DNA of 64,000 bases from Lachnospiraceae bacterium (lineage in GTDB: Bacteria; Bacillota; Clostridia; Lachnospirales; Lachnospiraceae): NCBI GenBank assembly GCA_045639565.1, contig JAZUDH010000092.1:29466-93465 (forward strand), given 5' to 3'. Both the position numbers and the translations under genes were made by a program. The notes beneath the pieces were generated by a model that worked only from the letters and a program-made list of their open reading frames with translations, was not told the origin of the DNA and made no database searches. How positions within the stretch are numbered: the stretch's first letter is position 1; every line of letters begins with the position of its first letter. Shown here piece by piece: positions 1 through 64,000 of this stretch.

Positions 1-46
1 TGAAGTTACAGGAAAATTAAGAGTAAAGGTACAGGAAAATGGCTGA
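1..46 (+). CDS. rplI: 3' end of an upstream ORF truncated by the window edge, probably ribosomal protein L9
   Basis: Frame 2 reads ...EVTGKLRVKVQENG with a stop at 44-46, overlapping the helicase start. This resembles L9 C-termini, and rplI followed by the replicative helicase is the usual Firmicutes arrangement. Only 14 codons are visible. Confidence 0.4.
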   Translation, partial: EVTGKLRVKVQENG

Positions 47-1388
47 GGAATGGCAGAAAAGGGTGCTTCCTCATAGTATAGAGGCTGAGAAATCAGTTTT
101 AGGCTCTATGCTAATTGACAGAGATGCGATTACGGTCGCTTCTGAAGCTTTGTTAGGGGAAGATTTTTATATCAAGCAAAATGAGATATTGTTTGATAGT
201 ATGATTGAATTGAATAATGAAAACAAGCCTGTTGATCCTATTACCCTTTTAGATAGACTTAAGGAAAAAGATATCCCTCCAGAAATGTCCAGTATGGAAT
301 ACGTGATGGATTTAGTTAATTCTGTTCCTACAGCTGCCAATGTAAAGCATTATGCTCAGATAGTATCAGAAAAGGCTACGCTTAGAAAACTTATAAGAGT
401 TAATGAAGATATTGAAAACAGCTGTTATACTCAGTCTGATCCAGTCGAGGTTATCTTAGAAGAGACTGAGAAGAAGGTTTTTAAGGTAGTTCAGAAGCGT
501 AACGCAGGTGATTTTGTACCTATAAGTGTTGTAGTTAACAACGCGTTGGATAAGATATCCACAGCGGCTAAAAACAAAGGTTCTGTAACTGGTATTCCTA
601 CTGGATTTACGGATCTTGACTATAGAACAGCTGGTTTACAGCCTTCAGATCTTATTCTTATTGCAGCCAGACCATCAATGGGTAAAACTGCATTTGTTCT
701 TAACATTGCTCAACATGTAGCAATAAAGCAACATTTGCCATTAGCTATATTCTCGTTGGAAATGTCGAAGGAGCAGCTCATTAACCGTATGTTCTCATTG
801 CAGTCAGGTGTTGATGCGCAGAAGCTTCGTGTAGGTAATTTAAATGAATCTGACTGGGAAGATCTTATTGAAGGTGCCAGTGATATAGGAAAGTCAAAGC
901 TTATTATAGATGATACTCCAGGCATAAGCATTGGCGAGCTTAGATCAAAGTGTCGTAAATATAAGCTTGAAACAGGCCTTTCTATGATTATGATCGACTA
1001 CTTACAGTTGATGACTGGTTCAGGAAAGAGTGGAGAATCGAGACAGCAGGAAATATCTGATATTTCTCGTTCGCTTAAATCTCTTGCGAGAGAGCTACAA
1101 GTTCCCGTCATTGCTCTTTCGCAGCTAAGCCGTGCTGTTGAACAACGACCAGACCATAGACCTATGCTTTCTGACCTTCGTGAATCTGGAGCTATCGAGC
1201 AGGATGCCGATGTTGTAATGTTTATCTATCGTGATGATTATTACAACCATGAATCAGAAAAGAAAGGCATATCTGAAATTATTATCGCTAAGCAGCGTAA
1301 CGGCCCTATTGGTACGGTAGAATTAGCTTGGCTACCAGAACTTACTAAATTTGCTAACCTTGCTAGAGAAAATCCAAATCAATATTAG
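39..1388 (+). CDS. dnaB: Replicative DNA helicase (DnaB family; called DnaC in Bacillus)
   Basis: 449 aa. Has the N-terminal 'LPHSIEAEKSVLGSML' motif, Walker A 'ARPSMGKTAF', 'MIDYLQLM', and the 'SQLSRAVEQRPDHRPMLSDLRESGAIEQDAD' helicase motifs. Confidence 0.95.
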   Translation: MAEEWQKRVLPHSIEAEKSVLGSMLIDRDAITVASEALLGEDFYIKQNEILFDSMIELNNENKPVDPITLLDRLKEKDIPPEMSSMEYVMDLVNSVPTAANVKHYAQIVSEKATLRKLIRVNEDIENSCYTQSDPVEVILEETEKKVFKVVQKRNAGDFVPISVVVNNALDKISTAAKNKGSVTGIPTGFTDLDYRTAGLQPSDLILIAARPSMGKTAFVLNIAQHVAIKQHLPLAIFSLEMSKEQLINRMFSLQSGVDAQKLRVGNLNESDWEDLIEGASDIGKSKLIIDDTPGISIGELRSKCRKYKLETGLSMIMIDYLQLMTGSGKSGESRQQEISDISRSLKSLARELQVPVIALSQLSRAVEQRPDHRPMLSDLRESGAIEQDADVVMFIYRDDYYNHESEKKGISEIIIAKQRNGPIGTVELAWLPELTKFANLARENPNQY

Positions 1389-1395
1389 TAAATTA

Positions 1396-1430
1396 AAAAA
1401 CCCGAACTCGTTGTGAGTTCGGGTTTTCTT
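1396..1430. terminator. Bidirectional intrinsic terminator between dnaB and the ferredoxin gene
   Basis: Hairpin aaaacccgaactc/gagttcgggtttt, flanked by an A-run on one side and a T-run on the other. Confidence 0.7.
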
Positions 1431-1443
1431 GTTATTGTAATTC

Positions 1444-1611
1444 TTATTCAGAGATAGCGCCTACAGGACACTGTGAAGCACATGATCCACATGAGATGCA
1501 TGTATTTTCATCGATTTCGAAATGAGCGTCGCCTGCAGAAATAGCGCCTACTGGACACTGTGATTCGCATGAACCACATGAAACACAACTATCAGAAATT
1601 TTAAATGCCAT
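1444..1611 (-). CDS. fdx: 2x[4Fe-4S] clostridial-type ferredoxin (55 aa). It is below the ORF-track length cut-off.
   Basis: My hand translation of the minus strand is MAFKISDSCVSCGSCESQCPVGAISAGDAHFEIDENTCISCGSCASQCPVGAISE*. It has two CxxCxxCxxxCP motifs and a GGAGGA RBS 8 nt upstream of the ATG at 1611. Confidence 0.85.
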   Translation of the reverse strand: MAFKISDSCVSCGSCESQCPVGAISAGDAHFEIDENTCISCGSCASQCPVGAISE

Positions 1612-1691
1612 TATTATATCCTCCTTATAACATGCTCTTGCGTAATTATTTTATAACATAAACAGGAATTTATCAATGAAATAATTGTTAA

Positions 1692-2456
1692 TTATTTCTC
1701 AATCAATCCTAGTTCGATTCTTCGATCCCTAATACCTTGGATGATGACCTTTTTCTTTTCGATAACAGTTCCCTTATCCATAGCAGGAGTATCTCCTAAT
1801 GGATATTCGATACCTAATTTTTCGTATTTAACTTTTCCCATAGTATGATATGGAAGAACATCAAGGGCTTTCAAATTCGTAAACTGCCCGATAAAGTATC
1901 CTAGTTTATAAAGATATTCATCATCATCGGTGACTCCAGGCACGATAACGTGCCTTATCCACATATCTACTTTTTTCTCGTTAAGATATGCACAGAAAGC
2001 AAGGATGTTTTCGTTGTGCTGCTTAGTAAGTTCTAAATGCTTATCGGGATCGATGTGCTTTATATCGAGCATAACTAAATCAGTAAGGGTCATAAGCGTA
2101 TCGAATTTATTTAATAAATCCGCATTATTAGGATTGAATGCTATACCAGATGAATCAATACAGGTATGAATGCCCTTTGCTTTGGCTTTAGTAAATAACT
2201 CAATCAAAAAATCAATCTGCATTAAGGGTTCGCCGCCAGTAACTGTAATTCCGCCATCTCTATAAAATCCCTTATTTCGCTCGTACTGTTCGATGATATA
2301 GTCTGTATCCATTAACTGACCTGCATTCATTTCCCAGGTATCTGGATTATGACAATATTTACATCTCATAGGACAACCCTGTACGAATACAACGTATCTT
2401 ACTCCGGGGCCGTCTACAGTACCAAAACTTTCTAATGAATGAATTTTTCCCTGCAT
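1692..2456 (-). CDS. pflA: Pyruvate formate-lyase activating enzyme (radical SAM glycyl-radical activase)
   Basis: 254 aa. Starts 'GKIHSLESFGTVDGPGVRYVVFVQGCPMRCKYCHNPDTW' with the CX3CX2C radical-SAM motif. Lies next to the PFL genes. Confidence 0.93.
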   Translation of the reverse strand: MQGKIHSLESFGTVDGPGVRYVVFVQGCPMRCKYCHNPDTWEMNAGQLMDTDYIIEQYERNKGFYRDGGITVTGGEPLMQIDFLIELFTKAKAKGIHTCIDSSGIAFNPNNADLLNKFDTLMTLTDLVMLDIKHIDPDKHLELTKQHNENILAFCAYLNEKKVDMWIRHVIVPGVTDDDEYLYKLGYFIGQFTNLKALDVLPYHTMGKVKYEKLGIEYPLGDTPAMDKGTVIEKKKVIIQGIRDRRIELGLIEK

Positions 2457-2471
2457 GTTTATACCGTCTTT

Positions 2472-2510
2472 CTAAAAAAATAAGGGGTTCGGAAATCTCC
2501 GAACCCCTTC
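2472..2510 (-). terminator. Intrinsic terminator downstream of the glycyl-radical-domain gene and upstream of pflA
   Basis: On the minus strand: aaggggttcgg-agattt-ccgaacccctt followed by a T7 run. Confidence 0.7.
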
Positions 2511-2528
2511 TAAATTTACTAATGTAAA

Positions 2529-2771
2529 TTAGAAATTATCGTGGAATGTACGAGAGATTACGTCTGCCTGCTGTTCAGGTGTTAACTTAATGAAGTTAAC
2601 TGCGTAACCAGATACACGAATTGTTAACTGAGGATAGTTTTCAGGATGCTGCTGAGCATCAAGAAGAGTCTCTCTATTAAGAACGTTAACGTTAAGGTGA
2701 TGTCCACCCTTTGTTACATAACCATCAAGTAATGAAACAAGGTTTTCAACCTGCTGTGTATTAGCTGCCAT
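2529..2771 (-). CDS. Free-standing glycyl-radical domain protein (GrcA/YfiD-like), equivalent to the C-terminal domain of PFL
   Basis: 80 aa. '[67 protein letters not shown]' carries the RVSGYAV glycyl-radical fingerprint. Has its own AGGAGG RBS 8 nt upstream of the ATG. Confidence 0.9.
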
Positions 2772-2795
2772 TGTTTATTTCCTCCTGCTTACTAT

Positions 2796-2999
2796 TTATT
2801 CGTAATCGTCTAGCCCTTGATGTAATGTCGGAACACTACATGCTAAAGGAGTTCTAGAACAGTCGGTGCAACCCATGGTTTGCACTGACTTAGCAGCTTT
2901 AGCATTAGCATCGAAATCTACGTTTACATGGCCAACACCTCTTGCTACATCGGCATCTAGCATTTTTACAAGATCTTCAATCATACTTTGCTCATTCAT
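2796..2999 (-). CDS. Small three-cysteine peptide (67 aa) encoded between the PFL core and the glycyl-radical domain gene
   Basis: MNEQSMIEDLVKMLDADVARGVGHVNVDFDANAKAAKSVQTMGCTDCSRTPLACSVPTLHQGLDDYE. GGAGG lies 8 nt upstream of the ATG at 2999; the track's upstream ATG at 3014 overlaps that RBS. The N-terminal 23 residues align with the glycyl-radical domain N-terminus at 10/23 identities by hand. Confidence 0.55.
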   Translation of the reverse strand: MNEQSMIEDLVKMLDADVARGVGHVNVDFDANAKAAKSVQTMGCTDCSRTPLACSVPTLHQGLDDYE

Positions 3000-3023
3000 G
3001 GGTCTCACCTCCATAGTAAATAA

Positions 3024-5063
3024 TTATTTGCTTAAATCGAGATCGATATCGCCTGCAAATACCTTATCTTCTTTACCAAGTGCTCCAGGGATAATTGTGA
3101 AGGTATTTGAGATACCATCCTGTGAATCCATGAAAGGAAGCTTAGCAACTGAAGAAAGTGATGCAACAGCACCGTGTGTATCACGCTGGTGCATAGGGTT
3201 AGCACCAGGAGCGAAAGGCTGTCCCTTTCTACGTCCATCAGGTGTGTTACCTGTAGCCTTACCATATGTAACGTTTGAAGTAATTGTAAGAACTGACATT
3301 GTAGGGAATCCATCTCTGTATGTATGATGTCTTCTGATCATTGTCATGAACTTATGTACTAATTCTGTAGCGATTGAGTCTACGCGATCATCATCGTTAC
3401 CATACTTAGGGAAGTCACCTGTTGTTTCGAAGTCTGTGATGATACCATCTTCGTCACGAATAACTTTAACCTTAGCATACTTGATAGCTGAAAGTGAGTC
3501 AGCAACAACTGAAAGACCAGCCATACCTGTAGCGAAGTATCTACGAACATCTCTGTCGTGGAGAGCCATCTGAGCTCTTTCATAACAATACTTGTCATGC
3601 ATGTAGTGGATAACGTTAAGTGTATTTACATAAACGTCAGCTAACCATTCCATCATGTCTGTGTACTTAGCCATTACATCATCATAATCAAGGTATTCAC
3701 CTTCAACAGGACGATACTTAGGTCCTACCTGCTTCTTTGTAACTTCATCAACACCACCGTTGAGAGCGTAAAGAAGACACTTAGCAAGGTTAGCACGTGC
3801 TCCGAAGAACTGCATTTCCTTACCGATTCTCATTGAAGATACACAGCATGCGATGCCGTAATCATCACCATGAGTTACACGCATAAGGTCGTCGTTTTCG
3901 TACTGGATAGAAGATGACTGGATAGACATCTTAGCACAGAACTTCTTGAAGTTTTCAGGAAGTCTTGTTGACCATAATACTGTTAAGTTAGGTTCAGGAG
4001 ATGAGCCTAAGTTTGTAAGTGTATGTAAGTAACGGAAAGACATCTTTGTTACCATGTGACGTCCATCAACACCAACACCACCGATTGATTCTGTTACCCA
4101 TACAGGGTCACCAGCGAAAATCTGGTTGTATTCAGGTGTACGAGCAAACTTAACGCAACGAAGCTTCATGATGAAGTGATCAACAAATTCCTGGATTTCT
4201 TCTTCTGTAAATGTTCCGTTAGCTAAGTCTCTTTCAGCGAAGCAGTCGATGAATGTAGATGTACGTCCAAGTGACATAGCAGCACCATTCTGTTCCTTAA
4301 CTGCTGATAAGTAACCAAAGTATGTAGCCTGGATAGCTTCCTTAACGTTAGAAGCGGGCTTAGAAATATCGCAGCCGTATGATGCAGCCATCTGCTTCAT
4401 CTGCTTTAATGCTACGATCTGTTCAGAAATTTCTTCACGAAGACGAATAACATCATCTGTCATGATACGTCCTGTAGAATCCTTCTGAGCAAGCTTGTCT
4501 TCGATAAGACGATCAATACCGTAAAGAGCGATACGTCTGTAGTCACCGATGATACGTCCACGTCCGTAAGCATCAGGAAGACCTGTGATAACGTGAGATG
4601 AACGACATGCTCTCATTTCATCGTTGTAAGCATCGAAACATCCAGCGTTGTGTGTTTTTCTGTGTGTTGAGAAGAACTCGCTGATTTCAGGATCAACTGT
4701 GTAACCATTATCAGCACAAGCCTTTTCTGCCATACGGATACCACCGTAAGGCTGCATTGAACGCTTGAAAGGCTTATCTGTCTGGAAACCTACGATAGTT
4801 TCCTTGCTCTTATCAAGGTATCCTGGTCCGTGAGAAACGATAGTAGAAACAACCTTAGTGTCCATATCAAGAACGCCGCCTGCTTCTCTTTCCTTCTTAG
4901 CGAGATCAAGAACCATGTTCCATAAATCTTTAGTGTTCTGTGTGGGAGCTGCGAGGAATGTATCATCTCCATCATAAGGATGATAGTTCTTCTGGATGAA
5001 ATCACGTACGTTGATTTCATTTTCCCACTTGCCGCCTACAAAATCTTTCCATTCTGGTCTCAT
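3024..5063 (-). CDS. pflB: Formate C-acetyltransferase (pyruvate formate-lyase) catalytic core, lacking the C-terminal glycyl-radical domain
   Basis: 679 aa from '[13 protein letters not shown]', with AGGAGG 9 nt upstream. Contains the catalytic Cys pair '[13 protein letters not shown]'. It ends '...[23 protein letters not shown]', before any RVSGYAV motif. Confidence 0.93.
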
Positions 5064-5330
5064 TTTGAAATGCCTCCTGTGAGTATAATTAAATTGTGAA
5101 TGATGAAAAATCATCGAATCATTAAAATTGTATACATTACTTCTAATGCAAGGTTATTATAGTCTATCCATAAAACCTCGTCAAGAAAACGTAATGTTCT
5201 TTTTTACGTACAAAGTGCTGAAAATGGGGGATTTTAGAAAGTTTTAATGATTGATGCACTGGGTACTTGGTTGAAAAAGAGAAGCTTTGGTATTATACTA
5301 CAGATGTCAAAGAATGAAAGGAGTAAAAAC

Positions 5331-5528
5331 ATGAGTGCAATTAGTAAAGAAATGACTATTGGTGAGATCTTAAGAGTAGCTCCTGAAGCAGCACCTTTAC
5401 TTATGCAGGCTGGTATGCACTGCTTAGGTTGTCCGTCAGCTCAGGCTGAATCATTAGAAGAAGCTGCAATGGTTCACGGTATTGATATCGATGAATTAAT
5501 GGATTATTTTTCTAAGAACTTAAAATAA
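5331..5528 (+). CDS. DUF1858 / hybrid-cluster-protein-associated redox disulfide-type small protein
   Basis: 65 aa from the internal ATG, with RBS aaaggag. '[49 protein letters not shown]' contains the CxxC motif typical of this family. Confidence 0.75.
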
Positions 5529-5536
5529 ACATTTTA

Positions 5537-5568
5537 AAAGGCCTAAAAAAATTTAGGCCTTTTCTATT
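5537..5568 (+). terminator. Intrinsic terminator
   Basis: aaaggcctaaa-aaaa-tttaggccttt followed by a T-rich tail. Confidence 0.6.
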
Positions 5569-5630
5569 CTTATGTAGTTTATTATGTAGTAAAAAAGCAG
5601 ATTCATTGAATCTGCTTTTAATTTTATCTT

Positions 5631-6356
5631 TTATCCGATTTCTGCAAGCGTTGAAATAGCTTGACTAGCACAAATTACCTCAAAATGCTCTTTTACATAA
5701 GACTCAGACATAAGCTTACCTTTTTGAACAGCACCGTACTCAGCAAGAATATTGCACACTTGCACGAAATCTGTCACATCCATGTTGCCTTTCTTTACTG
5801 TGAGAAGGTATTCTCCTGTAGAGCTGTCCATATAAAGTGAACTAGCAGCAACAAAGAATTTTGAAATTGATTTGCATACCGAAGCAAGCTTTGTTATAGA
5901 GTCAAAAGAAAATGCCATACCATCAAATGCAGCAAGATCAATCTTGGCGTTGTTATTAGCAGTTACGGCTTCTTTAAATTTTTTAAATAAATCGCTGATG
6001 CTTCCTGTGTCAGAAGTGTTCTCAACTTCTGGAATGTCGAAATCATCTGAATCATCAGATTCGCTTACACCAGGCGCAAACTTAGAAAACCTAGTATCAA
6101 GCTCCTCAGGATCTTCAACTTTTGTGATGATAAGAACTATACACTCGGCATTAACGGGAATCGCTTCTATCATTAATGGAATATTTTCTGCTTCAAATCC
6201 GTACTCATCATTAGCCTTTTCCATCATGTCCCTAAAAAGATCCTTAGCTTTATCTGAACCATATGCTAATTCACTAAGCTTAAGCTCTCTGGATGCTAAA
6301 TCGGCTTGTGTTAAAGTACAACGAATCTGATGCTCGTTTACTTTTTCTATTTTCAT
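5631..6356 (-). CDS. mecA: Adaptor protein MecA (ClpC/ClpE adaptor)
   Basis: 241 aa. The N-terminus 'MKIEKVNEHQIRCTLTQADLASRELKLSEL' and an acidic linker followed by a C-terminal domain are typical of the MecA family. Confidence 0.85.
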   Translation of the reverse strand: MKIEKVNEHQIRCTLTQADLASRELKLSELAYGSDKAKDLFRDMMEKANDEYGFEAENIPLMIEAIPVNAECIVLIITKVEDPEELDTRFSKFAPGVSESDDSDDFDIPEVENTSDTGSISDLFKKFKEAVTANNNAKIDLAAFDGMAFSFDSITKLASVCKSISKFFVAASSLYMDSSTGEYLLTVKKGNMDVTDFVQVCNILAEYGAVQKGKLMSESYVKEHFEVICASQAISTLAEIG

Positions 6357-6485
6357 GAAACTCCTCTGTTTCTAGTGTCTAATTACAAGTAGAATACACA
6401 TTTTCTGTTAAAAGAATATTATTATTTCTAAGGTTACTAGTCAAGGGAAATGGTAACTGTTTCGAAAAAATTTATAAAAAGAGGG

Positions 6486-6515
6486 TTGATTTTTATGTAA
6501 ACTTTTGTTTATAAT
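6486..6515 (+). promoter_or_regulatory. Near-consensus sigma-A type promoter inside the long mecA/GH18 intergenic region
   Basis: TTGATT at 6486-6491, an 18-nt spacer, then TATAAT at 6510-6515. No ORF-track ORF starts within about 380 nt downstream. Confidence 0.5.
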
Positions 6516-6775
6516 CACGACATAGATGCTCTTGACGAGTCTGTATCGGAAAGGAGCGTAGTTGATTTTTCTATTTATTTTCAAATAATTCTACTCTTCG
6601 CATAAAAGCGAAGAAGTCTTTCGACGTATTCAATACGTGGAATCAGGTACTCATTAGAGTGTTCCTTAGAATAATCATTCAATAATTCACAAATTCTCAT
6701 TTATGTAGGTAATTAATAGGTATAATGTATTTTAAAATTTTGAGATATGTGTCTTGAGCATCTGGTAATTAATCA

Positions 6776-6883
6776 TAGGCGTGTCATATATTAGGGTAAT
6801 ATTTGTCACAAAACGACTTGTTTTGAAGCCTTAGGTCATTTACCTGCGGCGGTAAAATCATGTAGCATTATATGACACGCCTA
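6776..6883. repeat. Perfect 15-bp inverted repeat around a 78-nt spacer
   Basis: taggcgtgtcatata (6776-6790) is the exact reverse complement of tatatgacacgccta (6869-6883). Confidence 0.85.
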
Positions 6884-6920
6884 AATTAAGCAATTCTTAA
6901 TGACGAAATGGATAGTTTAT

Positions 6921-6929
6921 TGGTATAAT
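6921..6929 (+). promoter_or_regulatory. Extended -10 element (TGGTATAAT) upstream of the GH18 gene
   Basis: tggtataat lies 28 nt upstream of the ATG at 6957 and just before the AGGAGG RBS. Confidence 0.45.
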
Positions 6930-6956
6930 TGGTTAGATTTAGGAGGAAATAATAAT

Positions 6957-8648
6957 ATGAAGAAAGTAATTCCTGTGCTAATCGCACTTATACTAATAGG
7001 AGTAATAGTATATGTTAGTTTTGGAAAGCAGGTTATTGATCATTTTTCGTATGGACATGATACTGCAGATTTAAATGACTATTTTGACATACACAATGAT
7101 AAAGAAATTCCAATCATTTTGGAAAATGTAAAAACAGGGACATCCGCAAGATATATAGATGGTGTTCCTTATCTTTCAAGAGAACTAGTAGAAGAATATC
7201 TTACCTCTAGATTCTACTATGATAATAACGAAGGATTAGTTTTATATACCACATCAACAGATATAATTAAAACCGAGATGGGATCGAACGTATTTGTCAA
7301 AAACGGCGAGGAACATACTATGAAATTCCCGCTTACAGTGGTTGAAAACGAAGTCCTTTATTTTGCGTTGGATTATTTAAAAGAGTTTGTGAGTTTTTCT
7401 TACACTCTATATTATGAGCCCAATAGAATGCAACTTTTTAACGTAGGAAATGCAGGAGAGATTGCTACTATAAAGGAAGATACTCAGGTAAGAAGCCTCG
7501 CAGGTATTAAAGCCCCCATCCTAAAAGAAGTTAAGGAAGGCGAAATTGTTGAAATACTTGACGAGCTTGACGAGTGGCAAAAAGTAAAGACTATCGACTG
7601 CTTTATAGGATATGTAGAAAAGAAGAAACTTACAGATTATGAAGATAGAGCAAAAATAGAGTTACCTACTGTTGAAACCGAGGAAGAAGTATCCTTAACA
7701 AGAAATCACAAGATTAATCTCACCTGGCATGATATGGAATATCCTCAGGACGGAGCAGACTTAAGAAAAATCCTTGCAAATACCAAGGAGCTAAATGTTG
7801 TTTCGCCAACATGGTTTTGGCTAACAGATAATAACGGAACATACAAGAGCGTGGCTAATGCTAACTATGTCAAAACCGCTCATGAAATGGGACTTGAAGT
7901 ATGGGCGCTGATTGCAAACTTCCACTATGGTACAGATGTTGATCTTACAGAGGTATTAAGTTATACAAGCAAAAGAACAGAACTTATTAACAATTTGGTG
8001 AATGAAGTGGTATCATATGGCGCAGATGGTATTAACGTTGACTTTGAAAGCGTTCCTAAGGCATGTGCGGATCATTATGTTCAATTTATTAGAGAACTTG
8101 GATTAAAATGCCATGAAAACAATCTTGTTCTTTCGGTTGATAACTATGTGCCTACAGAATATACAGCGCATTATAATAGGAAAGAACAGGCTTTGTTCGC
8201 TGATTATATAATAATAATGGGATATGATGAACATTATGTAGGTTCTGATGCAGGTTCCGTATCAAGTATTGACTGGATGACAACCGGTATAGAGAATACT
8301 TTAAAATATGTGCCGGCTGAAAAAGTGATTAATGCTATTCCATTCTACACAAGAGTATGGAAGACTAAGGATGGAAACACGACTAGTGAAGCTGTAGTAA
8401 TGGAAGTTGCTCAGAATTTTCTTGCAAGAAATAATCTTACTGCAACACTTGATCCTGCCACAGGACAAAACTATGCGGAAGCTACTTTTGATGGCACATA
8501 TTATCAGGTTTGGATGGAGGATGCATATTCTGTAGGAGTAAGACTTGGAGTTATCAACGCGCATAACTTAGCTGGAGTTGCTTCGTGGAAGGTTAGTCAG
8601 GAAACTCCAGACATTTGGGATATTATTGCTAACTATATGTTATACTAA
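6957..8648 (+). CDS. Membrane-anchored SH3-like plus glycoside hydrolase family 18 protein (YaaH/YdhD-like spore peptidoglycan hydrolase type)
   Basis: Start moved to MKKVIPVLIALILIGVIVYV (AGGAGG RBS, N-terminal TM helix). Has an SH3b-like 'EIVEILDELDEWQKVKTIDCFIGYVEKKKL' and a GH18 active-site-like 'GADGINVDFES'. Confidence 0.8.
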   Translation: MKKVIPVLIALILIGVIVYVSFGKQVIDHFSYGHDTADLNDYFDIHNDKEIPIILENVKTGTSARYIDGVPYLSRELVEEYLTSRFYYDNNEGLVLYTTSTDIIKTEMGSNVFVKNGEEHTMKFPLTVVENEVLYFALDYLKEFVSFSYTLYYEPNRMQLFNVGNAGEIATIKEDTQVRSLAGIKAPILKEVKEGEIVEILDELDEWQKVKTIDCFIGYVEKKKLTDYEDRAKIELPTVETEEEVSLTRNHKINLTWHDMEYPQDGADLRKILANTKELNVVSPTWFWLTDNNGTYKSVANANYVKTAHEMGLEVWALIANFHYGTDVDLTEVLSYTSKRTELINNLVNEVVSYGADGINVDFESVPKACADHYVQFIRELGLKCHENNLVLSVDNYVPTEYTAHYNRKEQALFADYIIIMGYDEHYVGSDAGSVSSIDWMTTGIENTLKYVPAEKVINAIPFYTRVWKTKDGNTTSEAVVMEVAQNFLARNNLTATLDPATGQNYAEATFDGTYYQVWMEDAYSVGVRLGVINAHNLAGVASWKVSQETPDIWDIIANYMLY

Positions 8649-8652
8649 CGAT

Positions 8653-9705
8653 ATGAACACAAAAATATATAAGTTAAATGAAAATGATATAGATGAAGAA
8701 GCTATTTCTTTGGCTGGTGAAGTATTGAAGCAGGGAGGACTTGTTGCTTTTCCTACGGAGACGGTTTATGGATTAGGTGGAGACGCGTTGAATCCTGATT
8801 CTAGTAGAAAAATATATGCAGCCAAGGGAAGACCCAGCGACAATCCATTGATTGTTCATATTACAAATATGGAAGCCTTGAATAAAATTGTAAGAGAAAT
8901 TCCGGATGAAGCCTACAAGCTTGCTAACGCATTCTGGCCAGGCCCTCTCACAATGATATTCAAGAAAGCAGATACTGTGCCTAGTGCTACAACCGGAGGC
9001 CTTGATACGGTCGCTGTAAGAATGCCATCTAACAAAATAGCAAGAGCGCTTATTGATGCTGCAGGAGGCTATGTCGCAGCTCCTAGTGCCAATCTTTCCG
9101 GAAGACCGAGTCCGACTGTAGCTAAATATGTTATAGAGGATATGGATGGTCGAATTGAGGTAATATTAGATGGTGGTGAAAGCTTTGTGGGACTGGAATC
9201 TACTATTATAGATTGTACAGAAGCAGAACCCACAATATTGAGACCTGGATATATTACCAAGGAAATGCTGGAAGAAGCACTTAAGTCTGAAGTGTTTTGG
9301 GATAGAGCGATAATTGATGCGGGCTGTAAACAGGCTCCAAAGGCACCAGGAATGAAATACAGACATTATGCTCCTAAGGGTCAGCTTACAATTGTCGAGG
9401 GAGAAAGCACCGAAGTTATAAAAAAAATTAACGAGCTTGCGAAAATTGATGTGTTAGCAGGCTTAAAAGTTGGTATAATAGCTACAGAAGAAACAAAGAA
9501 TCTCTATGAGTGTGACACAATAAAAAGTGTAGGCCATAAGAATGATGAGGCCGAAGCTGCACACCATCTCTTTAGAATTCTAAGAGAGTTTGATGATGAA
9601 AACGTTGAAAAGATGTATTCTGAATCGTTTTCAGGTGATGGAATAGGAGCTGCAGTAATGAATAGATTACTAAAGGCTGCTGGACATCAGATCATAGAGG
9701 TATGA
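8653..9705 (+). CDS. tsaC: L-threonylcarbamoyladenylate synthase (Sua5/YwlC/TsaC type, long form)
   Basis: 350 aa from MNTKIYKL. Has 'GGLVAFPTETVYGLGGDALN', 'KGRPSDNPLIVH', 'SANLSGRPSPT', plus a C-terminal Sua5 domain. Confidence 0.9.
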   Translation: MNTKIYKLNENDIDEEAISLAGEVLKQGGLVAFPTETVYGLGGDALNPDSSRKIYAAKGRPSDNPLIVHITNMEALNKIVREIPDEAYKLANAFWPGPLTMIFKKADTVPSATTGGLDTVAVRMPSNKIARALIDAAGGYVAAPSANLSGRPSPTVAKYVIEDMDGRIEVILDGGESFVGLESTIIDCTEAEPTILRPGYITKEMLEEALKSEVFWDRAIIDAGCKQAPKAPGMKYRHYAPKGQLTIVEGESTEVIKKINELAKIDVLAGLKVGIIATEETKNLYECDTIKSVGHKNDEAEAAHHLFRILREFDDENVEKMYSESFSGDGIGAAVMNRLLKAAGHQIIEV

Positions 9706-9721
9706 AAGGCGGTTATTAATT

Positions 9722-10150
9722 ATGATAGCAATTGGTAGCGATCATGGTGGTTATGACTTAAGAATGGAAGTCATAAAGCATCTTAATGAAAGAGGATTTG
9801 AAGTAAAGGATATGGGATGCCCTGACAAATCTTCTTGTGATTATCCTGTGTATGGTAAGAAGGTTGCTGAAGCAGTAGCGAGTGGAGAATGTGAGAAAGG
9901 TATTGTAATATGCACTACTGGAATCGGAATTTCAATTACTGCTAATAAAGTAAAGGGAATCAGATGCGCATTATGTGCAGATACATTATCAGCTTCACTT
10001 ACAAGACTTCATAATGATGCTAATGTCCTTGCTATTGGTGCTGGAATTGTAGGTCCTAATCTTGCAAAGAGCATTGTAGATACATTTTTAGACACAGAGT
10101 TCTCTGGTGACGAGCGTCATGCACGTAGAATTTCATTGATAGAACAATAA
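9722..10150 (+). CDS. rpiB: Ribose-5-phosphate isomerase B
   Basis: 142 aa. '[14 protein letters not shown]...[24 protein letters not shown]' matches the RpiB/LacAB family. Confidence 0.92.
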
Positions 10151-10169
10151 TTTTAGAGGGAGAAAAATT

Positions 10170-10799
10170 ATGGCAAAAGTAGTAGTTATGGATCATCCTT
10201 TGATTCAGCACAAGATTGGTTTTATTCGTAGAAAAGAAACAGGTACAAAGGACTTTAGACAGACAATTTCAGAAATAGCTGAACTTATCTGCTATGAAGC
10301 AACCAGAGATCTTGAGTTAAGAGACGAAGAGATTGAAACTCCTATCTGCAAGACAACTGTGAAGCAGCTTGCTGGTAAGAAACTTGCAATCATTCCTATT
10401 TTAAGAGCTGGTTTGGGCATGGTTGATGGTGTGTTAGAGCTTATCCCTACAGCTAAGGTAGGCCATATTGGCTTATACCGTGATCCTGATACTCATGAAC
10501 CTGTTGAATATTATTGCAAGCTTCCTGCTGATTGTGCAGAAAGAGAAGTTTTTGTGGTTGATCCTATGCTTGCTACAGGAGGATCTTCGGTTGCAGCTAT
10601 ACAGATGCTTAAAGACAAGGGATGTAAGAAGATTCATTTCATGTGCATTATTGCAGCACCTGAAGGTGTTGAAAAGATGAAGACAGCACATCCTGATGTA
10701 GATATGTACATTGGAGCTCTTGATGATCATCTTAATGAGCACGCGTATATCGTTCCTGGCCTTGGAGACGCTGGAGACCGTATTTTCGGAACAAAATAG
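10170..10799 (+). CDS. upp: Uracil phosphoribosyltransferase
   Basis: 209 aa. Has '[10 protein letters not shown]', the '[10 protein letters not shown]' PRPP loop, and '[17 protein letters not shown]' at the C-terminus. Confidence 0.95.
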
Positions 10800-10814
10800 T
10801 AATTTTATTGTTGA

Positions 10815-10848
10815 AAGGCCGGGTGATTATTCACTTCGGCCTTTTAGT
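10815..10848 (+). terminator. Intrinsic terminator after upp
   Basis: aaaggccg-ggtgattattcactt-cggcctttt hairpin. Confidence 0.55.
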
Positions 10849-10870
10849 CATATATTAGGGGAGGTTACTA

Positions 10871-11350
10871 ATGAAACGAAACAATTACATTTCGTGGGAC
10901 GAATACTTTATGGGAGTTTCGATGTTGTCAGGAATGAGATCCAAAGATCCCAATACTCAGGTAGGAGCATGTATCGTTAGCAATGATAACAAAATTTTGT
11001 CTATGGGATATAACGGATTTCCTAGAAACTGTTCTGATGATGAATTTCCATGGGAAAGAGAAGGCGATGCCCTTGATACAAAATATGCGTATGTTACGCA
11101 TAGCGAATTGAATGCTATTTTAAATTATCGTGGGGGTAGCTTAGAAGGGGCTAAAATATACGTTTCGCTTTTCCCGTGCAATGAATGTGCCAAGGCAATT
11201 ATTCAGTGTGGAATAAAGACTATAGTCTATAAAGAAGATAAATATGCTGATACTCCATCAGTTCGAGCCTCTAAGAGAATGCTTGACGCAGCAGGAGTAA
11301 GATACTATCAGTATGATAGTACAGGGCGCAAGGTTGATTTAGAGTTATAA
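10871..11350 (+). CDS. comEB: dCMP deaminase (ComEB-type cytidine/deoxycytidylate deaminase)
   Basis: 159 aa, with the zinc motifs 'HSELNA' and 'PCNECA'. Confidence 0.9.
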   Translation: MKRNNYISWDEYFMGVSMLSGMRSKDPNTQVGACIVSNDNKILSMGYNGFPRNCSDDEFPWEREGDALDTKYAYVTHSELNAILNYRGGSLEGAKIYVSLFPCNECAKAIIQCGIKTIVYKEDKYADTPSVRASKRMLDAAGVRYYQYDSTGRKVDLEL

Positions 11351-11361
11351 AGGGGTGTTTT

Positions 11362-12522
11362 GTGAAGAAGCTTGTCCATCGAGTCTTGGCACTTCTTGTA
11401 GCGCTTAGCATATCTTTAACGGTTGTTCCTATGACAACATGGGCTTCTCAGGAAACTAGAGACAAGGTTAATGAAGCACAAAAGGAAAAGGACGCTGCTG
11501 AAAAAGATGTAAAGGATGCTAAGAAAGAAGTTAACTCACTTACGGAGAAAAAGAAGAATCTTCAAAAAGAGTTAGATGCTCTCGCAGAAGAACTTCAAAG
11601 GATAACAGACCATATAAATGATCTTGAAAGCCAGATTAAAGATAAAGAAGAGGAAATCCGTATTACAGAGGGTGAACTTCAGGATGCCAAGGATACAGAA
11701 GCTAATCAGTATGCTTCTATGAAAAAAAGAATACAGTACATGTATGAAAAAAGTGACAGTCTTTATGTTGAAATATTGTTTTCGGCTAAGTCTTTTAAGG
11801 ATTTTCTAATACTCAATCAGTATGTGAATAAGCTTGCTGCATATGACAGAAAGAAGCTGACAGAGTATACGCAAATAAGACATTCAATTGAAGATCTTGA
11901 GGCTAAACTTTGCAGTGAGAAGGCAGAGCTAGACGGACTAAAGGCTGAAGCTTTAGTTGAGCAAGACAACATTACTACTGTAATAAATAATACGACCACA
12001 AAGGTTGCAGAGTATAAGGAGCTAATTGATGATGCTGAGGAAGAGCTATTAAAGAAAGAAGCAGATCTTCAGCAAAAGAAAAATGATTTGGCTACTTTGA
12101 AGCAGCAATTAGCAGAAGAAATCAGAATGTCACAGCTTGCAGCACAATCTGCATGGCGAGATATTTCGCAGGTTCAATTTGCAGAAAGCGACAGATATTC
12201 GCTGGCAGTTTTAATATACTGTGAGGCGGGTGGTGAACCATATGAAGGTCAGGTTGCTGTAGGGGCTGTAGTAATCAATCGAGTATTAAGTTCGGTATAT
12301 CCAGATACTGTTATGGGAGTTATACGACAAAATTGGCAATTTTCTCCTGTCGCCAGCGGAAGATTTGATAAATATTTAGCTATAGGAAAGACGACACAAA
12401 GTTGCTATAATGCTGCAGATGCGGCTATGAGTGGAGTAACAAATGTTGGGAACTGTCTGCACTTTAGAACACCTATTCCTGGACTGACAGGTATTCAGAT
12501 AGGTGGACATATATTTTATTAA
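11362..12522 (+). CDS. Secreted coiled-coil protein with a C-terminal SleB-type (Hydrolase_2) cell-wall hydrolase domain
   Basis: GTG start and a signal peptide 'LVALSISLTVVPMTTWA'. About 250 aa of heptad-rich K/E sequence follow, then 'LAVLIYCEAGGEPYEGQVAVGAVVINRV...QFSP...HFRT', typical of the SleB/CwlJ family. Confidence 0.8.
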   Translation: MKKLVHRVLALLVALSISLTVVPMTTWASQETRDKVNEAQKEKDAAEKDVKDAKKEVNSLTEKKKNLQKELDALAEELQRITDHINDLESQIKDKEEEIRITEGELQDAKDTEANQYASMKKRIQYMYEKSDSLYVEILFSAKSFKDFLILNQYVNKLAAYDRKKLTEYTQIRHSIEDLEAKLCSEKAELDGLKAEALVEQDNITTVINNTTTKVAEYKELIDDAEEELLKKEADLQQKKNDLATLKQQLAEEIRMSQLAAQSAWRDISQVQFAESDRYSLAVLIYCEAGGEPYEGQVAVGAVVINRVLSSVYPDTVMGVIRQNWQFSPVASGRFDKYLAIGKTTQSCYNAADAAMSGVTNVGNCLHFRTPIPGLTGIQIGGHIFY

Positions 12523-12688
12523 CGGGCAATTAAATCTATGAAATAAAACTTGCAAAGATGTAATAGTACGCAAGAAAAGAATCATAAATAAGAAAAGGAT
12601 AATTAACGGATTATTAAAAACAGATAACTTGTATAATAATTCGTTAATTGTGTTTAAGACACACGCAATTCAACTAAGGATCGGCATA

Positions 12689-13861
12689 ATGAACTACTTA
12701 CAACTAATTGATCAATGTTTGCAGGACAAATTAATAAGAATTGTTCTTTCTAAACCAGTAAAAGCAAATGAAATATCGCAGATTAAGATTAGACCTGTAT
12801 TGGTAAAAGATAAAATGTTGTATCAGATTACTAGAGTTACAGGATCAAAAAAAACAAATACATTCAGAGAGATTCATGAGAATAAAAATGCCAGAGAGAT
12901 AAAAGAAGAACTAGGCTCGCTTATTCCAACTCTTTTCCTGCAAGGCTTGTTCGAATGTGAAGGATATGGATATACAGTTTTAGCTAATAAAAAAGGAACC
13001 ATCACTGTTGTAAAAAATAAAGCTGTGACTGGAAAACTAGAATCTATGGACCATAATAGATCTAAGAACTACCTTATTCCTGAAGGCACAGCTGCTCCTT
13101 TTATGGTAGACCTTGGTGTTATGACTAGTGATGGAAGAGTTGTCAAAGCTAAATATGATAAGTTTAGACAGATAAACAGATACTTAGAATTTGTTGATGA
13201 TGTGTATGATAGCTTTGACAAAGACAGAGAAATTACAATTATCGATTTCGGATGTGGAAAGTCTTACCTGACATTCGCTCTTTATTATTATCTTGTGGAA
13301 TTAAAAAAGCTGAACGCTCATATTATAGGTTTGGATTTGAAGCCTGATGTAATCAGTACTTGTACAAAATTAAAAAATAAATATAAATATGACAAGCTTG
13401 AATTCGTTCAAGGTGACATTGAACATTTTGATAAGGTTAAGCAGGTTGATATGGTTATTACATTACATGCCTGCGATACAGCAACTGATTATGCAATATA
13501 TAAAGCAATCAAGTGGGGCGCTAGGGTTGTTATGGCGGTTCCATGCTGTCAGCATGAGCTAAATAAGAAAATAGATGCGCCAGACCTTTATGGCGCGACT
13601 CAGTACGGGATACTAAAGGAACGTTTGAGTGCTATATTTACAGATGCGATTCGAGCTAACACTTTATCCGAAGCAGGATACGATACACAGATTTTAGAGT
13701 TTATAGATATGGATCATACTCCCAAGAACTTGCTAATCCGAGCTGTGAAGAGCAATAAAATAAAAGGTAATTTTGCAAAACTTAAGCAGAACAATAAGCT
13801 TAATGAAGTTGTAGGTAGCAAGATTACTTTACAGAATTTAATGCAGGATATAGATAACTGA
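12689..13861 (+). CDS. Class I SAM-dependent methyltransferase (Methyltransf_32 / METTL25-like)
   Basis: Start moved to MNYLQLIDQ. Has SAM motif I 'IIDFGCGKSYL' and 'ITLHACDTATDYAIYKAIKWGARVVMAVPCCQHEL'. Confidence 0.75.
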   Translation: MNYLQLIDQCLQDKLIRIVLSKPVKANEISQIKIRPVLVKDKMLYQITRVTGSKKTNTFREIHENKNAREIKEELGSLIPTLFLQGLFECEGYGYTVLANKKGTITVVKNKAVTGKLESMDHNRSKNYLIPEGTAAPFMVDLGVMTSDGRVVKAKYDKFRQINRYLEFVDDVYDSFDKDREITIIDFGCGKSYLTFALYYYLVELKKLNAHIIGLDLKPDVISTCTKLKNKYKYDKLEFVQGDIEHFDKVKQVDMVITLHACDTATDYAIYKAIKWGARVVMAVPCCQHELNKKIDAPDLYGATQYGILKERLSAIFTDAIRANTLSEAGYDTQILEFIDMDHTPKNLLIRAVKSNKIKGNFAKLKQNNKLNEVVGSKITLQNLMQDIDN

Positions 13862-16398
13862 TGAAACGTTTAATTTTGAAAATACTGGTATCAATAATTG
13901 CTTTTGCCGCTACCTTGGTGATTTTTGACAAGGTAATGAATAGAGGCAATACGAATACCACAAGAGATATGGAGCGTGCTACGCTTCCTGTTGTTTATAT
14001 GAATATTGGTGGAACATATGTGAATGAGCTTTGCGGCTATACATCTAATATGGATGAGGCGCTTCTTCGTGAAAACATTACTCCGCTGGATGAAAATAGA
14101 AGAGTAAGCTTTAGAATTGTGAAGTTTGGTCAGTTAATTAGTAAGGTCAACGCCAAAGTTCGTTCATTAGATGGCTCTAGACTTATTGAAACAATTGAAG
14201 TAACAGATTTCACAGAAGATGACTATTCGATATCATCCTCAATTGCACTAAAGGATTTGCTAGAAGAGGATAAAGAATACAATCTTGAAATCAATATAAC
14301 ATTGTCTGACAATACTTTGGCTATGTACCATACAAGGATAATTAAGTCAGATTCGTTGTGTGTAAAGGAAAAGCTTGGATTTGTAGAAAGTTTTTTAGAG
14401 AAAGAAACATCTGAAGAAACAAATGTTGAATTGAAAAAATATATGGAGTCAAACTATTTAGGGGATAACACTACTCTTGCAACGGTAGGAATACATAGCT
14501 CCATGAAGCAACTTGCATATGCAGATCTTCAAATCAAAATGATTAGTGAACCAAGCATTGCAATCAAAGAAATCGCCCCTGAGACTGCAGTAATTGTAGC
14601 TAATTACCTGGTTGAAACTCAGAATAATCAAAAGAATGAAAAACATTACGTAGAAGAATATTTTAGAATTAAATATTCTAATGAAACAACTTATCTATTA
14701 GATTACAAAAGAACAATGGACAAGCTCCCTGATGAAGAAACGGATTTAGTGGAAGTAACTAGGATATACTTAGGTATTACTAATGAAGATAAGATTTTGC
14801 TTGAAGAGAGTGATGATGCTAACATGCTGGCTCTTTCTGTTGGTAACAAGCTTTTTTCATATAATATTAGTCAAGGAAGACTCGTTAGGCTCTTTTCTTT
14901 CTATGACAAAGATAACTTCGATACTAGAACCTACAGAAACAGTCATACAATTAAACCGCTAAATATTGATGAGGCAGGAAATGCATGGTTCGTAGTATAT
15001 GGATATATGAATAGAGGAACTTATGAAGGTCGTGTAGGGCTTACACTCTATTATTACAATGCAATTACCGGAGTAGTAGAGGAGCAATTCTTTGTAGGAA
15101 GCGATAAAACACATGAGATGGTTGAAAGAGATTTAAATGAACTATCATATATAAGCCGAGATGGAATATTTTATTTCATGTTGGATAATAATATATATGC
15201 AATTAATACAGAGACTAAGAATGTTGAGCTTTTAGTAAAGGATTTGGAAGAAAACAGTTATACTGTATCATGGAATTCATCAATGATGGTCTGGATAGAT
15301 GGAAATGATGTTAATTCAACCGAGAGTCTTAATATTATGAATCTGAATACAAAACAGATTAATGTTGTTTCAGCTCCTGCTGGTCAGCTTATTAAGCCGC
15401 TTTCTTTTATGGGTGAAGATTTTGTATATGGATTAGCATATAAAGATGACGTGCTTAAAGACGAAACTGGGCGTGTAACATTCCCTATGTATGTTGTCAG
15501 AATTGAAAACAAATATGGTGAGGTTCTAAAGGAATATGCGGTAGATGATACATATGTTTCGGCTGTTGAATGCGAAGGTAATCTACTTACTTTGTCTAGA
15601 GTAAAGAAAGCTTCTTCTGACAATTTGAAATATATTAATGTAGAAAATGATTATATTACAAATAATCAAAATGTATATGAACTGGAAAATTCGATTTCAG
15701 AAACTACAGTGAACCCGTATGAAAAGGTACATTATATAGGTTTCAAAAAAGGCCTTAAAAACAAAGTTGTGCTGGTTAAGCCACAAGAAGTAATCTATGA
15801 AGGCAATAATGAAATAGTTCTAGAAAAAACAGATACTGATTTAAAATATTACTACACGTATTATGAGGGAAAACTTCAGGGAATATATACGAATCCAGCT
15901 AATGCAGTTAATAGTGCTAACAAAAACTATGGAACAGTAGTCAATGAAACTGGAAATTATGTATGGTATAGAGCCAATCGAAGTCTAAGAAATCAGATCA
16001 TGGACCTTACAAAGGAAAAAGATAAATCTGATGAACCTGTATCGCCATTAGTGTTCTGCCTAGATAATATCATGGAGTATAAAGGAGTGGTAAGAAGCTC
16101 TGAGTATATGATAAATAGAGGTGAAACCGTATTATCGATATTAAACGATGCACTAACTGATTGCGATGTAATTGATTTGACAGGATGCGAACTGGATTCG
16201 ATGCTTTATTATATAAATAAAGATGTTCCGGTATTAGCACTTATGAATGATGGAAGCGCGTATATGTTAATCGGATACAACTCTCTTAGCCTGGTTGTGT
16301 GCGAACCTAAAAAAGGTAGTTATAAGATTGGTATAAATGAAGCTGCTAAAATGTTTGAAGAAAGTGGTAATAAGTTTATAACTTACATTGAAAAATAG
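13861..16398 (+). CDS. Large membrane-anchored protein of unknown function (845 aa)
   Basis: Its ATG overlaps the methyltransferase stop (cTGATGa). One N-terminal TM helix, 'ILVSIIAFAATLVIF'. I recognise no family motif. Confidence 0.7.
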   Translation: MKRLILKILVSIIAFAATLVIFDKVMNRGNTNTTRDMERATLPVVYMNIGGTYVNELCGYTSNMDEALLRENITPLDENRRVSFRIVKFGQLISKVNAKVRSLDGSRLIETIEVTDFTEDDYSISSSIALKDLLEEDKEYNLEINITLSDNTLAMYHTRIIKSDSLCVKEKLGFVESFLEKETSEETNVELKKYMESNYLGDNTTLATVGIHSSMKQLAYADLQIKMISEPSIAIKEIAPETAVIVANYLVETQNNQKNEKHYVEEYFRIKYSNETTYLLDYKRTMDKLPDEETDLVEVTRIYLGITNEDKILLEESDDANMLALSVGNKLFSYNISQGRLVRLFSFYDKDNFDTRTYRNSHTIKPLNIDEAGNAWFVVYGYMNRGTYEGRVGLTLYYYNAITGVVEEQFFVGSDKTHEMVERDLNELSYISRDGIFYFMLDNNIYAINTETKNVELLVKDLEENSYTVSWNSSMMVWIDGNDVNSTESLNIMNLNTKQINVVSAPAGQLIKPLSFMGEDFVYGLAYKDDVLKDETGRVTFPMYVVRIENKYGEVLKEYAVDDTYVSAVECEGNLLTLSRVKKASSDNLKYINVENDYITNNQNVYELENSISETTVNPYEKVHYIGFKKGLKNKVVLVKPQEVIYEGNNEIVLEKTDTDLKYYYTYYEGKLQGIYTNPANAVNSANKNYGTVVNETGNYVWYRANRSLRNQIMDLTKEKDKSDEPVSPLVFCLDNIMEYKGVVRSSEYMINRGETVLSILNDALTDCDVIDLTGCELDSMLYYINKDVPVLALMNDGSAYMLIGYNSLSLVVCEPKKGSYKIGINEAAKMFEESGNKFITYIEK

Positions 16399-16474
16399 GT
16401 GAATATATATTTTGAGGTATAAGTGTTTGCTATCACTTAAAGAAAAAGCAAGAATTAAACGAAAGAATTGTATT

Positions 16475-16508
16475 AAAAAACCTTGGTTCAAGTGAACCAA
16501 GGTTTTTG
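16475..16508. terminator. Bidirectional intrinsic terminator between convergent genes
   Basis: aaaaa-ccttggttc-aagt-gaaccaagg-ttttt. Confidence 0.75.
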
Positions 16509-16517
16509 CTTCATTAA

Positions 16518-17702
16518 TTATAAATCACCCATCTTGTATTTATCTACAATCTTCTGAATTCTTTCGATAGGATTTAGTAAATCGCTGATTGATGTGTCGT
16601 GATTAAGTGTATCAATGATGTATGCGATATATTTACTCATATCGCAGTTGATATACCATTCACGAGACAATAATTCAGGAGACTGATATATAGTGTTGGT
16701 TGTAAGTACACGGCTGATAATGCCTTCTTCGTAAGCTTTGTCGAATCTGTCAAGACCGCCAGTAAATAAACCAAATGTAGCACATACAAAAATTTTGTTA
16801 GCTTTTCTGGCTTTTAGGTTAGCTGCAACCTCAAGTACGCTTTCACCTGAAGAAATCATATCGTCCATGATGATAACATCTTTACCTTCTACGCTTGAAC
16901 CTAAGAATTCGTGAGCTACGATGGGATTACGACCATCAACAATTCTTGTGTAATCGCGGCGTTTATAGAACATACCCATATCGAGTCCTAAAACGTTAGC
17001 AAGATAAATAGCGCGACTCATACCACCTTCATCAGGACTGATTACCATCATGTGATCAGAGTCAATACTTAACCCCTTAACATTATTGAGCAAGCCCTTT
17101 ACAAACTGATATGCAGGCTGGATTGTTTCAAATCCGTGAAGAGGAATGGCATTCTGAACTCTAGGATCATGAGCATCGAATGTGATGATGTTATCTACAC
17201 CCATTGATGTAAGTTCCTGAAGTGCCATTGCACAGTCAAGAGATTCTCTAGCTGTACGCTTATGCTGTCTGCTTTCGTAAAGGAAAGGCATGATGACTGT
17301 AATTCTTCTAGCCTTACCACCTACGGCAGCTATGATACGCTTTAAATCCTGATAGTGATCATCGGGAGACATATGGTTTTCGTATCCTCCCATAGAATAA
17401 GTTAATGAGTAGTTACAAACATCAACCATTAAATATAAGTCAGAACCACGAACTGATTCTAAAATCAATCCCTTAGCTTCACCAGAACCAAAACGAGGAA
17501 CCTTAGCTTCAAGAATGTATGAATCTCTCATATATCCAGAAAATGCTAAGCTCTCTTTGTGCTCATTTTCGCGTTCTTCACGCCACTTAACAAGATAGTC
17601 ATCTACTTTCTTGCCAAGATCCTTACATCCTTCAAGAGGAATAAGTCCAAGTGAACCAACGGGAATAGTTTCGAGGTTACGTTTTTCTTCACGAGGTGCC
17701 AT
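16518..17702 (-). CDS. prs: Ribose-phosphate pyrophosphokinase (long, divergent form, 394 aa)
   Basis: Has 'ITVIMPFLYESRQHKR', 'IITFDAHDPRVQN', and the PRPP-binding loop 'VIIMDDMISSGES'. Confidence 0.85.
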   Translation of the reverse strand: MAPREEKRNLETIPVGSLGLIPLEGCKDLGKKVDDYLVKWREERENEHKESLAFSGYMRDSYILEAKVPRFGSGEAKGLILESVRGSDLYLMVDVCNYSLTYSMGGYENHMSPDDHYQDLKRIIAAVGGKARRITVIMPFLYESRQHKRTARESLDCAMALQELTSMGVDNIITFDAHDPRVQNAIPLHGFETIQPAYQFVKGLLNNVKGLSIDSDHMMVISPDEGGMSRAIYLANVLGLDMGMFYKRRDYTRIVDGRNPIVAHEFLGSSVEGKDVIIMDDMISSGESVLEVAANLKARKANKIFVCATFGLFTGGLDRFDKAYEEGIISRVLTTNTIYQSPELLSREWYINCDMSKYIAYIIDTLNHDTSISDLLNPIERIQKIVDKYKMGDL

Positions 17703-17721
17703 GAAAAGTTCCTTTCTTATG

Positions 17722-18684
17722 TTAAGAATTAGTCTTCATTAATATTCTTATATCAGGACCTGAAAGTTTGCAAGCGTCAAAACTACTAATAATTCGCGAA
17801 AAAATGCGGTCAGAATATCTATCTCGCAACTCATTTAGCTGCAAATTGCTCGAAATGACAATAGATTTACCTCTTAGCGAACGTTCATTTATGCAAGAAA
17901 ACAATTCAGCGGTGGTAAACTTGTTAGTTGATTCTGTACCTAAATCATCTATTATTAGTAAATCGCAATTGTAAATATGCTCATATATGCTAGGCTGCTC
18001 TTTTCTATACTGACTATCAAAGGTTTCTTTTGCCAAAGCATTAAAGAACGAAGAGGCGCTAAAATAAATAACTGAGTAACCTTTATCTAATAATTCTTTA
18101 GCTATGCAACCAGAAAGAAACGATTTTCCGGTGCCGACTGTTCCGTATAAAAAAAGATTTTTGTTAACAGAACCGAAGGTATCTACAAACGCGTGACATT
18201 TATCAACGGTTCTTTTGAATGCATCTAAATCCTCGCCTTTATAAAAATCATACCGAAGAGTTGAAAAGTTGTTACTTTTAAGATGGCTTACAATGTTAGA
18301 CTGTTCATAGAGAACATTTATCAACTGCTGCTTAAGACAGTGACATTTTTCACGATTGATATATCCCGTATCGTGACAGTCCTTGCAATCATATATAGGT
18401 TCAAGGTAGTCGCCGGGAAGTCCTGCACCTATGAGGAGCTCTCTTTTCATAGACTTAAGATCTTCTAGCAGTTTATGTAATTCTTTAGTGGCATTTAGGT
18501 CACCAGATAGTTTGCGTCTGGCGACATCCATGGAAACAGAAACTGTGGACTCATCAAGTTCTTTGTATCCATCAACAGTCTTGTATACCTCATCTCTTCT
18601 TGCTTCTTGAATGTGGAAATTGTTGAGTCTTGTATCTTCATATTTCTTTAGGATGGTGTCCATTTGAGAATTAGAAATGGCCAT
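17722..18684 (-). CDS. dnaI: Helicase loader ATPase (DnaI/DnaC, IstB-like AAA+)
   Basis: 320 aa. Has a zinc-binding 'CKDCHDTGYINREKCHC', Walker A 'GTVGTGKSF' and Walker B 'LLIIDDLGTE'. Confidence 0.8.
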   Translation of the reverse strand: MAISNSQMDTILKKYEDTRLNNFHIQEARRDEVYKTVDGYKELDESTVSVSMDVARRKLSGDLNATKELHKLLEDLKSMKRELLIGAGLPGDYLEPIYDCKDCHDTGYINREKCHCLKQQLINVLYEQSNIVSHLKSNNFSTLRYDFYKGEDLDAFKRTVDKCHAFVDTFGSVNKNLFLYGTVGTGKSFLSGCIAKELLDKGYSVIYFSASSFFNALAKETFDSQYRKEQPSIYEHIYNCDLLIIDDLGTESTNKFTTAELFSCINERSLRGKSIVISSNLQLNELRDRYSDRIFSRIISSFDACKLSGPDIRILMKTNS

Positions 18685-18698
18685 TTTAATACCTCACA

Positions 18699-19778
18699 TT
18701 ATTTGCTTAAGATCATTTTTTCGATGGCATCGAAATCATAATCCTGTGTCATACTAAATGAATTAAAGCTGTTCTTGCTAGCTGTTATAGCCTGAGCATT
18801 TGCCTTGGACTTTCGATAAGATGAGTCAAGGGCGGAAAGATCGCTAAGATTACGCACACCAGAATTTTTCCAAGAAGAAAGGATGGAATCGCAATAGCGT
18901 AATCTGCCATTTGTAGTAGCGATAACTGTACGTCTGCAGGCCTCAAATATTACATCTAGCTCGAAACCGTATTCTTTGTACCATTTTGAAATTAGTTCTG
19001 CCTCGGCTTCAGTAGGGTTACCAGTACGACCAAGCTCTTTTAATATGGCGTAAACATTCTTGTCGTATGCAAAATTAATGTGTGCCTTGGCTTTTTTTAC
19101 TGTATTGACTCCAGATTGTGCCCAGTCGCAAGCAACCTTTGAAATATAGGAAAAGCTTTTTGAACCATGGTCAACACAGTACTGCAAAAGGTAATCAATC
19201 AAATCTTCAGAAAAATTAAGCTCATGATGAATGAAATATAAAGTATCAAGATTTCTGGATGTAATATTCTTTCCAAGATATGTTTCGGCCAGGAAAGGAA
19301 TGTTACATGTATCCGGATTTTCCTTGAAAGCTTTTTTAACATCAAGAGAGTAAGAAGGAATCTCATCGTATGAGATGGCTTTAGTCTCTTTTGATATGGA
19401 TGTTGAACCTAAATTCTCTTCACTTGAAACTAGTTTTAATGGAACAATAGGTGCGAGCGGACGCGATTCGGGAATGATATCCTTGGCTGGATTAATAAAA
19501 CGAATGCCAGTAAGATTCTTTAACTCGTCAAATTCAAGAGAAAGAAGATGACACTTTTCCCAATACTTAAGTGCACGAATAATGTCTTTTTCGGTGTGAT
19601 TGAATTTGTCGGCCATATCTGAAATGCCGGTAGGAAGGTTGGCACTCATCATGCGTAAAAGATAAAGGTAAACCTTGATTTGCGCATCATTAGCGTCGAC
19701 CATGTATTCGTCGATAAACTTATTAGAGACAACGGTATTAGAAACGTTATCCTCTTTATAGATTTTTATTGAACTCAT
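18699..19778 (-). CDS. DnaD-domain replication initiation / membrane attachment protein (Bacillus DnaB/DnaD-like)
   Basis: 359 aa. Sits immediately upstream of the dnaI-like gene. Has C-terminal DnaD-type repeats: 'LIDYLLQYCV...SFSYISKVACDWAQSGVNTVKKA' and 'ELISKWYKEYGFELDVIFEACRRT...RLRYCDSILSSWKNSGV'. Confidence 0.75.
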   Translation of the reverse strand: MSSIKIYKEDNVSNTVVSNKFIDEYMVDANDAQIKVYLYLLRMMSANLPTGISDMADKFNHTEKDIIRALKYWEKCHLLSLEFDELKNLTGIRFINPAKDIIPESRPLAPIVPLKLVSSEENLGSTSISKETKAISYDEIPSYSLDVKKAFKENPDTCNIPFLAETYLGKNITSRNLDTLYFIHHELNFSEDLIDYLLQYCVDHGSKSFSYISKVACDWAQSGVNTVKKAKAHINFAYDKNVYAILKELGRTGNPTEAEAELISKWYKEYGFELDVIFEACRRTVIATTNGRLRYCDSILSSWKNSGVRNLSDLSALDSSYRKSKANAQAITASKNSFNSFSMTQDYDFDAIEKMILSK

Positions 19779-19897
19779 TAGTATTATACACTCACCTTTT
19801 TTATTGCTGTTAAGCTAGAGTAAGTGTATCAGATTATTTGTGGAAAACAAATAGGAAAAACGACGAAAAACCCAGTAAAATCAAGGTTTCTAGGAAA

Positions 19898-20023
19898 TGT
19901 GGATTATGTGGATAAAGTGGATTAATAAATGGAAACCTAAGTAAAATAAGCGCTTTTAATAATAAAGAAATCCACATCTTTTATGTGGGTAGTCAACATA
20001 AAAAATGTGGATAAAGTGGATAA
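19898..20023. promoter_or_regulatory. Cluster of DnaA boxes upstream of the dnaD-like/dnaI/prs operon
   Basis: Perfect TGTGGATAA at 19907-19915 and 20006-20014. One-mismatch boxes at 19898-19906 (tgtggatta) and 20015-20023 (agtggataa). Weaker boxes at 19916-19924 and 19968-19976. Confidence 0.6.
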
Positions 20024-21403
20024 TTAATCCAAAATAAGCTTTTCGCCTATATTTACTACGTCCCCGGCACCTATAGTTATCAACATGTCATTTTTTATAC
20101 AATTAGCTTTTACATATTCTACTATCTCGTCAAAATCTGAAATGTAAGTAACATCAACACCTATTTTCTTCATCTCTTCATAAAGATTTTTAGAATTACA
20201 TCCATACTCATCTTTTTCTCTTGCCGCGTATACATCAGTCAGTATTACTTTATCAACCAAAGTAAAGACTTCAGCAAAATCATGTAAAAAAGCCTTGGTA
20301 CGAGTATATGTGTGTGGCTGGAATACCGCAAAAATTCTATTGTGGTCAATTTTGAGAGCGGAATTTAACATTGCTCTAATTTCAGTAGGATGGTGAGCAT
20401 AATCATCAATAACAGTGACGCCGTTAAACTCACCCTTTTTTTCAAATCTTCTTTTTGAACCAGTACACTTAAGCAATGCTTCGATAATTGCATTGTCAGA
20501 TATACCTGCATTTTTACTAACTGCAACAACAGATAAAGCGTTAGAAACGTTGTGGATACCAGGAACTCCGAGCTTTATTTTAAATGAAGCACCTGTTTTC
20601 TTCTCGTGACAAATAAAAGAAGGAAGCCCAGCTTTGTCATATTCAATATCGGTAGCATAGTAGTCAAAAGAATCATTAAATCCATAGGTCACATATGGAC
20701 ATTTAATATCACTAACAATCTCATGGATGTTATCAATTTCTCCATTAATAACTAAGAGACCATCAGCGGGTAGTAAATTAGCAAATTGTTTAAAAGAAGA
20801 ACGAATATCATATATGTCTTTAAAGAAATCAAGATGATCTTCTTCTATATTAAGTATTACACTGACTCTAGGATAGAAGTTTAGGTAACTGTTAGTGTAT
20901 TCGCAAGCTTCGAAGACAAAATGCTCTTTGCCGCCTACCTTCATGTTAGAGCCAATGGTATTAACTACACCTCCTACGGAAATGGTGGGATTAAGATCGG
21001 CCTGAAGGAAGACTTCTGAAATCATTGATGAGGTTGTGGTTTTGCCATGAGTTCCGCTTACTGCAATGGGATTCTTGTAGTTTTTCATGAGTTCGCCTAA
21101 GAATTCGGCTCTTGTCATATGCGCAACGCCACATTCCATCATTTTAGTAAATTCAGGATTGCCCTCACGAATAGCAGCGGTATAAACAATTAAGTCCTCG
21201 TTGCCGGTAATATGAGAAACTTCCTGGCCATAATATACGGTGGCCCCTTCGCTTTCAACTTTTCTTGTTAATTCGCTTTCTTTGGCATCTGAACCAGAAA
21301 CCTTAAAACCTTGTGAAAGCAGAATACTTGCCAGACCACTCATGCTTACGCCACCAATGCCGATGAAGTAAACATGCATGGGCTTATTGAAATTTATATT
21401 CAT
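20024..21403 (-). CDS. murC: UDP-N-acetylmuramate--L-alanine ligase
   Basis: 459 aa, with 'FIGIGGVSMSGLA', 'VSGTHGKTTTSSM' and 'DDYAHHPTEI'. Confidence 0.95.
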   Translation of the reverse strand: MNINFNKPMHVYFIGIGGVSMSGLASILLSQGFKVSGSDAKESELTRKVESEGATVYYGQEVSHITGNEDLIVYTAAIREGNPEFTKMMECGVAHMTRAEFLGELMKNYKNPIAVSGTHGKTTTSSMISEVFLQADLNPTISVGGVVNTIGSNMKVGGKEHFVFEACEYTNSYLNFYPRVSVILNIEEDHLDFFKDIYDIRSSFKQFANLLPADGLLVINGEIDNIHEIVSDIKCPYVTYGFNDSFDYYATDIEYDKAGLPSFICHEKKTGASFKIKLGVPGIHNVSNALSVVAVSKNAGISDNAIIEALLKCTGSKRRFEKKGEFNGVTVIDDYAHHPTEIRAMLNSALKIDHNRIFAVFQPHTYTRTKAFLHDFAEVFTLVDKVILTDVYAAREKDEYGCNSKNLYEEMKKIGVDVTYISDFDEIVEYVKANCIKNDMLITIGAGDVVNIGEKLILD

Positions 21404-21554
21404 TTTGATTATCTCCCAAATTGAGTTTTACTTATTATATCACTGTCAGAAAAAAACACAAAATAAACTCAAAAAAGACTGAAAAAAATTGATATATTTG
21501 CAAATTGGGATTAAAATAATAATATGCAGAAAACATCCAATGTGGAGGGGCATT

Positions 21555-22826
21555 ATGATCAAAAAAGAGATGATAGCCATGCTGTTAGCCGGCGGACAGG
21601 GCAGCCGATTAGGTGTACTTACAGCAAAAATGGCAAAACCAGCCGTATCTTTTGGTGGAAAATATAGAATTATCGACTTCCCGCTTTCAAACTGTATCAA
21701 TTCGGGAGTAGATACTGTAGGTGTGCTTACGCAGTATCAACCACTTAGATTAAATACCCATATCGGAATTGGTATTCCGTGGGACCTTGACCGTAACATA
21801 GGAGGTGTTACAGTTCTTCCCCCTTACGAAAAAAGTGAAAATACTGACTGGTATACAGGTACAGCCAATGCCATTTACCAGAACCTTGATTACATGGAAA
21901 CATATAATCCTGAGTACGTACTGATTCTTTCGGGCGATCATATTTACAAAATGGATTACGAGGTTATGCTTGATTACCACAAGTCGCACAATGCGGATGT
22001 GACAATAGCAGTTATGCCTGTTCCCATGGAGGAAGCTAAGCGATTTGGTATCATGATTACCGATGAAGAGGGAAAGATTACTGAGTTTGAGGAAAAACCT
22101 GCTAACCCTAGATCTAACCTTGCTTCAATGGGTATCTATATATTTAACTGGAAAACATTGAAGGAAGCCTTAGTTAAAATGGCTGATCAGCCAGCACTTG
22201 ACTTTGGCAAGCATATTATTCCTTACTGTCATGAAAAGGGTGCTCCTCTTTATGCGTACGAATTTAACGGATATTGGAAGGACGTTGGAACACTCGAATC
22301 GTATTGGCAGGCTAATATGGAGCTTATCGATATTGTTCCTGAATTCAATCTATATGAAGAATACTGGAAGATTTATACAAAGAGTGATGTTCTGCCTCCT
22401 CAGTATTTGTCTAAAGATAGTGTTGTAGAAAAGAGTATAATTGGCGAAGGCAGTGAGATATACGGACGTGTATATAATTCCGTTATCGGATGCGGGGTAA
22501 CAATTGGCGAAGGCGCTGAGGTACATGATTCAATCATCATGAACGGTGCAGTGATAGGCTCTAACAGTGTATTAAATAAAGCAATTGTTGCTGAAAGTGC
22601 ATTGATTGGTTCTAATGTAAATATTGGTGTTGGTGAAGAAGCTGAAAATGAGACCAACCCTGGAATTTACAATTCTGGAATCGTCACCATAGGCGAAAAA
22701 ACAGTAATTCCTAATGGCATAAGCGTAGGAAAGAATAGTGTAATCTTAGGAAAGACCACTGAAGCTGATTATCCGGATAATTACCTTAAGAGTGGATCAT
22801 CTTTGATAAAGGCAGGTGACGAATAA
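21555..22826 (+). CDS. glgC: Glucose-1-phosphate adenylyltransferase, catalytic subunit
   Basis: Start moved to [19 protein letters not shown] (GGAGGGG RBS). Has '[15 protein letters not shown]' and '[12 protein letters not shown]'. Confidence 0.93.
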
Positions 22827-23944
22827 TGAGAGCAATTGGTATCGTATTAGCTGGTGGTAACAGCCACCGTATGAAAGAACTTGTTTCAAAGAGAGCTGTA
22901 GCAGCAATGCCAGTAGCAGGAAGCTATAGAAGCGTCGACTTTGTTTTGAGTAACATGTCTAACTCTCATATTCAGAAGGTTGGTGTATTTACTCAGTATA
23001 ATGCTAGAAGTCTTAATGAACATTTGAGCTCATCAAAGTGGTGGGATTTTGGACGTAAACAGGGAGGTTTGTTTGTATTTACTCCTGCAGTGACGGCTGA
23101 AAATAATTTCTGGTATAGAGGTACTGCAGATGCTATTTATCAGAACCTTTCATTCCTTAAGAATTCGCACGAACCGTATGTAGTTATTGCGTCGGCAGAC
23201 TGTGTTTATAAGATGGATTACAACAAGCTTCTTGAATATCACATAGACAAAAAAGCTGATATTACAGTAGTATGTCGCGATGCATCAGATCTTCGAGAAA
23301 TTGACAGATTTGGTACTGTTAAGATGAATGAGGAGCATCGGATTTTAGAATTCGAAGAAAAACCTATAGTTGCTAAATCTTCAACTATTTCGTGCGGTAT
23401 CTATGTCGTAAGAAGACGTGCGCTTATTGATATGATTGAAAAGAGTGCAAAAGAAGATCGTTATGATTTTGTTAAGGACATTCTTATAAGATTTAAGGAT
23501 GTTAAACGTATCTTTGGTTACAAGATTCATGATTATTGGAGAAATATTGCGACCGTAGAAGACTACTTCAATACAAATATGGAGTTCTTAAAGCCTGAAA
23601 TAAGGGATTATTTCTTCAAACAGTATCCAGATATTTATTCTAAGATTGATGATTTGCCTCCTGCAAAGTATAATGTGGGAGCCAATGTTAGAAACTCACT
23701 TGTTGCTAGTGGAACAATTGTAAATGGTACAGTTGAAGATTCTTTGGTATTTAAGGAAACTTATATAGGAAATAACTGTTTCATTAAGAATTCAATTATC
23801 CTTAACGATGTTTATATTGGAGATAATGTTACTATCGAAAACTGTATAGTGGAAAGTCATTGCACTATAAAGGCTGGAACCTCATACAAAGGCGAGGGCG
23901 AAATAAAGATAGTAGTTGAAGAAGGCGACAGATTTGTAATCTAG
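22826..23944 (+). CDS. glgD: Glucose-1-phosphate adenylyltransferase, GlgD subunit
   Basis: 372 aa paralogue immediately after glgC, with a TAATG overlap. The degenerate 'LAGGNSHRM' is typical of Firmicutes GlgD. Confidence 0.88.
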   Translation: MRAIGIVLAGGNSHRMKELVSKRAVAAMPVAGSYRSVDFVLSNMSNSHIQKVGVFTQYNARSLNEHLSSSKWWDFGRKQGGLFVFTPAVTAENNFWYRGTADAIYQNLSFLKNSHEPYVVIASADCVYKMDYNKLLEYHIDKKADITVVCRDASDLREIDRFGTVKMNEEHRILEFEEKPIVAKSSTISCGIYVVRRRALIDMIEKSAKEDRYDFVKDILIRFKDVKRIFGYKIHDYWRNIATVEDYFNTNMEFLKPEIRDYFFKQYPDIYSKIDDLPPAKYNVGANVRNSLVASGTIVNGTVEDSLVFKETYIGNNCFIKNSIILNDVYIGDNVTIENCIVESHCTIKAGTSYKGEGEIKIVVEEGDRFVI

Positions 23945-24043
23945 TTTTGTGGATTTACATCATATTATGAGATTAAGGGGCACTAATAGTTAGCGCCCTT
24001 TTTCTTTGGAAATACAATAAACAGAAATGGAAGAAATAAAGTA

Positions 24044-24628
24044 ATGATTTTAATTGCAGGATTAGGTAATCCCGGAAGAGAATACGAAAACACAAGACAT
24101 AATATGGGATTCATGGTAATTGATTCCATTGCAGATAAATATGGAATAAGTGTATCTGAAAAGAAGCATAAAGGTCTGGTAGGAAAAGGCGTAATAGAAG
24201 GACAAAAGGTAGTGCTTGTAAAACCCCAAACATATATGAATTGTAGTGGCGAGTGCTTAAGAGAAGTGGCAGATTACTATAAAATTGATCCTGAAACTGA
24301 AGTGATAGTAATATATGATGATATTACCCTGGATGTAGGCTCTATCAGAGTAAGGCCCAAGGGAAGTGCAGGTGGACACAATGGGATGAAGAGTATTATT
24401 GCACACCTTGGAACTGAAGGGTTTTCTAGAATAAGAGTGGGAATAGGTGAGAAGCCTTCAAGAATGGATCTTGCTGATTGGGTAATGGGGCATTTTCCTG
24501 AAAATGAAAAAGAGGCTTTGAAAGAAGCAATTGACAAGTCAATGGAAGCGATGCTCCTATTAATGGAAGATAGAATTGATGAAGCAATGAACCGTTTCAA
24601 CAAAAAGGTCGACAGGAATAAACAATGA
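24044..24628 (+). CDS. pth: Peptidyl-tRNA hydrolase
   Basis: 194 aa, with 'LIAGLGNPGREYENTRHNMGF' and 'GSAGGHNGMKS'. Confidence 0.95.
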   Translation: MILIAGLGNPGREYENTRHNMGFMVIDSIADKYGISVSEKKHKGLVGKGVIEGQKVVLVKPQTYMNCSGECLREVADYYKIDPETEVIVIYDDITLDVGSIRVRPKGSAGGHNGMKSIIAHLGTEGFSRIRVGIGEKPSRMDLADWVMGHFPENEKEALKEAIDKSMEAMLLLMEDRIDEAMNRFNKKVDRNKQ

Positions 24629-27600
24629 ATACATTAATCAGCCCTCTTTATGATTCAACTGGATTTAAAGAGGCAAGAGAATTACTAAATAAAAAGAACA
24701 AAAGAGTGTCTGTATCAGGCTGTGTGGATTCCGAGAAATGGAATATGGCATATGGCCTTTCTGATGATTTTAAAAATAAAATCATTGTCACTTACAACGA
24801 TATACGAGTAAAAGAAATATATGAAGATTATAGAATGTATGACAAGAATGCTCGTATGTATCCAGCCAAGGATGCGATATTTTATCAGGCTGATGTTCAC
24901 GGAAATAAAATTACAAAAGACAGAATCGGGTGCATAAAGAGAATACTAAAAGGCGTACCATGCACAATTATAACAACCTTTGGCGGGCTCATGAATGCAC
25001 AGTCAGAGCTAAGTCTTATAAAGCAGAACCTTCTTAATCTTTATGTAGGCGGAGTCATATCTGAAAGGGACATTTCAAAGAGACTACTTGCACTTGGATA
25101 TGAGAAAACCTACCAGGTGGAGCAGGGAGGTCAGTATAGTATCAGAGGCGGCATTGTCGACATATTTGATCTTACTGAGGAAAACCCATATCGACTTGAA
25201 CTATGGGGAGATGAGATTACATCCCTAAGAAGCTTTGATGTATTAAGTCAGCGCTCTATAGAACGACTAGAAAGTGTGACAATATATCCGGCTACTGAAC
25301 TTCCTTTATCAGAGGATGATCTTTTAGGTGGTATGAGAGCAATCCTCGATGAAACCCAAAAGACGGTAGCACTGATGCGTAAAAATGGCAATCCCGAAGC
25401 TGCACATCGCTTAGAGGTTACAGGTGAAGAAGTTAGGGAGCAGATAACAGAGCTTCCGTGGACCTTTAATGCAGATAGTTACATAAGATATTTTTGCAAG
25501 GATTTACAGTCAATAGCAGATTATCTTCCTGATGCAGTGATTATTCTGGATGAACCGGGCCGTATTGAAGAGCATGCTGATGCAGTTGAGCTTGAGTTTA
25601 GAGAGAGCATGAAGGCAAGACTCGAAAAGGGATATATACTGCCTGGTCAAACTAATATTTTGCTTTCTGGTGCAAAGATATTAGCAAAACTTTCGAACAG
25701 AACGGTTATTATGCTTAGCACGATGACACCAAAAAACTACATTGTGCAGCCTGATTTAAAATTTTCAATCGTATCAAGAAGTATTCCTTCTTATAATAAT
25801 ACATTTTCTGAGCTTATTAGAGATTTAAAGAATTATAGAAAACAAGGCTATCGTGTGCTCATCCTTTCAGGTTCAAGAACTAGGGCTGAAAGATTAGCCA
25901 AGGACTTGTGTGATAATGACATTACTTCTTTCTTTACGGAGGATAGGCAGCACACACTTATTCCTGGTGAAATAGCAACTATGTATGGCCGCGTGCTAAA
26001 AGGCTTTGAGTATCCTGACTTAAAGTTCGTTGTTATTTCTGAAAACGATATTTTCGGGGCAAAAGAAAAGAAAAAACGTAAAAAACATGACTATGAAGGA
26101 AAGAAGGTTCAAAATTTCGACGACCTTCATGTAGGTGACTATGTAGTACACGAAAGTTTTGGTATTGGAGTTTATTGTGGAATAGAAAAGGTTGCAGTAG
26201 ATAAGGTAACCAAAGACTATATGCGTATTGAATATCGCGATGGCGGTGTTTTGTACGTGCCGGCAACTAATCTTGAAGCGATTATGAAATATGCTTCAAG
26301 TGACGCTAAAAAGCCTAAGATTAATAAACTTGGTACAAAAGAATGGAGTAACACTACTTCTAAGGTTAAAACCGCAGTTAACGAAGTAGCCGAAGAACTG
26401 GTAACGCTTTATGCTGAAAGAAGAGAGCATGTAGGCTACAGATTTGGCGAAGATACTGTATGGCAGCAGGAATTTGAGGAATTATTTCCCTACGAAGAAA
26501 CAGAGGACCAGCTAGAAGCAATAGCAGCCACCAAAGAAGATATGATGAGTGACAAAATCATGGATCGTTTAGTGTGTGGTGACGTGGGCTTTGGCAAGAC
26601 AGAAGTAGCAATTCGTGCGGCATTTAAGGCAGTGCAGGATGGTAAACAGGTTGCCTTCTTGGTGCCTACAACTATTCTTGCAGAACAGCATTACAATACT
26701 TTCGTTGAAAGAATGAAAGATTTTCCGGTTAAGGTTGGCCAGCTTAGCCGTTTTGTGCCTAAGAGTGAGCAAAAGAAGGTGCTTGAGGACCTTAAAAAGG
26801 GAATGGTTGATATTGTAATAGGCACACACAGGCTTTTGTCTTCGGACGTGGTATTTAAGGACTTAGGACTATTAATGATAGACGAGGAACAGCGTTTTGG
26901 TGTTACTCACAAAGAGAAGATTAAGCAGATAAAGTCTGACGTTGATGTGCTGACACTAACAGCTACACCAATTCCCAGAACCTTACATATGAGCCTGATA
27001 GGAATAAGAGACATGAGTCTTTTGGAGGAAGCTCCTAATGATAGACTTCCTATCCAAACATATGTAATGGAATACAATGAAGAAATGGTAAGAGAGGCTA
27101 TTTCGAGAGAACTTTCGAGAAATGGTCAGGTTTACTATGTTTATAACCGTGTTAACAATATTGCTGATGTTACTGCTGCTATTCAAAAGCTTGTTCCAGA
27201 TGCAAATGTTGCTTTTGCTCATGGTCAAATGAAGGAAACTGAGATTGAACGTATCATGTATGATTTCATACGAGGGGACATTGATGTTTTAGTCTCTACC
27301 ACTATTATTGAGACTGGAATTGATATTCCTAATGTAAATACAATCATAATTCATGATTCGGACAAAATGGGTCTTTCGCAGCTTTACCAATTGAGGGGTA
27401 GAGTAGGACGATCAAACAGAACAGCTTATGCTTTCTTGATGTATAAACGGGATAAGATGCTTGAAGAAATTGCTGAGAAAAGACTGCAGACAATCCGTGA
27501 ATTTACGGATTTAGGAAGCGGATACAAGATTGCGATGAAGGACCTTGAAATTCGTGGCGCTGGTAACATTTTGGGCATGAGTCAGCATGGTCATATGGCA

Positions 27601-28146
27601 GCAGTTGGATATGATTTGTACTGCAAAATGCTTAATACAGCAGTAATGCGCAAAAAAGGTCTTAAGAGTGAGGAAGATTTCTTGACTTCAATAGATCTTG
27701 ATGTGGATGCATTCATTCCATCGGAATACATCTTAAATGAAGTTCAAAAACTAGATACATATAAGCGAATTGCGGCGCTAGAATCGGATGCAGAGTGCGC
27801 TGATATGAGGGATGAACTCAAAGATCGTTTTGGCGATGTGCCTAAAGAGGCAGAGAACTTAATAAAGGTAGCAGGACTTAGAAATAAGGCGCATAGATTA
27901 TATATTACTGATGTGAGAGGTAGAAATGGCGAAATAACATTCACTTTTAAGCCAGATGCTAAAATAAAAACTGAAAATCTGGGCGAGCTCTTAAGTAGAC
28001 ATATGAAGCATCTTAATATGTACGCTAAGGGCACACCGGTGTTTACATATAGCTACAGACCGGTTGGAGAAGTGGGAAAAGATGAAAGGCTTCTTCTTGA
28101 AAATACTGAGATGATGTTAAATGAAATGATAAGTCTTTTATTATAG
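24625..28146 (+). CDS. mfd: Transcription-repair coupling factor
   Basis: 1173 aa. Has 'CGDVGFGKTEVA', 'MIDEEQRFG' and 'RGRVGRS', and shows the conserved pth-mfd linkage. Confidence 0.95.
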   Translation: MNTLISPLYDSTGFKEARELLNKKNKRVSVSGCVDSEKWNMAYGLSDDFKNKIIVTYNDIRVKEIYEDYRMYDKNARMYPAKDAIFYQADVHGNKITKDRIGCIKRILKGVPCTIITTFGGLMNAQSELSLIKQNLLNLYVGGVISERDISKRLLALGYEKTYQVEQGGQYSIRGGIVDIFDLTEENPYRLELWGDEITSLRSFDVLSQRSIERLESVTIYPATELPLSEDDLLGGMRAILDETQKTVALMRKNGNPEAAHRLEVTGEEVREQITELPWTFNADSYIRYFCKDLQSIADYLPDAVIILDEPGRIEEHADAVELEFRESMKARLEKGYILPGQTNILLSGAKILAKLSNRTVIMLSTMTPKNYIVQPDLKFSIVSRSIPSYNNTFSELIRDLKNYRKQGYRVLILSGSRTRAERLAKDLCDNDITSFFTEDRQHTLIPGEIATMYGRVLKGFEYPDLKFVVISENDIFGAKEKKKRKKHDYEGKKVQNFDDLHVGDYVVHESFGIGVYCGIEKVAVDKVTKDYMRIEYRDGGVLYVPATNLEAIMKYASSDAKKPKINKLGTKEWSNTTSKVKTAVNEVAEELVTLYAERREHVGYRFGEDTVWQQEFEELFPYEETEDQLEAIAATKEDMMSDKIMDRLVCGDVGFGKTEVAIRAAFKAVQDGKQVAFLVPTTILAEQHYNTFVERMKDFPVKVGQLSRFVPKSEQKKVLEDLKKGMVDIVIGTHRLLSSDVVFKDLGLLMIDEEQRFGVTHKEKIKQIKSDVDVLTLTATPIPRTLHMSLIGIRDMSLLEEAPNDRLPIQTYVMEYNEEMVREAISRELSRNGQVYYVYNRVNNIADVTAAIQKLVPDANVAFAHGQMKETEIERIMYDFIRGDIDVLVSTTIIETGIDIPNVNTIIIHDSDKMGLSQLYQLRGRVGRSNRTAYAFLMYKRDKMLEEIAEKRLQTIREFTDLGSGYKIAMKDLEIRGAGNILGMSQHGHMAAVGYDLYCKMLNTAVMRKKGLKSEEDFLTSIDLDVDAFIPSEYILNEVQKLDTYKRIAALESDAECADMRDELKDRFGDVPKEAENLIKVAGLRNKAHRLYITDVRGRNGEITFTFKPDAKIKTENLGELLSRHMKHLNMYAKGTPVFTYSYRPVGEVGKDERLLLENTEMMLNEMISLLL

Positions 28147-28328
28147 AGAGATTTTTAATGCCTTTTGTCATATCAAAAGGGAAGAATTGAACAAAATATA
28201 CTGATAATTACACTTTGCGTACATGAACAATCAATTAAAAAAGAGTAAAATACTTGAAATTGATTGAATACTCAATGAAAAATTGCTATCATAAATGTGA
28301 ATGTTTTGACAAAGGACAAGAGGGCATC

Positions 28329-28589
28329 ATGAGCAAATTTTCTGACATTTCAAAGAGCATTACGATGATAGGCCAGTTAGGGTTATCTATTATTATGCCT
28401 ACGCTCATATGTATTTTTGTGTGCTGGTTCATTACTTCTAAAACAAATGTTGGATCGTGGATTTATATCGTCGGATTTTTCTTTGGCATAGGCTCGTCTT
28501 TTATGACTGCCTACAAATTCTACCAGCAAGAAGTTCACAAACTTAAGAAAAATAAGAAGAAAAAAGTCTCGTTTAACTCTCATTTATAA
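28329..28589 (+). CDS. atpZ: AtpZ/AtpI-like small membrane protein at the head of the atp operon
   Basis: Start moved to MSKFSDISK. Two predicted TM helices, a basic tail, and a position directly before atpI/atpB. Confidence 0.55.
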   Translation: MSKFSDISKSITMIGQLGLSIIMPTLICIFVCWFITSKTNVGSWIYIVGFFFGIGSSFMTAYKFYQQEVHKLKKNKKKKVSFNSHL

Positions 28590-28606
28590 TTGGAGTGATA
28601 GAATAT

Positions 28607-29080
28607 ATGGATAAGTCTAAATTTGAATTGCAGCCTGCAATCAAAAAGGAAACAAAAAATGTGGCGCTTTATACGCTTGTAGGTATTGTAATCATGTACG
28701 TGGGGTTTGTTTTGTACAAATTCCTACTTCCTATAGAAAGCAAGGTAAACTATGGATATTTTGACTATAGGATATTTTTAGGAGCATTCTGTGGTGGAAT
28801 TGTTGCGGTGCTTAATTTCTTTTTTATGGCACTTGCTGTACAAAGAGTCACTTCAGTGGATGATGATAAGGTTGCTCGTAGCATTATGAAGAAAAGCTAC
28901 TCTCAGAGAATGCTACTGCAAATAGTATGGGTGATAGTTGCGATTGCAGCTGAGTGTTTCCAGCCAGTTGCAGGAATATTACCACTCTTATTCCCTACCT
29001 TGGGAATTAAACTTAAAGGTATTATTGATGTTAAAAAATCTTTAAGACAGGAGGTGGATCGAAAGCAAGATGGAAATTGA
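28607..29080 (+). CDS. atpI: ATP synthase protein I
   Basis: About 157 aa with four hydrophobic segments. Immediately precedes and overlaps atpB. Start taken at the ATG after the GGAGTG RBS. Confidence 0.6.
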   Translation: MDKSKFELQPAIKKETKNVALYTLVGIVIMYVGFVLYKFLLPIESKVNYGYFDYRIFLGAFCGGIVAVLNFFFMALAVQRVTSVDDDKVARSIMKKSYSQRMLLQIVWVIVAIAAECFQPVAGILPLLFPTLGIKLKGIIDVKKSLRQEVDRKQDGN

Positions 29081-29828
29081 TGTTTTAGGCCCAAAAGTCT
29101 ATGCTGAATTACCTTGGGACATACCAGTCTTAGGAAAGATTCAAATCAGCGAGACTTTAGTGGTAAGCTGGATTGTAATGCTGATTATTACAGTCCTGTG
29201 CATTATTTTGACCCGTAACCTTAAAGTTGATAACATTTCTAAGCGACAGGCCTTTGCTGAAATGCTGGTTGAAATGGCTGATAACTTTGTAATCGGTAAC
29301 GCGGGCAAGAAGTTTGTCAAACTAGTTCCCTTTGTGGCAGCTTTGTTTGCAACCAGTCTTGTTTCAAACTTAATCAGCCTTACGGGACTACGTAGTCCCA
29401 CAGCAGATTTGAATACAGAAGCAGCATGGGCTATTGTTGTATTCACTATGATTACTGCTCAAAAGATTAAGACAAACGGCTTTGGAGGATACTTAAAAGG
29501 ATTTACAACACCTATTGCGGTAATGACTCCTTTCAATATCTTGTCCGAATTAGCTACGCCTATCAGCTTGGCTTGCCGTCACTTTGGTAACATCCTTTCA
29601 GGTATCGTTATCAACGGTCTAATCTATGCGTCTCTTGCACTTGCCAGCTCAAAGTTATTTGGACTAATCCCTGGTAAAGTTGGATATGTGTTATCACATA
29701 TTCCATTCTTAAGCGTTGGTGTACCAGCAGTTTTATCTGTTTACTTTGACTGGTTTACTGGTGTAATGCAGGCTTTCATTTTCTGTATGCTGACAGTAAT
29801 GTATATTGCTAATGCAGCAGAAGAATAA
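29070..29828 (+). CDS. atpB: F0F1 ATP synthase subunit a
   Basis: 252 aa polytopic protein. The conserved Arg region 'LACRHFGNILSG' fits the a-subunit helix 4/5 signature. Confidence 0.9.
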   Translation: MEIDVLGPKVYAELPWDIPVLGKIQISETLVVSWIVMLIITVLCIILTRNLKVDNISKRQAFAEMLVEMADNFVIGNAGKKFVKLVPFVAALFATSLVSNLISLTGLRSPTADLNTEAAWAIVVFTMITAQKIKTNGFGGYLKGFTTPIAVMTPFNILSELATPISLACRHFGNILSGIVINGLIYASLALASSKLFGLIPGKVGYVLSHIPFLSVGVPAVLSVYFDWFTGVMQAFIFCMLTVMYIANAAEE

Positions 29829-29856
29829 TTTAAAACTTAATATGAAAAATAATTAA

Positions 29857-30159
<303 letters not shown>

Positions 30160-30196
30160 TTAAAAAGTAAAGAACCTAAGGAGGTTATGAAGTCTA

Positions 30197-30697
30197 ATGA
30201 ATCAGGACTTAGTTACAATTATTCCCTGGACTCTCATAGCGCAGTTATGCAACCTTTTCATTCAGGTATTACTGATCAAGAAGTTTCTCTTTAAACCCAT
30301 TAGAGAGATTCTTGAAAAGCGTAAAGCTAAGGCAGATGCAGAAATCTTAGATGCTACTAAAGCAAAAGAAGATGCGTTGGCAATGAAATCAGAATATGAG
30401 CAGAACATGCAGGAAGCTAAGAATAAAGCAAATGAAATCCTTGCTACAGCTCAGAAAACAGCTACTTTACAGAGTGAAGAAATCTTACGCGAAGCTAATG
30501 CACAGGCAGTGCAGATTAAGACAAAGGCTGAGCGTGATATTGAACAGGAAAAACGTAAAGCGGTTAATGATATCAAGAATGAAATCGGTGGCATGGCACT
30601 TGAGATTGCTGGTAAGGTAATCGAACGTGAAGTAAGCGCTGAAGACCATACAAAATTAATTGATGAATTTATAAATAAAGTAGGAGATAAGTCATGA
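30197..30697 (+). CDS. atpF: F0F1 ATP synthase subunit b
   Basis: 166 aa with an N-terminal TM helix and a long charged helix. AAGGAGG RBS 12 nt upstream. Confidence 0.88.
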   Translation: MNQDLVTIIPWTLIAQLCNLFIQVLLIKKFLFKPIREILEKRKAKADAEILDATKAKEDALAMKSEYEQNMQEAKNKANEILATAQKTATLQSEEILREANAQAVQIKTKAERDIEQEKRKAVNDIKNEIGGMALEIAGKVIEREVSAEDHTKLIDEFINKVGDKS

Positions 30698-31233
30698 CAG
30701 AACATGCCAGAGTATATGGTGGCAGCCTTTATGACTTAGCTGCCGAAGAACAGCTCACAGAAGCTATTAAGAATGATATGCAGGAGATCAAACAGATATT
30801 TTGCGACAATCCCGATTATATCAGGTTACTGTCTGAACCTTCAATTAAGAAGGACGAGCGTACCGATCTGATCGAAAAAGCTTTCGGTGACGGAGCGCAG
30901 CGTTATTTAGTTAATTTCCTGAAAATCTTATGTGAAAAAGGTCTCTTAGGAGAAGTCGGAGGATGCTTCGACGAATTCACAAGAAGATATAATGCAGATC
31001 ACAATATAGCTGTTGCAACTGTAACAAGTGCTATTGAGCTAAGTGATCAGCAAAAGGCAGCATTAAAGGATAAACTTAAAGCTACAAGTGGCAAGGATAT
31101 TGAACTTGTAACAAAGGTAGATCCTACAGTAGTTGCAGGAATTAAAGTTGAACTTGAAGGAAAGCAGCTAGATGGAACAGTAGTGGGCCGTCTAGACAGT
31201 ATTTCTAAGAAACTGAGCGAAATAAAATTATAA
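30694..31233 (+). CDS. atpH: F0F1 ATP synthase subunit delta
   Basis: 179 aa OSCP/delta-like protein, in the expected operon position. Confidence 0.88.
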   Translation: MTEHARVYGGSLYDLAAEEQLTEAIKNDMQEIKQIFCDNPDYIRLLSEPSIKKDERTDLIEKAFGDGAQRYLVNFLKILCEKGLLGEVGGCFDEFTRRYNADHNIAVATVTSAIELSDQQKAALKDKLKATSGKDIELVTKVDPTVVAGIKVELEGKQLDGTVVGRLDSISKKLSEIKL

Positions 31234-31248
31234 GGATGGAATGGAAAA

Positions 31249-32769
31249 ATGCAATTAAAACCTGAAGAGATATCCAAGGTCATCCGTAGCCAGATTAAAT
31301 ATTACGAAAACTCTATTCAGCAGAATGAAACAGGTACAATTCTTAATGTAGGTGATGGTATTGCACGTGCAAGCGGACTTGTAAACTGTATGGCCGGCGA
31401 GCTTCTTGAATTTGAAGATGGAAGCTTCGGAATGGCTCAGAACCTTGAAGAGAATAGCGTATCAATCGTATTATTTGGTTCAGACGAGAACATTGGTGAA
31501 GGTCAGACCGTTAAGCGTACAGGCAAGGTAGTTTCTGTACCCGTTGGTGATGCTTTGATCGGACGTGTAGTTAATGCATTAGGACAGCCTATTGATGGTG
31601 CAGGTCCTATCGCAACAGACGAATTCCGTGCAATCGAAAGCCCTGCACCCGGTATTTGCGAAAGACAGTCAGTATTTGAACCCTTACAGACAGGTATCAA
31701 AGCTATCGACTCTATGATTCCTATCGGACGTGGTCAGCGTGAGTTAATCATTGGTGACCGTCAGACAGGTAAAACTACAATTGCTACAGATACAATCATT
31801 AACCAGAAGGGAAAAGACGTTATCTGTATTTATGTAGCTATTGGACAGAAGCGTTCAACAGTTACAACATTAGTTGAAAACCTTACTAAGAACGGTGCTA
31901 TGGACTACACAATTGTAGTTGCCGCTACTGCTTCTGAAGCAAGCCCTTTACAGTACATAGCTCCTTACTCAGGATGTGCTATGGGCGAATACTTCATGCA
32001 TAAGGGAAAGCACGTTCTTGTTATTTATGATGATTTAAGTAAGCACGCTGTTGCATACCGTGCACTTTCATTACTTATCCGCCGTCCACCCGGACGTGAA
32101 GCTTATCCTGGTGATGTATTCTACTTACATTCACGTCTCCTTGAAAGAGCAGCTAAGCTTGACGCTGAACATGGTAGCGGATCACTTACAGCATTACCTA
32201 TTATTGAAACACAGGCTGGTGACGTTTCAGCATATATCCCTACAAACGTAATTTCTATTACTGATGGTCAGATATTCCTTGAAACAGAACTTTTCCACTC
32301 AGGTGTAATGCCTGCTGTTAACCCTGGTATTTCAGTATCACGAGTAGGTGGTAATGCTCAGATTAAGGCTATGAAGAAGGTAGCCGGTACATTAAAGCTT
32401 ATTTACTCTCAGTATAGAGAATTACAGAGCTTCGCACAGTTTGGTTCAGATCTTGATGCAGATACAAAGTCTCGTCTTGATCAGGGCGCCAGAATTGTGG
32501 AAGTATTAAAGCAGAATCAGAACTCTCCTATCCCTGTTGAAAAGCAGGTAGCTATCATCTATGCGGTAACAAAGAACATGTTAGCTAAAGTTCAGGTAGA
32601 AGATATCAAAGCATTCGAAGCTGGATTGTATACTTTCCTTGATACAGATGCAGAAGGTGCTGCAGCAATGCAGGCTATACGCACAACTGGTAAGCTTGAA
32701 GCTGAAACTGAAGCTCAGTTAAAGGCAAGCTTAGAAAGCTATACTAACGATTTCTTGAGTACTAAATAA
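31249..32769 (+). CDS. atpA: F0F1 ATP synthase subunit alpha
   Basis: 506 aa with the P-loop 'GDRQTGKTT'. Confidence 0.97.
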
Positions 32770-32785
32770 TACAGGAGGAATATAA

Positions 32786-33640
32786 ATGGCTGCAAACATG
32801 AAAGCGGTAAAGCTGCGTATTAAGAGTGTTCAGAACACAATGCAGATTACCAAAGCTATGGAACTTGTAGCATCCTCCAAACTGCGTAGAGCCAAAGAAC
32901 GTTCTGAAAACTGCCGTCCTTACTTTACAGAGCTTTATGCGACCTTAAAAGGAATTGCAAAAGGAAACACCGATTTTTCTAGCAAGTATGCCAAAGAAAA
33001 TGATAACGAGAAAATCTGTTACGTAGTAATTGCTGGTGACAGAGGACTTGCTGGTGGATACAATGGCAACCTGTTTAAGTGCATGGAAGCTGATTCAAAG
33101 GGCAAGGATTATATGGTTCTTCCTATAGGAAAGAAATCATTAGAGTATTTCAAACGTAAGAATAAAGAAGTCATAAGCGAAGAATACGGAGAAATTGCTC
33201 CCATCAACGTTGCAGACTGCTTTGAAATGGCTAAGCTTTTGTGCAGTGAGTTTAAAAAAGGATCATTTGGTCATGTAAAACTTGTTTATACAGAATTTGT
33301 TTCAATGTTATCGCAACAGCCTCATGCTGTATCGGTGCTTCCTCTTTCAGAGTTAAGTGAAGATGATAACAAAGAACCTATTCGTGATTTGATTCTCTAT
33401 GAACCTAATAGTACAGAAGTGTTTGACGCTATTGTTCCTGAATATGTAGCTGGCGTAATTTATGGTGCTGTATGCGATTCACTCGCCAGTGAACAGGCAG
33501 CACGTAGAACAGCAATGGAATCAGCAACAAGCAATGCTGAGGAAATGATTGATAAGTTGAGCCTTAATTACAACCGTGCTCGTCAGGCAAGCATTACGCA
33601 GGAAATCACTGAGATTGTCGGAGGTGCTGAAGGCATCTAA
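32786..33640 (+). CDS. atpG: F0F1 ATP synthase subunit gamma
   Basis: 284 aa, with 'IKSVQNTMQITKAMELVA' and a C-terminal 'RQASITQEITEIVGGAE'. Confidence 0.95.
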   Translation: MAANMKAVKLRIKSVQNTMQITKAMELVASSKLRRAKERSENCRPYFTELYATLKGIAKGNTDFSSKYAKENDNEKICYVVIAGDRGLAGGYNGNLFKCMEADSKGKDYMVLPIGKKSLEYFKRKNKEVISEEYGEIAPINVADCFEMAKLLCSEFKKGSFGHVKLVYTEFVSMLSQQPHAVSVLPLSELSEDDNKEPIRDLILYEPNSTEVFDAIVPEYVAGVIYGAVCDSLASEQAARRTAMESATSNAEEMIDKLSLNYNRARQASITQEITEIVGGAEGI

Positions 33641-33649
33641 TCATAATAA

Positions 33650-35062
<1,413 letters not shown>

Positions 35063-35073
35063 GGAGGCTGTCT

Positions 35074-35475
35074 ATGGCGACATTTCCATTACGAATCGGA
35101 ACACCCGATGGGTTGCTATTCGAAGGTGATGTTGAGCGCGTAATGTGTAGAAGCATCACAGGAGATCTTGCTATTTTAGCTGGACACTGCAATTATGTTA
35201 CTGCTCTTGGTATGGGAGAAGCATATATTAAACTTCCAGACGGTACTAAGAGAACAGCCGCATGTATTGGTGGTATGTTAAGCGTTATGGATGGTTCTTG
35301 CCATCTGCTTGCAACAACCTGGGAGTGGGCTGAAGACATTGATGTAGAACGTGCTACAAATGCTAAGAACAAGGCCGAAGAAATCCTTGCACAGGCTAAC
35401 GCTGATGAAAAGGAACTAAGACTTGCACAAGCTAAACTTAGCAGAGCTTTAGTAAGATTAAGCGTAAAATCCTAA
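35074..35475 (+). CDS. atpC: F0F1 ATP synthase subunit epsilon
   Basis: 133 aa; last gene of the operon. Confidence 0.93.
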   Translation: MATFPLRIGTPDGLLFEGDVERVMCRSITGDLAILAGHCNYVTALGMGEAYIKLPDGTKRTAACIGGMLSVMDGSCHLLATTWEWAEDIDVERATNAKNKAEEILAQANADEKELRLAQAKLSRALVRLSVKS

Positions 35476-35485
35476 AATATAGTTC

Positions 35486-35522
35486 AAAAATCCCGTTCTC
35501 AAGAGAGAGCGGGATTTTTTTG
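35486..35522 (+). terminator. Intrinsic terminator of the atp operon
   Basis: aaaaatcccgttctc-aaga-gagagcgggattttttt. Confidence 0.75.
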
Positions 35523-35746
35523 TGCAATGCCAAATTGGTTAATATGAAAGGTGTAAGCGCATACAAAAGGGCAAAGTGCACAAAAAAAGTTAGCGAAATA
35601 TGATAATAATAGACAATATGATATTCAAAATGGGATTACGTTGGCAATATTTGATAATCTAGTGGCAAGTATTGACAAGAATTAAGACATATTGCACTTT
35701 AAAATACTTCTTATAAAGTAAAAAATGTAAGGGGTTACATAGAAAT

Positions 35747-36700
35747 ATGGCAAAAGAAAAAGCAGTTTATAAAGCTCCCCGCACTAAGGGTAGCACATTA
35801 AGATACTTTAAAAGATATTGGCAGCTCTATGCTTTGGTTGCTTTGCCTATTATTTATCTACTAGTCTTTAAATATCTACCGATGAAAAATATCATCATCG
35901 CATTTAAGGAATATAAGCTTAATATGCCACTTCACAAAATGCCCTGGGCTTCAAACCATGGTATGAAGTATTTTATTAAAGCCTTTGGAAATGCAGACTT
36001 TATAAGATCACTTAGAAATACAGTTTTATTAAATCTATTAGATTTAGTTGTCGGATTTCCTGCTCCCATTATTTTTGCTTTAATACTGAATGAATTATGC
36101 TTTAAGCATTTTAAAAAGATTGTACAGACTATTGCTTACATGCCTCACTTCCTTTCTTGGGTTATTATCGCAAGCTTAGCGTTAAAGGTATTTGGACCTA
36201 CAGAAGGTTTAGTAAATCAGGTAATCAACTTGATGGGACATGAAAGCATTCCCTTCCTTAATGAATCATCTCACTGGGTAAGAACATACATCGGAATAGG
36301 TGTATGGCAGAACTTTGGTTGGGGATCAATTATTTATCTTGCGGCAATTGCAGGAATTAACACAGAACTTTATGAGGCAGCAGCAGTTGACGGCGCTGGC
36401 CGATTCAAAAAGATGTGGCACATCACTTTACCTGGTATCAAGCCTACAATCGTTGTTCTTTTGATCATGAACTTAGGTGGTATCTTAGGTGGTGGCTTTG
36501 ACAGACCTTATGCTATGCAGAATAAACTTGTAATGGATGTCGCTGAAGTAATTTCAACATTTGTTTACAAGGTTGGTATTCAGAATCTTAAATTCTCTCT
36601 CACAACAGCAGTTGGTTTATTCCAGTCTGTTGTAGGATTGTTCTTCTTGCTTACAGCTAACTGGCTCTCACGTAAGCTCGGTGAACGAGGAATTTGGTAA
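35747..36700 (+). CDS. Sugar ABC transporter permease (LplB-like)
   Basis: 317 aa with six TM segments and the EAA-type loop 'ELYEAAAVDGAGRFKKMWHITLPGIKP'. Confidence 0.88.
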   Translation: MAKEKAVYKAPRTKGSTLRYFKRYWQLYALVALPIIYLLVFKYLPMKNIIIAFKEYKLNMPLHKMPWASNHGMKYFIKAFGNADFIRSLRNTVLLNLLDLVVGFPAPIIFALILNELCFKHFKKIVQTIAYMPHFLSWVIIASLALKVFGPTEGLVNQVINLMGHESIPFLNESSHWVRTYIGIGVWQNFGWGSIIYLAAIAGINTELYEAAAVDGAGRFKKMWHITLPGIKPTIVVLLIMNLGGILGGGFDRPYAMQNKLVMDVAEVISTFVYKVGIQNLKFSLTTAVGLFQSVVGLFFLLTANWLSRKLGERGIW

Positions 36701-36717
36701 GAAGGGGGAATTGAAAC

Positions 36718-37590
36718 ATGAAGGTTAAATCAAGAAGCGCTAAGATTGGCGATTGGGTATTTGTACTTATCTGTATACTAGTAAGTTTGATTTGTGTTAT
36801 TCCAATGCTAAACCTTGCAGCTAAGTCATTATCAAGTACAGAACACCTTGTACGTGGAGATATTTATCTCCTTCCTAAGGGATTTAATTTAGACGCTTAC
36901 AAAATTGTATTGTCTGATATGAAGTATATAAAAGCATTCTTTTGGACAGTATTTTTAACATTTGTATGTACTTTATTATCATTAACAATGACAGCACTTT
37001 GTGCATACCCCTTAATATTTAATGGTTTAAAGGGAAAGGGATTCATCAATATTCTTATTACAATTACAATGTTTTTCAACGCAGGTACAATTCCTAACTA
37101 TCTGCTTATGAAAGCATTACACCTGTTAGATAATCCCTTAGTACTTATTGTACCTAGCTGTTTAAGCATATTTAACATGATCATTATGAGAAGCTTCTTC
37201 TATGGAATACCTGATTCACTTAGAGAATCAGCTGAAATTGATGGAGCAAGTTTCTTTAAGATTTTAATCAAGATATATATTCCATTATCTAAGCCAGTTA
37301 TGGCATCGCTTGCATTGTTCTATGCAGTAGGTAGATGGAATGGATATTCAGATGCTTTGATGTACATGAACAAGAAAGAGTATTATCCGTTGATGTTACT
37401 CTTATACAATATTATTAATAACAAGAACTCAGTTGAAGTTGCCGCACAGGAAGGCTTCTCAATGCCAGGCTTAGGTGAGTCGTTAAAGAGTGCGATTGTA
37501 ATGTTCTCAACTGTACCTATTTTGTTAGTATACCCTTGGTTACAAAAGTATTTCATTGCTGGTGTAACAATGGGCGCTGTAAAGGAATAA
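36718..37590 (+). CDS. Sugar ABC transporter permease (LplC-like)
   Basis: 290 aa with the EAA loop 'SLRESAEIDGASFFKILIKIYIPLSKP'. Confidence 0.88.
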   Translation: MKVKSRSAKIGDWVFVLICILVSLICVIPMLNLAAKSLSSTEHLVRGDIYLLPKGFNLDAYKIVLSDMKYIKAFFWTVFLTFVCTLLSLTMTALCAYPLIFNGLKGKGFINILITITMFFNAGTIPNYLLMKALHLLDNPLVLIVPSCLSIFNMIIMRSFFYGIPDSLRESAEIDGASFFKILIKIYIPLSKPVMASLALFYAVGRWNGYSDALMYMNKKEYYPLMLLLYNIINNKNSVEVAAQEGFSMPGLGESLKSAIVMFSTVPILLVYPWLQKYFIAGVTMGAVKE

Positions 37591-37647
37591 TCGCTTTTCA
37601 TAAGAAAAACGTTAATTCATATTTATTTAAAACCAGGGAGGTTAAAA

Positions 37648-39360
37648 ATGAAAAAGAAAGTTTTAGCAGCATTACTTGCAGCAACAATGACACTTTCACT
37701 TGCTGCTTGTGGATCAAAGGCTCCTGCTACTTCTACAACAGAACCTGCAGTTTCAAAAACAGAATCTGCTCCTACAGTAGAAGCTAAGAGTGATGAACCA
37801 GATGCAAACGGAATGCTCAACGGTAAATTCGTTGACACAAGACACATCTCAGTTGAACTTTATGATCGTTCAGTTGAAGGTGGTACAGAAGCAGGCGATA
37901 ACGCTTGGACACAGTGGATTCAGGCACAGATGCTTGAAAGATACAATGTTGAGGTTGAATTTATTACAGTTTCAAGATGGGACGAAGTAAATGCAATCAA
38001 CAACTTACTTGCAAGCGGTACAGCTCCTGATATCTGCTACACATACTCATATTCTACAATTCAGACATACGCTGATATGGGTGGTGTACTTGACTTAGCT
38101 CCTATCCTTGAAGCTAACAAGGCATTAGTTCCTTCTATGTTTGATTGGTTAGGCGATTCACTTATCTACACAGACCTTGATCCTGCTACAGGAATTCTTT
38201 GGGCTATTGAAGGTAAGAGAAATGAAACATGCCGTATCAACACATTCGTTCGTAAGGACTGGCTTGATGCACTTGGCTTAGCTGAGCCTAAGACAAAGGC
38301 TGAATTTGAAGCAGTATTAGTTGCATTCAGAGATAACGCTGATAAGTTATTAGGCGCTGATGCTTCTAAGATGGTTCCTTTCTCAATGTCATATGACGTA
38401 GGCTGGAGAGCAGCTAACCTTATCGAATCTTTCATGGATCCTGATATCACAGATGAAGAACTCTATGTAAATGGATACGATGACAGAAAGTATACAGAAA
38501 ATGGTGCTAAAGAAGCAGCTAGACTTCTTAACAAGTGGTACAATGATGGCTTAATCTGGAAGGATTTCGCTCTTTCAACAGCAGATGATTCATCAGAAGA
38601 TGATATGATTAAGGCTGGTTTCGTAGGTGCATTCATGCACAACTACGACTATCCTTTCCGTGGCGGTGTAGATTCAATCAACGCTACATTAAAGGCAATG
38701 CGTGGTGACGATGCTAAGTTCGTAGCAGTTAACTGTTTCGAAGACAAGAATGGTAAATATACAAAGTATAGATATTCAGAAGGTGGAGACCGTAAGGTAT
38801 TCTTCCCTGCAACAAATGACGAACCTGTAGCTTCTCTTTGCTACTTAGAGTTCATGTCACAGGCTGCTACAGTTGAATACTTACAGGCTGGTGAAGAAGG
38901 AATCAACCATACAGTAGCTCCTAACGGTGCTTGGGTTCTTATTTCTGATCCTGAAGGACATCATGAATATTTCGTTAACTCAGGTAAGAACATCGATATG
39001 ACAATCAACTGTAACGGTTTAAGACTTGCAACAGAAGAACTTACAAACCTTTCACTTGCTTACTCATATCCTGAAGTAGATCCCGCTGACGTTCAGCAGG
39101 CTATCGAGGCAGCTAAGCTTGACGCTAGAGCTCCTAAGACAGTAAGCGTTGGTGACATCGCAGCTGAAGCTGAGGGAACAGACCTTTCTGGTAAGAGAGA
39201 TGAAGGTTACGATAATTCAATCGTTGCTTCTGTAGCAGATTTCGATTCAGTTTGGGACAAGTTCATGTCTGAATACATGGCAGCCGGTGGACAGGCTATC
39301 ATGGAAGAAAGACAGGAAGCTTGGGATAGAACATACGGCGATGCTACAATGCTTCCATAA
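37648..39360 (+). CDS. Extracellular solute-binding lipoprotein (large LplA-like family-1 SBP)
   Basis: 570 aa with the lipobox 'LSLAACGS'. Follows the two permease genes. Confidence 0.88.
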   Translation: MKKKVLAALLAATMTLSLAACGSKAPATSTTEPAVSKTESAPTVEAKSDEPDANGMLNGKFVDTRHISVELYDRSVEGGTEAGDNAWTQWIQAQMLERYNVEVEFITVSRWDEVNAINNLLASGTAPDICYTYSYSTIQTYADMGGVLDLAPILEANKALVPSMFDWLGDSLIYTDLDPATGILWAIEGKRNETCRINTFVRKDWLDALGLAEPKTKAEFEAVLVAFRDNADKLLGADASKMVPFSMSYDVGWRAANLIESFMDPDITDEELYVNGYDDRKYTENGAKEAARLLNKWYNDGLIWKDFALSTADDSSEDDMIKAGFVGAFMHNYDYPFRGGVDSINATLKAMRGDDAKFVAVNCFEDKNGKYTKYRYSEGGDRKVFFPATNDEPVASLCYLEFMSQAATVEYLQAGEEGINHTVAPNGAWVLISDPEGHHEYFVNSGKNIDMTINCNGLRLATEELTNLSLAYSYPEVDPADVQQAIEAAKLDARAPKTVSVGDIAAEAEGTDLSGKRDEGYDNSIVASVADFDSVWDKFMSEYMAAGGQAIMEERQEAWDRTYGDATMLP

Positions 39361-39394
39361 TCTTTAATCAGATTGATTAGTAGATAACAATAAT

Positions 39395-39428
39395 AAAGGC
39401 TTATGATTCGTATGAATCATAAGCCTTT
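39395..39428. terminator. Bidirectional intrinsic terminator between the SBP gene and mscL
   Basis: aaaggcttatgattc-gta-tgaatcataagccttt. Confidence 0.7.
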
Positions 39429-39435
39429 AATAATA

Positions 39436-39867
39436 TTATTTATTCTTTAACAAATCTCTAATCTCAGTTAAAAGCTCCTCACTAGTAGGCCCCTTAGGTT
39501 CTTCTACTTTAGGTTCTTCAGGTTTTTTAAGCTTTTCTGACATTTTGTTAAGTGCTTTGGTTATAAAGAATATGCACAGTGCGATGATTAAAAAATCAAG
39601 GATATTCTGAATAAAGCTTCCATATTTAAGCGTTGCAGCAGCTTTAATGACATTACCCTCAGCATCTAAAACCTCAGGACTTAACACAAGTGCTTTATCA
39701 TTAAAATCAACGCCTCCGGTTGCAAGTCCCAGTAAAGGCATCAGGATGTCATTAACTAATGATGTAACAATCTTACCAAAGGCACCACCAATAATAACAC
39801 CGATTGCCATATCCATTACATTGCCTTTAGCAATGAAAGCTTTAAATTCGGACCACGTTTTCTTCAT
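39436..39867 (-). CDS. mscL: Large-conductance mechanosensitive channel
   Basis: Start moved to [34 protein letters not shown] (GGAGGA RBS). This is the canonical MscL N-terminus. Confidence 0.92.
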
Positions 39868-39965
39868 AAGGTATCCTCCCAACATATATGTAATTAAGTA
39901 AAAACAATTCGACTACATCAAAGCTGAAATGTTAAATAGTAGTGAATGCTTATACATATTATACA

Positions 39966-41663
39966 CTATTCTTCGGGAAGGAAGAATTCTATTCTGTCAA
40001 AAGCTTTTATAAGTTCTTTTCGTTTTCTTTCTATTTCAATTCGGTCCTGCTTTTCAAGGCATCTGTCAAATTCCATCAATAATGAGTTGATTATCATACG
40101 GTCATTTCCAGAGGATTCTTCATATAATCTCTCGCCTCTGTGAATCACAAGCCGATTTTCTTCTTCATCACGAGGCTTCATTTTTAAATATTTAAGTTTT
40201 TCAAAGCGCTCGTTTACTTCCTCGTCAGAAAGTGTACTTTTTCCACCCTGTATAATGGCTTTTCTAGTAACGCCGGTACTTAACACAGTAACTTCAACTT
40301 GAAGTAAAGAGTTAATATCATAGGTATACGTTATATCGATGCTTTCTTTTCCCTTGGGACCTTTAGGAACAGGGACTGAAATCTCTCCTAACAAAAGATT
40401 GTTGAAAGCCATTCGGCTTTCTCCCTGTAATACCTTAACTACTATTCTTGTCTGACCATCATGTGCAGTAAAGACAGTCTGGGTGCGGCTTACTGGTATG
40501 GTTGTATTTCTTTCTATGATAGGAAGATAATGTCCTGGTTCGTCATATATACCATTAAATTCCATAACCTCTGTTCCAAGTGTGAATGGACAAACATCAG
40601 TAAGCACCACTTCTCTTATTTCTTCGTTTCTTTCCTTCATAGCAGCCTGAATTGATACACCTTCAGCAACCGCAGTATCTGGATCTACATGTACATCTGG
40701 AAATCGTTTAAAAATCTTAGCAACAAAGTTTCTAACAATTGGAAGCCTTGTAGCGCCGCCTACAAGGACAATTCTATCTATATCCTGAAGCCTAACTCCG
40801 GCATCTTTAAGGCTTCTTTCAATAGGTTTACGCATCTTTTCAAGCAAAAATTCCGATGCCTTTTCGTAATCGGCAAGAGAAATTGTTGCTACAAGCTCAT
40901 CACCATTTATGATGACACTCATTGTCTGTTCATCGTTTTCAATATATTTTTTTTTGCATTCTTCAGCAGCCTTTAAAACTCTGTTCATGGTTAGTATATC
41001 TAGAGATTCAGGAGCAACTGCATTTCTTTCAAGAAACATCGTTGCAAGAAGAGACGTAAAATCCTCACCGCCAATAAAGTTATCACCAGCTATAGCATGA
41101 ACTTCCATGATATTTTTATAAAACTCAAGAATTGAAACATCAAAGGTTCCACCACCAAGATCAAAAACAAGGCATCTTTCATCTTTATCTTTATCACCAA
41201 CTCCATACGCAATAGCGGCAGCAGTCGGTTCATTTACAATTCTTACAACATTTAGCCCTGCAAGCTCACCTGCCTGCTTTGTAGCTTTACGCTGATGTTC
41301 ATTAAAATAGGCAGGGACACTAATGATTACATCTGTAACCTCGCACCCTAGATATGCTTCAGCATCCTCTTTTAATGATTTTAAAATAAAGCTTGAAAGC
41401 TCAGCTGGCACAAAACGACGGCCCCCGACCTGATATTCTTTCTCTGTTCCCATGCTTCTTTTAAAAAGTCTTGCTGTATTAAGCGGATGAAGCATTCCGT
41501 ATTCGCGAGCAGTTTCACCTACAAGGACATTATTATCATCATCTATACTTACAATTGATGGGGTAAGAAGCTTGCCAAGTCTATTTGGAATGAGTTTAAC
41601 TTCCCCGTCCACAAAAACAGCTATTTCGCTATTGGTTGTACCTAAATCTATTCCTGCAATCAT
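39966..41663 (-). CDS. Non-canonical Hsp70-family chaperone (HscC-like, 565 aa)
   Basis: Has 'IAGIDLGTTNS', 'VFDLGGGTFDVS' and 'IVLVGGATRLP'. It is shorter than DnaK, lacks the EEVD-type tail, and has no grpE/dnaJ/hrcA neighbours. Confidence 0.9.
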   Translation of the reverse strand: MIAGIDLGTTNSEIAVFVDGEVKLIPNRLGKLLTPSIVSIDDDNNVLVGETAREYGMLHPLNTARLFKRSMGTEKEYQVGGRRFVPAELSSFILKSLKEDAEAYLGCEVTDVIISVPAYFNEHQRKATKQAGELAGLNVVRIVNEPTAAAIAYGVGDKDKDERCLVFDLGGGTFDVSILEFYKNIMEVHAIAGDNFIGGEDFTSLLATMFLERNAVAPESLDILTMNRVLKAAEECKKKYIENDEQTMSVIINGDELVATISLADYEKASEFLLEKMRKPIERSLKDAGVRLQDIDRIVLVGGATRLPIVRNFVAKIFKRFPDVHVDPDTAVAEGVSIQAAMKERNEEIREVVLTDVCPFTLGTEVMEFNGIYDEPGHYLPIIERNTTIPVSRTQTVFTAHDGQTRIVVKVLQGESRMAFNNLLLGEISVPVPKGPKGKESIDITYTYDINSLLQVEVTVLSTGVTRKAIIQGGKSTLSDEEVNERFEKLKYLKMKPRDEEENRLVIHRGERLYEESSGNDRMIINSLLMEFDRCLEKQDRIEIERKRKELIKAFDRIEFFLPEE

Positions 41664-41712
41664 TAGTAATTCCTCAATTTATTAATGTAGTTAGGTGATA
41701 CCTATTCGCCTG

Positions 41713-44700
41713 CTATGATAAGCCCTTCTTTTTAAACCATCTCATATAAGAAGCTAGGAAAAGATCTCCAGGCATTACGTCGTATGCACTTTTAATACTT
41801 TCAAAAGCTTCCTGTTTAGTGCCAAAAGATAAATAATAGAACATTTTAGCAATAGATTCGTCACAGCAGACACAGTATGAGCAGTTGATACAGCGAGGCT
41901 CCTTTAACATTAATTCAAGATATGCTTTGGCCTGATTCTCATCCCCTAATATAGAATAGAGGGTAACAAAAGATGAATAAGAACATCTTGTCTGACCAAT
42001 TTCCGAGGTTTTTCCAGTGTATACTTCAAAAGATCTGAGAAGATCTGTTGCTAAAATTTTAGCTTTTCTTTGCTTGTTAGCAAGATAATAATCCTCGGCT
42101 TCGAGCAAAGATGAATATATATTTTTCTTTTTCACACCCAATTTTGAATTATAAAATCTCTTTATTGACTTGCCTGCCCTTAGCATTTTTCCACTACTTC
42201 TATAAAGAATGTGCCTTAACTGAATGAGCTTTTCGTAATGAACGCTTGCTAAATCTATATCACGCGTTTGGTCATATATAGTATTGGCATTTAATAGCCA
42301 CCTAAACATTGTTAATATACACTTGACCTTTGATCCGCTTAGGAAATAGTACCTACCCTTTATGTCGTAGCTTACTTCTTTAGCTTTAATTCTCGCTTTC
42401 AGTATGCCATAATGGCAAAACCTTAGATGCAACACATTAGCCTTCTCGGCACAGGTAGCATGCATAGAGGCATCATTCTCTAATACAAAAAGAGCCTCGT
42501 CTAATCGATTTTCTCTGGCAAGCAAAGCAGCCTTATGGCCATACAAATGGCTGGGCTTTGTACCGGTATATTTAGCCTCAAGGATAGCTTCATCCAGCAT
42601 TGCTAAAGCTTCATCATATCTTGAGAGGCTTGCAAGGGACATTTTACACATGGTCAGATAATAGATATCGCCTTCTGATACTTCATAGCAATTTTTAAAA
42701 TAATCCAGTGCCTTCTCATACTTACCAAGTCTATAGTATACGTTACCAAGCTTATCTAGTACCTCAAGATCATCTTCGCGTTCTTTGGCTATTTCAAGAT
42801 AATAGTCAAGGGCTTTTTCGTATTCCCTGTAAGGGTATTTAGCATATATTTCAGCAATTGTCCATGTTACGCTTAATGGGTGGTTTGGAAGCTTATAAAG
42901 CTTTAAATAATCCGCTAACGCTTCTTCGAACCTGTTAAGTTTGTATAGCGCCCATGCCTTATACTCAAGAGCGGCAATCTTTCTAGAATCTAACGCGTAG
43001 GCTTTTTCCATGTAGTTTATAATACTTCTATAGCCTACTTCTGGTGGATTGGTTCCAAGCTCAGCTATTAGTGTGCCGTATTCATAGTAAAAGTCTGATG
43101 CCCATAAACGGTCTCTATCAGGTTTAAATTGTTTTTCTATTATCTTATATTCAGTCAATGCTACTTGCTGTTTTTCACTATGGTATCTCAAAATCTGAGC
43201 TTCTATAAATCTAACCTCGAGATTGACACTGATGTCATTATTCTTTAAAAACTTGAGTCTCTCCTTAACCATGTCGTAATTTCTTGTTTTAAGCAAAATG
43301 CGACATTCTAACAGGTAAAATTCAAGGTTTGTCTTGTCATAACTAATCGCTACAGTTATATCATCATAGGCTAATCTGTAATCGCCGACCTCCATTCCAC
43401 ATCTTGCGGCTAAATAGTGGGAAGTGGGTATAAACGGCGCAAGATCTACATATTTTTTTGCATATTCATATGCTTCGCAGTATAGGCTTTCAGAAAGCAA
43501 AAGAACAATAAGCTGTTTGTATGCTTGAGTGTTCTTTTCATCGTCCGCTAAGACCATGTGGCATATTTCTATAGCTTCTGCCCTAAGACCTGTTTCAAAA
43601 TAACAGCCGGCTTTTCTAAGCAAAAATTCATTCTTCCTGGTAAGTGCTCTTTCCGTCTCATGGGTTCCATCGGGCTTTAAATTATCGATAGCGACCAAAG
43701 CCCTGTCTATAAAGCTAAGTGCTTTTTCGTAATCCTTTTCCACAACCGCGATATATGCATTCATGTTGCTATATGAGAACTCGCAATAACCTTCAAGCTT
43801 AGTATCTAAAATATCAGCAGATATTCTTTTGGCACTTTCAAAATCTTCTTTGTAAATATAGGCCCATCCAAGCTCTAACTTAAATAAATTTGAATTAGTA
43901 TGCTCATTAAGTTCCTTTTCGTAGTATTCAATTACCTTATCGCTAAAAGCATTTTTTCTTTCTACTATTTCGTGAAGCAAAATAGCGTTGCCGTTGACCA
44001 TATACATTAGGTCTGTCAGGACATCGACTGCCTCGACGTATTTATTTAGTTTAGCTAATGTGTCAGCAAGAAGAAGCTTGGTACCATAGCTGGATGGTTC
44101 AAGCTCTAGGGATTTTAGACATACTTCATAAGCCTTATCAGGTTGATTAACCATGAAAAGGGTGTAAGCATAATTGTCCAGTATGTAAGTGTCGTCAGGA
44201 TATTCCTGATAGAGATTATCCAATTTTTCAAGATATTCTATCTGCCCCTTGCAGACATAATACTGAGATATGTAAAAATCACCATAAGGATGCTTTTCAG
44301 TAAAGCTACTTAATTTCTCTACAACTTCCGCTGCATCAGCTAATGAAATTTCCTTGCGCTTTGCAAATACCATTAAGTACTGATCTACTTCCAGCCCGTC
44401 AACTCCTGGAGTAAATAGCTCGTAAGGAATATTTTCTCTATATTTACATCCATTAACAATGATGTAATCAACGAAATCATCAGGATACTTTTCTTTAAGT
44501 TCAGGGACTCTACCCAGGAAATCAAACTCTTCATTAAAGTAATCCCATATTTTTTTAGGAAATCTGAAATGATTGAAAAAGAAGGTGATAAGAATATTTT
44601 CTATTTCGGGGCGAGAATCCAGCCCCGTTGCAATATCGGATGTTAATAGATTTTTCCATGAAGAAACATCAATACGCTTCTTTAAATCATTGTATATAGC

Positions 44701-44910
44701 ATCTAAGTCTTTCTTGAAGCTTTCATATTCATCCAAAGGCTCAGATTCTTCTATATCAGCAAGCTTAAGCGCTGTATCATATGCTTCTCTTAAAGCCATA
44801 AATTCTTCAGGCTTTTCTTCGGGATTAACTGACGACAGTTTTTCCCTATAAGCCCTAGTTATAGCCTTCTTATCTTTGGTTTCATCAATACCCAATATAC
44901 TCCAATTCAT
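41713..44910 (-). CDS. Giant J-like-domain / TPR-repeat protein (1065 aa), upstream partner of the Hsp70
   Basis: The N-terminus 'NWSILGIDETKDKKAITRAYREKLSSVNPEEKPEEFMALREAYDTAL' has J-domain helix II/III architecture, but NPE stands in place of HPD. Many TPR-like repeats follow. A C-terminal 'CINCSYCVCC' cluster lies at 41854-41892. Confidence 0.8.
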   Translation of the reverse strand: MNWSILGIDETKDKKAITRAYREKLSSVNPEEKPEEFMALREAYDTALKLADIEESEPLDEYESFKKDLDAIYNDLKKRIDVSSWKNLLTSDIATGLDSRPEIENILITFFFNHFRFPKKIWDYFNEEFDFLGRVPELKEKYPDDFVDYIIVNGCKYRENIPYELFTPGVDGLEVDQYLMVFAKRKEISLADAAEVVEKLSSFTEKHPYGDFYISQYYVCKGQIEYLEKLDNLYQEYPDDTYILDNYAYTLFMVNQPDKAYEVCLKSLELEPSSYGTKLLLADTLAKLNKYVEAVDVLTDLMYMVNGNAILLHEIVERKNAFSDKVIEYYEKELNEHTNSNLFKLELGWAYIYKEDFESAKRISADILDTKLEGYCEFSYSNMNAYIAVVEKDYEKALSFIDRALVAIDNLKPDGTHETERALTRKNEFLLRKAGCYFETGLRAEAIEICHMVLADDEKNTQAYKQLIVLLLSESLYCEAYEYAKKYVDLAPFIPTSHYLAARCGMEVGDYRLAYDDITVAISYDKTNLEFYLLECRILLKTRNYDMVKERLKFLKNNDISVNLEVRFIEAQILRYHSEKQQVALTEYKIIEKQFKPDRDRLWASDFYYEYGTLIAELGTNPPEVGYRSIINYMEKAYALDSRKIAALEYKAWALYKLNRFEEALADYLKLYKLPNHPLSVTWTIAEIYAKYPYREYEKALDYYLEIAKEREDDLEVLDKLGNVYYRLGKYEKALDYFKNCYEVSEGDIYYLTMCKMSLASLSRYDEALAMLDEAILEAKYTGTKPSHLYGHKAALLARENRLDEALFVLENDASMHATCAEKANVLHLRFCHYGILKARIKAKEVSYDIKGRYYFLSGSKVKCILTMFRWLLNANTIYDQTRDIDLASVHYEKLIQLRHILYRSSGKMLRAGKSIKRFYNSKLGVKKKNIYSSLLEAEDYYLANKQRKAKILATDLLRSFEVYTGKTSEIGQTRCSYSSFVTLYSILGDENQAKAYLELMLKEPRCINCSYCVCCDESIAKMFYYLSFGTKQEAFESIKSAYDVMPGDLFLASYMRWFKKKGLS

Positions 44911-45058
44911 GTTTTAACCCCTCCAACGATTATTATACACAATTTGTAGAAGAATATAAAAAAGAAGAATAAATTGTTAAAATATGAATTCATAGCGTAT
45001 AATGGTTAGGGTGCTATGCATTATCAATCTACGATTGAAAAGAATAGGATGGGTGAAA

Positions 45059-45739
45059 ATGGGTAATAACGAAAAAGACACTTCTAAGACTTATGTTGAG
45101 AAAGCTGTTGCGTCTAAGTCGAATAAAGCAATCAGAAGCTTTCTTGATGTATTAATCATTACGGTTATTGTGGTACTTGTAATCGCAGAAATCGTTCTAA
45201 ATATCTATAAGGGAATTGAAAGACACCAGATATCTGAAAAAGAAAAAGAAATCCAAGCTATGATAGAGGATTCAAAGTGGCTAAAGGAAAGAAGCGCTGA
45301 GTGGAATTCTCTGTTTGACAACGGTGAATACGAACAGCTTGTTGAGAACTTCGATGAAGCTAGCAAAGAAAACAAAGTGACATCTGACTACATATATGAA
45401 TCGTTTATCTATCAGTATAAGCGATTTATTGCTGCAGAGACATCTATCGAGTCGTACCTGGCTGAAGGATCATCTCATAGTGAACGAACAACGACATACC
45501 TTTTGTATGATTCCATTAGCTTTGTTCACGGTTATGATTTTCTGCGTCATGATGCAACAGATAAAGAAAAAGAGGTAATTGCCAAGAAGAAACAGATTAT
45601 TATTGAAAAGGCTTCCAAAGCACTTGGAATGACAGTGGAAGAGTATGAAGAGTTTATGCACCAATTTGGCGCACAGGGTGAAACTGTCAGATACACAAAA
45701 TGCAGCGAGATGGCCAAAGAAATGGTAGGTGCTAAATAA
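45059..45739 (+). CDS. Single-pass membrane protein of unknown function
   Basis: Start moved to MGNNEKD. One TM helix, 'FLDVLIITVIVVLVIAEIVL'. First gene of a three-gene overlapping operon. Confidence 0.65.
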   Translation: MGNNEKDTSKTYVEKAVASKSNKAIRSFLDVLIITVIVVLVIAEIVLNIYKGIERHQISEKEKEIQAMIEDSKWLKERSAEWNSLFDNGEYEQLVENFDEASKENKVTSDYIYESFIYQYKRFIAAETSIESYLAEGSSHSERTTTYLLYDSISFVHGYDFLRHDATDKEKEVIAKKKQIIIEKASKALGMTVEEYEEFMHQFGAQGETVRYTKCSEMAKEMVGAK

Positions 45740-46446
45740 TGAAGTGCAGTTATTGTGGACATGATATTAGTAGGCGTGCAGTTTTTTGCTCAAACTGTGG
45801 TGCAGAGATAAAAGAAAATTATAAGGCGGTAGATGATGCCATTATTGATAGCGCTAGCAGGGTTAACACTAAGATATTAAGAATTCTTAGTATAATTTTT
45901 GCTCTGTTACTTGCAATTGGGCTAGTAGTTACAGCATTTGTTTCATTTGGCTATAAGAAATATCATAGGTATGATAGTGATGAAAAATATGCACTGTCAC
46001 ATATCGATGAGCTAAGGGATATTATTGCTGCTGGAGATTATTATGAAATAGATAGATATTACATGAATCATGGCATTTACTTTAGCTATGATAAAGATAA
46101 GGCTGAACACTATAATAGTATAGGTTATAGTGCTTCAAGCATGAAATCAATTATCAATGTTGCGATGGATATTCAGTTTGATAATAACAAATATGGTTCC
46201 ACAGGATCCTCAATGGCAAATTTCTATTCCAATATACGTAATAACATAGAGTCCTCAAGAGAATATAATGATGGATTACTTGCTAAAGAATTTTTTGGCA
46301 ATCTAGAAAGTGATTTGAATATGATTTTGAAAGTATATTTTGGCGTAACAGATGATGAGCTTGAATATTTAAAGAACGGAAGTGTTGCCGAAAATACTAT
46401 TCTATTTGACTCTATAATTAAGGAGAAGACCGATGGCAAAAGATAA
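45739..46446 (+). CDS. Zinc-ribbon single-pass membrane protein of unknown function
   Basis: 'MKCSYCGHDISRRAVFCSNCGAEI' is a CxxC...CxxC zinc ribbon, followed by a TM helix 'ILSIIFALLLAIGLVVTAFV'. Its start overlaps the upstream stop (TAATG). Confidence 0.7.
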   Translation: MKCSYCGHDISRRAVFCSNCGAEIKENYKAVDDAIIDSASRVNTKILRILSIIFALLLAIGLVVTAFVSFGYKKYHRYDSDEKYALSHIDELRDIIAAGDYYEIDRYYMNHGIYFSYDKDKAEHYNSIGYSASSMKSIINVAMDIQFDNNKYGSTGSSMANFYSNIRNNIESSREYNDGLLAKEFFGNLESDLNMILKVYFGVTDDELEYLKNGSVAENTILFDSIIKEKTDGKR

Positions 46447-46852
46447 ACGCAAAAACACATTTGGAACAGTCATGGGTGCTATATGTGGGATACTAATAGG
46501 TGGTTACATAGTTGTGCTTGCAACAGCATCAAACTATTCGCCGTACAAAAATAATTATGACGGAAAGACTTTTCTTAGATATATAAATAGAAATGAATAC
46601 AACATGGTAGTTGAGGGTGCTCATAACGATAGGAGATTTGAGCAAGAAAAGGGGCACGAAACAGAATCCACTAAACAGTTTTACGCCGTGGCTGATTATG
46701 TCGAAGCCGCTTTTATGTATAAAGCGTATAAAGAAGTGGGTAATACAGCTAAAACTGAGGAGTATGCAGCTAAAATTGGCGAAGCACAAAAGGGATTAGG
46801 CAGCCTTGATTTTATCAAGGAAGATGTAAACGAGATACTGGGAATAAAATAG
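46433..46852 (+). CDS. Single-pass membrane protein of unknown function
   Basis: 139 aa with a TM helix 'VMGAICGILIGGYIVVLA'. Overlaps the preceding gene by 14 nt. Confidence 0.65.
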   Translation: MAKDKRKNTFGTVMGAICGILIGGYIVVLATASNYSPYKNNYDGKTFLRYINRNEYNMVVEGAHNDRRFEQEKGHETESTKQFYAVADYVEAAFMYKAYKEVGNTAKTEEYAAKIGEAQKGLGSLDFIKEDVNEILGIK

Positions 46853-46863
46853 CCTATTTCATC

Positions 46864-46892
46864 TTGACATATTCATAAAAAACTACGATAAT
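46864..46892 (+). promoter_or_regulatory. Sigma-A type promoter for the ileS leader
   Basis: TTGACA at 46864-46869, a 17-nt spacer, then GATAAT at 46887-46892. Confidence 0.5.
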
Positions 46893-46898
46893 CACAAT

Positions 46899-47150
46899 AA
46901 TAACTATGACGAAGACAGTAACTTACATGCGTAAGGTTTCAGAGAGTCGGGGATGGTGCGATCCCGATACTGGCATTTAAGTGAATATCACTTCTGAGTT
47001 GCAGCCTGAAAGATATCGAGTAGGCGCTGACGGAGTCCCACCGTTACAGGGGAGGTGTATGAACGTACAAGGGAGTACTCTTAAAAAGGTGGTTAAAAGC
47101 GAGCATATTTTATAGGCTTCGTCCTTTTTAGGACGGAGCCTTTTGTTTTA
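46899..47150 (+). promoter_or_regulatory. T-box leader (tRNA-Ile sensing) with terminator
   Basis: Stem I elements 'cAGAGAGtcggggatGGTGCGAtccc'. A candidate specifier AUC followed by A in 'gaatATCAc'. A T-box-like 'aaaGGTGGTtaaaagcg'. The terminator aggcttcgtcc-ttttt-aggacggagcct plus a T-run lies directly before ileS. Confidence 0.7.
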
Positions 47151-47172
47151 AATTTTGAGGAGGATTTAAAAG

Positions 47173-50100
47173 ATGTACAAGCAGGTACAGACAAGCATGA
47201 ACTTTGTAGAGCGTGAAAAAGAAACTCTTAAGTTCTGGAACGAAAACAATATTTTTGAAAAGAGTATGGAAAACCGCAAGGAAGGTCCTACATACACATT
47301 TTATGATGGCCCTCCTACCGCTAATGGTAAGCCTCATATCGGTCACGTTTTAACCAGAGTAATAAAGGATATGATTCCTAGATACCGTACAATGAAGGGA
47401 TACATGGTTCCTAGAAAAGCAGGTTGGGATACTCATGGACTTCCCGTTGAGCTTGAAGTTGAAAAGCTTTTAGGCTTAAACGGTAAAGAGCAGATTGAAG
47501 AATATGGTATGGAGCCTTTCATTGAAAAATGTAAGGAATCCGTATGGAAATATAAAGGCATGTGGGAGGATTTCTCAGGAACAGTAGGTTTCTGGGCTGA
47601 TATGAATGATCCTTATGTTACATACCATGATGATTATATTGAATCTGAATGGTGGGCATTAAAGGAAATTTGGAACAAGAACTTATTATATAAGGGCTTT
47701 AAGATTGTTCCTTACTGTCCTCGTTGTGGAACTCCTCTTTCTACAGCAGAAGTTTCACAAGGCTATAAGACTGTAAAAGAACGTTCAGCTGTTGTTAGAT
47801 TTAAGTGCGTAGGTGAGGATGCATATTTCCTTGCATGGACAACTACACCCTGGACATTACCTTCTAACGTAGCTCTTTGTGTAAACCCTGATGAGACATA
47901 CGTAAAGGTTAAGGCAGCAGATGGCTATACCTACTATATGGCTGAAGCACTTCTTGATTCAGTACTTGGAAAGCTCAAGACAGAAGATACAGCAGCATAT
48001 GAAATATTAGAAACATACAAAGGTAAGGATCTTGAATACAGAGAGTATGAACCTTTATATGCATGCGCTGCAGAAGTAGCTAAAAAACAGAATAAGAAAG
48101 GACATTTTGTAACATGTGATTCATATGTAACTATGTCAGATGGTACTGGTATTGTACATATTGCGCCTGCATTTGGTGAAGACGATGCTAATGTAGGACG
48201 TAAATATGATCTTCCTTTCGTTCAGTTTGTAAATGGTAAGGGTGAACTTACAGAAGAAACACCTTATGCTGGATTATTTGTAAAGAAGGCTGACCCTGAA
48301 GTATTAAAGGATCTTGATGCTGAAGGCAAGTTATTCGATGCACCTAAGTTTGAACATGAATATCCTCACTGCTGGAGATGCGATACTCCACTTATTTACT
48401 ACGCAAGAGAGTCATGGTACATCAAGGAAACAGCAGTAAGAGATGATTTAATTAGAAACAACAACACAGTTAACTGGATTCCTGAATCAATTGGTAAGGG
48501 AAGATTTGGTAACTGGCTTGAAAATATCCAGGACTGGGCTATTTCACGTAACCGTTATTGGGGTACTCCTCTTAATATCTGGGAATGTGAATGCGGTCAC
48601 CAGGAATGTATCGGTAGCCGTGCAGAATTAAAGGAAAGAAGCGGAATGGATAAGGCTGATACAGTTGAACTCCACCGTCCTTATATCGATGAAGTAACTA
48701 TGAAGTGTCCTGACTGTGGCGGCACTATGAAGAGAGTACCAGAAGTTCTTGACTGCTGGTTTGACTCTGGAGCAATGCCATTTGCTCAGCATCACTACCC
48801 ATTCGAAAATAAGGAATTATTCGAATCACAGTTCCCTGCACAGTTTATATCTGAAGCAGTTGACCAGACTCGTGGATGGTTCCACTCTCTTATGGCTGAA
48901 TCAACCTTGCTATTTAACAAGGCTCCTTATGAAAACGTAATCGTACTTGGTCACGTTCAGGATGAGCATGGACAGAAGATGAGTAAGTCTAAGGGAAATG
49001 CAGTTGATCCATTTGACGCACTTGAAAAGTACGGTGCTGATGCTATCAGATGGTATTTCTATATCAACTCAGCTCCTTGGCTTCCTAACAGATTCCATGG
49101 CGACGCAGTTGTTGAAGGCCAAAGAAAATTTATGGGTACATTATGGAACACATATGCATTCTTCGTACTCTATGCTAATATTGATGATTTTGATGCAACA
49201 AAGTACACACTTGAATATGATAAGCTCCCTGTAATGGATAAGTGGCTGTTATCAAAGCTTAACACAATGGTTAAGGATGTAGATACAAACCTTGAAAACT
49301 ACAGAATTCCTGAAGCCGGTCGTGCTCTTGATGAATTTGTTGATGAAATGAGTAACTGGTATGTACGTCGCTCTCGTGAAAGATTCTGGGCCAAGGGAAT
49401 GGAGCAAGACAAAATTAATGCTTACATGACTCTTTACACAGCACTTGTAACAGTAGCTAAAGCGGCAGCTCCTATGATTCCTTTCATGGCTGATGATATT
49501 TATCGTAACCTTGTATGCTCAATCAATGATAAAGAGCCTATAAGCGTACATTTATGTGACTTCCCTGTATGCAACGATGCTTTAGTTGATGCAGAGCTTG
49601 AAAAGAACATGGATGCAGTATTAAAGACTGTTGTAATGGGACGTGCAGCTAGAAATACTTCTAATATCAAGAACCGTCAGCCTATCGCTAAGATGTTTGT
49701 TAAGGCACCATTTGAACTTAGTGATTTCTACAAGGAAATCATCGAAGAAGAGCTAAATGTTAAGGACGTTGTATTTACTGATGATGTCAGAGAGTTTACA
49801 TCTTACACATTTAAGCCTCAGCTTCGTACTGTAGGTCCTAAATATGGTAAGCAGTTAGGCGGTATCCAGAAGTATTTAGCTTCTGTTGACGGAAACGCTG
49901 CAATGGACGTATTAAAGGATAAAGGAGTTCTTTCTTTTGACGTAGACGGAACAACAGTTGAACTTAAGGAAGAAGATTTACTTATAAATATTGCTCAGAA
50001 AGAAGGCTATGTAACAGAAGCCGACAACGTTGAAACAGTAGTACTTGACACAAACCTTACAGACGAATTGATTGAGGAAGGCTTTGTCTATGAAGTTATT

Positions 50101-50325
50101 TCTAAGATTCAGACTATGCGTAAGGATTCTGGATTCGAAGTAATGGATCATATCAAGGTAGTTGTTGTAGGCAACGAAAAAATAGCAAATGTAGTATTAA
50201 AGAATAAAGATGCAATTGCAACTAAGGTATTAGCAGATAGCATCGAAGATAACGGTTCTCTTGCTAATATGAGAGAATGGAACGTTAATAGTGAAAATGT
50301 TACAATCGGAGTTGAAAAAATTTAA
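47173..50325 (+). CDS. ileS: Isoleucine--tRNA ligase, type 2 (long, eukaryote-like form)
   Basis: 1050 aa, with 'PTANGKPHIGHVLTR' (HIGH) and 'KMSKSKGN' (KMSKS). The length and C-terminal extension are typical of type-2 IleRS. Confidence 0.97.
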   Translation: MYKQVQTSMNFVEREKETLKFWNENNIFEKSMENRKEGPTYTFYDGPPTANGKPHIGHVLTRVIKDMIPRYRTMKGYMVPRKAGWDTHGLPVELEVEKLLGLNGKEQIEEYGMEPFIEKCKESVWKYKGMWEDFSGTVGFWADMNDPYVTYHDDYIESEWWALKEIWNKNLLYKGFKIVPYCPRCGTPLSTAEVSQGYKTVKERSAVVRFKCVGEDAYFLAWTTTPWTLPSNVALCVNPDETYVKVKAADGYTYYMAEALLDSVLGKLKTEDTAAYEILETYKGKDLEYREYEPLYACAAEVAKKQNKKGHFVTCDSYVTMSDGTGIVHIAPAFGEDDANVGRKYDLPFVQFVNGKGELTEETPYAGLFVKKADPEVLKDLDAEGKLFDAPKFEHEYPHCWRCDTPLIYYARESWYIKETAVRDDLIRNNNTVNWIPESIGKGRFGNWLENIQDWAISRNRYWGTPLNIWECECGHQECIGSRAELKERSGMDKADTVELHRPYIDEVTMKCPDCGGTMKRVPEVLDCWFDSGAMPFAQHHYPFENKELFESQFPAQFISEAVDQTRGWFHSLMAESTLLFNKAPYENVIVLGHVQDEHGQKMSKSKGNAVDPFDALEKYGADAIRWYFYINSAPWLPNRFHGDAVVEGQRKFMGTLWNTYAFFVLYANIDDFDATKYTLEYDKLPVMDKWLLSKLNTMVKDVDTNLENYRIPEAGRALDEFVDEMSNWYVRRSRERFWAKGMEQDKINAYMTLYTALVTVAKAAAPMIPFMADDIYRNLVCSINDKEPISVHLCDFPVCNDALVDAELEKNMDAVLKTVVMGRAARNTSNIKNRQPIAKMFVKAPFELSDFYKEIIEEELNVKDVVFTDDVREFTSYTFKPQLRTVGPKYGKQLGGIQKYLASVDGNAAMDVLKDKGVLSFDVDGTTVELKEEDLLINIAQKEGYVTEADNVETVVLDTNLTDELIEEGFVYEVISKIQTMRKDSGFEVMDHIKVVVVGNEKIANVVLKNKDAIATKVLADSIEDNGSLANMREWNVNSENVTIGVEKI

Positions 50326-50335
50326 ATAAAATTTA

Positions 50336-50367
50336 TGCAGGGTGGGAATACCTACCCTGCATTTCAG
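50336..50367 (+). terminator. Hairpin after ileS (weak T-tail)
   Basis: tgcagggtggg-aata-cctaccctgca followed by tttc. Confidence 0.5.
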
Positions 50368-50406
50368 ATATGATGTTGTTATCGATATCTGAGAGAGGGG
50401 AATTTT

Positions 50407-52866
50407 ATGAAGGAAAAGACACTCAAGTTTGACAAGGAATTGTTTAAGAGAAGCGTTTCCTACAATGTTAAGACTCTGTATCGCAAGACAATTGAGGAAG
50501 CGAACGATCAACAGATTTTTCAGGCTGTTGCACTATCAATAAAGGATCAGATTGTAGACCACTGGATGGATACCCAGAAGGCATACGAAGAAAAGGATCC
50601 TAAGATTGTGTACTACATGTCGATGGAATTTTTGATGGGACGTGCACTCGGCAACAACATTATTAACCTGAAAGCTTATAAAGATGTACAAGAAGCTTTA
50701 GACGAGTTAGGAATCAATTTAGATGTAGTAGAAGATCAAGAACCAGATGCAGCACTTGGAAACGGTGGTCTAGGCCGTTTAGCAGCATGCTTTCTAGAAT
50801 CTTTAACAACACTTGGATATCCCACATATGGATGTGGCATAAGATATAGATATGGTATGTTTAAGCAGGAAATTCGTGATGGATATCAGGTTGAAGTTCC
50901 GGATAACTGGCTTGAACACGGCAATCCTTTTGAGCTTAGACGTCCTGAGTATACTAAGGAGGTTCGCTTCGGTGGTTACACTACCTTCAAAGTAGATGAA
51001 AACGGCCGTGGACATTTTAGCCAGGAAGGATATCAGGCTGTAAATGCAATTCCATATGATGTTCCGGTTGTAGGATATGGAAATGGCATTGTTAACACAC
51101 TTAGAATCTGGGATGCTGAACCAGTTGAATGCTTCAAATTAGATTCTTTTGACAAGGGTGACTATCTGAAAGCTGTAGAACAGGCTAACCTTGCTCGTAA
51201 TATCGTAGAAGTACTCTACCCTAATGACAATCACTACGCTGGTAAAGAATTAAGACTCAAACAGCAGTATTTCTTTATATCAGCATCTGTTCAGGAAGCA
51301 GTAGCCAAGTATTTAAGAACTCATGATGATCTTCATAAGTTCTATGAAAAAGCTACCTTTCAGTTAAATGACACACACCCTACAGTAGCAGTAGCAGAAC
51401 TTATGCGCATACTTATGGATGAGTATAAATTTACATGGGATGAAGCATGGGATGTAACAACAAAAACTTGTGCTTACACTAACCATACTATTATGGCCGA
51501 AGCGCTTGAAAAGTGGCCTATTGACCTTTTCCAGCGTCTGCTTCCTCGTGTATATCAGATTATAGAAGAGATTAACCGTCGATTCATTATGGATATTGAA
51601 GCCAAATATCCCAATAACAGTGAAAAGATTCGTAAGATGGCTGTTATTTATGATGGACAGGTTAGAATGGCTAATCTCGCAATCGTAGCAGGCTATTCAG
51701 TAAACGGAGTAGCCAGACTTCACACTGAAATATTAAAGAATCAGGAACTTCATGATTTTTATGAAATGTTCCCTCTCAAATTTAATAATAAGACAAATGG
51801 TATTACTCAGAGACGTTTCTTATTACATGCTAATCCTTTGCTTAGTGACTTTGTTACAAAGCGTGTAGGAGACGAATGGATTACAGATCTTTGTGCCATA
51901 TCTAAGCTAAAGCCTTATGCTGACGACAAGAAGTCGCAGAAGGAATTTATGGAAATCAAATATGAAAATAAGGTAAGGCTGGCTAAGTATATCAAGGAAC
52001 ATAATGGAATCGATGTTGATCCAAAATCGATTTTTGACGTACAGGTTAAGAGACTGCATGAATATAAGAGACAGCTTTTGAATATCTTAGATGTAATGTA
52101 TTTGTACAACCAGTTAAAGGAAAATCCTTCAATGGATTTCTACCCCAGAACATTTATCTTTGGTGCCAAGGCAGCTGCCGGATATCGTACAGCTAAACAG
52201 ACTATTAAGCTTATTAACTCTGTAGCTGACGTAATAAATAATGATCCTTCGATTGGTGGCAAGATTAAGGTTGTATTCATCGAAAACTATCGCGTTTCCA
52301 ATGCTGAAATAATATTTGCTGCAAGTGATGTATCTGAACAGATATCTACAGCCAGCAAAGAAGCAAGTGGTACTGGTAACATGAAGTTTATGCTTAATGG
52401 TGCTATTACACTTGGAACAATGGATGGAGCCAACGTTGAAATCGTTGAAGAAGTAGGAGCAGAAAATGCTATGATTTTCGGTCTTTCTTCAGACGAAGTA
52501 ATAGGATATGAAAATTATGGCGGATACAACCCCATGGAAATATTCAACAACGACAGTGGTGTTCATAAGGTTCTTACTCAACTTGTTGATGGTACTTTCT
52601 CAAATGGCAATACTGAGGAGTTTAAATCATTATATAATTCACTTTTATATTCTGTAGATGGTGCAAGACCAGACAGATACTTTATCCTAAAGGATTTTAG
52701 ATCATATCATGATGCTAGAGAGAATTTAGCCAAGTGGTATGAAGATGAAAGTGAATGGGCTAGAAAAGCAATCCTGAATGTGGCTTGTTCTGGAAAGTTT
52801 AGTTCAGACCGTACAATTCAGGAATATGTGGATGAAATTTGGCACCTTACAAAGGTGACTCTATAG
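50407..52866 (+). CDS. glgP: Glycogen/maltodextrin phosphorylase
   Basis: 819 aa, with '[15 protein letters not shown]' and the PLP site '[15 protein letters not shown]'. Confidence 0.95.
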
Positions 52867-52886
52867 GAGAGAGGGAGAATTTGCCC

Positions 52887-55166
52887 ATGATTAAATTACA
52901 TGATAAGGGAGTATTTTTGCTAAACGGTGTGGAGCTATTACCAGAGGACGCACCTAAAGCAGCTTCATATTCCAAAGAAGAAGCAGTGAAAGGGACAATG
53001 GCGTATGGTATTTTAAGCGCCCACAACAAATCAGGTAATATGGATAAGCTTAGGATTAAGTTTGATAAGCTTACTTCACATGACATTACCTTCGTAGGAA
53101 TTATTCAGACTGCAAGAGCATCTGGATTAACAAAATTTCCTATTCCTTATGTACTTACAAACTGCCACAATTCTCTTTGCGCAGTAGGCGGTACAATTAA
53201 TGAAGATGACCACATGTTTGGACTATCTTGTGCTAAAAAATATGGTGGTATTTACGTACCCCCTCATCAGGCAGTTATCCATCAGTTCGCAAGGGAAATG
53301 CTTGCTGAAGCTGGTGCAATGATTTTAGGTTCTGATTCGCACACCAGATATGGTGCTTTAGGTACCATGGCTGTAGGTGAAGGCGGACCTGAATTGGTTA
53401 AGCAGTTATTAAGCCAGACATATGATATCAACAGACCTAACGTAGTAGGTGTATATCTTACAGGAGAGCCTGTAAAGGGCGTAGGTCCTCAGGACGTAGC
53501 TTTAGCTATTATCGGAGCTGTATTCGCAAATGGCTATGTTAATAACAAGGTTATGGAATTTGTAGGACCTGGTGTAAAGAATCTTTCAGCAGATTTCAGA
53601 ATTGGTATCGATGTAATGACTACTGAAACTACATGTCTGTCATCTATCTGGACTACTGACGAAAAGATTGAAGAGTTTTATGCAATTCATGGCCGAACAG
53701 ACGCATATAAGAAGCTTGATCCTGCTGATGTTGCTTACTATGAAGGAATGATTGAGGTTGATCTTTCTAAGATTAGACCTATGATTGCTATGCCATTCCA
53801 TCCTAGCAATGTTTATACAATTGAAGAGGTTAATAAAAACCTTAAGGATGTACTGCATGATGTTGAAGAACGAGCTAAGGTTAGCTTCGGAGACAAGGTA
53901 AACTATTCGCTTCAGGACAAGATTCGCGATGGAAAGCTATATGTTGAGCAGGGTATCATTGCTGGTTGTGCTGGCGGTGGATTTGAAAACATCTGCGCAG
54001 CTGCAGATATCTTAGATGATGCTTACACAGGTGCTGATGAGTTTACACTAAGCGTTTATCCTGCATCTACTCCTGTTTATATGGAATTGGTTAAGAACGG
54101 AAGCGTAGCTAAGCTTATGAAGGCTGGTGCAATTGTAAAAACTGCATTCTGTGGACCTTGCTTTGGCGCTGGTGATACACCTTCTAACAACGCATTTAGC
54201 ATTAGACATTCTACTCGTAACTTCCCTAACAGAGAGGGTTCTAAGATTCAGAATGGTCAGATTGCTTCAGTTGCACTTATGGATGCTAGATCTATTGCTG
54301 CTACAGCAGCTAATAAGGGCTTCCTTACTCCTGCGACAGAGGTTGACAAAGAACTTAAGAAATACAAGTACTATTTTGATAAATCAATATATGAGAACCG
54401 AGTATTTGATTCTCATGGAGTAGCTGATCCAGATCAGGAAATCAAGATGGGTCCTAATATTAAGGACTGGCCTAAGATGGTTGCATTAACAGATAACTTG
54501 CTTTTAAAGGTTGTATCTGAGATTCATGATCCTGTTACTACAACAGACGAACTTATTCCATCAGGTGAGACATCATCATACCGTTCTAATCCTTTGGGAC
54601 TGGCTGAGTTTACACTTTCTCGTAAGGACCCAGAATATGTAGGTAAAGCTAAAGAAGTTCAAAAAGCTGAATATGCAAGAAGAGAGTCTCTTGAAGGTGG
54701 AAACACCAAGCCTTGTCAGGAGCTTCCTGAACTTCACGAGGTTATGGCCAAGGTAAGAACTAAATTCCCTGATGCTAACCACACTAATTTTGGTATAGGT
54801 TCAACAATCTTTGCTGTTAAGCCTGGAGATGGTTCGGCAAGAGAACAGGCTGCAAGCTGCCAGAAGGTACTAGGTGGATGGGCTAATATCGCTAATGAAT
54901 ATGCTACCAAGAGATATCGTTCAAACCTCATTAACTGGGGTATGTTACCTTTCTTAATTGAAAAGGGTGAGCTATCATTCACAAATGGAGACTATATTTA
55001 CATTCCTGGAATTAAGGATGCAGTAAAGAATAAAGATAGCGTAATTAAAGCATATGCAGTTAAGGAAGAAGGCCTTAAGGAATTTGATTTAAGACTCGGT
55101 GAATTGACTGACGAAGAAAGAGAAATCATTTTAAAGGGTTGCTTAATTAATTATAATGCTGTATAA
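52887..55166 (+). CDS. Aconitate hydratase (clostridial-type aconitase family protein)
   Basis: Start moved to MIKLHDKG. Has '[14 protein letters not shown]', 'CGPCFGAG' and a C-terminal swivel domain '[17 protein letters not shown]'. Confidence 0.9.
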
Positions 55167-55173
55167 ATCATTA

Positions 55174-55208
55174 ATCCCGCAGGATAACATCCTGCGGGAT
55201 ATTTTTTT
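55174..55208. terminator. Bidirectional intrinsic terminator
   Basis: atcccgcaggat-aac-atcctgcgggat followed by a T7 run. Confidence 0.75.
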
Positions 55209-55210
55209 AC

Positions 55211-56356
55211 TTATGATACTAAATCTACGTGCTGAGTAGTGCCTACATTACCATTCTCATATAAAAAGATTCCAGTTTTTCTAATAAAGCCGTTAACTTC
55301 GTTATTATCCTCGGAACGAAGTGCCATATTTGTGTCGGCACTTCCTAGGAAAATAGCACCCACGCCTTTGTCTTTTAACGAATATAGGCAATCATTACCT
55401 AAGCTGTCTTTGACCCAGATTTTTAGTTTATCAAAAATCTCATCATTTTCATCAATCCAACCGTTACCATCTAAATCGTACTGCGCAAGATCCTTGTAGC
55501 CGTCACCTGACTTGGTTCCAAAAAGCTCTGAACCATCATTGATCCTACCATCGCCGTTCTTGTCGAGCGCTATAAATCCGCTGTGACTGTCAAGTGATGA
55601 TATTTCTTCCTCAACGCCATCTGCATCAAGATCGAAAAAGAACTTCATATCTGTAAGTCCGGATGGTGCATCGTCAAAGTTGATCACTAAAGGATCTATA
55701 CAAGATAGGGCATCAAGATTAACATACTGACTCGTGTAAGAAGTAAAGGATCGAGACATACTAATGCTTAGATCCACATCAATTGAGCGCCCGTCTGCGG
55801 TCTTTACGATACCCTTAGCGTCAAAAGAAAAAGCTTCACTCTCAGTATAAATTGATTCAGTTACTGTAGAAACGTTGATATTAGTCATAGGAATATCGTT
55901 GTAAATGACTTCATCTGAACCTGAGTCTGAATCATTTGCATCGATAGCCTCTTCACAGGTCTTTTTAGCTTTTCTGTTTCCAAATAGTAACTCTAAAATG
56001 TTCTTCATCATTAGCTGATGAAGCTTTTGAAATTTGGTTGCAACATCATCGGAACTTCTGATCACACTTTTCGTAAGCGGGGATCTTCGTTCTAAACGAT
56101 CCATCGCTTTGGCGAGTGTGTCCTTTTCTGATGCTTCAGCCGGCTTGGCTGCCTCAGCATTTTCCTCAGTTGAATTTTCACTGTTATTCTGAGCTCTTGA
56201 ATTAGTAAGCCCATTATTAGATAACAGATCGGTAAATGATGAGAGCTGACCTCCTGTCATAGCTGTGCCTCTAACCACTACACTGCGGGAAGACACAGAA
56301 GACGACGTAAATTGTCGTGCGGATTCCATTCCTATGTTGTAGGAATCGATTTTCAA
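55211..56356 (-). CDS. Hypothetical protein with EF-hand/dockerin-like Ca-binding loops
   Basis: 381 aa with a TTG start after AGGAGG. Has a low-complexity S/N/E-rich N-terminal half and the loops 'DLDADGVEEE', 'DKNGDGRINDGSELFG' and 'DLDGNGWIDENDEIF'. No obvious signal peptide. Confidence 0.65.
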   Translation of the reverse strand: MKIDSYNIGMESARQFTSSSVSSRSVVVRGTAMTGGQLSSFTDLLSNNGLTNSRAQNNSENSTEENAEAAKPAEASEKDTLAKAMDRLERRSPLTKSVIRSSDDVATKFQKLHQLMMKNILELLFGNRKAKKTCEEAIDANDSDSGSDEVIYNDIPMTNINVSTVTESIYTESEAFSFDAKGIVKTADGRSIDVDLSISMSRSFTSYTSQYVNLDALSCIDPLVINFDDAPSGLTDMKFFFDLDADGVEEEISSLDSHSGFIALDKNGDGRINDGSELFGTKSGDGYKDLAQYDLDGNGWIDENDEIFDKLKIWVKDSLGNDCLYSLKDKGVGAIFLGSADTNMALRSEDNNEVNGFIRKTGIFLYENGNVGTTQHVDLVS

Positions 56357-56516
56357 ATAATACCTCCTTTAAATAAAAATAGACCTATGAAGCGGGGGTT
56401 CCTACCCAATTCATACGTCCGTGTACTATGTATATCGGCCCTATCAATAATTAGTTTACCCTTAAGTTTATTTTTAAGAATTGAGGTTGTATAATAATAT
56501 CGAATTGGAGAACGAA

Positions 56517-57983
56517 ATGCATAAAAAAGTAAATGTCGACAAGTTAATATTGCTATTGATAATAAGCGTATGTTTTGTGTGCGGTTGTGGGGAAAAGACT
56601 GTAATAGAGACATATGTTCAAATGGAAAAGATTGTTGAAGAAGAACCTTCAAAGGGCAGCATGCTCCAAGAGGCTGAACTTGCATATGAGATTCCTGTTA
56701 TGGTTCCTAGTATTTTGGTAGACCAGAAAGGTTATGATGTTACAGAAACGAAGCTTGCGATAATCGAAACGAAAATACTTCCAGCAGCATTTACAGTTGT
56801 CGATTCTGACAGTGGCGATGATGTTTTTAAGGGACGAGTTAAAAAAGTAAAATGTTTTGAGGATGATGAGTTACTAACTGGTATATGTGATTTTAGCGAA
56901 TTAGATACTACAGGAAAGTATTACATTAAGGCAGACATTATTGGAACATCCCTTGAATTTGAGATAAGTGAGAATCATTATGAAAAGCAGATGAAGGATG
57001 CATATTTGCAATTTGAGAATTTTAAATGCAAATGTTATGACACGTCTGTCGGTTTGGAAAGTAACCAAGACATATTACTCGATGTTTCAGGAGGATATCA
57101 TACCGATTATACTGGAAAAAAAGATGTATACGAAGGCTGTTTAAGCGTTTTAGACCTTCTGTCAAGCTATGAGTTTAATAAGAAAGGCTATACGGATAAT
57201 TGTTCTTTTGACAAAGGAAGTAACAATATTCCAGACGTCCTTGATCTTGCAGAATATGAAGTTGAATGGTTATTGAAAATGCAGAACACCGAAACGGGAG
57301 CAGTATATTCCGCGGTTATTCGAAATGATTCAGGCGATTCTGTGATAATAGGAGAAACCACAAATGCAACTGCTATGTTTTGTGCAGCTATGGCTAAGAG
57401 TGCAATGGGATTAAAGCAAGCCTATCCTGAGACAGCTAAGAAATGTACTAGTGCAGCTAATAAAGCTTGGAAATGTATTGAGGCTAATAAAGCTTTAGTT
57501 ACAGATGAGTTTATGTTTAGAGCCGCCGTGGAGATGTATAAGCTTACTGGATATGGAGCATATGATACGGTGATTTCTGAATATCTGAAGGATAATGCAG
57601 ACAAAGAATATAACAGTAGAATCATCCTTGATGGTGCAATCAGTTACATGTCAACAGCAAGAAAAACTGATACAAAAGCCTGCAGTACTCTGATGAATCA
57701 TTTTATGTCTAGAACAGAGGATAAGGCCACTAGTGCGTCAAACTCTAGATACTACGTAGAAAGTGGCGAATATACTGCCGATGAACTGCTTAGAAATGCT
57801 TATGAATTAACAATTGTCGATTATACAATATCAAGCACGGAATATACCAAACTAGAAAAAAACTACCTCCATTATTTAGGAGGTAGAAATAAAGAAAACA
57901 ATGTTTATATAAATGAATTGTCAGGCTTAGATTCTTATGCTGAACTTATTGCCTTGACTACAATGATACATTACAAAAAGTGA
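56517..57983 (+). CDS. Lipoprotein with a GH9-like N-terminal Ig domain plus a (alpha/alpha)6-like domain, with an apparently degenerate active site
   Basis: Start moved to MHKKVNVDKL. Lipobox 'FVCGCG'. 'ILVDQKGYDVTETKLAIIE...FTVVD...GKYYIKAD...LEFEIS' resembles the CelD_N Ig domain. 'DVSGGYHTDYTGKK' stands where GH9 enzymes have 'GGW(Y/H)DAGDH'. Confidence 0.55.
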   Translation: MHKKVNVDKLILLLIISVCFVCGCGEKTVIETYVQMEKIVEEEPSKGSMLQEAELAYEIPVMVPSILVDQKGYDVTETKLAIIETKILPAAFTVVDSDSGDDVFKGRVKKVKCFEDDELLTGICDFSELDTTGKYYIKADIIGTSLEFEISENHYEKQMKDAYLQFENFKCKCYDTSVGLESNQDILLDVSGGYHTDYTGKKDVYEGCLSVLDLLSSYEFNKKGYTDNCSFDKGSNNIPDVLDLAEYEVEWLLKMQNTETGAVYSAVIRNDSGDSVIIGETTNATAMFCAAMAKSAMGLKQAYPETAKKCTSAANKAWKCIEANKALVTDEFMFRAAVEMYKLTGYGAYDTVISEYLKDNADKEYNSRIILDGAISYMSTARKTDTKACSTLMNHFMSRTEDKATSASNSRYYVESGEYTADELLRNAYELTIVDYTISSTEYTKLEKNYLHYLGGRNKENNVYINELSGLDSYAELIALTTMIHYKK

Positions 57984-57985
57984 AA

Positions 57986-58732
57986 TTATGCTTCCTGGTT
58001 TCTTGTATAAGCATTTACAATTGCTTCATGAGCTAGGGAGCTTACATGCTTTTTGTCATCCTTTGATAGCGATGCCATATCGATTGGAGCACAATACTCA
58101 ACACATACATGGGTTGGCTTAATCTTTGGAAGGTGTTTTTCAAAGATTTCATCGGTGTGATTCATACACACAGGAATAATAATGCAGTTAGCTTTTTCTG
58201 CAATCTTAAAGCTTCCATCTCTGAATGCCTGCAAAGGGTCATCTGTTTTATTTCGTGTTCCTTCAGGGAAAATAGTAATACTAGTACCATCTTTAATTAG
58301 TTCAGCACATTTGTTGATTACCTTAAGACCAGCTCGCAAATCTTTTCTGTCTAAAAACTGGCAGTTCATAAGTGACATCCATGTACTAAAAACAGGCACC
58401 TTGCGAATTTCTTTTTTGGCTACAAAGCCGACCTGTTTTCTGGCAAAAGCATAGCCTATGACTATATCAAAAATACTACGATGATTTGGTACAAACAAAA
58501 CTGGTTTGTCTGTAGGAATGTTTTCCTCCCCCTTAATGGTTACCTTAGAACCACTTATGAAGAACACTACCCTAAAAGCTGCAGATACAATTGCCTGCGA
58601 GGATTTAGCGCTTGCCTTAGGCCATTTCAGGCTGATTAACCATTCAACAAAAATAACAGGTATAGAAAGTATCAGAAAAATAATTACAAACAACACCTCT
58701 AAAATAAATCTAATCATGGTAAATACTTCCAT
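57986..58732 (-). CDS. plsC: 1-acyl-sn-glycerol-3-phosphate acyltransferase
   Basis: 248 aa with an N-terminal TM helix, the 'PNHRSIFD' HX4D motif and 'IFPEGTRN'. The start codon (58732 or 58717) is uncertain. Confidence 0.88.
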   Translation of the reverse strand: MEVFTMIRFILEVLFVIIFLILSIPVIFVEWLISLKWPKASAKSSQAIVSAAFRVVFFISGSKVTIKGEENIPTDKPVLFVPNHRSIFDIVIGYAFARKQVGFVAKKEIRKVPVFSTWMSLMNCQFLDRKDLRAGLKVINKCAELIKDGTSITIFPEGTRNKTDDPLQAFRDGSFKIAEKANCIIIPVCMNHTDEIFEKHLPKIKPTHVCVEYCAPIDMASLSKDDKKHVSSLAHEAIVNAYTRNQEA

Positions 58733-58830
58733 TTCACAAAAAACTTTACATTAAAGATACACTAAATACGCTATTCCATGCAACCTCAAAAAATGGTACA
58801 CTTCTAGTAAAAATGATGAAATGAGTGTGA

Positions 58831-60108
58831 TTGAGCAACATGATAAGAATTCAAAATGCCACAAGGTATGATGTCTTGACTGGAACTAAGAGCGTAGTTA
58901 GCATTGAAATCGATAGCGGTATCATTACAAGAGTAAGTGACACCCCATTTGAAGCATCGGACGTTCCGACAATTGATGCAAAAGGAATGATACTGACTCA
59001 AGGCTTTTGCGATGTCCATGTTCACTTTAGAGACCCTGGATTTACTCACAAAGAAGATATATATACTGGGGCAGCAGCTTCTTTGGCAGGAGGCTATACG
59101 GATGTTGTGATGATGGCTAATACTAAGCCTGCAATAGACAATTTGGAAACTCTTAAGTATGTGTTAGAAAAGGGCGAGGAAACAAAACTTAATATCCATG
59201 CGTGTGCTACGGTTACAAAGGATTTAAAGGGACTTGAGCTGACTGACATGAAGCTCCTATATGATAATGGGGCAATTGGCTTTACTGACGATGGTATTCC
59301 ATTAATGGATGAGACTCTTTTGGAAAAAGCATTGATTAAGGCAAAAGAACTAGATGTTCCTATTAGTCTTCATGAAGAGGATAAAACGCTTATTTCAGAG
59401 AACGGAATTAATAGAGGGAAAGCTTCTATGCATTTTGGAATAGGTGGTTCTCCTAGCATTGCTGAAAGCTCGCTGATTGAAAGAGATGTTGAACTTGCTA
59501 TTAAAACTGGAGCAAAGCTAAATATTCAGCATATTAGCACTAAAGCTGGAGTAATGGCTGTAAAAGCGGCCAAAGAAAAGTGTGATAATGTATATGCAGA
59601 GGTAACGCCACATCATATTGCGCTTACAGAGGATGCAACAATTGAATTTGGGTCTAATGCTAAGATGAATCCTCCACTTCGAACAGAGGAAGATAGACAG
59701 GCCATCCTCAAGGGAATAAAAGACGGTGTCATTACCATGATTGCAACAGATCATGCGCCACACACAAGTGAGGAAAAGAGTGGAGAGATTACAAAGACAC
59801 CTTCTGGAATAATCGGAATAGAGACAGCATTTTCGATTGCATATGAGGAGCTTGTGCTTAAGTATGGAATGGAATTAATGGATGTATTAAAGCTTCTTTC
59901 GCTCAATCCCAGACGACTTTACAAGTTGCCTGTAAATGAGCTAAAAGAAGGCTCAAAAGCTGAATTTGTACTAATTGATTTAGATGAAGAATGGGTATTT
60001 GAGAATCCTGTATCTAAATCATGCAATTCACCTTTTATCGGAAAAACGATGAAGGGTAAGATTAAATATACTTTCTGCAAGGGAGATATAGCATATGAAA
60101 ACGTTTGA
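58831..60108 (+). CDS. pyrC: Dihydroorotase
   Basis: 425 aa, with 'DVHVHFRDPG' and 'IATDHAPH'. The start is uncertain: TTG at 58831 or ATG at 58840. Confidence 0.9.
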   Translation: MSNMIRIQNATRYDVLTGTKSVVSIEIDSGIITRVSDTPFEASDVPTIDAKGMILTQGFCDVHVHFRDPGFTHKEDIYTGAAASLAGGYTDVVMMANTKPAIDNLETLKYVLEKGEETKLNIHACATVTKDLKGLELTDMKLLYDNGAIGFTDDGIPLMDETLLEKALIKAKELDVPISLHEEDKTLISENGINRGKASMHFGIGGSPSIAESSLIERDVELAIKTGAKLNIQHISTKAGVMAVKAAKEKCDNVYAEVTPHHIALTEDATIEFGSNAKMNPPLRTEEDRQAILKGIKDGVITMIATDHAPHTSEEKSGEITKTPSGIIGIETAFSIAYEELVLKYGMELMDVLKLLSLNPRRLYKLPVNELKEGSKAEFVLIDLDEEWVFENPVSKSCNSPFIGKTMKGKIKYTFCKGDIAYENV

Positions 60109-60871
60109 ATCTTGTAAGGTTCTTAAATCAGAGGCACTTTTGCCAGGAATATACGAGCTTGTGCTTAAGACAAAGGCTAGCAAGGCATCATTTCCTGGCC
60201 AGTTTGTGATGGTATATCCTAGAAGTAAGGATACTATCCTTCCTAGACCTATAAGTATTTGCGAAATTGATAAAGAAGCTGAAACACTCCGCCTGGTTTA
60301 CCGAGTAGCCGGAAAGGGAACAAAAGAATTTTCAATGTATTCTGCGGGCGATGAGGTAAAGGTTTTAGGACCTGTAGGAAATGGATTTCCATTAAAAGAA
60401 GCTGAGGGTAAGAATGTAGTATTAATCGGTGGAGGAATTGGTGTTCCGCCTATTTTAGAGCTTGTAAAAGAAATCAATGCGGCTAAGGTTAGCGTATTAG
60501 TAGGATATAGAGATGTTAATAATATGTTCCTAAAGGAAGAGTTTGAAAAAACTGCTACAACATATATAGCAACTGATGATGGAAGCTATGGAACAAAGGG
60601 AAACGTAATGACTGCATTAAAAGAGCAGAATATTCCATGTGATGTAATTTATGCATGTGGTCCTATGCCTATGCTAAGAGCTATAAAGGAATATGCTAAG
60701 ACTAATAATATTAAGGCATATATTTCGCTTGAAGAACGAATGGCATGTGGCGTGGGTGCTTGCTTAGGATGCGTATGCAAGACAACAAAAAAGGACGAAC
60801 ATTCACATGTTAATAATGCAAGAGTGTGTACTGAAGGTCCTGTATTTGAAGCCGAGGAGGTGGAAATTTAA
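60095..60871 (+). CDS. pyrK: Dihydroorotate dehydrogenase electron-transfer subunit
   Basis: 258 aa with an FAD/NAD-binding fold and the C-terminal 2Fe-2S motif 'CGVGACLGCVC...C'. Confidence 0.9.
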   Translation: MKTFESCKVLKSEALLPGIYELVLKTKASKASFPGQFVMVYPRSKDTILPRPISICEIDKEAETLRLVYRVAGKGTKEFSMYSAGDEVKVLGPVGNGFPLKEAEGKNVVLIGGGIGVPPILELVKEINAAKVSVLVGYRDVNNMFLKEEFEKTATTYIATDDGSYGTKGNVMTALKEQNIPCDVIYACGPMPMLRAIKEYAKTNNIKAYISLEERMACGVGACLGCVCKTTKKDEHSHVNNARVCTEGPVFEAEEVEI

Positions 60872-61773
60872 TGAATACATCTGTAAATATTGCGGGAGTA
60901 ACATTCAAAAACCCTGTTACTACCGCTTCTGGAACATTTGGATCAGGAATGGAATATGGTGAATTTGTAGATCTAAATAGATTGGGTGCAGTTACAACTA
61001 AAGGAGTTGCACTAAATCCATGGCCAGGCAATCCTACAATAAGGGTGACTGAAGTATACGGGGGAATGTTAAACGCGATAGGACTTCAAAATCCTGGTAT
61101 TGATGTCTTTACCAAAAGAGATATTCCTTTCTTGAAGCAGTATGATACTAAGATAATTGTTAATGTATGTGGAAAAACTGTTGAAGAATACGTGGGTGTT
61201 GTGGAAAAGTTAGCTGATCAGCCTGTAGATATGTTAGAAATAAATGTATCTTGTCCTAATGTTAAAGAAGGTGCAATTGCCTTTGGACAGGATGCTAAAG
61301 CATTAGAAAACATCACTAAAGAGATTAAAAAGGTAGCTAAACAGCCAGTAATTATGAAGCTTAGCCCAAATGTTACAAGAATCGCAGATATGGCAAGAGC
61401 TGCTGAAAGTGCAGGAGCAGATGCTATTTCGCTTATCAACACAATAACAGGTATGAAGATTGATATAAATAAGCGTAAGTTTGTACTTGCTAATAAGACA
61501 GGCGGTATGTCTGGCCCTGCGATTAAGCCTGTAGCAGTAAGAATGGTTTACGAATGCCATAATGCTGTTAACATTCCTATCATTGGAATGGGAGGCATCC
61601 AGAATGCTGAAGACGCTTTAGAGTTTATTCTTGCAGGTGCTTCCATGGTTGCAGTTGGAGCAGCTAACTTTGCTAATCCACTAGCTACAATTGAAGTAAT
61701 AGACGGAATTGAAGATTATATGAAGAGAAATAAGATTGAAGATATCAAGGACTTGGTTGGTGTTGTTTCCTAA
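60871..61773 (+). CDS. pyrD: Dihydroorotate dehydrogenase B, catalytic subunit
   Basis: 300 aa, with 'NAIGLQNPG', 'EINVSCPNV' and 'GGMSGPAIKP'. Confidence 0.95.
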   Translation: MNTSVNIAGVTFKNPVTTASGTFGSGMEYGEFVDLNRLGAVTTKGVALNPWPGNPTIRVTEVYGGMLNAIGLQNPGIDVFTKRDIPFLKQYDTKIIVNVCGKTVEEYVGVVEKLADQPVDMLEINVSCPNVKEGAIAFGQDAKALENITKEIKKVAKQPVIMKLSPNVTRIADMARAAESAGADAISLINTITGMKIDINKRKFVLANKTGGMSGPAIKPVAVRMVYECHNAVNIPIIGMGGIQNAEDALEFILAGASMVAVGAANFANPLATIEVIDGIEDYMKRNKIEDIKDLVGVVS

Positions 61774-61816
61774 GTTTGATTAGTACTTAAAATAAAACCG
61801 GAAAGCAGGTGAAATT

Positions 61817-63571
61817 TTGAAAGAAAAGAAGAGTACATTATTAGCGGTATTGGGGCTGCTTTTTTCTGTATGCATGCTTTTCCCTTATTTTATATTAAAG
61901 AAGGGAAGCATCATAACATATCATGATCAGCTAGATGGAGAATTGCTATGCTATATTCTTCATGCTAAATACCTATTTACCGGGGTAAAGGTGTACCCGG
62001 AAATGATGAACGGCATACCAGCAACGGGGTTAACTCCTCCTGCCATGCTGTTTGTATTGCTATATAAAATATTTACTCCGTTTGTTGCACTTGGAATTTC
62101 ACAGTGGATAATTTATGCAGTAAGCTTCTTAGGCATGTATTTACTAATAAGAAAGCTTGGAAATGGGGATGTAGTAGCATTTTTATGCGGAAATATATTT
62201 ATGCTATTCCCCTTTTATCCTGTATATGGATTATGCATTCCAGGACAGCCACTGCTTTTATTGTGCCTATTAGTGCTATGCACAGAAACAAAGCCAGGTA
62301 AGAAAATAGCATGTTATCTGTATATCTTTATTTATTCGCTTTGCTCTTCGCTGGTACTGGTGGGATTTGCTGTACTTATTTTTGTAACTGTTTTTGGAAT
62401 AGTCCTGGCATTTAAAAGGGCTAGGGCCAAAGAAAGAATACCTAAGGCTCCTTTTATATCACTGGTGGTATTGCTTGTGGGTTATGTTGCGACAAATGTA
62501 GATTTGATTATCCAGGTTATCATGCCGCAAAGCGGATATGAAAGCCATAAAAGTGAACTGGTTCACTTCTTTGCTGACTTCAGGGAATCCTTTATGGGTG
62601 CTTTGTTCCCTGGAGTTGATTACACTGAGACCTGGCCTGTAATGGTATTGGTTTTGGGGCTGATAGCAGGTGCAATATTGATATGCAGCATTGTTAGAAA
62701 AGAGATTTTTGCAAGCGAGCTAAAGCATAGGTTTATGCTTGGAATATGCAGCATTTTGATTGCGTTAGTATGCATTGCTGGATATTCGGTTTACTATACC
62801 CAGCCTGTTTCTAAGCTTTTAGAAAAAATAGGTGGGGCAATCGGAAGCTTTAATTTAGGAAGAGTGGTATGGCTTACTCCAACAGCGTGGATAGTTTCAT
62901 TTTCATACTTTGCAAGAATGATATGTATATTCGCTGAGACTAAGAAGCATAGAAGCTTAAGATACATTGCAGGTTATGGCGTAGTATGGATAAGCGTATT
63001 TATATGGAGCATAGTTATTCTGATTCATAGTCCTATAAAAGCCAATGTCTCTAAGATAATTAAGGGACAGGACTATTATGCATTAGACTATGGGAAATTT
63101 TATGCGACAGATATTTATGATCAGATTGATAAAGCAATAAATCTTCCCAAGGATAGCTACAGGGTAGTAAGTCTTGGAATATATCCGGCCGCGGCTCTTT
63201 ATAATGGTTTTTACTGTCTTGATGGATATTCTAATAATTATCTTCTTTCTTATAAGCATGAATTTAGAAAGGCGATGGCTTCTGAATTAGATAAGAGTGA
63301 TTACATCAAAGGATATTATGATGACTGGGGAAACCGTTGCTATCTGATGACTGCTGAATACAATAACTATTTTGCGTTAGATAGAAAAAGGAATGGTGGA
63401 TTTCACAATTTATCAATAGATACAAATCAGCTTAAGAAGATGGGATGTAAGTATATTTTTGCAGCCACATGGATAGAAAACTCTGATGAGTTAGGTTTAA
63501 TAAGGCTTAGCGATGAACCATTTGTTTCAGATAGAAGCTGGTATAATATATACGTATATGAAATTATGTAA
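61817..63571 (+). CDS. Large polytopic membrane protein of unknown function (about 12 TM segments plus a C-terminal soluble domain)
   Basis: 584 aa with a TTG start. Many hydrophobic segments. Its architecture resembles glycosyl/lipid-transferase-like membrane proteins, but I recognise no diagnostic motif. Confidence 0.65.
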   Translation: MKEKKSTLLAVLGLLFSVCMLFPYFILKKGSIITYHDQLDGELLCYILHAKYLFTGVKVYPEMMNGIPATGLTPPAMLFVLLYKIFTPFVALGISQWIIYAVSFLGMYLLIRKLGNGDVVAFLCGNIFMLFPFYPVYGLCIPGQPLLLLCLLVLCTETKPGKKIACYLYIFIYSLCSSLVLVGFAVLIFVTVFGIVLAFKRARAKERIPKAPFISLVVLLVGYVATNVDLIIQVIMPQSGYESHKSELVHFFADFRESFMGALFPGVDYTETWPVMVLVLGLIAGAILICSIVRKEIFASELKHRFMLGICSILIALVCIAGYSVYYTQPVSKLLEKIGGAIGSFNLGRVVWLTPTAWIVSFSYFARMICIFAETKKHRSLRYIAGYGVVWISVFIWSIVILIHSPIKANVSKIIKGQDYYALDYGKFYATDIYDQIDKAINLPKDSYRVVSLGIYPAAALYNGFYCLDGYSNNYLLSYKHEFRKAMASELDKSDYIKGYYDDWGNRCYLMTAEYNNYFALDRKRNGGFHNLSIDTNQLKKMGCKYIFAATWIENSDELGLIRLSDEPFVSDRSWYNIYVYEIM

Positions 63572-63572
63572 T

Positions 63573-63608
63573 AAAAGACCCGAAGCAAAATGCTTCGGGC
63601 CTTATTTT
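63573..63608. terminator. Bidirectional intrinsic terminator
   Basis: aaaaga-cccgaagc-aaaat-gcttcggg-ccttattttt. Confidence 0.7.
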
Positions 63609-63991
63609 TAGTTCGTTGTAGTTGATGCAGATTCTTTTATCGCATCGAATTTAGACATTACTGCATCATAAGTCTTTTTAGAAATCTCTGGTAGCTTGCC
63701 GCCCCATGCTTTTTCAGCCTGTGCATAGCCTTTCTTGAATGCATCAACCATTCTATCAACCTTCGAAACATCACCGCCAGTTAAAGCCATTGCAAAGTCT
63801 ACTATTCTGTCTGAAGTTTGCTTTACACCCCAGTAACCGTTTTCTGATATGTCAGCTTCTGCCTGTGCTTTTGCTTCGGGTGAGACTGCAATTTTTTGTT
63901 CTCTTAAGGCATTCCACATACCGTTAGCATCAGCAAATGAACCACCCTGCTTAGAAATTAGTTTAGTGACTAATTCTTTGAGCTTAGTCAT
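63608..63991 (-). CDS. Hypothetical soluble protein, possibly truncated by the window edge
   Basis: 127 aa from the ATG at 63991, but the frame stays open to the window end (...DEQ before the M). 'YWGVKQTSDRIVDFAMALTGGDVSKVDRMVDAFKKGYAQAEKAWGGKLPEIS' is helical with no assignable function. Confidence 0.5.
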   Translation of the reverse strand: MTKLKELVTKLISKQGGSFADANGMWNALREQKIAVSPEAKAQAEADISENGYWGVKQTSDRIVDFAMALTGGDVSKVDRMVDAFKKGYAQAEKAWGGKLPEISKKTYDAVMSKFDAIKESASTTTN

Positions 63992-64000
63992 CTGTTCATC

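Follow-up and report, generated by a model that had tools for sequence, protein, structure and literature searches.

Among glycyl radical enzymes, pyruvate formate-lyase (PFL) is the most widespread, and fermenters of the gut and rumen use it as a main route for turning pyruvate into acetyl-CoA and formate. Among the closest known counterparts of the system reported here is E. coli PflB together with GrcA/YfiD, in which a small, PflA-activated protein consisting of a beta10 strand, a Gly loop and a helix completes a catalytic barrel devoid of its radical domain (PMC8683613; PDB 1h16, 6owr). The truncated E. coli core, tPFL(1-695), is competent in this setting and, once activated with YfiD, reaches wildtype activity, while residues 696-733, which carry a duplicate beta10 strand, are required for YfiD binding and activation (PMC8683613). 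[quoted passage not shown] The Lachnospiraceae locus analyzed here departs from this account on both counts, in that the radical domain appears to be permanently provided in trans and is accompanied by an unannotated Cys-pair module, present either as a separate 67-aa protein (hereafter p67) or fused to the catalytic core. Our literature search retrieved no paper using the name GrcA3, the NCBI curated name of the stand-alone radical protein, and searches for split, truncated or trans-radical-domain PFL, for p67 and for PDB 38la/38lb retrieved no paper on the system. Curators know of the split as such: NCBI has a name for GrcA3, and two radical-domain-less cores (38la and 38lb) are deposited in the PDB.

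The window, a 64,000-nt stretch of a Lachnospiraceae bacterium genome assembly (GCA_045639565.1, JAZUDH010000092.1:29466-93465), carries on its minus strand, in this order, the PFL core, p67, grcA3, an intrinsic terminator, pflA and a ferredoxin gene (Table 1). An earlier sequence-only reading had proposed a naturally split PFL made of a 679-aa core and an 80-aa radical ORF followed by a terminator before pflA, and all of these features were found where it had placed them. As expected for PFL membership, a cognate PflA (TIGR02493) is encoded nearby, and the ferredoxin is likely to act as its electron donor. No other PFL was found in the 64-kb window.

Table 1. Features of the split PFL locus (positions counted from the first letter of the window).
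Feature	Position	Strand	Remarks
Promoter-like site, TTGACG-17-TATAAT	5156..5184	-	11/12 consensus matches; consensus match alone; upstream of core gene
PFL catalytic core, 679 aa + stop	3024..5063	-	AGGAGG RBS, 8 nt upstream
Catalytic Cys406-Cys407 codons (GIACCVS)	3843..3848	-	E. coli C418/C419 by alignment
Acidic C-terminal tail of core, last 12 residues	3027..3062	-	conserved; absent from full-length PFLs
p67, 67 aa (MNEQSMIEDL...GLDDYE)	2796..2999	-	RBS GGAGG at 3012..3008
p67 residues 1-31, glycyl-radical-domain copy (IEDLVKMLD...GVGHVNVDF)	2907..2999	-	hhalign vs GrcA3
p67 residues 39-67, Cys-pair module VQTMGCTDCSRTPLACSVPTLHQGLDDYE	2799..2885	-	Cys44, Cys47, Cys54
GrcA3, 80 aa, stand-alone glycyl-radical protein	2529..2771	-	RBS AGGAGG at 2786..2781
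GrcA3 Gly55 codon in RVSGYAV, predicted radical site	2607..2609	-	aligned to E. coli Gly734
Intrinsic terminator, grcA3/pflA	2472..2509	-	hairpin 2482..2509 with 12-bp stem, 7 G-C pairs, 4-nt loop, then T-run ATTTTTTT
pflA, PFL-activating radical-SAM enzyme, 254 aa	1692..2456	-	TIGR02493 284 bits (cut-off 232)
2x[4Fe-4S] ferredoxin, 55 aa	1444..1611	-	Fer4 families

The core matches TIGR01255 (formate C-acetyltransferase) over positions 2-665 of 744 with 1098.4 bits, above the equivalog cut-off of 994.2, and PF02901 with an E-value of 2e-219. Its GIACCVS motif aligns to IACCVS of the E. coli enzyme, and the alignment to E. coli PflB spans residues 10-681. The polypeptide stops at TIGR01255 position 665 and carries no RVSGYAV radical domain of its own. 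A longer reading of 696 aa from position 5114 is possible; homologues begin at the MRPEW position. The core ends in an acidic tail with the pattern V[FI]xGD[IL][DE]xDL, which is kept in all loci and, in other lineages, is also present ahead of the fused Cys motif. Two residues considered as extra metal ligands specific to radical-domain-less cores, C376 and C429, also occur in full-length clostridial PFLs and were dropped.

The missing part of the enzyme is encoded by grcA3, with its own RBS and start. GrcA3 matches TIGR01255 positions 664-743 and E. coli PflB residues 683-757, and as the matched ranges of the two proteins meet (2-665/664-743 and 10-681/683-757, respectively), the core and GrcA3 abut exactly, at the break point that had been anticipated. 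GrcA3 comprises the beta10 strand, the Gly loop and the C-terminal helix, with Gly55 lying 25 residues from its C-terminus, and the RVSGYAV motif is invariant in 12/12 aligned relatives. It matches positions 50-106 of PF01228 and scores 158.2 bits against NF038360 ('autonomous glycyl radical cofactor GrcA3'), 0.2 bits above the cut-off of 158. In contrast, it reaches 99.4 bits against the GrcA/YfiD model TIGR04365 (cut-off 170), with only 19 residues preceding the matched region, and it lacks the 60-residue disordered N-terminus of YfiD. The proposal that 679 and 80 residues add up to a full-length PFL holds roughly, except that the last 12 core residues are a new conserved tail and not PFL sequence. 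Judged from these alignments, core and GrcA3 would together form a working PFL converting pyruvate and CoA to acetyl-CoA and formate, in which the radical module may be dissociable.

The distance between the core stop and the GrcA3 start is 252 nt, in line with the earlier estimate of about 250 bp; this interval, taken at the time for a spacer, is occupied by the p67 ORF with its own RBS. A separately translated radical module was correctly recognized, whereas the system consists of three pieces rather than two. Searches yielded 1764 p67 homologues, for which every source name displayed reads 'hypothetical protein', and no Pfam or NCBIfam family for p67 was found. Comparison of profiles (hhalign) revealed that p67 residues 1-31 match GrcA3 residues 1-32 (probability 96.3%, E 1.5e-9). 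The C-terminus of p67, in turn, shows homology to the tails in which radical-domain-less cores end (probability 97.4%, E 9e-12). By sequence, p67 is a chimera, with a copy of the radical domain's first helix and strand at its N-terminus and a Cys-pair motif, covering about the last 25 residues (44-67), at its C-terminus. As in the E. coli YfiD system, a duplicate beta10 strand is therefore present, but here it resides on a separate 67-aa protein bearing a Cys-pair motif as well. The Cys module is near-invariant among Lachnospiraceae; family-wide, C47, C54 and P57 are kept at 90% or more, the potential ligands conserved are C47, C54 and H24, and the Cys spacing varies (CC, CxC, CxxC, Cx4-8C). 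The invariant His24 belongs to the radical-domain-derived strand. AlphaFold2 of p67 alone predicts a helix at residues 3-19 with the rest as coil (pLDDT 73.8), Foldseek returned no match in the PDB, and a profile search of PDB sequences returned nothing below E = 0.2. Matches of the p67 profile to the large repeat proteins P0220, P0264 and P0268 are spurious, low-complexity hits. p67 is the least understood and most novel part of the system.

Comparing pfl loci across related genomes, we found the split to be conserved. p67 is encoded by at least 585 of the 599 pattern matches in GTDB contigs (one genome per species), and the p67-grcA3 order is kept in 80/80 fetched related genome loci. The core lies directly upstream of p67 in 79 of these (the remaining locus, L061, begins at p67), and the radical domain is absent from the partner core in 79/79 genome loci including the core. 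pflA follows grcA3 in 74/80 loci, none being found in the other six, several of whose contigs end soon after grcA3, and a ferredoxin gene follows pflA in nearly all fetched loci. With 84-98% identity across the 79 related loci that include it, the core is better conserved than any other protein encoded there, and its gene invariably has the same orientation as grcA3 and, in loci having it, pflA. Values of dN/dS, which are approximate because dS is saturated (>1), were 0.067 for GrcA3 and 0.095 for whole p67, the latter divided into 0.107 for residues 1-31, 0.034 for the Cys module and 0.76 for the linker.

Here, the three ORFs share one reading frame, as would be seen in a recently interrupted gene, and a frameshift introduced by sequencing or assembly, or a gene decaying into a pseudogene, could give this appearance. 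Hundreds of genomes and metagenomes assembled independently of one another, however, show identical stops, RBSs and order, each piece is under purifying selection, and spacing and frame differ among loci. Recurring gene order together with purifying selection on both small ORFs is far beyond chance, and the split is natural and conserved, neither a frameshift nor a pseudogene, as the sequence-only reading had held. A related suggestion is that the p67 ORF is fortuitous or codes for an unrelated precursor peptide; p67 is small and Cys-rich, like some modified-peptide precursors. A precursor of radical-SAM-modified peptides (SCIFF, ranthipeptides) would have a conserved leader and a variable core peptide, the opposite of the pattern observed in p67, its C-terminus being the best conserved and most constrained part, and no SPASM-type maturase, transporter or protease was found nearby, the sole nearby radical-SAM enzyme being the standard PflA. 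On these comparative data, we consider an artefactual, decaying or unrelated origin of these ORFs to have virtually no likelihood.

Distant p67 relatives from Oscillospiraceae, from a Holdemania-like core lineage and from others occur in the same gene context (these lineage labels, like that of the Atopobiaceae, derive from protein names or closest named relatives). In other Oscillospiraceae and Atopobiaceae loci, the radical-domain-less core itself bears the Cys motif as a C-terminal fusion, and p67 is absent. The two arrangements are complementary: a core with a Cys-less tail is followed by p67, and a core with a fused Cys motif is followed directly by GrcA3. In a neighbour-joining tree of the C-terminal 250 core residues, two full-length PFLs fall inside the split group and the tail types are scattered; as this tree has no support values, no conclusion on a single origin of the split was drawn from it.

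The fused arrangement is represented in the PDB. Entries 38lb (a 739-aa chain, corresponding to the 718-aa P0424 plus tag) and 38la (a 687-aa chain), both named 'Formate acetyltransferase', are radical-domain-less PFL cores as is the one described here, and 38lb aligns to our core with 1126 bits, the conserved tail included. Downstream of the 38lb gene lie a GrcA3 gene, whose product scores 166 bits against NF038360, and pflA, in a locus without p67. Unlike our core, the 38lb protein has the Cys motif (...ENKPDCACAADASAKEG...) fused to its C-terminal end, and among named organisms its nearest relatives are Atopobiaceae. GrcA3 and p67 chains are absent from both entries, and AlphaFold2 of P0424 with its Cys tail (32 close homologues) gave a mean pLDDT of 40.6, at which the placement of the tail is uninformative.

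An independent metagenome sample was drawn from the GrcA3 side. Among the 80 closest GrcA3 relatives, 60 adjoin a radical-domain-less core, or a p67 gene with the core off the contig; 40 of these have p67, 15 a Cys-tailed core, and five were classed with neither. One of these five loci, L155, carries a divergent p67-like ORF. Four metagenome loci ordered core-pflA-grcA3 have neither a Cys-pair tail nor a p67 match, indicating that the Cys module is not universal. A further 14 of the 80 are orphan genes located away from any core, indicating that spare-part-like GrcA3 copies exist.

These orphans, along with the NCBIfam name 'rad_fix_GrcA3 / autonomous glycyl radical cofactor', could be read to mean that GrcA3 is a repair part only, with an intact PflB elsewhere doing the work and the present core being inactive or otherwise employed. 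Against this stand the high conservation of the core, its score above the PFL equivalog cut-off, its retained Cys-Cys pair, its constant co-orientation with GrcA3 and the lack of any other PFL in the window, and we regard this explanation as very improbable. The name NF038360 implies repair; here, GrcA3 adjoins a core without a radical domain. Moreover, in contrast to the situation in E. coli, the core is genetically ended at about residue 681, and the trans piece would therefore be obligate rather than serve in repair after oxygen damage. GrcA3 is thus probably an obligate subunit rather than a spare part. The term constitutive spare part, as previously proposed, remains a fair description, given an adjacent core without its own radical domain and the published activity of tPFL(1-695) with YfiD (PMC8683613).

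Taking the sequence relationships as a guide, we moderately favor a model of an obligate trans-radical PFL of separate chains, in which p67 acts as a thiol-sensitive docking and hand-over element for GrcA3. The first chain (679 aa) would form the ten-stranded barrel with Cys406/Cys407, ending where the last strand and the radical domain would start, and GrcA3, the third chain, would contribute in trans the beta10 strand, the radical loop with Gly55 and the closing helix; the radical is presumably installed on GrcA3 by PflA. The second chain, p67, may be viewed as a pseudo-radical-domain, whose first 31 residues duplicate the GrcA3 helix and beta10 strand; it would dock to the radical-free core, in the vacant beta10/radical-domain slot, as placeholder and recognition element, would promote loading and activation of GrcA3 and would then be displaced once GrcA3 binds. 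A similar part is played by residues 696-733 of oxygen-cleaved E. coli PFL in YfiD rescue. The Cys pair of p67 would probably render the loading step sensitive to the thiol redox state. Two considerations weigh against the proposed sequence of events: a slot shared by p67 and GrcA3 could make p67 an inhibitor instead of a helper, and lineages with the Cys motif in cis must accommodate it alongside bound GrcA3, so that a stable ternary complex fits as well as a hand-over.

Such a permanent complex of core, p67 and GrcA3, in which p67 or the fused Cys tail would be a metal- or Fe-S-binding subunit, has precedents. Small Cys-rich subunits encoded beside glycyl radical enzyme genes are known to alter radical-domain dynamics, and the BSS beta/gamma, HPAD gamma and MASS beta/gamma/delta subunits are short, Cys-containing proteins that are encoded beside a catalytic subunit and are believed to affect the radical domain (PMC13450708). 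By gene order, p67 is likewise adjacent in 80/80 loci, and its conserved cysteines and invariant His24, together with the coexistence of Cys motif and GrcA3 in the cis-fused lineages, would suit such a subunit. These known subunits are, however, HiPIP- or rubredoxin-like with four ligands for Fe or Fe-S, whereas p67 has a radical-domain-derived N-terminus and just two cysteines conserved family-wide, with a variable spacing that is unusual for a defined site. Searches for a four-ligand (Cys4 or Cys3His) site of the HiPIP or rubredoxin type yielded no family, sequence or fold match for p67, and the conservation of His24, located in the copied strand, may reflect docking alone. Overall, we consider a permanent metal-site subunit rather unlikely.

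Class I and II ribonucleotide reductases possess a C-terminal Cys-pair tail, which re-reduces the disulfide formed in each turnover. The Cys module is reminiscent of this tail in being an acidic, flexible and poorly structured C-terminal segment with a variably spaced Cys pair on a ten-stranded-barrel thiyl-radical enzyme, a resemblance we treat as a lead only. By analogy, the p67 Cys pair could be a swinging dithiol arm, which would enter the open radical-domain pocket and there keep Cys406/Cys407 reduced, or quench the radical or protect it, with thioredoxin-like proteins restoring its reduced state. Cores that lack a radical domain, in which the active site would lie exposed, are the only ones accompanied by the module, and a divergently transcribed gene upstream of the operon, encoding a CxxC redox-disulfide protein (TIGR03980), is conserved in Lachnospiraceae. 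Unlike ribonucleotide reductase, however, PFL has no disulfide-forming turnover step, its catalysis leaving the cysteines unoxidised, so that there is no known turnover-linked need for such an arm. The upstream CxxC protein was set aside as a redox partner: it is linked to the operon only within Lachnospiraceae and unlinked in other lineages, and its position there may be plain synteny. We therefore judge a dithiol arm to be improbable.

Extending the favored docking and hand-over model, GrcA3 could be a cheap, exchangeable radical carrier and p67 or the fused tail a thiol-redox-gated safety lever that occupies the beta10/radical-domain slot of the core and permits GrcA3 loading and activation only under reducing, oxygen-free conditions, a possibility we put forward tentatively. 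The layout, shared by many gut and rumen anaerobes, recurs in several hundred Lachnospiraceae species as well as in Oscillospiraceae, Holdemania-like and Atopobiaceae lineages, and it offers a natural system for the questions raised by YfiD, namely how a free radical domain is recognized, loaded and activated, what role the duplicate beta10 strand plays, and how unwanted radicals are prevented. At the level of annotation, p67 is hidden behind its uninformative name, and the name 'autonomous cofactor GrcA3' does less than justice to a protein that is probably an obligate subunit. Of practical interest are the tolerance of gut commensals to oxygen and efforts to engineer modular glycyl radical enzymes. 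If the exchangeable-carrier extension is true, gut anaerobes would have a built-in means of coming through oxygen pulses, in that an 80-residue part would be replaced and not a 760-residue enzyme, and p67 would be the first accessory subunit to be reported for a formate lyase.

Six features lie in one common orientation between positions 5184 and 1444 on the minus strand, and the core, p67 and grcA3 reading frames each have a ribosome-binding site of the GGAGG type, 6-8 nt ahead of the ATG. The core is a pyruvate formate-lyase (PFL) by its match to Pfam PF02901 (E 2e-219) and scores 1098 bits on NCBIfam TIGR01255 (cut-off 994), limited to model positions 2-665 of 744; it contains the catalytic GIACCVS motif with Cys406/Cys407 and aligns with E. 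coli PflB residues 10-681. GrcA3, the stand-alone glycyl-radical protein, covers TIGR01255 positions 664-743 and E. coli residues 683-757, and the two chains abut exactly on the PFL model. It matches PF01228 positions 50-106, the second half of the Gly_radical domain, carries RVSGYAV with Gly55 25 residues from the end, and barely reaches NCBI's curated GrcA3 model (158.2 versus a cut-off of 158). The sequence-only reading had described a PFL split into pieces of 679 and 80 aa, and its break point, piece lengths, ribosome-binding sites and terminator all agree with our analysis. However, the 252 nt between the two pieces, which it had taken as a gap, encode a further protein, here named p67.

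Features of the split PFL locus and its surroundings
Feature	Position	Strand	Remark
Promoter-like site	5184..5156	minus	upstream of core gene
PFL core ORF, 679 aa	5063..3024	minus	PF02901, TIGR01255
p67 ORF, 67 aa	2999..2796	minus	between core and grcA3
GrcA3 ORF, 80 aa	2771..2529	minus	glycyl-radical protein
Strong intrinsic terminator	2509..2482 + T-run	minus	3' of grcA3, before pflA
pflA	2456..1692	minus	3' of terminator
2x[4Fe-4S] ferredoxin, 55 aa	1611..1444	minus	3' of pflA
CxxC protein (HCLGCP), 93 aa	5247..5528	plus	just upstream of core, divergent
MecA-like adaptor, 241 aa	5631..6356	minus
Hairpin, 14-bp stem	1397..1427	plus	between dnaB and ferredoxin gene
dnaB	39..1388		convergent

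The terminator between grcA3 and pflA would hold the activase below the level of the structural chains. The hairpin beyond the ferredoxin gene is probably a terminator for both directions, and 63 fetched loci, the distant L081 among them, have a convergent dnaB a few kilobases 3' of the operon. On the other flank, the CxxC protein matches DUF1858 and TIGR03980 (92 bits), the 'hybrid cluster protein-associated redox disulfide domain'; where a Lachnospiraceae locus extends far enough upstream, its position is nearly always kept, and it is not conserved in the compared loci of lineages with a fused Cys tail (see below). This protein could be a thiol-redox partner or reflect plain synteny. The MecA-like gene, whose matches to the 'adaptor protein MecA' and 'genetic competence negative regulator' models are weak and all below the cut-offs, keeps synteny with the DUF1858 gene across many Lachnospiraceae loci.

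Using the p67 ORF as a marker, a scan of one genome per species revealed at least 585 stretches encoding a p67 relative. The p67-grcA3 order is kept in all 80 fetched loci, with the core directly upstream of p67 in 79 of them (the remaining one, L061, begins at p67) and with pflA and the ferredoxin gene 3' of grcA3 in almost all, sometimes past an insertion. Among these related loci the core is 84-98% identical to that of the window and invariably ends in one short tail motif, V[FI]xGD[IL][DE]xDL, while pairwise dN/dS is 0.067 for grcA3 and 0.095 for p67, both values being approximate with dS saturated. Gene spacing and relative frame differ from locus to locus, a pattern not expected from a shared sequencing error. 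Taken together, the gene order, tail, low dN/dS and varying spacing uphold the earlier view that the split is natural, and, as far as comparative data allow, exclude a sequencing artefact, a pseudogene or an unrelated peptide precursor. The conservation of the core also makes it unlikely that GrcA3 is only a spare part for a real PflB encoded elsewhere in the genome; within the 64-kb window, no second PFL or radical domain was found.

In the window, core, p67 and grcA3 share one reading frame (2529..5063, minus), and 41 of 75 related loci have grcA3 in the frame of p67 (the alternative frames account for 18 and 16), a share above one third; this excess may be the trace of one interrupted ORF or a result of phylogenetic non-independence. 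One metagenome-assembled genome contains the entire split locus twice, in distinct versions (L005 and L006; JAZQOL010000048 and JAZQOL010000004) whose p67 is 84% and 82% identical to that of the window; the two could be true paralogues or stem from a bin that mixes strains.

The p67 family has no match in Pfam or NCBIfam. We retrieved 1764 relatives at E <= 0.01, named 'hypothetical protein' in every case shown, and an exhaustive profile search yielded 206 clusters at 50% identity. Where members are named, the source is Lachnospiraceae (e.g. Eubacterium ventriosum) or Oscillospiraceae (Candidatus Egerieicola); a further p67 is encoded at a metagenome locus, the core of which matches a protein with a Holdemania filiformis name, and the neighbours are unchanged around distant members. 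The protein falls into three parts: at the N-terminus a block I-[DE]-D-L-V-x-M-L-D...G-x-G-H-V-N-V (dN/dS 0.107), then a freely varying linker (0.76) and a C-terminal block, VQTMGCTDCSRTPLACSVPTLHQGLDDY (0.034), nearly invariant among the Lachnospiraceae relatives listed. H24, C54 and P57 are invariant across the family, and D15, G23, N26, C47 and A53 occur in at least 90% of its sequences. Profile-profile comparison shows p67 to be, by homology, a chimera: residues 1-31 are homologous to GrcA3 residues 1-32 (hhalign probability 96.3%, E 1.5e-9), a stretch corresponding to a helix and the strand named beta10 in E. coli PFL, and residues 44-67 are homologous to C-terminal extensions of radical-domain-less cores from other lineages (97.4%, E 9e-12). 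AlphaFold predicts only helix and coil for isolated p67. By eye, the core tail GDIDLDL (3027..3062, minus) alternates like the beta10 strand (HHLNVNV in GrcA3, GHVNVDF in p67), and the system may thus contain three versions of it.

Radical-domain-less cores of this kind include PDB 38lb and 38la, labelled 'Formate acetyltransferase', which are closer to the window core than E. coli PFL is. In relatives of 38lb the conserved acidic tail of the core is itself followed by a Cys motif, which reads '...VFVGDIDVDLDCAGGACCSPTLFEGLD...' in fragments whose names point to Oscillospiraceae, Ruminococcaceae or unclassified Clostridia, and '...IQIENPAPDCGCC' or '...DCACxADASAxEG...' in Atopobiaceae (Olsenella, Thermophilibacter, Atopobium). 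The 38lb chain corresponds to P0424, a protein of 718 aa, with a tag added, and directly 3' of its gene lie a gene for an 80-aa GrcA3, which scores 166 bits on the model of that name, and then pflA. The two entries are different chains under consecutive codes, 38lb with its natural Cys tail and 38la ending exactly at ...SLGKED. A literature search found no paper linked to them, suggesting that structural work on split PFLs exists outside the searchable literature.

Where the core tail is Cys-less, a p67-type gene follows (the window, all Lachnospiraceae loci, L081-L085, L088 and L092-L094); cores that carry the Cys motif as a fusion have the radical protein gene next, without p67 (L086, L087, L089-L091). 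At the sequence level, p67 and core are joined by a Rosetta-stone type link. For the reverse test, the 80 closest GrcA3 relatives from an independent metagenome collection were inspected: 40 have p67 upstream, 15 a core with a Cys-pair tail, and five a core with neither Cys-pair tail nor p67 match, while 14 are orphan genes away from any core, five form the C-terminus of an ordinary full-length PFL and one is too near a contig end. One of the five, L155, encodes a divergent p67-like ORF missed by the profile; the other four (L149, L158, L163, L174), without a p67 match detectable by profile, show a fourth layout, core, pflA and grcA3 (GGYHLNVNV), with a core tail ...VFTGDLDADELGLDIDDLIKLQQ lacking the Cys pair. 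The Cys-pair module thus accompanies, in one of two physical forms, at least 55 of 60 split loci. As to the 14 orphans (e.g. L096, L105, L124, L126-L129, L138), several lie just downstream of an apparent Crp/Fnr-type regulator, judged from sequence, and one adjoins a thioredoxin-like ORF with a WCGPC motif; they may be genuine spare-part copies, present alongside the split operon in the respective genomes.

In PFL, the radical domain has to exit the barrel for activation by PflA, and E. coli YfiD/GrcA, with its own beta10 copy and Gly loop, rescues the oxygen-cleaved enzyme, in which the retained residues 696-733 provide a duplicate beta10 and half a Gly loop as recognition element for YfiD (PMC8683613, PMC13450708). 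The window locus is a natural version of truncated E. coli PFL, tPFL(1-695) plus YfiD, a pair that is fully active after activation (PMC8683613), with the core ending at about residue 681. GrcA3 brings helix, beta10, Gly loop and closing helix, and p67 is a free-standing helix and beta10 copy whose Gly loop is replaced by a Cys-pair loop. Since the locus is such a natural counterpart and p67 a helix and beta10 duplicate, we infer with high confidence that GrcA3 would be an obligate radical subunit and, with modest confidence, that p67 would occupy the beta10/radical-domain slot while the core is radical-free, serving as placeholder and recognition element; equally modest is our confidence that p67 would be displaced when GrcA3 loads. 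The predicted docking residues common to p67 and GrcA3 (L-V, L-D, G, H, N-V) argue that both would bind the same surface.

The main alternative to a displaceable placeholder is that p67 would be a stable accessory subunit that binds metal, like those of BSS, HPAD and MASS. This reading fits the fused forms, in which the motif and bound GrcA3 have to be present together, but only two cysteines are conserved and p67 shows no similarity to the subunits of those enzymes. In p67 and the fused tails the spacing of these cysteines varies (CC, CxC, CxxC, Cx4-8C), which would fit a redox-active dithiol more readily than a fixed metal site and thereby suggests that GrcA3 loading may be gated by thiol redox state. 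In another rival reading, the Cys pair could act as a swinging dithiol arm that services Cys406/407, much like the C-terminal tail of ribonucleotide reductase, but a turnover-linked need of this sort is not known for PFL.

The PFL split as such is already known to curators, as indicated by the NCBI GrcA3 model and by the radical-domain-less cores of related lineages in the PDB; our literature search found no paper on either, and a 2026 review (PMC13450708) mentions neither a split PFL nor a formate-lyase accessory subunit. The window system, neither a canonical single-chain PFL nor one whose GrcA3 qualifies as a YfiD-type spare part, is filed as a variant of the PFL/GrcA system; neither p67 nor the correspondence between it and the fused Cys tails appears to have been described before.

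Follow-up and report, generated by a model that had tools for sequence, protein, structure and literature searches.

PFL is the central enzyme of many gut anaerobes for the conversion of pyruvate to formate and acetyl-CoA. In the Lachnospiraceae bacterium studied here, this enzyme is encoded in separate pieces, and a short reading frame is found between the gene of its core and that of its glycyl-radical domain. The question raised by this locus is whether this reading frame encodes a protein and, if so, what part this protein plays in the split enzyme. The following features, all on the minus strand, were identified in the window (that is, the whole stretch of DNA that was analysed, 64,000 nucleotides long), with positions counted from its first letter:

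5156..5184, minus strand: promoter-like site TTGACG-17-TATAAT upstream of the core (11 of 12 matches; a consensus match only)
3024..5063, minus strand: PFL core, 679 aa from MRPEW (Pfam PFL-like, TIGR01255; homologues are 679 aa long)
3008..3012, minus strand: GGAGG ribosome-binding site of the 67-aa gene, 8 nt upstream of the ATG at 2999
2796..2999, minus strand: gene of the 67-aa peptide, including the TAA stop (2796-2798) (open reading frame, homologues, dN/dS)
2529..2771, minus strand: GrcA3, 80 aa, separate glycyl-radical domain with RVSGY (NF038360, PF01228)
2482..2509, minus strand: intrinsic-terminator-like hairpin with a 12-bp stem and a T run, directly 3' of GrcA3
1692..2456, minus strand: PflA, the PFL-activating radical-SAM enzyme (TIGR02493, 284 bits, equivalog-level)
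1444..1611, minus strand: 2x[4Fe-4S] ferredoxin, 55 aa (NF058577, 86.9 bits)

The PFL core, whose longest open reading frame begins at 5114, matches positions 2-665 of the 744 of TIGR01255 and covers only profile positions 1-51 of the 106 of the Pfam Gly_radical model. Indeed, it is devoid of strand beta10, of the Gly loop and of the C-terminal helix, and it terminates in an acidic tail. The 80-aa protein, whose homologues are named GrcA3 by NCBI, scores 158.2 bits against the NF038360 cutoff of 158, matches PF01228 (E=5.5e-24) and corresponds, by alignment, to residues 683-757 of the E. coli PFL (PDB numbering). The coverage of the core and this correspondence together show that the enzyme is divided immediately ahead of the helix in front of barrel strand beta10. 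The promoter-like site before the core and the terminator-like hairpin after GrcA3 imply a core-peptide-GrcA3 transcript, and the 55-aa ferredoxin is likely the electron donor for PflA. No Rfam match was found in the locus, and an AF2 model of the PFL core alone, for which the alignment was too shallow, reached a pLDDT of 40.6.

The 67-aa gene runs on the minus strand from an ATG (2999..2997) to a TAA stop (2798..2796). A previous interpretation of this DNA, made from its letters alone and hereafter called the sequence-only reading, had quoted the translation of this gene together with its GGAGG ribosome-binding site; the reading frame translates exactly so, and the GGAGG is found 8 nt upstream of the start codon. 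An alternative open reading frame of 72 aa is also present, the ATG of which falls inside this ribosome-binding site; because of this position, and because the homologues are 67 aa long, the 67-aa protein is considered the right product. Furthermore, an SD-like core is present upstream of the peptide gene in 60 of 76 distinct homologous loci. The tryptic peptides of the 67-aa protein include SVQTMGCTDCSR and TPLACSVPTLHQGLDDYE.

The peptide has 1764 homologue clusters in the protein database, the best 120 of which are 72-100% identical to it and almost all 66-67 aa long; where named, these 120 are annotated as 'hypothetical protein' and come from Lachnospiraceae. An exhaustive HMM search yielded 213 clusters at 50% identity, nearly all of them stand-alone proteins of 60-90 aa, and stretches encoding the peptide are present in at least 584 species genomes (one genome per species was scanned). 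The named genera among the matches listed are Acetatifactor (including A. muris DSM 23669), Roseburia, Kineothrix, Blautia and Robinsoniella, and the homologues of the PFL core include Lacrimispora saccharolytica. No relative of the peptide was found in the viral contigs searched. Apparent fusions (two 'core' proteins of 805 and 821 aa and two 'peptide' proteins of 1035 and 534 aa) were set aside as assembly duplications or unrelated repeat proteins.

A dN/dS below 1 had been proposed as a check on this gene. Measured on 83 distinct gene copies, in which synonymous sites are saturated (pS 0.77, pN 0.16), dN/dS is 0.11 for the whole peptide, 0.13 for its N-terminal module, 0.52 for its linker and 0.027 for its C-terminal module, compared with 0.057 for the PFL core and 0.082 for GrcA3. 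The 67-aa peptide is a real protein under strong purifying selection, and within the operon no part is more constrained than its Cys-containing tail, not even the PFL core.

The genomic context of the peptide is also conserved. Among the 87 loci recovered through the peptide, all those with enough DNA present have the arrangement core-peptide-GrcA, with intergenic gaps of 19-161 nt and 14-219 nt, and the complete cores at peptide loci are 677-680 aa long in 49 of 49 cases, that is, always truncated and never an intact PFL. The sequence-only reading had let its case depend on the presence of the reading frame in relatives with the same split PFL, and this presence is borne out by the six loci found independently through the core, all of which carry the 67-aa gene in place. 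The linkage to the truncated core, to GrcA and to PflA is kept in four distant lineages as well, the peptide being 35-48% identical and the core 75-76% identical in distant members. Genes overlap by 4-8 nt in two of these distant loci (L089 and L093), and in another of them (L091) the order is core-GrcA-peptide-PflA. This survival of the linkage in a rearranged order indicates that the peptide gene is not simply a gap filler. The location 'between the PFL halves' that had been ascribed to the peptide is thus correct for the window and for most loci but is not essential, since the gene follows GrcA in L091. PflA is conserved downstream in all loci examined, and the position of the 55-aa ferredoxin is unchanged in L001-L006 and L096-L101. 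The conserved neighbours of the peptide loci are the ferredoxin, DnaB, MecA and DUF1858, and a conserved divergent neighbour codes for a redox-disulfide-domain protein (TIGR03980). The locus is a naturally split PFL of three pieces, namely the core, the peptide as a dedicated third component and GrcA3, and it is very probable that the peptide is a functional partner of this split enzyme.

The peptide is composed of two conserved modules and a tether of very variable length. In the window, these are located as follows:

2907..2993, minus strand: N-module, residues 3-31, an amphipathic helix followed by a GxGH-V-N-V strand (hhalign, BLASTP, AF2)
2883..2906, minus strand: variable linker, residues 32-39 (dN/dS 0.52)
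2808..2882, minus strand: C-module, residues 40-64, V-Q-T-M-G-C-T-D-C-S-R-T-P-L-A-C-S-V-P-T-L-H-Q-G-L-D (dN/dS 0.027)

Sequence comparisons show that the similarity between the peptide and GrcA3 is more than chance and that the peptide is a paralogue of the first part of the glycyl-radical domain. Indeed (i) BLASTP aligns the 67-aa peptide to GrcA3 without gaps with 10 identities in 22 positions (pairwise E=7e-6), (ii) the profile of the peptide family (305 members) matches the GrcA3 profile in hhalign with a probability of 95.9% (E=6e-9), peptide residues 3-31 being aligned to GrcA3 residues 4-32, (iii) the GrcA3 HMM is matched, weakly, by 73 of 85 diverse family members (best E=1.5e-6), and (iv) at the DNA level, 41 of 69 aligned bases are identical, against a mean of 19.5 (sd 3.8) at the other in-frame offsets. 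The ungapped N-terminal similarity to the glycyl-radical protein and the matching DNA blocks, both noticed in the sequence-only reading, are therefore upheld by methods that agree with one another. Peptide residues 8-18 correspond to the helix at residues 683-693 of the E. coli PFL and residues 19-29 to strand beta10 at residues 699-709, so that the N-module as a whole equals about residues 683-709, a helix plus barrel strand beta10; the strand alone also aligns to YfiD 68-79 (E=0.022). The near-invariant residues of this module in the 85 diverse members are L14, D15, G21, G23 and H24, and the module retains the hydrophobic face of the anchor and the G-x-x-H-x-N-V signature. Within-genome co-variation between the N-module and the N-terminus of GrcA3 was not above permutation (p=0.11).

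Beyond residue 31, no alignment was obtained to GrcA3 (including its Gly loop), to the tail of the core or to YfiD. The C-module has the family core [DE]C-x(4-7)-[LM]AC-x-VPT[LI]-x-x-G[LI]D, and its near-invariant residues in the 85 diverse members are C47, A53, C54, P57 and T58. The description as a three-cysteine peptide applies to the protein of the window (C44, C47 and C54), but in the family as a whole near-invariance is limited to C47 and C54, 44 of 271 members having just two Cys. The spacing between C47 and C54 is 6 in 239 of 271 sequences and ranges from 2 to 9. G43 and C44 are missing from most distant members, in which H60 is likewise unconserved. Since G43 and C44 are not conserved, neither a glycine radical site nor a CxxC metal site is a family property, and a second glycyl-radical site on the peptide appears unlikely from these sequences. 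The earlier statement that the Gly loop is replaced by a G-C-x-x-C...C segment has to be amended accordingly: the tail is indeed unrelated to the Gly loop, but its G-C is absent in distant members. The more general description as a duplicated docking element fused to a new Cys tail is retained, the homology of the N-module being significant and the tail being devoid of detectable Gly-loop homology.

The distance from the GxGHxNx motif to the equivalent of C54 varies from 10 to 44 residues in the 305-sequence set, and in some individual homologues the linker inserts are much longer, or the C-terminus carries an acidic extension. In the AF2 model of the peptide alone (pLDDT 73 overall), residues 3-19 form a helix (pLDDT 83-88) and the rest is low-confidence coil, with values of 56-64 in the tail. 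The peptide is thus predicted not to fold by itself, as would be expected if it acquires its structure on a partner. An origin of the tail at a tandem-duplication junction, with CSVPTLHQGLDD copying the last strand of the core, was considered and rejected, hhalign against the last 100 residues of the core giving nothing (E=0.52). When the family is compared with the whole core, the sole local alignment is that of peptide residues 51-62 to the catalytic Cys loop; it is non-significant (E=0.45), and a C-module that mimics the catalytic Cys loop is at this stage an unproven lead.

The claim that no protein of this kind has been described is also maintained. Indeed, no Pfam or NCBIfam family covers the 67-aa peptide, a profile search of all PDB sequences with the peptide family gave chance matches only (E about 1), and no description of the peptide was found in the literature on GrcA3, GrcA2, split or truncated PFL and Lachnospiraceae GrcA. 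In a glycyl radical enzyme (GRE) review of June 2026, small subunits are reported only for HPAD, BSS and MASS, and none for PFL; spare-part proteins are reported only for formate lyases, with neither a split PFL nor a third protein (PMC13450708).

The nearest known systems are the following. Like GrcA, YfiD and GrcA3 (PF01228, TIGR04365, NF008341, NF038360), the peptide is small and stand-alone, descends from the radical domain at the C-terminus of PFL and is encoded in a pfl operon. It shares with these proteins a beta10-type strand GxxH-x-N-V (GGxHLNVNV in GrcA/GrcA3) and, with GrcA3, the helix that precedes this strand. Unlike them, it has neither the glycyl-radical motif R-V-x-G-[FWY], nor the Gly loop, nor the C-terminal helix, and so cannot carry a radical; it has a new two-Cys module instead. 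Its G43 is followed by Cys and is unconserved in distant members, and its score against the GrcA3 model NF038360 is 14.9-15.1 bits versus a cutoff of 158. A second resemblance is to the oxygen-cleaved E. coli PFL, in which residues 696-733 likewise provide a second copy of beta10 beside the beta-strand of the spare-part protein. This E. coli element is what remains covalently attached after damage, whereas the peptide is a gene product. The element spans beta10, a helix and half of the Gly loop, whereas the peptide combines beta10 and the helix before it with a Cys tail that is unrelated.

The small subunits of other glycyl radical enzymes (BSS beta and gamma, HPAD gamma, MASS beta, gamma and delta) are comparable in that they are about 60-90 aa long, contain Cys and are encoded beside the catalytic subunit. 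These subunits are all HiPIP- or rubredoxin-like Fe-S or Fe proteins, proposed to modulate the dynamics of the radical domain or to protect the radical (PMC13450708). They have four ligands and no relationship to the radical domain, whereas the peptide has two conserved Cys, no compact predicted fold and homology to the radical domain. A set of four Fe-S or Fe ligands (4 Cys, or 3 Cys and a His) is not found in it, only C47 and C54 being near-invariant, and the single helix plus coil predicted by AF2 does not correspond to a HiPIP- or rubredoxin-like fold. As judged from its sequence, the peptide most resembles a widespread, unannotated accessory subunit that arose from the radical domain.

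The properties of the E. coli proteins suggest how such a subunit could act. YfiD 61-127 folds like PFL 693-759, its first strand occupying the beta10 position, and this strand was proposed to stay in place in the core as the Gly loop moves outwards to PFL-AE (PMC8683613). Radical-domain modules can exchange on the core, given that the full-length PflB-G734A is rescued in vivo by GrcA (PMC12338860). PFL(1-695) together with YfiD has wild-type activity once activated, but binding and activation are poor, and the oxygen-cleaved PFL is protease-sensitive (PMC8683613). The second beta10 region that is left in this cleaved PFL (cPFL 696-733) was described as a 'recognition element' promoting the binding of YfiD (Andorfer et al. 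2021, PMC8683613).

In the reading preferred here, to which a probability of roughly 0.4 is given, the peptide would work as a core-anchored, glycine-less mimic of the radical domain and serve as a placeholder or gatekeeper for GrcA3. The part that has been copied is the core anchor of GrcA3 (helix and beta10) and not the part that visits PflA, which argues for a mimic anchored on the core. The N-module would hold the peptide at the beta10 slot of the core that lacks its own radical domain, either within this slot or next to it. The linker would stand where GrcA3 has its surface helix, and the Cys motif would occupy or guard the Gly-finger cavity, next to the catalytic Cys-Cys loop, whose Cys pair is C406/C407 in the 679-aa numbering. 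The peptide could thereby complete and protect the unloaded nine-stranded core, and control when GrcA3 engages the core or is exchanged. The roles of docking-site competitor or regulator and of thiol protector or quencher, which had been put forward before, are both consistent with this anatomy. The tail as a 'finger' is a topological guess, hhalign having detected no similarity to the Gly loop, and the roughly equimolar expression of an operon would seem wasteful if the peptide and GrcA3 compete for one slot.

Instead of replacing GrcA3, the peptide could be an assembly adaptor that helps GrcA3 to bind the core and to be activated by PflA, possibly as a bivalent clamp with one module on the core and the other on GrcA3 or PflA, as a counterpart of cPFL 696-733. 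In E. coli, YfiD binding is not measurable and activation is lowered when the duplicate beta10 segment is absent (PMC8683613), and the peptide carries just such a beta10 duplicate. Two conserved modules on a variable tether would suit a clamp, the N-terminal region of 60 residues on which YfiD binding depends is missing from GrcA3, and translational coupling with the core and GrcA suggests a stoichiometric complex. However, the E. coli element also comprises a helix and half of the Gly loop (710-733), both absent from the peptide, and a binding site on GrcA3 or PflA is hypothetical. Such an adaptor is a less probable alternative than the preferred reading. It would be unlikely, though again conceivable, that the peptide docks as GrcA3 does and acts through C47 and C54 as a thiol radical quencher or redox switch, either by reducing the glycyl or thiyl radical, so that the enzyme is deactivated in a controlled way ahead of oxygen exposure, by capping the catalytic Cys, or by sensing redox through a C47-C54 disulfide or a bound metal. 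The near-invariant Cys pair lies in the most constrained motif of the operon (dN/dS 0.027), the spacing of the two Cys varies as expected of a loop closed by them, the best match of the tail in the core is the catalytic Cys loop, though non-significant, and the TIGR03980 redox-disulfide-domain protein is a conserved divergent neighbour. For the HPAD gamma subunit, a reduction of the radical as protection has been suggested, though without evidence (PMC13450708). This role is nevertheless wholly inferred: a [4Fe-4S] site of the kind present in the known GRE small subunits would require more than two Cys, and H60 and C44 are unconserved in distant members. To our knowledge, no enzyme-independent deactivation system is established for PFL. 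A variant that joins quenching to the preferred mimic, and that is held to be improbable to a similar degree, is an on/off device, in which a radical-dead mimic would swap with GrcA3; its Cys pair, placed at the catalytic loop, might quench or park the radical or cap the thiols when conditions are oxidising, and the site would be released to freshly activated GrcA3 under anoxia.

The proximity of the peptide gene to PflA, and a tail rich in Cys, Thr and Ser, would suit a substrate of PflA or of another radical-SAM enzyme, either RiPP-like or a second radical carrier, with a recognition element borrowed from GrcA3. Three of 85 members match a Cys-rich rSAM-RiPP model (E about 0.01) and one matches lachnocin (E=0.036), but these matches are at noise level, and PflA is the only radical-SAM enzyme of the conserved neighbourhood, in which no SPASM maturase, protease or exporter is encoded. 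Furthermore, G43, the only possible mimic of G734, and C44 are unconserved, no RVxG[FWY]-type motif is present, and beta10 is the core anchor and not the part that binds PflA (PMC8683613). A substrate role, which the sequence-only reading had listed for PflA, is consequently disfavoured and judged very unlikely. Finally, the peptide is short, belongs to no annotated family and is only partially similar to its neighbour, as might be expected of a non-functional duplication remnant or a spurious intergenic reading frame. This explanation, which the sequence-only reading had listed as a decaying duplication, is refuted by a dN/dS of 0.11 with saturated synonymous sites and by the occurrence of the peptide in more than 500 species genomes; the conserved length across the 1764 homologue clusters, the 213 clusters at 50% identity, the conserved ribosome-binding site and the linkage kept despite a changed gene order speak against it as well, and hardly any credence is left to it.

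In summary, a large group of Lachnospiraceae (Acetatifactor, Roseburia, Blautia, Kineothrix, Lacrimispora and others) encodes PFL in three genes instead of one, and the product of one of these genes, which has no annotation but 'hypothetical protein', is more strongly constrained than the enzyme. With a truncated core, a separate radical domain and a separate duplicate strand, the locus is a natural and clean genetic system, an understanding of which could help in the design of oxygen-repairable glycyl radical enzymes. It bears on how a detached radical domain finds the PFL core, binds to it and gets activated on it, and on why a duplicate beta10 strand helps. If the on/off device were true, the three-piece PFL would be a purpose-built, cheaply repairable and switchable enzyme in strict gut anaerobes.

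The core of the split pyruvate formate-lyase (PFL), which is encoded apart from its glycyl-radical domain, ends in a short tail:

3024-3071, minus strand, C-terminal tail of the core (last 16 core codons)

In this tail, acidic and hydrophobic residues alternate according to the pattern [FVI]-x-G-[DE]-[LI]-[ED]-[VLI]-[DE]-L, which is conserved at the end of all the split cores (window, L089, L091, L093 and L006; the tail of the L089 core reads VSGDLEVELELDE), whereas the intact PFL of E. coli has no such tail at the equivalent position. Such an alternation resembles an amphipathic beta-strand, and the tail is a candidate docking element that could receive either GrcA3, the 80-aa glycyl-radical protein, or the 67-aa peptide.

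The ORFs of the core, the peptide and GrcA3 share one common reading frame in the window (2529-5114, minus strand), in which they are separated by three in-frame stop codons. This frame relation does not hold in L001, one of the loci encoding a peptide homologue, and the shared frame is therefore probably due to chance rather than to read-through.

In L091 (3697-4192), from a distant lineage, the core gene is followed first by that of a 77-aa GrcA, then by that of a 63-aa peptide with only two cysteines (ENCKGNMACQIPTL), and then by that of PflA, the activating radical-SAM enzyme. A divergent family member, P0160 (L095, 107-298; GCTDISKNKFPGMAPTLL), has neither of the conserved cysteines; its gene, on a contig of 1.2 kb, adjoins a class-2 fructose-1,6-bisphosphatase gene, and P0160 may be a relocated or degenerate copy. 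Among the matches listed, two Lachnospiraceae genome bins each have two peptide loci on separate contigs (L011 and L012 in JAZQOL01; L067 and L076 in JAGBMJ01), and some genomes may thus encode two split-PFL operons.

Elsewhere in the window, a T-box leader precedes a 1050-aa ORF (47173-50325):

46897-47129, plus strand, T-box leader (Rfam RF00230, 95.9 bits)

Two small proteins with redox-type domains are encoded near the core and pflA genes:

5331-5528, plus strand, 65-aa DUF1858 protein (TIGR03980, 'hybrid cluster protein-associated redox disulfide domain')
1444-1611, minus strand, 55-aa ferredoxin, 2x[4Fe-4S], immediately 3' of pflA

The TIGR03980 protein carries an HCLGCP motif, and its gene is transcribed divergently from that of the PFL core. 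This neighbour is also present in L001-L004 and in the six loci recovered independently through the core protein (L096-L101), and a redox link between it and the PFL operon is possible. The position of the ferredoxin gene after pflA is kept in related loci, and this ferredoxin is a likely physiological reductant of the activase.
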